Shown piece after piece: positions 1 to 20,000 of a stretch of DNA of 20,000 nucleotides (within the stretch, counting starts at the first letter, position 1; the number at the start of each line of letters is the position of its first letter). A model generated the notes under the pieces. It did no database searches, had not been told where the DNA came from, and worked only from the letters and a program-made list of their open reading frames with translations. Both the position numbers and the translations under genes were made by a program. The DNA is from an uncultured virus (IMG/VR IMGVR_UViG_3300006735_000014) (lineage: Duplodnaviria; Heunggongvirae; Uroviricota; Caudoviricetes): the IMG/VR virus record IMGVR_UViG_3300006735_000014; one strand, 5' to 3'.

Positions 1-3000
1 TCTTTGTTTATCATATCCTGAGGAGAGAAATATATTCCTAGTTTAGCAGAATCATTTGATACTGTATCATACTGACTTATTTCTCCTCTAGTTTCTCTAT
101 TCAATGGATGAACTAATTTATTATCTTCAATTCTTATTTTTTCTGATTTTAAATTCTTTCCTCCAATACTTGGTCCATGAATATAATATGTTTCTTCTAC
201 TCGCTCATAATGATCATTATTAACAGTATCCCATGGTGTTTGGAAATTACTTGCGGTTGCCCATGATGTTGTTCCATCATTTACTGGATCAGAAAAGTCT
301 TGAATAGCTTGATTTGGATGTGATGATGAAATATAAATTGTCGCTGCATGATTATATCCTTTTTGATTTGTTCCAAAAGTATAATGCCTTACCAATGTAT
401 CAAATGATGAAGTTGCGCTAATTGATGATACATATGATTTTGGATTCAATGTATGTTTATCAAATGCATTTTGACCTATATTTTCTAACCATTCGCGATA
501 TTCTTGGAATGAACCTGTAAATGTTCCTATTCCTGCAGGATCAGATGCACCACCTGATGTTGATCCATTTCCAATTGCATGATTTAAGTATTGATTTACT
601 TTGAAGGTATTTCCACCAGTTGATCCAGTTTGGCCTCCTAGATATCCAGCTGTTGCTCCTGTTGCTGTACTCCATGCATTGTTATGTGCATTATAAGTTG
701 GAGTAACAGATAAACTTGCTGAATGGATTAATTTTCCTTTAACATAATCTGAAGCTTGTTGTACCTGTACATGGTAAGTGACATTGGTACTAGCAGCTAT
801 ATTATATATTCCTGAGTCAGATCCGGTTGCTTCCCAATAATATCTCAAGTTCCAAAAATTACCATCATATAAAGGAGCCCAATCTGATGATGCTGTCATT
901 GGTGTTGTTGATCCAGCACCTTGTCCATGCACATAATGCACTCTACCATAATTTGCACTACCTGAATATGAACCTGTATATTCAATTGCAATATGTGATA
1001 TAGGCACTGGTATGGCACCTACAAGACCTGCAGAGTAAATTATCATACTTGCTGTTATTGCTGGTTTGAATCTCCACTCTCTTGTTTGATCAGGTATTGT
1101 ATCTCCTGCAGATAAATACTCTCTTTGGAATCCCCAATCATATAAATCTGTTTTATAATGATCATGAGTAAATTCTACATATGAACCAGATTGTATTTGC
1201 AATGCATATGAGAATTGATCATATATTCCTGCTGGTTCAGATTTTGGCATTTTAGGTCCACCATATTCTCTAATAGATAATAAAGATTCTGGAATACCGT
1301 AACATGATAATAAAGCTTTAACTGATCTAGATGTTCCTTTTGTTTTTAATAGGTGAGGTAAATTATTAACTACTCTTCTCCATACCTGCTTTGTTAAATC
1401 TTCTTTTGGAGTTGCAAATGATACGGCTGATGATTGAGTTATATATTGTGATTTATTTGTATATAAATCTGATATTTCTGCATCTGTTAATGTTCTGTTA
1501 TATATTCTAAACTCATCTAATGAACCAGTAAAGTTACTATAAGGGACTCCTGTATTATTAGTATCTCTTGCACCAAGAATTGGTTTTGGATAATCACCTG
1601 TTGATTCAGGTCCTATATCATGAGATCCACTAACTGAAATATCTGTGCCTTCTACAAATGTTCCATTAAGGTATGCAGATGCACTTTCTTGTCTATTAAC
1701 ATTAAATACTATGTGATGCCAGCCATTTGATACACCCCCAGTTGATGTTCCTTCTAATGACGTTGTATCAAGATATGATGATGAAAATATCTTTGTAGTA
1801 TGTTTATCAAGAGTAACTGTATGTTCTCCATGAGAGCCTGAATAGTTTTGTACCCATCTCAGCGTTCCATATGGAGCATTTGCATAAATTCCCCATCCTG
1901 CATCATTTCCAGATCCTGATAATGCGCTAAATACATATCCGGTTGCATTTGTAAGGTCTGCATCTTTTATCCAGAATGATACTGCATAATCATCTGTTCC
2001 ATAGTCATATGGTTTATTATATTTTAGATAATTTGTTCCATCAAATTTTCCGCCCCAACCATGTGCGCCTTCTTCAAATATTGGTTTATCAAATGCTTCT
2101 AATGCTTGATCTTTTACTATACCATAATCTATAAAATTTTGTCTTGCAAAGTCAGGCCTACCTTCATCAAATGGAACATATAATATTAAATTATCATCTA
2201 TTCTTCTATCATTGATATTTCCAAATGATCCTAATTCATCTGTACCTAATAAATATTCAAATAAACGTTCATGTTGATTTCCATTTTCTAAATGCCAACC
2301 AAATGATTTTGCAGTTTCATATAATAAGTCTTTTGATAAACCATGTCTATGATGTTCATCTCTATTGTATACATCCGTTTGATGTTTAACATATGAATAC
2401 ATAATATCATAATGATGGCCAATCATATGTACAAATGTTTCAAACTCAGAATTATTATTATCTTCTCTAATATGTTCTGGTACTGTTTTTACTAATGCAT
2501 GATCGTTATGGAAATCCCATAATGAAGCAGATGCTTCTAATGCATTATACCATACTTCTGCTTGAGATGATGTTGAATGACATAATGTCCATTGGTTAGC
2601 TGTAAATTGTTTATCTGAAGTTGTTACTCCGTATCCTTCTTTTGGCCATGGCTCAACAACAAACGTTTCATGTCCAATATTGGAACCTGAGGTTGCATTT
2701 GTATAAATACTTCCTGTATTATATTGATAAAGATATTTTTCAAAACCATCAAAACCGCCTAAAATATTATCTTTATATTTTTCGTATAAAGATTTATTTG
2801 CATTTACTTCGTTAGATTCTGATACTGAATTTAATGTTTTAACTTGATCATCATAGTATTCAACTAATTCTATTTTATGTTTAAAGTTTGCAACTCTTTC
2901 TTTAGCTGATGAGTAATGAACAAAGTTTTGGAATCCAGAATAATCAATTCCTAACTCTACTCCTTGTAAAGATCCAGAAAACATTTTATCTATAATTTGC

Positions 3001-3854
3001 TGTGAAGTCGATGTCGCAGATCCTAATAAATCGTTCCAGTTTTGGAAATTTGTTTCGTTAATTTTTGACCATTTTGCATCCACTTCAAAATTTGGACCTC
3101 TCATTGCATTGGTTGGAGATTCAATTGGCTTTCTGTAAAGTACTACATTATCTGTATATGGTTGTCTTACTTGTTGAACTATCCATAGTCGTTGTTTTTC
3201 TTTGTAATTTTCCTGTAATGGTTGATATAACTTAATATATAATTCTCTAGAATCACTTAACCATCTATAATTTACAAATTGTGCTAATCTATTTCTACCA
3301 AAATTCAAGAATAATAAGTTCATAAACCCATTATCACCACATAACTCATTTCTTCTTGTATGGAACATTGATAGCTGTTCTGATGTTGTTAAATCAGATA
3401 TATCTAATGTTTTAATGGCCTTTTTCTTTTGTTTTATATTTTCGTCACCAATATATACTTTTAATTCTGTACGATCTGCAGATATTTCTTTTATGTATAA
3501 TGATGGATTTGCATCATCACCTACAATTGGTCTAAAAAAGTTAAGAACAAATTTATATGTTCCTTGCTTGATTCCTAAGTCATCAAAGTTTTTATATAAA
3601 TCAAATTGAACAAGACTGTCTTCAGTATTAAATGCTTTCCAGTGATCAGCTGTATGTTCACTTGTGATATAATTACTCATCATATCATAAACATGTAACT
3701 CTACTGTTTCATCTAAAGCAGGATCATCAAATTTACGTATTTCAACTACTTCACTTGCAATTACTTCTTGATCATCAGCTGTGAGTTGTAATGCATCAAT
3801 TGGTTTATTTGATGCTTTTATGTTTTCACTATTTAGATATTGTTCTATTGCCAT
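1..3854 (-). CDS. Large virion/baseplate protein (at least 1284 aa, 3' end outside the window) with a gp7/P2-gpI-like wedge segment and LamG/concanavalin-A-like domains
   Basis: Not in the ORF track, presumably because no stop lies in the window. Manual translation from ATG at 3852-3854 (MAIEQYLNSENIKASNKPIDALQ...) is open without a stop to position 3 (...KLGIYFSPQDMINK). Contains FVHMIGHHYD...GLSKDLLYETAKSFGW and WRRVVNNLPHLLKTKGTSRSVKALLSCYGIP (KGT motif as in gpI/gp7-like wedge proteins). LamG signatures: LILYVPFDEG, VSFWIK, NGWHHIVF, AYLNG, FTGSLDEFRIYNRTLTDAEISDLY. Lies downstream of gp25- and gp6-like genes. Confidence 0.85.
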   Translation of the reverse strand, partial: MAIEQYLNSENIKASNKPIDALQLTADDQEVIASEVVEIRKFDDPALDETVELHVYDMMSNYITSEHTADHWKAFNTEDSLVQFDLYKNFDDLGIKQGTYKFVLNFFRPIVGDDANPSLYIKEISADRTELKVYIGDENIKQKKKAIKTLDISDLTTSEQLSMFHTRRNELCGDNGFMNLLFLNFGRNRLAQFVNYRWLSDSRELYIKLYQPLQENYKEKQRLWIVQQVRQPYTDNVVLYRKPIESPTNAMRGPNFEVDAKWSKINETNFQNWNDLLGSATSTSQQIIDKMFSGSLQGVELGIDYSGFQNFVHYSSAKERVANFKHKIELVEYYDDQVKTLNSVSESNEVNANKSLYEKYKDNILGGFDGFEKYLYQYNTGSIYTNATSGSNIGHETFVVEPWPKEGYGVTTSDKQFTANQWTLCHSTSSQAEVWYNALEASASLWDFHNDHALVKTVPEHIREDNNNSEFETFVHMIGHHYDIMYSYVKHQTDVYNRDEHHRHGLSKDLLYETAKSFGWHLENGNQHERLFEYLLGTDELGSFGNINDRRIDDNLILYVPFDEGRPDFARQNFIDYGIVKDQALEAFDKPIFEEGAHGWGGKFDGTNYLKYNKPYDYGTDDYAVSFWIKDADLTNATGYVFSALSGSGNDAGWGIYANAPYGTLRWVQNYSGSHGEHTVTLDKHTTKIFSSSYLDTTSLEGTSTGGVSNGWHHIVFNVNRQESASAYLNGTFVEGTDISVSGSHDIGPESTGDYPKPILGARDTNNTGVPYSNFTGSLDEFRIYNRTLTDAEISDLYTNKSQYITQSSAVSFATPKEDLTKQVWRRVVNNLPHLLKTKGTSRSVKALLSCYGIPESLLSIREYGGPKMPKSEPAGIYDQFSYALQIQSGSYVEFTHDHYKTDLYDWGFQREYLSAGDTIPDQTREWRFKPAITASMIIYSAGLVGAIPVPISHIAIEYTGSYSGSANYGRVHYVHGQGAGSTTPMTASSDWAPLYDGNFWNLRYYWEATGSDSGIYNIAASTNVTYHVQVQQASDYVKGKLIHSASLSVTPTYNAHNNAWSTATGATAGYLGGQTGSTGGNTFKVNQYLNHAIGNGSTSGGASDPAGIGTFTGSFQEYREWLENIGQNAFDKHTLNPKSYVSSISATSSFDTLVRHYTFGTNQKGYNHAATIYISSSHPNQAIQDFSDPVNDGTTSWATASNFQTPWDTVNNDHYERVEETYYIHGPSIGGKNLKSEKIRIEDNKLVHPLNRETRGEISQYDTVSNDSAKLGIYFSPQDMINK

Positions 3855-3862
3855 TAGTCTTT

Positions 3863-5740
3863 CTATCCTTCAAATAATTTGTTATATGGTGCTAAATGTG
3901 ATTTTCTATAGAAACTATCCTCAGCTATATATTTTTTATACCTATCTCTAGTTAACTCTGCACCTCCAGCTCTTAATCCTCTTGTTCCGCCATTATGTTC
4001 ATAAACTTCAATTGTATCATAATCATCATTGTCCCCTCTACCAAAATTGATTCTATAATCATCACCTATTATCCATTTTTCTCTACCAGGTGAAAAGAAT
4101 GGTGAATCAGGAATTCCTGTTCTGAGCCTAACCTTTATCCCTTTTGGAATAAAAATAGAAGTTAAAGAATTTTCTGTCCAGTTACTTAACCTAATATGAC
4201 CAGCCGCCCGTGCATAGTGACTATGGGTACTATTACCATGCCTATGCGATCTTCTAGCATTTGCATGATATTTCTTACCAACCTCAAGTTCATAATTCCA
4301 ACCAGCTCCGTCACTATGTTGAGATATTTTTACTCGTTCTGATCCGTCTAGCGTTGCTTTAGTTACCATCGAAGATGCAGGATATCCTAAATATCTTATC
4401 TGGCTCCAATCCATTGCTGTATATGTTCTATTATGATATTCATCGTAATTATTCTCTGCTGTGTTTGCTTCAACAGATGATGGTAATTTTTTTACTGTTG
4501 CGTAAAAAGCAAGTCCACCAGTATACTTTCTCACCTCTCCTCTACATACCATAAAGTAACCACCTTTTAGACCTCCAGTATATCCTCTAATAAGTTCACC
4601 TTCCCATTGTTTAGTTGTAAACTCATTTCCAGTAGGAGTATATATTTGAGAACGTTTAGCAGGCTTTTGTGTTTCTTCTGGATGGTATTCTGTCCATCTA
4701 GATGACATGTCTGGTAAAAATGCTTTATCATAATCACTTAAATCATCATCATCAAAACCAGCTGGTCTTATAAGATCTCCTTTTTCAAATGTTACTCTAC
4801 CATCTCCTAAATTAAGATCAACCTCATTAGTATTATATTGACAACCATCTTTTTCAGCTGGGCCCCATTCTACATCATCTAAATCATTACTTACTACTAA
4901 TCGCTCTATTGCTGTAGTTTCTGTTGTGATTTCAGCTTTTGGTACTATATCTATATCATCATATGTCATGTCTCGATCTTTCATGAACACTTCTAAATTT
5001 CTACCTTCTCTTGTATTTGTTAATCCTTTAACTGGTGGTGGATTGACACCTCCATCAAAATGATGTACAGGTGATCCTCCAATTGAATTATCATCTCCTT
5101 GAGTAGAACCATTATTACATCTATATCGTACACCTTTCCAAACAATAAATATCATTCCTGCAACTCCTGTTAAGTCTCCTGCAGAATTAAATTCTGTTTT
5201 CAATTCAAATTTATCACCAAATTGTTCGGTTGCTGTTGGCGGATCTTCTACTTCTTCTTCGTCGGTTTCATTATCTCTAGAATCAACAAAACGAGTCTCA
5301 ACTTCAATTTGTGGTTCAGATGGGTTATCTAAAACATTTATTGTAACTTCTTCAGGTAAATCAGTTTGTTCAAATCCTTTAAGATAACTATTAAAAGTTG
5401 TATCTACAGCTTCCATAAATGATTCTATATCATATTTTACAGATTGTAATGGTATTTTAATTGGAAAGTTTTCATTAGGAGTAGCTTCTTTATATTCAAT
5501 AACACCACGAGGAGTACGTAAAGGTCTTTGTTCTACTAATCTAATATCTTCATTATCCTTTGCAATCGTACCATCTGGTTTTATAAGGTCTCCTTGATTT
5601 TGAATAGTAGGAGTTTGGCCTATCAATCTATCTAAACCATTAACTTTTTTATTTAATCGTTTTAATATATGATCATCAGTAGCTTGCTGAACATCTACTG
5701 CAGACTTTCCTCCAACATTATGTGCTTGATAGTCTTCCAT
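3863..5740 (-). CDS. Probable virion protein (625 aa) with C-terminal betagamma-crystallin-like domain
   Basis: Long ORF within the baseplate cluster with an acidic linker (DNETDEEEVEDPP). aa ~469-581 (VKISQHSDGAGWNYELEVGKKY...ENSLTSIFIPKGIKVRL...GDNDDYDTIEVY) follows the two-Greek-key pattern of microbial betagamma-crystallins. Confidence 0.6.
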   Translation of the reverse strand: MEDYQAHNVGGKSAVDVQQATDDHILKRLNKKVNGLDRLIGQTPTIQNQGDLIKPDGTIAKDNEDIRLVEQRPLRTPRGVIEYKEATPNENFPIKIPLQSVKYDIESFMEAVDTTFNSYLKGFEQTDLPEEVTINVLDNPSEPQIEVETRFVDSRDNETDEEEVEDPPTATEQFGDKFELKTEFNSAGDLTGVAGMIFIVWKGVRYRCNNGSTQGDDNSIGGSPVHHFDGGVNPPPVKGLTNTREGRNLEVFMKDRDMTYDDIDIVPKAEITTETTAIERLVVSNDLDDVEWGPAEKDGCQYNTNEVDLNLGDGRVTFEKGDLIRPAGFDDDDLSDYDKAFLPDMSSRWTEYHPEETQKPAKRSQIYTPTGNEFTTKQWEGELIRGYTGGLKGGYFMVCRGEVRKYTGGLAFYATVKKLPSSVEANTAENNYDEYHNRTYTAMDWSQIRYLGYPASSMVTKATLDGSERVKISQHSDGAGWNYELEVGKKYHANARRSHRHGNSTHSHYARAAGHIRLSNWTENSLTSIFIPKGIKVRLRTGIPDSPFFSPGREKWIIGDDYRINFGRGDNDDYDTIEVYEHNGGTRGLRAGGAELTRDRYKKYIAEDSFYRKSHLAPYNKLFEG

Positions 5741-5741
5741 T

Positions 5742-6878
5742 TTATCTTACCACTTTGAAATAATAACCATTATCAAAATATTTAATTGTTCCATCTGGAT
5801 ATTTTGATTTGATTTTAAATTTATAATATCGTTCGGGTGCTAATGAATTCATCCAATAAGTAAAATAACTTCCGTTTGAATCAACACTTAATTTTGTATA
5901 TGTATCATCATAATCTAATATAATCTCATCTGTATTTGCATCATATACCGCATATGAACTTGTATAACTTAATCTTTGTGTTTCATTTAAGTAGAATGAT
6001 GATGTTGTATATGTCTTAGTTGGATATTTTGATCTAGTTCCGACTCTAAATGTTACTCTACTTCCTTCAGGATATTTTTCTTCTATATTTTTAAAGAATG
6101 CAATTGGTCCTCCGTTATTAGTTTGATGAACTTCAGTTAAAGTAGCATCTGTCACGGTATGATCTCTCCAAACCACTTCTAATTTTGGTGCATATATTGT
6201 ATGAGTATCTTTTGCAAAATATTTTATATTAAGAGAATCACTATTACTTGATTCGGCTGAATATGATTGTTTTAATATTAATCCATAATTTGGTATAGTT
6301 CCATCTAACCATTTATTAACAATGGTAGTAATATCCATTCTAACATCTGCAGATTCATATGCGAATGATTGAGATGCTTCATATCCAGAACCTGTTATCC
6401 AAGTTCCTCCTCCTAATGGTTCTTGTATTCCTAATTGATGTGCACTATGAGCAGATCCTGTGTTCCATCTTGTTGCAGAATCATAATCATCAGAATAATA
6501 CCATGAAGATCCGTTACGAGTTTCAGGTATATCTGCATAATTTCCGTTTCCATTATTCCAGGATTCAGAAACTGGATATGCATACAATGTAAAATCTATT
6601 GGCATATCAGATGCATAAATACTTTTCATGTTTAAATAAAACTTACGAAGCGTACTTCCTACAGTTCCATCAACTATAGATTGAGATAATGCAGTAAATT
6701 CTGGTCCTGAAAAATCTAATAATATACGACTATTATATGTTCCAATTTGAAATAAGTCATCTAATCGAGAACCAGAAGTTGTTTTTATTAACTCAAGTAT
6801 CTGATCAATTCCAGTATTCTTACTTGGAAATTTTTCATATAATGTTGTATCTTTATTGGCATATATTTGATATTGCAT
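5742..6878 (-). CDS. Virion protein (378 aa) with DNRLRE/carbohydrate-binding-like beta-sandwich domain and a beta-rich C-terminal domain
   Basis: Motif series KDTTLYE...SRILLDFS...LYAYPVSESW...DITTIVNKWLDG...NYGLILK...PKLEVVW resembles the DNRLRE-domain pattern. Directly downstream of the gp6-like gene. Confidence 0.6.
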   Translation of the reverse strand: MQYQIYANKDTTLYEKFPSKNTGIDQILELIKTTSGSRLDDLFQIGTYNSRILLDFSGPEFTALSQSIVDGTVGSTLRKFYLNMKSIYASDMPIDFTLYAYPVSESWNNGNGNYADIPETRNGSSWYYSDDYDSATRWNTGSAHSAHQLGIQEPLGGGTWITGSGYEASQSFAYESADVRMDITTIVNKWLDGTIPNYGLILKQSYSAESSNSDSLNIKYFAKDTHTIYAPKLEVVWRDHTVTDATLTEVHQTNNGGPIAFFKNIEEKYPEGSRVTFRVGTRSKYPTKTYTTSSFYLNETQRLSYTSSYAVYDANTDEIILDYDDTYTKLSVDSNGSYFTYWMNSLAPERYYKFKIKSKYPDGTIKYFDNGYYFKVVR

Positions 6879-6890
6879 ATTCTATTTCCC

Positions 6891-8771
6891 TTATATTCCT
6901 ACAATTCTACCTTTGATATCTGAATTAGGATATCTAATTTCAAATATACATGGATCTAATGATGGATAAATTATATTATTTAATGTTGCAGCTTTGATAT
7001 CATATACATTTCCTGAATATCCTGAGTTTAAATCATATAGATTTTTTATCGTTACATCTGCAACCGTTTGTACTCCTTCGACATTATCTAACTTTGTATA
7101 AACATCGGAAATTACAATAGGTGCATTAATCTGCATATTATCTACATGTAATAATTCTTTAAGTTTATTTACACATCTTAATACTACTTCAGAACCATTA
7201 AAGGTTGGTTTTGGTATTACTTCAAAATCAATACCTAAATTAACAATAAAACAATTCTTAATATTAATTGCATCCGTCATTAATCTAAACTGTGATATAT
7301 ATGTTTTAAGATTTTGTTTAATAGCAGGATTCAGAGCTACCAATTGTTTGGTAGAATTATATCCCATTGCATATATGTTCATTGCTAATGGATTAGGTAT
7401 TTTAGCTTCAGGATCTGTTGAATCTACTTGTTCATCTTGAATAATATATGCTTTAGCTACATGTCCAAATTTTGGTGGCATGGTATAACATCTTAAGATA
7501 TAATCTTCTTTTGTTACTGCTCTATTTTGTGCTGCAAATACACTTAATGCTTTTTGTCTTGTAGTTTCTACTGACTCTGCAGAAGCTCCTCCTCTAGAAG
7601 GTAATGGATTATTTACTGCTACCGATCCTTTTGCTTGATTTAATATTGATGTATCTAAATTTTGGATTGAATTTGCATAAGATGCAAATGAAACTTCTTG
7701 TATTGAATTAGCCGGTACATTATCTGAAAGTCCTTTACCTCTTGAGTAACGAACTGTTAAGGTAGTTTGTGAAGGTGCTTGTCCATATGTACTTGAATAT
7801 AAAAAGTTTGCAGGATCAATTGATACATCAACTTCTCTATTTAATCCTTTTATTCCTAATCCAACATTTTCTGGATTTGGTATTAAATCTCTATCATGTT
7901 CTTCAGATATACCTGCACCAAATTGAATTTCTAATTGTTTATCTGCTCTAAATCTTGTTACAAATCTTTTAGCTGTTCGTCTTAATTTTAAGATATATGG
8001 TACACTACTATTATAAGAACTTAGTTCTGGATCTATCATTGGTGTATTTCTAATACCTTCTTGAATTGTATCCTGAGCTAAATACGGAACCTCATACCAC
8101 TTATTACCTTGTTCATCAATAATATCAACTACATCAATTATATCTGTATCTTTCAATACTATCTTATCATATATTTTAGGTTCTTGAAATCTGAAATCTT
8201 CTTGTGTTATTCCTCCTGATACAGCTGCAACTTTTTTCTTGATTAAGAAATATGTTGGTGTTCCAGTTGCTTCATCAATTTGATATACAGTTACTGTTCT
8301 AGGATTAGTTGCTGAACCTGTTGCGCCAAAATCTACTGGATCAACTGATCTAAATTCAACACCTGTATTTGATTTTGCAATCATTCCTGCTTCAATATTT
8401 AATGCATATCTCCAATCTGGTTTTGCATTAACACCTGTACCAGTTGCTGGCACTGTTTGATATACATCCAATTCTACTAATGATGATATCATATTTTTTG
8501 TTTTATATCCTAATGCCGCTGCAATAGAATTAATATTTGCTCTTTCTTCTGCATATCCCAGTAATGATTCTTTAAGATTACTATCTGAATAATATGATAA
8601 TACATCGCCTATATAAGCCGACATTTCCATGAACATCATTCCTGGTGATGATTCATTAAAATCATTATAAGTATTTGGAAAATAATTTTTTGCGAAGTTA
8701 ACTAAATTTTGTCTAAATTCACCAAAATCCCTACTTAAATATTTTATATCTTTTTTAACTAATTCTGCCAT
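6891..8771 (-). CDS. Baseplate wedge subunit, T4 gp6 / baseplate J-like (626 aa)
   Basis: N-terminal RDFGEFRQNL...NDFNESSPGMMFMEMSAYIGDVLSYY, YEIQFG-like LEIQFGAG, and GGASAESVETTRQKA...QNRAVTKEDY are typical gp6/J-family motifs. Follows the gp25-like gene. Confidence 0.92.
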   Translation of the reverse strand: MAELVKKDIKYLSRDFGEFRQNLVNFAKNYFPNTYNDFNESSPGMMFMEMSAYIGDVLSYYSDSNLKESLLGYAEERANINSIAAALGYKTKNMISSLVELDVYQTVPATGTGVNAKPDWRYALNIEAGMIAKSNTGVEFRSVDPVDFGATGSATNPRTVTVYQIDEATGTPTYFLIKKKVAAVSGGITQEDFRFQEPKIYDKIVLKDTDIIDVVDIIDEQGNKWYEVPYLAQDTIQEGIRNTPMIDPELSSYNSSVPYILKLRRTAKRFVTRFRADKQLEIQFGAGISEEHDRDLIPNPENVGLGIKGLNREVDVSIDPANFLYSSTYGQAPSQTTLTVRYSRGKGLSDNVPANSIQEVSFASYANSIQNLDTSILNQAKGSVAVNNPLPSRGGASAESVETTRQKALSVFAAQNRAVTKEDYILRCYTMPPKFGHVAKAYIIQDEQVDSTDPEAKIPNPLAMNIYAMGYNSTKQLVALNPAIKQNLKTYISQFRLMTDAINIKNCFIVNLGIDFEVIPKPTFNGSEVVLRCVNKLKELLHVDNMQINAPIVISDVYTKLDNVEGVQTVADVTIKNLYDLNSGYSGNVYDIKAATLNNIIYPSLDPCIFEIRYPNSDIKGRIVGI

Positions 8772-8782
8772 TGGTTATTCCC

Positions 8783-9385
8783 TTAATATGATGCCATTGA
8801 TCCTGCGTCAACTGTTGTAGTACTTTCACCGTTACTCACTAATGTTATCTCTTGGTTTGCTCCTTGTTCGGTCACTCTAAATGTAAGTTTAATAAATAAA
8901 TAATTTGTAAGATGGTTTTTATCATCTCGGTTATCTATATTAATATTTTTGATAATAATATAAGGTAACCAAAATTTTATAGCATCTTGTATTTCTTTAT
9001 TTAAACTAATTATTAGTTCTGGTGTATTTGGTTCAAATACTCTATCTTTAATTCTTACTCCAAACTTTGGTTGCATATATCTCTCACCTGGATATGTTAA
9101 TAACAGGTTTTTAAGATTTGTTAATGCTTGCTGTTCTGTTGTATATGATAACGGAAATTTACCAGCTAATTTTTCTGCTAATTCATTTGCACCAGTTGAA
9201 CCAGATACTTCTCCATATGCTAAATTTGGTTTTGATGTTACGCCAGCAGCTGCTCCATTAAACGGAAGCATTACTCCAATAGCCTTGTCAGCTTCCATAT
9301 CATTAACATTGTAACGATATATCGGTCGACCACCACCTTTTAAGTAAGCTGATTCTTTTTTGCTTTTGAAGTATTTATCTGCCAC
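8783..9385 (-). CDS. Baseplate wedge protein, gp25/GPW-like (200 aa)
   Basis: LKNLLLTYPGERYMQPKFG...FEP...IQDAIKFWLPYI is the gp25/W family signature. GTG start overlaps the upstream TAG stop (TAGTG). Confidence 0.9.
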   Translation of the reverse strand: MADKYFKSKKESAYLKGGGRPIYRYNVNDMEADKAIGVMLPFNGAAAGVTSKPNLAYGEVSGSTGANELAEKLAGKFPLSYTTEQQALTNLKNLLLTYPGERYMQPKFGVRIKDRVFEPNTPELIISLNKEIQDAIKFWLPYIIIKNINIDNRDDKNHLTNYLFIKLTFRVTEQGANQEITLVSNGESTTTVDAGSMASY

Positions 9386-9858
9386 TATCTAGTTCCCATT
9401 TTACCATTTTTCTTATCTATTGCTTTAATGATTCCACTATAATCTTTCATTAACGCATCTTGCACAGCTTGTAATTCTGGGGTCTTTGGTTTTACAGCTT
9501 CTCCATCTATACCTGTCATTACTTGATTTGGTCTTGCCATAGTAGATGTTCTTGTTGGACCCATTTGTGGATAATCTTCCATCATACTAACTGGTGGTCC
9601 ATCTACCATTGATGCAAAATCACCTGTTTGTGCTGTCTCATTTAATAAATCATTTAACATTGAATTTTTTGTAAATTTCTTTTTTCTTGCAATAGGCCTC
9701 CTTGGCATAGGATTTTCTGCAATTTCTGATAAATTCATACCATGTTCAATAACTTGATTAGTGTTAACCTGTTGTTCATTGATAGCCTGTTTAACAGCTT
9801 TACCAACTTCTTCTCTTATAACTTTTCTTAAAATTTTAACGAAACTCTTCGTATCCAT
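9385..9858 (-). CDS. Hypothetical phage protein (~157 aa)
   Basis: The ORF track starts at TTG 9870. ATG at 9856-9858 is preceded by GGAGAAGACT (SD-like), so it is the more likely start. N-terminal amphipathic helix FVKILRKVIREEVGKAVKQAINE. No family recognised. Confidence 0.75.
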   Translation of the reverse strand: MDTKSFVKILRKVIREEVGKAVKQAINEQQVNTNQVIEHGMNLSEIAENPMPRRPIARKKKFTKNSMLNDLLNETAQTGDFASMVDGPPVSMMEDYPQMGPTRTSTMARPNQVMTGIDGEAVKPKTPELQAVQDALMKDYSGIIKAIDKKNGKMGTR

Positions 9859-9881
9859 AGTCTTCTCCAATTTATTTTAAT

Positions 9882-9889
9882 ATAAATAT
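9882..9889 (-). promoter_or_regulatory. Candidate phage late-promoter motif ATATTTAT (copy 1)
   Basis: The same 8-mer occurs in three intergenic gaps upstream of minus-strand genes (9882, 13844, 18238). Confidence 0.4.
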
Positions 9890-9914
9890 GAAGATACTAG
9901 AATTATGGTGGTTG

Positions 9915-11195
9915 TTATAAAGTATAATTCTGATCGCTTTTTATATAGTTCCAAACAAAATCTGTCTTTAATGTATCTAAAATTGCAGCGTTAATTGCTG
10001 GACCTGTTGGACCTCCAGAATTTGTATATGTTAACATTTGAATCTTATCTATTAATTCAACACACCAATCATGCATTTGTTGGCCAAGTATTAATGGTTC
10101 GACTGAATCTAATCCTAAATGAATTTCTGGTGCATTTACTGTGAAATGGCCTGCCCCTCCTACATCTATTCCTACCGCTTCAGTTGCTGATAATCCTATT
10201 TTTGTTCCTGCAGATAATAAAATTACATCTTGTCGTGCATTAAATACTAATCTATCTGATGTAATAATAACTTGAGGGCTTTCATAATCTGCACAGCCTG
10301 CAACTGGAGATGGTGTTGGTGTACCTTGATCTTTTTGTTTTGATTCTGGTGTACCAGCTGGATCATCCATTACTCCTATTTCTTCTAAATCTTCGTCTAG
10401 GTCTCCAGGTGCATCTCCTAAATCTCCTCCTTGAGGTCCAAACATGTCTATTAAATCAGCACCAAAATTTATTAAAGCTAATATACCTGCCGCAATTGCT
10501 GCTGTATTAAATGCATCTTGGTTGGATTCTACTACATTATCAGCAGGTATAATTTCTTTTAGTTCTTCAAATGCATTTAAAGAAGCTTCTCCTGATGGTG
10601 TTGTTGGATCATAGTTATTTGGGTTCATTGCCAACGTAATATTTGATGCTATATCTTCTGGAATCTTTAATGGAGGATATAATATTGGATCTGACATTAT
10701 TACATTTGTAAGTTCTGTATCAGTAAAGTCTATTGCATTTGCTCCTTCACCAATCGCATATATGGCATTTAAATATTGTTTTCCATCTGGGGTTGTACAA
10801 CATCCACATAAATCAATATGTTTTGCGTAACTTAGTCCTTGCTCTCTAAATACATCTTTTGCATTAGATGAACATTGTTCTAAACTCCATCTATGGTTTG
10901 CTGCTACAACAATAACCCAGTCATCTTGTGGTATATGGCCTTCTTGGATAGATTGCTTAATCAAGTCATATGCATAATGTTGTCCTACAAATCCAGGATC
11001 ATCTGAATATTCTATTGCTGCAGTTGATGTAGGTGGTATTACCCATAATATTCCACGCACATCTCGTTTCATATCTCCTGGAAAAATGTATACATTTTCC
11101 ATTCCCCATATTTCACCTTCGTATATAGTTTCGGTTCTATCTACTACATGTCCTTTTGGTACTTTTAAATTTTCGTAAGATTCTCTTTTTGCCAT
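9915..11195 (-). CDS. Protein with N-terminal degenerate alpha/beta-hydrolase-like domain and C-terminal gp5/spike-like beta-strand region (426 aa)
   Basis: aa ~303-426 (QVIITSDRLVFNARQDVILLSAGTKIGLSATEAVGIDV...VNAPEIHLG...EPLILG...GPTGP) has the short beta-strand periodicity and tip motifs of phage spike C-termini. The N-terminal ~245 aa are mixed alpha/beta, followed by an acidic Gly/Pro linker. Confidence 0.6.
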   Translation of the reverse strand: MAKRESYENLKVPKGHVVDRTETIYEGEIWGMENVYIFPGDMKRDVRGILWVIPPTSTAAIEYSDDPGFVGQHYAYDLIKQSIQEGHIPQDDWVIVVAANHRWSLEQCSSNAKDVFREQGLSYAKHIDLCGCCTTPDGKQYLNAIYAIGEGANAIDFTDTELTNVIMSDPILYPPLKIPEDIASNITLAMNPNNYDPTTPSGEASLNAFEELKEIIPADNVVESNQDAFNTAAIAAGILALINFGADLIDMFGPQGGDLGDAPGDLDEDLEEIGVMDDPAGTPESKQKDQGTPTPSPVAGCADYESPQVIITSDRLVFNARQDVILLSAGTKIGLSATEAVGIDVGGAGHFTVNAPEIHLGLDSVEPLILGQQMHDWCVELIDKIQMLTYTNSGGPTGPAINAAILDTLKTDFVWNYIKSDQNYTL

Positions 11196-11208
11196 AATTT
11201 TTTTCCGT

Positions 11209-13452
11209 TTAACTTTGTCCTGGCCAAGGTCCTAACTTTCCTTGTTCAAATGCTGCATCTAATCCATGCCATGAATTACTTGATTTACCTGCTCTTAATT
11301 TTGAAAACGGTCCTTTGCTTGCAAGTGCAGTGTTATATTCAAAATGCCATTCTTCTGTTGTCACAGTTCTTACAAATCCATATTTATATGAATTAGCTAC
11401 CAACCATGCATAAACTCCTTTTGTATTAGTAGTACTAGTTTTTGATCGACTACCATCTTTATTTACTAGATATCGTTTATAATCTAAATCAATTGCAGTA
11501 CCACTTTGGTGTCTACTATAACCTGGTATTGCTACGTAACATGAAAATTTAGTTGAACTTGCTGTCCATAACGGACTTGATCTATCTTTTTTATTGGCTT
11601 CTGTTTTCCAACCTTTATTAATTGCATTTGCATATCTACAATTTACTTGTCCTGATGCTAATTTCTTTCCTGTTCTTGGATGATTGATTTGCCAAAGACC
11701 TCTGAAGCTACTATTTAATTTTATTTCTACTCCATCAGCTTTTGCTGCCTTAAATAATGTAAGCACTTTGCCACACATTTTTTCTAATACAGGTTGTCCT
11801 TGTATTAATCGTATTCTATCTGTACCAACAACTCGCCCTCTAGTTGGTGATCCTCTTTCAGTATCAAAATATTCATATTCACCATCTAATAATTCTAAAT
11901 CTTCTACATCATCTGGAATTGGTTCTAATGGTTCTGCAGGAAATATTGGTGCACTAATACCATTACAATCTTTAGATGGAATAGCATATCCATTAGAACT
12001 ATAATGGGCTTCATCTGATGAATTACTAAATGGCTGTTCAATTGCATCATATTGGTTATGTGCTAATGAAACTGCAATTTTTTGTCCTGAACACATATAG
12101 ATTGAAGCTTTGTCTCCATTAATATCTTCGATGATATATTCATTTCTAGAATTTTTCTGAGAAGGTGCTTGCCCTGCTCTTAATATATTAATTGGAGCTC
12201 CTGGACCTGCTTGCCCCTCGCCCCATGATGGCATTTTTATATATCGTTCTGGTTCTTTTGGATTAACTGTTGATCCAAATCGTATAGAATTTCCAAAACG
12301 ACCTTGTATTAAAATATCACCTTCATATGGCTGTAAATTATTTAGTTCTGTTTGTTCTACAAAATCATTACCTGGAGCTGGATTAGTTTTATTATCTGAT
12401 GTATTAGGGTTTGGTCCTGCGGTAGGATTAGAATCTTTAGGATTAGGAGAATAGTTTTGATCAACTTCAGGTTTACGTTCTGTTGGTTCTTTAAATTGTT
12501 CTACAAATTTAGATGATTCTTCTTTTGTATAAAAACTATTATTTTCATATCCTCTATCTAATTCATGTAATTCTGCAATTGATTTATATGTTCCACCTTT
12601 ACCAACTGGCATATTATTAAATTCGTAATTATCAGCTGTTAATGTTGATAATTCTAAATATCCTGTTACAGTGTTATATCCAAATTTTTCTTCAGATTCT
12701 TTGAATTCTCCGGTATACCCTTCTCGTACCAATCTCTCTTTATACTCTTCAATTTTATTTTCTCTATCCTTTAAACCTTCTGGAGTTTTTCGAGTATCAC
12801 CAGATTCCATTGCTTGTTGATATTGAAGAACTGCTTCTTCTAATTTTTGGAATTTTGAAATCATCTTACTAGATAATTGATCGGTAGTTGGTGGCTCTTC
12901 TGCTGGAACACCTTCTTTTGCATCTTGCTTTTTATTTGATGTAGTAGGATTACCAGCTTCTGCATTTGCATATGCATCTACTTTATTAGTCTTATTACCA
13001 TCTTGTAATACTCTAGTTGGACTTTTTACTCCTTTTGCATTTGAAGCAGGATTCAAATTTGTATGAATACTTCCTCCTAATGATACTGGAGCAAGATAAT
13101 ACCAATCTAAATCATACTGCATTCCTGCAGCTTTTTTACCTGTTGCGCCATCTGGAGAGGCTGCTCCCATTTCAGGTCCAGGTCCTTGGAAGCATACAAC
13201 ATGTTCTCCTACTAGAGGTATACGAGTTGTATTAATATCAGCTGGATATGCTGTAACTTGTTTACCTGGTCCAGAACCAGCTCCTGCTTGGTTTCCTTGT
13301 AATTGAATTGTTACTTCACCACGAACATTATCCATAGCTTCATCACCAGAACCACCTTGCTTCTTTTTTGATTCCGATGCTGTTGTATTTTTAAATGCAT
13401 GGGTTATGTCAACTACTTCTCCATATGCCCATGTTAATCCTGCTTGACTCAT
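11209..13452 (-). CDS. Baseplate spike/hub (gp5-like) N-terminal part fused to a C-terminal M15 (VanY-like) Zn-dependent cell-wall peptidase (747 aa)
   Basis: OB-fold-like N-terminus (GEVVDI...RGEVTI...AYP...IPLVGEHVVCF...WYY) and EGDILIQGRFGNSIRFGS. C-terminal M15 motifs: AAKADGVEIKLNSSFR, PGYSRHQSGTAID (SxHxxGxAxD; H648, D655), WLVANSYKYGF and EEWH (H703). ATGA overlap with the upstream gene. Confidence 0.8.
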   Translation of the reverse strand: MSQAGLTWAYGEVVDITHAFKNTTASESKKKQGGSGDEAMDNVRGEVTIQLQGNQAGAGSGPGKQVTAYPADINTTRIPLVGEHVVCFQGPGPEMGAASPDGATGKKAAGMQYDLDWYYLAPVSLGGSIHTNLNPASNAKGVKSPTRVLQDGNKTNKVDAYANAEAGNPTTSNKKQDAKEGVPAEEPPTTDQLSSKMISKFQKLEEAVLQYQQAMESGDTRKTPEGLKDRENKIEEYKERLVREGYTGEFKESEEKFGYNTVTGYLELSTLTADNYEFNNMPVGKGGTYKSIAELHELDRGYENNSFYTKEESSKFVEQFKEPTERKPEVDQNYSPNPKDSNPTAGPNPNTSDNKTNPAPGNDFVEQTELNNLQPYEGDILIQGRFGNSIRFGSTVNPKEPERYIKMPSWGEGQAGPGAPINILRAGQAPSQKNSRNEYIIEDINGDKASIYMCSGQKIAVSLAHNQYDAIEQPFSNSSDEAHYSSNGYAIPSKDCNGISAPIFPAEPLEPIPDDVEDLELLDGEYEYFDTERGSPTRGRVVGTDRIRLIQGQPVLEKMCGKVLTLFKAAKADGVEIKLNSSFRGLWQINHPRTGKKLASGQVNCRYANAINKGWKTEANKKDRSSPLWTASSTKFSCYVAIPGYSRHQSGTAIDLDYKRYLVNKDGSRSKTSTTNTKGVYAWLVANSYKYGFVRTVTTEEWHFEYNTALASKGPFSKLRAGKSSNSWHGLDAAFEQGKLGPWPGQS

Positions 13453-13826
13453 TTAGAATCTCCTAAATCAATTTCATCTTGTTGTTGTTGGATTGCATCT
13501 AATTCTTCCTGAGCTGTTTGTAATAATCTTTGTTTTTCTTCTTCAGACATTCCAAATTCATCTCCACCTTCCTTATTTCCACTTCCAACTAATCGTTGAA
13601 CAACTGCAGCTAATTTAACTAGATGTTCATCATTCTTAACGGATACATCTAGGTATTCTTTTATTAATGGAACTATCACAGTTGCATCACCTATATTTTT
13701 AATTAAAGGTTGTAGCTCTTGAATCAATGTATTAATTTGTCTATCTTTCTTTTTAGAATTATGATAGATATCTTTCATTAAATCAGAAAATGTAGTTCCT
13801 TTGAATAATTCAAATTCATCATGCAT
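13449..13826 (-). CDS. Small all-helical hypothetical phage protein (125 aa)
   Basis: Clean ORF with SD-like GGGAATAAACT before ATG. Helical/coiled-coil pattern with acidic tail. Its stop overlaps the spike gene start. Confidence 0.75.
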   Translation of the reverse strand: MHDEFELFKGTTFSDLMKDIYHNSKKKDRQINTLIQELQPLIKNIGDATVIVPLIKEYLDVSVKNDEHLVKLAAVVQRLVGSGNKEGGDEFGMSEEEKQRLLQTAQEELDAIQQQQDEIDLGDSK

Positions 13827-13843
13827 AGTTTATTCCCTTTAAA

Positions 13844-13851
13844 ATAAATAT
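13844..13851 (-). promoter_or_regulatory. Candidate phage late-promoter motif ATATTTAT (copy 2)
   Basis: Sits in the 31-nt gap between the sigma-like gene and the gene run leading into the baseplate module. Context CATATTTAT, as in copy 1. Confidence 0.4.
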
Positions 13852-13857
13852 GTACAA

Positions 13858-14661
13858 CTATGATTTATGGGTGCCAATATACCCTCTATGTGAATAATTT
13901 TCATACATAGAAGCATAATGTCTTTTCATTATATTAACTACTTTGGTAATGTTTTGTGTTTTAAGACCTGTCCTTTCTCTTATAAGAATATAAAGAGCTT
14001 TCTTATTGAAATTTTCTATATTATCTCTAATTCGAAATAATTCTAATAATGTATCGGCTACAATAATATCTCGTTTGTTTGAAAATATAGTATTTAAATT
14101 TGTTGTATAATAATCTACAAATTGGTTTGTAAAATCTTTTAGGCCTTCTTGGTAATCATTATATGATGCCTCACCTCCAAGATCTCTACTATCATCTATT
14201 ACTGTTAAATCTGTCCTTGCTTTCATTTTTGCATAATTTGCATTATTTGCAATAATAAGATAATTTTTTGCTACAATACTAAAATATGAAAATGCTTTAC
14301 CTTTTCCTAAAACATACTTATGTATTTTTTCATTTAAGAATGCAACTGTTTCACATTTAACATCTATATAAGGTACATCAAAATAATAAAACTTAAAAGT
14401 ATGTATAATATTTTCAGCTAGTTTATCAAATGCATAATGTATATGTTCTCTGTAAACTTTATTACGTTTTAATTCATCATCTTCACTATTATATGCAACT
14501 ATTGCATGATCGGTTATATATGTAAAATATTGTTTTTTAGTTGGCTTTCGGCCTCGTTTCTTTTTCTTTGGAAGTAATGCTTCTTCTTCAATACGAGCCT
14601 TATCTTCTTCTAACCAGATATAAAATTTGTCTACTGCTGATAGTTCTGTTTGTTCATTCAT
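13858..14661 (-). CDS. Phage RNA polymerase sigma-factor-like protein (T4 gp55-like late sigma factor)
   Basis: KLAENIIHTFKFY...VAFLNEKIHKY...GKAFSYFSIVAKNYLI resembles sigma-70 region 2 as found in gp55-like proteins. C-terminal helical segment (IRERTGLKTQNITKVVNIMK) is HTH-like. Located at the boundary with the structural genes. Confidence 0.65.
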   Translation of the reverse strand: MNEQTELSAVDKFYIWLEEDKARIEEEALLPKKKKRGRKPTKKQYFTYITDHAIVAYNSEDDELKRNKVYREHIHYAFDKLAENIIHTFKFYYFDVPYIDVKCETVAFLNEKIHKYVLGKGKAFSYFSIVAKNYLIIANNANYAKMKARTDLTVIDDSRDLGGEASYNDYQEGLKDFTNQFVDYYTTNLNTIFSNKRDIIVADTLLELFRIRDNIENFNKKALYILIRERTGLKTQNITKVVNIMKRHYASMYENYSHRGYIGTHKS

Positions 14662-14948
14662 TAGTTAACTCCACGATTTAGGTCTTCCATTACTTCTTTG
14701 ATTAACTTAAAGGAAGTGCCTACTTCGTCTGATGCTTCAAATGCTCCTTGTCTATCAGCATTTCGTATTTCAGAGTTGGCTTCATTAATTTTTGTTTTTA
14801 ATCCATCAAAAAAGTTATAGTAATCTAGATTTGATTTTTCTAGATCCTCAATATAATCTGATTGATCTTCTTGTTTTTTTAATTGGTTTATATTAACAAA
14901 TAGTGATATTGTTAATGCAACCGCTAATATTATTATTGTTGTTATCAT
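14661..14948 (-). CDS. Small membrane-anchored coiled-coil protein (95 aa)
   Basis: N-terminal hydrophobic stretch MITTIIILAVALTISLFVNI followed by charged helices. ATGA and TAATG overlaps with its neighbours. Confidence 0.75.
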   Translation of the reverse strand: MITTIIILAVALTISLFVNINQLKKQEDQSDYIEDLEKSNLDYYNFFDGLKTKINEANSEIRNADRQGAFEASDEVGTSFKLIKEVMEDLNRGVN

Positions 14949-15748
14949 TTATTATCTCCGAATAAGTCATCAAACATTTTCATTGCTGCTCCAGCTTCTC
15001 CTTTTGCTGCAATGTTACCTAATTTTTTAAAATTGGCCTTTTTATTGTTTTTATTAAATCCTGCAAGTGAAGCTTTTTTAGCAGTTGTTTGAGATGATTT
15101 TGTCTTTGCCCACATCTCATATTCTATTCTTGCTGCCATACAATCTGCTTGATGCATTACAAAACCTAAGTTAGTTTTTAATTTTGAATCTGCTGTTCTA
15201 GACATGAAATAAGGTTTATTATGTTCATCATATAATCCATCAGTTAATTTAATACCTAACATTTCATTCCAAGTGATCTCAATACCATAATGCTGCAATA
15301 ACCAAATAGATAGGTCGTTTACAAGGGTAAATTGGTTGTTAGGATTAACCTTATACATCCTTCCCATATTTTTTCTATGCCATTCAGAATCATTAGGAAT
15401 ATATGTTTCATTACCTTCTCCAGGAAATCCCATTTTACCAATATCATGATTTAATGCTGTAAAGATTAATTCTTCTTTTGTATAGCCAGACATATCCGCT
15501 CCCATTTTAGTCCATAATGCATGAACCTCTTTTGCACATTTAATTACTCGCAATACATGATCTACATATCCGCCTTCAATTGCATTATGATAATGGTCAA
15601 TACTTGAAGCTGGTTGCATTGACATTCTATCTTCTAAGTCTGTATACATTGCTAAAAGTTTTTCTTTTCTTTCACCTTTAAAGTTATCTTCGATAACCTT
15701 AATTAAGGACTCCCAATTTTCTACTATTTGTTCTGCTGTTAATTTCAT
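14945..15748 (-). CDS. HD-domain phosphohydrolase (YhaM-HD-like)
   Basis: PASS..HYHNAIEGGYVDHVLRV...ALNHDIGKMG...MHQAD gives the H...HD...D metal-binding set of the HD superfamily. Confidence 0.85.
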   Translation of the reverse strand: MKLTAEQIVENWESLIKVIEDNFKGERKEKLLAMYTDLEDRMSMQPASSIDHYHNAIEGGYVDHVLRVIKCAKEVHALWTKMGADMSGYTKEELIFTALNHDIGKMGFPGEGNETYIPNDSEWHRKNMGRMYKVNPNNQFTLVNDLSIWLLQHYGIEITWNEMLGIKLTDGLYDEHNKPYFMSRTADSKLKTNLGFVMHQADCMAARIEYEMWAKTKSSQTTAKKASLAGFNKNNKKANFKKLGNIAAKGEAGAAMKMFDDLFGDNK

Positions 15749-15752
15749 ATCT

Positions 15753-16394
15753 TTAAATTATTTGGTCAATTACGCCTAAGTCTAATGCTTGGCCTGAAGT
15801 TAAATACATATCCGTTCTCATTTGATCTTTCCACCATGCTGCATCTTTTTTTGTTTTATCTGCTAACAAATCATATATATCTTGTTCAACTTGTTTAACA
15901 AAATCTACAGTTGCTGTTACGTCTGTCAACTTACCTGATATCATTGAAGATGCTTGATGAAACATTATGGTTGAGTTTTTACTAACCATTCTCATTCCTG
16001 TACCACATGTTAATATAACAGATGCGGCTGAAAAGGCTTTGCCTCTGCATATAGTATTTACTTTTACATCTAATGATTTTAAGTAATCAATAATTCCCAT
16101 CATTTCATGAATATCTCCTCCTGGACTATTTATCATTAAATTAACTGGGGCATTTGGATCTCCTTTATATGCTGGTGTTTGTCTATATTTTAATATACGC
16201 CTAACACGAATCATCAAATCAAATAAAGAATGACTTTCTATTTCATCATTAAGATAAATGACAGAATCATCTAATTCAATTTGATTAGCTAATATATCAT
16301 TCAATTCTTGGTATGGTGATACCTCTTGAGTTGGCTGAATTAATTCTTCTTGTTGTTTTGGTTTGATTGGTCGCTCGTTATATAAATCACTCAT
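15753..16394 (-). CDS. clpP: ClpP-family serine protease
   Basis: INSPGGD, CRGKAFSAASVIL (catalytic Ser), IMFHQ (His) and RTDMYLTSGQALDLGVIDQI (Asp) form a complete ClpP motif set. Confidence 0.9.
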   Translation of the reverse strand: MSDLYNERPIKPKQQEELIQPTQEVSPYQELNDILANQIELDDSVIYLNDEIESHSLFDLMIRVRRILKYRQTPAYKGDPNAPVNLMINSPGGDIHEMMGIIDYLKSLDVKVNTICRGKAFSAASVILTCGTGMRMVSKNSTIMFHQASSMISGKLTDVTATVDFVKQVEQDIYDLLADKTKKDAAWWKDQMRTDMYLTSGQALDLGVIDQII

Positions 16395-16402
16395 AATACT
16401 TT

Positions 16403-16431
16403 AATATAATAAATTATTCTCGTAAAAACAA
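16403..16431 (-). promoter_or_regulatory. Putative host-sigma-type promoter upstream of clpP
   Basis: Minus strand TTGTTT-N17-TATATT in the intergenic gap. The -10-like box ends 8 nt before the ATG. Confidence 0.55.
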
Positions 16432-16433
16432 AT

Positions 16434-16958
16434 TTAATAAAGCTTTTTTAACTGACGTTCTAACTTCCTCATTTTAACAGCATTGGCTCTGATATCCTTT
16501 TTATACTTGGCTGTTTTAATATTGCCTCTGACCATATTCATTTGTTCCAGGACTTTGGTACGTAATGTTTCTTTTTCACGCTTGGTAAGTTTTTTCTTTT
16601 CTGGTTTTGCTTTTGTAGGTTCTAATGTACCTTTGAGTTTAGGTTGTTCTACTCCTTTATGAAATACATTACCTTCTTTATCAACAAATTCTTTCATGAA
16701 CTGCCAGCCTCTTAATCTACCAGATGATTTATATCCTCCTCTAATATCTGGAGGTCCTACTGTTTTATTAACACATTTATAACATAATACTGCAGTTGCT
16801 CCTTCTCCTACTTCTGACCATTCATTACATCTAGGATGTTTAGCTAAGATTTGCCAACCCCAATATGATTTATCTTCAATGCTGTTTCTGCATATCATAT
16901 AAGTTGTTCTACCTTTCTTTTTTGTTTTAAATTTTGTAACTTGTTTCTTTTTTGCCAT
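16434..16958 (-). CDS. Basic hypothetical protein, possible Zn-binding/nucleic-acid-binding (174 aa)
   Basis: Very Lys/Arg-rich termini. Four Cys (C23, C44, C59xxC62). C-terminal helical hairpin. Confidence 0.7.
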   Translation of the reverse strand: MAKKKQVTKFKTKKKGRTTYMICRNSIEDKSYWGWQILAKHPRCNEWSEVGEGATAVLCYKCVNKTVGPPDIRGGYKSSGRLRGWQFMKEFVDKEGNVFHKGVEQPKLKGTLEPTKAKPEKKKLTKREKETLRTKVLEQMNMVRGNIKTAKYKKDIRANAVKMRKLERQLKKLY

Positions 16959-16959
16959 A

Positions 16960-17988
16960 TTATAAATTTTTAGGTTGTTTAGGTATTCTTCCTCCTCCAG
17001 CTGTCATTCCTTGATCAGATTGTTCTTGGTAGATATCTTCTTTTTTTATTTGAAGAACTTTATGTCCTCCGGTACTATCTATCTGTATTACCTTTTCTGT
17101 TACAGATGGTGTTTCTTCAGGTTCCTTAGGTTCTTCAGGTTCTTTAGGAATAATAGGTTTAGGTGAAGGAACTTTTATTTTTTCTTCTGGTTTTATTTGA
17201 GCAAATGCAAAATTAGCTGCTACTACCATTGCAATTGCTAATGGATCAAATACAAATACAATTAATAATAAAAACCAATTAACTACTTGTCCCATATCTT
17301 TACCAGTTGTTTCTGCAAGATATTTAAGTGGTCCTAATTCTCTTTGTTCTTCATTACCAATTTCTAACTCTAATAGTTCTGTATCAATTCTCATTACAGA
17401 ATCCATTACAGCTTCCAATCTTACATTAATAGTATCTCTATCTGCAATAGTACTTTTTAATTCTGATTGTAATGCTCTTCTTGTCGAACTAGAAGTTGTT
17501 GTTATAACTTTTTCAGCTTCAGCATCATAATATGATACCTGGGCAGGATTTGAGAGCGATGTTCTTAAATCAGAAATAGTTGTATTTAATTGTGTCTTTT
17601 CTAAATTAAGATCTGTTTTTTGTTCTTCGAATCTATTTTGTTTAGTCTGTAATACAATTAATGATTTATCTAGAAATTCTGACTTAGTTGCTGTTTCTTG
17701 ATAAGCTCCAGATAAGAATCCATATATACCACCAGATGTTATTATCATCAAAACAAATACTGCTATAGATAAATAAGCTCGTAACCATTTGTTTATTGTA
17801 CCCCAATATTGATATAATAAAGAAGCGGTTATTAATTTTGCAAATTCTAACGATCCGGCCATTATAATAACTTGTAGACTAGCTCCTGCAAACAATTTAC
17901 TTAGTCCAAAAACTGAATAAAATGCTGCAGAACCAGAGACGGCTAGTGCCGCAAGTCCTATTAAAAATGGAAAGAATCGTTTTTTCAT
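16960..17988 (-). CDS. Multi-pass membrane protein with long coiled coil and Pro-rich tail (342 aa)
   Basis: About three N-terminal hydrophobic helices, a heptad-rich middle, a further TM (VVNWFLLLIVFVFDPLAIAMVVAANFAF) and a PSPKPIIPKEPEEPKEPEETP tail. Confidence 0.8.
   Translation of the reverse strand: MKKRFFPFLIGLAALAVSGSAAFYSVFGLSKLFAGASLQVIIMAGSLEFAKLITASLLYQYWGTINKWLRAYLSIAVFVLMIITSGGIYGFLSGAYQETATKSEFLDKSLIVLQTKQNRFEEQKTDLNLEKTQLNTTISDLRTSLSNPAQVSYYDAEAEKVITTTSSSTRRALQSELKSTIADRDTINVRLEAVMDSVMRIDTELLELEIGNEEQRELGPLKYLAETTGKDMGQVVNWFLLLIVFVFDPLAIAMVVAANFAFAQIKPEEKIKVPSPKPIIPKEPEEPKEPEETPSVTEKVIQIDSTGGHKVLQIKKEDIYQEQSDQGMTAGGGRIPKQPKNL
17113..17148. repeat. 18-bp tandem duplication encoding PKEPEE x2
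   Basis: ttcttcaggttccttagg / ttcttcaggttctttagg (17/18 identical), in frame within the membrane-protein gene. Confidence 0.85.
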
Positions 17989-17989
17989 T

Positions 17990-18169
17990 TTAGTTTTGTA
18001 TATTATCTTGAGCGTATTTTATTTTGTCACGTATAACTTTAAATCTACGTTGTGCTTCAGATGGATCAATTTTCATTCCGCGTCTAATTACATCTTGTAA
18101 GATTTGTATCATATTATCAGCTTCATCCAATTGGATCTTCACTTGTGGTGCATTTTTTACTGTACTCAT
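17990..18169 (-). CDS. Small helical hypothetical protein (59 aa), not in the ORF track
   Basis: Manual translation: MSTVKNAPQVKIQLDEADNMIQILQDVIRRGMKIDPSEAQRRFKVIRDKIKYAQDNIQN*. Strong SD (AAGGAG) 7 nt upstream of ATG. TAA ends 1 nt before the next gene's ATG. Same strand as all neighbours. Confidence 0.85.
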   Translation of the reverse strand: MSTVKNAPQVKIQLDEADNMIQILQDVIRRGMKIDPSEAQRRFKVIRDKIKYAQDNIQN

Positions 18170-18237
18170 AACTTTTCTCCTTTTTTTAGGTGGTTTGACT
18201 ATGCTTATGCATAATTATTTTTAAATTATTATTTATT

Positions 18238-18245
18238 ATAAATAT
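18238..18245 (-). promoter_or_regulatory. Candidate phage late-promoter motif ATATTTAT (copy 3)
   Basis: Upstream of the 59-aa gene, but within a nearly pure A/T tract, so a chance match is more likely here. Confidence 0.3.
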
Positions 18246-18283
18246 ATATTATTAATATTATTAATAGATTAATATATTATATT

Positions 18284-19255
18284 TTAACTAACTCCGGCCA
18301 ATATTGGCCTATTTTTTTGTCTATATAAACTTCTATGTTCTAAAACTGCCAATTCTTTGGCTTTTGCTTCAACTACTATATCTAAATCTAATCCATATGT
18401 TCTAATCTCATCGCGGATATAATCTGAATGTGCTTGTTTTCTAATCTTATCATCTTGGTATTCACGAGCTCTACTTTCCGAATAATGACAACATTGTCTA
18501 ACATCTTCTGGCCATGTACTAGCTGCTAACCGTAAAGCTTCTTCTTCTGATAACTCATCTGGATGGAATGTATGATGATGATAATCAAATGTAATTGGAA
18601 TTCCAATTTCTTTATAGAAATAATCATATATCATTTTTGTTGACCACATACTAGCCTTATCATCATTTTCTAAAACTAATCTAGACTTAAGATTGTCTGA
18701 TAATCTATGCCACGTCTTAATCCATCGTTCGGCCGTTGATTTATGGTCACCATATGCACCTCCTACATGAATATTTATTTTATTTTCAAAAGAAGGTTTA
18801 TAACCCATTAGGTCAAACATTTCTGAATGACGTTCTAAACCTATAATAGATTTTTCTACAACATCTGGTCTTGGAGAACCTAATACATGGAATGGTCCTG
18901 GATGTGTAGTTAACCTCATATTATGTTTACGAGCATATTCGCCGGCTTCATATAATCTATCAGAGATTTCTTTGATTTGAGGTAATTGATTTAGTTCATA
19001 ATGATCATGCCATGGAAATAATTCAGAACCTATTATAAACAATGTTATATCATGTTCAATATTCCATTGTAAATAGTGTAATAAATCAGTTGCATTCTTT
19101 AAGGCACGTTCACCTATTAGTTCATAATTACGATCGGGATACCACGTTGCTTTTCGTGCCGTCCTAGAAGTAGTTACTCTACCTCCTGCTTTTTTAGGTC
19201 TATTCGTTAATGTCATATTAACGCAAGCATAACCTAGTCTTACCTTTTTATTCAT
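18284..19255 (-). CDS. uvsE: UV DNA damage endonuclease (UvsE/UVDE family, TIM barrel)
   Basis: RLGYACVN, RLTTHPGPF, INIHVGG, LVLENDDK, FDYHHH, HYSES, AHSDYI and VEAKAKELAV are the canonical UVDE motifs in order. Confidence 0.93.
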   Translation of the reverse strand: MNKKVRLGYACVNMTLTNRPKKAGGRVTTSRTARKATWYPDRNYELIGERALKNATDLLHYLQWNIEHDITLFIIGSELFPWHDHYELNQLPQIKEISDRLYEAGEYARKHNMRLTTHPGPFHVLGSPRPDVVEKSIIGLERHSEMFDLMGYKPSFENKINIHVGGAYGDHKSTAERWIKTWHRLSDNLKSRLVLENDDKASMWSTKMIYDYFYKEIGIPITFDYHHHTFHPDELSEEEALRLAASTWPEDVRQCCHYSESRAREYQDDKIRKQAHSDYIRDEIRTYGLDLDIVVEAKAKELAVLEHRSLYRQKNRPILAGVS

Positions 19256-19260
19256 ATTTA

Positions 19261-19289
19261 AATATAAGAAAAATTTTTCAATTATCCAA
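19261..19289 (-). promoter_or_regulatory. Putative host-sigma-type promoter upstream of uvsE
   Basis: Minus strand TTGGAT-N17-TATATT, with the same geometry and -10 box as the clpP site. It ends 5 nt before the ATG. Confidence 0.55.
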
Positions 19290-19491
19290 GTGATTCTTCA
19301 GAAATGATTTCTGCATCTTGGAGAGTTTCACAACAATATAACCAACCTTCTTTCTTTAATAAGATATCAGTCATGGTCCATTGTTTCATAATATTGGTAT
19401 CAAAATTTGGGTTTAAACGATCTAATCTAAAGGCTCGTTTTACCATAAGTTTCTTACCATTGAAATCTATATAATGTCCTACTTGTAGCAT
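19282..19491 (-). CDS. Small hypothetical protein (69 aa)
   Basis: ATG-initiated ORF filling the gap between hsp20 and uvsE on the coding strand. No family recognised. Confidence 0.7.
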   Translation of the reverse strand: MLQVGHYIDFNGKKLMVKRAFRLDRLNPNFDTNIMKQWTMTDILLKKEGWLYCCETLQDAEIISEESLG

Positions 19492-19549
19492 ATGTTATTA
19501 GTTCTTATAACCAGGTTTAAACCGGCCAATTGCGGGTTGGCATAATTAT

Positions 19550-19963
19550 TTACTTAATTGTAACTGATTTTGGTTTTTGATCTTCAGCAAGCGGTGCATA
19601 AAGATGTAGTAAACCGTTTTGTAATTTAGCTTCTAGGTTACCTAATTCGAACCTTCTACTAATTCTCCATCCAAAGTTAAATGATCGCTTTGCAATATTT
19701 CTTTGAATGTATTCTGCATCATTAGAGCCTTTATCTTTCTTATACTCTACTCGCAGGATATCTCCCTCTATAGTAAGATCAATATCTTTTTTTGTAAGTC
19801 CAACACATGCAATATCAATATTAAGACCATCTTTGGCCTCATATATATCTACTGGATGGTTAACTCTGATTTGGTTGAACGGAGCAAATTCTTCCTCCGA
19901 TTTGAAAAAATCCCTAAACAGGATGTCGAATGGCGATGTGCCAAAATGTGTTAATTGTGTCAT
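19550..19963 (-). CDS. Small heat-shock protein (Hsp20/alpha-crystallin family)
   Basis: PVDIYE...IDIACVGLTKKDIDLTIEGDILRV...YIQRNIAKRSFNF...AKLQNGLLHL is the IbpA/Hsp20 pattern. SD AAGGAG 7 nt upstream. Confidence 0.93.
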   Translation of the reverse strand: MTQLTHFGTSPFDILFRDFFKSEEEFAPFNQIRVNHPVDIYEAKDGLNIDIACVGLTKKDIDLTIEGDILRVEYKKDKGSNDAEYIQRNIAKRSFNFGWRISRRFELGNLEAKLQNGLLHLYAPLAEDQKPKSVTIK

Positions 19964-20000
19964 AATAAATCTCCTTAAATAATTTTATTTTTGTTAAACA

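Follow-up and report, generated by a model that had tools for sequence, protein, structure and literature searches.

Among described spikes, gp5 of phage T4, which operates within the (gp27-gp5*-gp5C)3 complex, offers the closest comparison to the locus analyzed here. As described in PMC3004832, gp5 is cleaved proteolytically between Ser351 and Ala352, and the break lies in the linker that joins the enzyme to the beta-helix. P1 gp5 is described in PMC9024508 as a T4 gp5-like needle without lysozyme. The genes of P1 gp5, P2 gpV, Mu gp45 and the R2 pyocin spike lie beside gp25- and gp6-type genes, as in our locus, and these proteins are among the best structural matches of its one-chain relatives; however, they have half the length and lack one of its conserved domains (N-seg). 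To our knowledge, none of these four spikes is split. The apex of gpV carries an iron-binding HxH motif, which here appears only in the distant relative LR756508 (HTHPSPVGPTGPP); our locus has TYTNSGGPTGP. Evolved VgrG proteins of type VI secretion likewise use the spike as an enzyme carrier, with weak fold and DUF2345 likeness over the barrel and helix. Their cargo follows the needle C-terminus or is attached via PAAR or adaptors, whereas in our locus it occupies an internal junction at which the chain is broken, and no gp27-like module is fused.

The window, i.e. the whole 20,000-nt stretch of DNA that was analyzed, comes from an uncultured Caudoviricetes virus (IMG/VR IMGVR_UViG_3300006735_000014) and carries a 747-aa ORF followed by a 426-aa ORF (Table 1). 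Probably, the central baseplate spike with which a contractile-tailed marine phage pierces the membrane is encoded by these two ORFs jointly, in two chains that assemble as in T4, and the overall reading as a T4-like two-chain spike is supported. The window's genes give the order known from T4: a putative hub-side OB barrel, a predicted peptidoglycan-cutting enzyme, a chain break and a putative needle. Each protomer of the mature T4 device consists of two chains, the N-terminal one bearing the enzyme, and the same would hold for the window, as judged from its genes. In T4 the break is proteolytic and the enzyme is a lysozyme, whereas the window has a stop codon with a new start and a VanY/M15 peptidase. 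With this enzyme and two separate ORFs, the locus is not T4 gp5 proper, which has a lysozyme domain between its barrel and helix and is made as one precursor that is cleaved after translation. The window further adds a conserved beta domain (N-seg) before the break, and its needle chain has its own 250-aa passenger. Its needle is short with a helical end, while that of T4 is a long run of VXGXXXXX repeats.

Table 1. Features of the two spike genes and their neighbors, with positions in the window
Feature	Position	Strand	Basis
125-aa conserved upstream neighbor	13449..13826	minus	39% identity, E 1e-31, to 131-aa protein encoded directly upstream of the spike gene in Mel-JY01
747-aa protein (N-half), aa 1-135: N-terminal barrel (OB-fold-like) of putative spike	13048..13452	minus	Mel-JY01 alignment, P0046 model
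N-half, aa 136-345: variable, charged, helix-prone insert from barrel to next conserved domain	12418..13047	minus	
N-half, aa 346-465: conserved N-seg (GDILIQGRFGNSIRFGS ... DKASIYMCSGQKI), last spike part before the break	12058..12417	minus	
N-half, aa 466-539: linker to peptidase	11836..12057	minus	BLASTP
N-half, aa 540-747: putative VanY/M15 zinc peptidase (cargo 1)	11212..11835	minus	Pfam, PDB
Break: TAA and 13-nt A-rich spacer ACGGAAAAAAATT before ATG	11196..11211	minus	ORFs, contig agreement
426-aa protein (C-half), aa 14-251: orphan domain of predicted alpha/beta-hydrolase fold (cargo 2)	10443..11156	minus	AlphaFold, Foldseek, VIA-align
C-half, aa 252-302: acidic Pro-rich linker, length-variable	10290..10442	minus	alignment A1, pLDDT
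C-half, aa 303-426 and stop: C-seg, strand-rich putative needle part, then two helices	9915..10289	minus	
161-aa conserved neighbor, role unassigned	9385..9870	minus	24% identity, E 3e-8, to Mel-JY01 176-aa protein in same place
gp25-like baseplate wedge protein	8783..9385	minus	Pfam PF04965 E 2e-14; phrog_261, phrog_43
gp6-like baseplate wedge protein	6891..8771	minus	phrog_219, E 7e-19

One-chain relatives and the spike assignment

A single 503-aa protein of the Microcystis phage Mel-JY01 matches both window proteins: its aa 134-269 match aa 347-490 of the 747-aa protein (E 3e-22), and its aa 267-373 match aa 303-403 of the 426-aa protein (E 2e-13). Separate searches thus land side by side on one chain, verifying the proposal of the first-pass annotation that the two segments adjoin in a single-chain homologue. 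The N-seg itself aligns with Mel-JY01 aa 134-250, and aa 63-132 of the barrel match aa 50-106 (E 6e-6). N-seg homologues number 194 at E <= 1e-3 and occupy at least 575 places in IMG/VR. Among 80 related viral loci, 58 are fused with both segments in one gene, 20 are split and 2 are cut off; therefore, the segments are not separate in most relatives, the observation that the annotation had named as speaking against it. The C-seg of the split loci lies in the next gene (13 of 20) or the next but one (7 of 20). It stands on the same chain in 40 of the 120 N-seg homologues listed, and four proteins of 427-446 aa hold both motifs ~25 aa apart. The usual one-chain spike of the relatives has 410-500 aa, and LR756508 carries this form as a 485-aa ORF.

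The spike proteins of Mel-JY01 (WWT39504), Flavobacterium phage vB_FspM_immuto and LR756508, all annotated 'hypothetical protein', are direct homologues with 31-37% identity over both segments. They share the neighbor genes of the window, but each is a single gene with no enzyme inside; in Mel-JY01, the spike gene is directly followed by a gene of its own for an endolysin-like GH19 protein ('putative chitinase', phrog_181). The split, first reported as a feature of the window's phage, is present there but is not private to it; several clades are broken at this very junction and bear different cargo. The accompanying idea, that ~600 aa of cargo and a stop/restart were inserted, is one possible history only; the AU test (p 0.12) is compatible with one origin of the splits as with several.

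The spike genes are located in a baseplate module, just upstream of the gp25- and gp6-like genes with one small gene between. This order is kept in Mel-JY01, which is syntenic with the window gene for gene, and in three further loci (L005, L007, L008). The same slot is the position of gene V in P2-type modules. Neither window protein, nor any of 16 one-chain relatives, matches Gp5_OB (PF06714), Phage_base_V (PF04717) or Gp5_C, and, at E <= 1, none of these families appears anywhere in the 33.9-kb contig. Searches for a match of either protein to known spikes in PHROGs were negative, the family profile retrieved nothing significant from the PDB, and hhalign against T4 gp5 gave a probability of 0.3%, i.e. 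no match. No hub (gp27/gpD) or PAAR gene was recognized in the contig, which represents ~20% of a genome. Weak matches to the VgrG domain DUF2345 were found on the C-seg of 9 of the 16 one-chain members and on aa 313-361 of the 426-aa protein (E 0.039, under the cut-off).

Fold comparison was made on the one-chain relative P0046, which has ~25% identity to the window's proteins. The best VIA match of its model (pLDDT 76.9) is chain q in the P1 baseplate structure, 207 aa long (9vzk_q; Z 6.8, rmsd 3.6, 175 aligned), which from its length is presumably P1 gp5. More than a dozen further spike entries align over the same part of the model, including those of Streptomyces CIS (Z 6.0), VgrG (5.3-5.7), AFP (5.6), T4 gp5 (5.4-5.5; model 27-318 against gp5 6-461), PVC (5.0-5.1), P2 gpV (3qr8, 5.0), R2 pyocin (4s37, 4.8) and Mu (9ki1_V, 4.4). 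All of these Z values are below 8 and common for unrelated folds, and it is by their consistency alone that they favor the assignment: the matches covering most of the model are all spikes (phages, T6SS, eCIS), and the alignments comprise 110-186 residues over model range ~27-337 with the barrel and helix in the right order. Residues 31-121, the counterpart of the N-half barrel, are modeled as a five-strand barrel (pLDDT ~90) that aligns with the OB part of the spikes, and the part matching the C-seg aligns with their beta-helix. Foldseek of P0046 against the PDB gave no match reaching E 1e-3. In BFVD, 8 matches reached E <= 1e-3. One of them, at 7e-6, is named 'Gp5/Type VI secretion system Vgr protein OB-fold domain', and the names given there also include 'baseplate hub subunit and tail lysozyme'. 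Gene order and the weak but consistent matches of the predicted fold support the assignment as a probable spike.

Passenger domains on the two sides of the break

The conserved part of the 747-aa protein reaches ...IYMCSGQKIAVSLA (aa 464). The insert within it (aa 136-345) has no family match in Pfam or PHROGs, is far shorter in a 551-aa relative of L008, and corresponds to a low-confidence loop (138-161) in the P0046 model. The first 25 aa of the following linker still match the inter-segment linker of the one-chain Mel-JY01 protein (BLASTP, to aa 490). An M15 peptidase had been noted at the end of this ORF, and the profile and motifs bear this out: aa 560-707 match PF02557 (E 1.2e-12, 48.1 bits versus a cut-off of 25), and the domain matches the VanY-type D-Ala-D-Ala carboxypeptidases 5hnm, 6a6a and 5zhf in the PDB (~3e-6), with PGYSRHQSGTAIDLD aligned to PGTSEHQLGLAVDI. 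The metal-binding and catalytic motifs of LAS/M15 enzymes are SxHxxGxAxD and ExxH; the domain carries SRHQSGTAID, aligned to SEHQLGLAVD of 5hnm, and EEWHFEY downstream. Cargo 1 is accordingly predicted to belong to the LAS/M15 (VanY-type) zinc peptidases. The family phrog_16823, labeled 'tape measure', matches only this peptidase domain (aa 608-717, E 1.3e-7).

The 426-aa protein was correctly described as an N-terminal domain of ~245 aa, an acidic linker and a strand-rich C-terminal segment. In the AlphaFold model of the first of these (pLDDT ~70-87 over aa 16-240), cargo 2 is predicted to adopt an alpha/beta-hydrolase fold, which is defined by a mostly parallel central sheet and helices on its flanks in a canonical order. 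Foldseek gave 43 PDB matches at E <= 1e-3, with alpha/beta hydrolases in all the top places, and VIA-align gave 362 chains at Z >= 8, with 1jt2 as a match at Z 13.4 (rmsd 3.4, 195 aligned); the 50 chains listed, at Z 11.4-13.4, are esterases, cutinases and dienelactone hydrolases. Homologues among 1.84 billion representatives are confined to the C-halves of its own clade. Across 11 aligned sequences, no invariant Ser or His was found in aa 1-250; C130 and D169 are invariant and H126 is retained at 90%, with the strands mapped from the DSSP string, and His is absent from aa 170 to 250 of the window's protein. A conserved nucleophile-acid-His triad thus seems rather to be lacking, and therefore no enzymatic role can be asserted. 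The linker consists of gappy, unconserved columns in alignment A1 (pLDDT ~30). The C-seg (DYESPQVIITSDRLVFNA...EPLILG...GPTGP) has an invariant TYTNxGGPTGP motif after the helices and is modeled poorly as a monomer (pLDDT ~30-60).

Peptidoglycan hydrolase domains of several kinds occupy this place across the broken forms of the family. The 80 listed N-seg proteins without a C-seg include, at E <= 1e-3, VanY (12), Peptidase_M15_3 (25), Amidase_2 (9) and Peptidase_C39_2 (8) domains, always C-terminal and behind an acidic linker. Enzyme families were searched for in 12 fused ORFs and found in none. A free peptidase gene separates the two halves in 7 loci, and M15_3 occurs as such a free gene. The gene boundaries are fluid, since the one-chain P0034 joins what locus L039 keeps as an N-half (68% identity) and a free peptidase (70% identity).

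The break and its alternative explanations

The 747-aa ORF (11209..13452, minus strand) ends with a TAA stop at 11209-11211, and the 426-aa ORF (9915..11195, minus strand) begins with an ATG at 11193-11195 in the +1 frame, leaving a gap of 13 nt (11196-11208). The division into two genes described by the first-pass annotation is confirmed. The junction is identical in two loci (L004, L006), and no terminator- or promoter-like site was seen there on the minus strand. Two public runs, each from a different study (X1, X2), gave contigs that cover 10700-11700 with 1 substitution and 0 indels, although the window itself may derive from one of the two; the contig of a third run has 0 differences over 11169-11321. 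With this agreement of independent assemblies across 11196-11211, the stop and gap are not the assembly error that the first-pass annotation had named as refuting its reading. The layout is shared by 7 other IMG/VR contigs (protein identity 100%, 94% and ~45%), and both halves lack internal stops and keep a constant domain order down to ~45% identity. The spacer is 13, 15, 11 or 4 nt among the clade members, and the frame varies too, the 15-nt version being in frame with a second stop; this variation indicates that separate initiation, not recoding, is the conserved feature. The two-gene break of the window is real.

These data also bear on two explanations of the break itself. The idea that sequencing or assembly went wrong at the break, or that it marks a recent pseudogene, has nothing in its favor beyond the unusual layout and is refuted by the indel-free agreement of three runs, the layout common to 7 further contigs and the open, conserved halves at ~45% identity; its probability is negligible. 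Bridging of the break in RNA or protein, by programmed frameshifting, readthrough, an intron or a split intein, is also very improbable; it would give a virion chain of ~1170 aa. In its favor, the +1 second frame is open ~20 nt upstream of the TAA and an A7 run lies in the spacer, but the run follows the stop and no single shift is conserved among the spacers. ATGA- or TAATG-type overlaps, typical of coupled restart, occupy the junction in other clades, and the public gene call for the L008-type C-half (P0013) begins at a downstream ATG. An intein- or intron-bridged gene was rejected because no Hint/intein family was found in either protein with Pfam and the spacer has just 13 nt.

Two further explanations accept the break and reinterpret the proteins. 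The genes might be uncoupled, the 426-aa protein alone being a needle with its own passenger and the 747-aa protein a separate tail-associated lysin that docks by its barrel on the hub or baseplate, without stable needle binding. The 7 loci with a free peptidase gene between the halves favor this, as do the minimal C-halves of 139-157 aa, which start ~8 aa before the C-seg and imply that the needle half can fold without covalent help; T4 gp5C alone is described as a stable trimer that drives trimerization (PMC3004832). However, 58 of the 80 loci have the two segments contiguous, all 20 split loci keep both within two genes, and the N-half retains both conserved spike domains that directly precede the needle in one-chain forms, so we regard uncoupling as unlikely; under either reading, both proteins would lie on the same three-fold axis. 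It seems more doubtful still that the pair is not the central spike at all but another axial or inner baseplate part (hub, tube initiator) or a tape-measure-tied tail lysin, with the real spike in the unsequenced 80% of the genome. The fold matches at Z < 8 and PDB E > 1e-3, the missing family match to spikes, the 'tape measure' label on the M15 part and the fragmentary contig would agree with it. Against it stand the spikes-only matches over most of the P0046 model with barrel and helix in order, the BFVD names, the place upstream of the gp25- and gp6-like genes, and the restriction of phrog_16823 to the peptidase domain.

Proposed two-chain spike and its meaning

For the two-chain spike, we propose that the ordinary chain opens with an OB-like barrel, followed by the N-seg as a second conserved beta domain; a short linker then leads to the C-seg, a strand-rich needle that ends in helices. 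In the window the chain is broken inside that linker. Gene 1 closes with a linker and the VanY/M15 peptidase, and gene 2, with its own ATG 13 nt on, supplies the hydrolase-fold domain, a flexible acidic linker and the putative needle. Presumably, a single late transcript yields both chains. Three needle halves would trimerize, and three N-halves would dock on the needles and the hub, like the (gp5*)3(gp5C)3 of T4; assembly in trans and a continuous beta-helix would be expected by this analogy. Upon contraction, the spike would cross the outer membrane and the tethered peptidases would cut peptidoglycan cross-links locally, with the hydrolase-fold domain carried as a second passenger. The target of this domain may be a different envelope ester, or its role may be confined to binding or assembly, because the usual Ser/His catalytic residues are not conserved. 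The stop and restart would do the job of gp5 proteolysis, accommodating a globular enzyme between the hub-binding part and the intertwined needle.

We also put forward, tentatively and as a possibility that we hold to be somewhat less than even, that a very large unannotated family of marine and freshwater spikes uses the linker from its hub-side domains to its needle as a general cargo port. Passengers there would force a chain break, hence a stop/restart where T4 uses proteolysis; VanY, M15_3, Amidase_2, C39-like and unknown domains would be swapped, fused or freed at this site, and the window's clade would load both sides, giving six passenger domains per spike. Cargo 2 may then be a new kind of envelope-active enzyme, or an assembly or docking module that holds the halves together.

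T4 gp5 is the textbook example of a spike in which an enzyme placed between hub-binding part and needle requires a cut of the chain. A large phage family (at least 575 places in IMG/VR), whose cultured members are all annotated 'hypothetical', would reach the same two-chain end state genetically. With one-, two- and three-gene versions side by side, it provides a natural experiment on the covalent links that the spike of a contractile tail requires. Cargo 2, with no relatives outside its clade, is a candidate new passenger domain. The barrel/needle junction appears to be a site of enzyme exchange, which would be useful for the annotation of tail lysins in metagenomes and for the engineering of phage and tailocin spikes.

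Two co-oriented ORFs and the break between them

The 747-aa ORF (encoding the N-half) and the 426-aa ORF (encoding the needle half, or C-half) are co-oriented, closely spaced and conserved, with enzymes at the break between them and with baseplate genes as their context. The 13-nt spacer reads ACGGAAAAAAATT, and no terminator-like or promoter-like site was found on the minus strand at the junction. Other split clades have, at the corresponding place, either overlaps of the TAATG or ATGA type or 1-2-nt gaps.

Features of the window (nt) and regions of the modelled one-chain relative P0046 (aa)
Feature	Position	Strand	Remarks
ORF running off the window's end (≥1284 aa)	3..3854	minus	Laminin_G_3/concanavalin-like domain
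426-aa ORF	9915..11195	minus	ATG start; +1 frame relative to the 747-aa ORF
Cys-rich motif HIDLCGCC	10806..10817	minus	aa 127-133 of the 426-aa protein, in the predicted hydrolase-fold domain
747-aa ORF	11209..13452	minus	TAA stop
~210-aa insert	12418..13047	minus	747-aa protein, from the N-terminal barrel to the next conserved domain; charged, partly helical
HD-like phosphohydrolase	14945..15748	minus	
ClpP-type protease	15753..16394	minus	PF00574, E 3e-32; phrog_94 'head maturation protease'
UvdE UV-endonuclease	18284..19255	minus	PF03851, E 2e-58
P0046 barrel	aa 31-121		model
P0046 low-confidence loop	aa 138-161		site of the window's 210-aa insert
P0046 second beta domain	aa 186-256		model
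P0046 linker	aa 257-284		model; break site
P0046 end			model; extended strands, then two long helices

The first-pass annotation had left an assembly error at the break to be checked. This reading is rejected because the contigs of three runs, including independent ones, lack an indel: Logan contigs from two public marine runs of two studies, one of which runs may be the window's own source, show one substitution and no indels over 10700-11700, and the contig of a third run shows no difference over 11169-11321. A pseudogene is rejected since both ORFs are conserved in relatives, and an intein was rejected as well. Recoding across the stop is likewise rejected because spacer length (13, 15, 11 or 4 nt) and the frame relation of the two ORFs vary within the window's clade (loci L004-L010, from 100% to ~45% identity), in which the forms with the 15-nt spacer carry a second in-frame stop. 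What this clade conserves is termination followed by renewed initiation and no signal for recoding, and the break itself is no artefact. The IMG/VR virus contig that includes the window is 33.9 kb long, an estimated 20% of a genome, and no RNA run holding the window was present among the 24 runs listed.

Spike-like architecture of the one-chain relatives

Both proteins match Microcystis phage Mel-JY01 at directly adjoining coordinates (tblastn, 50,697 phage records), and the target of both is one 503-aa CDS annotated as 'hypothetical protein'. Residues 347-490 of the 747-aa protein align with aa 134-269 of this CDS (37% identity, E 3e-22) and residues 63-132 with aa 50-106 (E 6e-6); the 426-aa protein matches aa 267-373 through its residues 303-403 (31% identity, E 2e-13). 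The expectation of the first-pass annotation that the two conserved segments (N-segment, aa 346-465 of the 747-aa protein; C-segment, aa 303-426 of the 426-aa protein) would be adjacent in single-chain homologues is borne out by this CDS; the uncultured phage LR756508 (484 kb) likewise has both motifs in one ORF, of 485 aa. The gene order is common to the window and Mel-JY01: the upstream neighbours are 125 and 131 aa long, respectively (39% identity), and the downstream neighbours, of 161 and 176 aa, are followed by gp25-like and then gp6-like genes. The ClpP-type protease, HD-like phosphohydrolase and UvdE genes lie upstream of the baseplate genes, and Mel-JY01 has the protease in the corresponding position too. 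The ORF that runs off the window's end, itself downstream of the wedge genes, carries its concanavalin-like domain at aa 605-795 (E 8.5e-13) and probably encodes a receptor-binding protein or tail fibre.

Directly after its intact spike gene, Mel-JY01 carries an endolysin-like GH19 gene (L001:7124-8155; 'putative chitinase', phrog_181, E 1e-32); a lysin therefore stays beside the spike though it is not part of it. In the distant one-chain relative from LR756508 (L002:5518-6975), the C-terminal end is HTHPSPVGPTGPP, as against an invariant TYTNxGGPTGP in the window's clade. The HxH motif of this end is reminiscent of the apex that binds iron in P2 gpV-type spikes, suggesting that the chemistry of the tip may vary between family members.

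The spike fold was assessed on a model of P0046 built from a 66-sequence alignment (pLDDT 76.9, pTM 0.68). Foldseek yields no PDB match reaching E 1e-3; nine of the first ten rows listed, all above this value, are spikes of contractile systems. VIA-align gives the most complete match to chain q (207 aa) of the P1 baseplate, with Z 6.8 over 175 aligned residues, followed at Z 4.4-6.0 by Streptomyces CIS, VgrG, AFP, PVC, T4 gp5, P2 gpV, R2 pyocin and Mu. With T4 gp5, residues 27-318 of the model align to residues 6-461 through barrel and helix, and the lysozyme is skipped. Of the eight BFVD matches at E ≤ 1e-3, one (7e-6) is a 'Gp5/Type VI secretion system Vgr protein OB-fold domain' protein, and another is a member of the family with a GH19 domain. 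The ~210-aa insert of the 747-aa protein has a much smaller counterpart in the L008 relative (551 aa) and constitutes a second variable site in the spike.

Pfam and PHROGs searches for known-spike families give nothing significant for the two window proteins and 16 one-chain relatives, and DUF2345 (VgrG) matches on the C-segment are sub-threshold. PDB profile searches for a spike link are insignificant (best VgrG 8gra, E 4.4), hhalign gives no significant match to T4 gp5, and no match to the PAAR, Phage_GPD, Gp5_OB or Phage_base_V profiles occurs in the 33.9-kb contig, itself a fragment. The sequence methods are blank apart from the sub-threshold DUF2345. Gene order and the P0046 model suggest that the two-ORF product would work like a gp5/gpV-type spike; by sequence it does not belong to the gp5/gpV families.

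Layouts and cargo across the family

A search with the C-terminal 131 aa of the 426-aa protein retrieves 15 proteins: 11 two-domain C-halves of the window's type (one a 271-aa fragment) and four single chains of 427-446 aa in which ~25 aa separate the two motifs. Residues 345-470 of the 747-aa protein give 324 candidates, of which 194 reach E ≤ 1e-3; in the 120 matches listed, the C-segment, judged by a profile built in this analysis, is in the same chain (411-485 aa) in 40 and absent from it in 80. A family-alignment scan confirmed at least 575 places of the family in IMG/VR. In the best 80 of these, both segments share one ORF at 58 loci, about a dozen of which are short forms matching only the first ~40 positions of the C-segment profile; they are in different ORFs at 20, and at two (L054, L074) the contig ends too early to judge. 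Separate genes in most relatives, which the first-pass annotation had counted against its reading, are thus not what these loci show. At the split loci, the C-segment gene is the next gene (13/20) or the next but one (7/20).

The N-half of the window carries what is predicted to be a complete VanY/M15 zinc peptidase, in agreement with the first-pass annotation: the PF02557 score of 48.1 bits exceeds the cut-off of 25, both motifs (SRHQSGTAID and EEWH) are present, and VanY-type carboxypeptidases in the PDB match at about 3e-6. Pfam at E ≤ 1e-3 on the 80 listed proteins with the N-segment and without the C-segment assigns Peptidase_M15_3 to 25 (three under the curated cut-off), VanY to 12, Amidase_2 to nine, Peptidase_C39_2 to eight and no family to 26, and the enzyme domain is always C-terminal, after an acidic linker. 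The N-halves of split loci bear VanY (L009, L010, L072), Amidase_2 (L037), M15_3 (L076) or no recognised domain. Seven loci (L039, L047, L052, L059, L073, L075, L086) have three genes in the order N-half, free Peptidase_M15_3 (185-199 aa) and 157-aa needle half. The single 515-aa chain P0034 matches the L039 N-half over aa 1-318 (68% identity) and the L039 free peptidase over aa 323-515 (70%); the peptidase is therefore fused or free in close relatives. No enzyme family is found in the 12 one-chain ORFs scanned of the 58. A search for chains above 746 aa in length that carry a window-type C-segment was also blank, although this counts as weak evidence. Because an unbroken chain with an inserted enzyme is not seen in this limited sample, the data suggest that the break is needed to insert an enzyme in the spike chain.

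On the needle side, the orphan domain of the window (aa 14-251 of the 426-aa protein; model pLDDT about 70-87) is predicted to adopt an alpha/beta-hydrolase fold, with 43 Foldseek PDB matches at E ≤ 1e-3 and 362 chains at VIA-align Z ≥ 8 (best 1jt2, Z 13.4, rmsd 3.4, 195 aligned). The ESM Atlas yields a poor model and no score of 0.9 or above. Among 1.84 billion representatives, phmmer finds three strong hits, all C-halves of the window's clade, and three weak ones, of which two are short fragments and the third is a 501-aa protein that matches in seven weak stretches. The 11 aligned sequences hold no invariant Ser or His, leaving a canonical triad doubtful; C130 and D169 are invariant, with no conserved His after them. 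C130 belongs to the HIDLCGCC motif, in which C132 and C133 are nearly invariant, and the Cys...Asp spacing recalls dienelactone hydrolases. Outside the window's clade, most C-halves have 139-157 aa and start ~8 aa before the C-segment; there are ~60 extra residues in L084 and 90-100 in L011 and L013. In the latter two, which represent another split clade (L011:819-1475, L013:6026-6727), the N-terminal extension, MIEFIIDIW...YQQF... and then a basic stretch, has no family match and seems to be another needle-side passenger or docking piece.

History and proposed action of the two-chain spike

The fused state is probably ancestral because, to our knowledge, other spikes are single chains. An N-segment tree (81 rows, 122 columns), which left out the window copies L003, L004 and L006 and the loci L007, L011, L043 and L073 in which the segment is cut off, implies at least five changes between fused and split states, of which well-supported branches force two. 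Since the AU test also does not reject a tree in which all split forms group together (p 0.12), we claim neither one nor many origins.

Literature searches found no description of a two-gene spike or of this family, whose cultured members are annotated 'hypothetical'. Flavobacterium phage vB_FspM_immuto has, like Mel-JY01, the one-chain form, and the split is not known from any cultured phage. The principle of a two-chain spike is already known from gp5*/gp5C of T4; as far as we found, the genetic break and its spread in the family are new to the literature, as are a single site at which cargo is exchangeable and a doubly loaded form whose needle side holds an orphan hydrolase-fold domain. For T4, passages of PMC3004832 describe a cut between Ser351 and Ala352, within the linker that joins lysozyme and beta-helix, after which (gp27-gp5*-gp5C)3 is formed. 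In the window, the 747-aa and 426-aa chains would be translated from one transcript, three needle halves would trimerise and, as in T4, three N-halves would dock on the needle trimer. The tethered peptidases would then cut peptidoglycan once the outer membrane is pierced.
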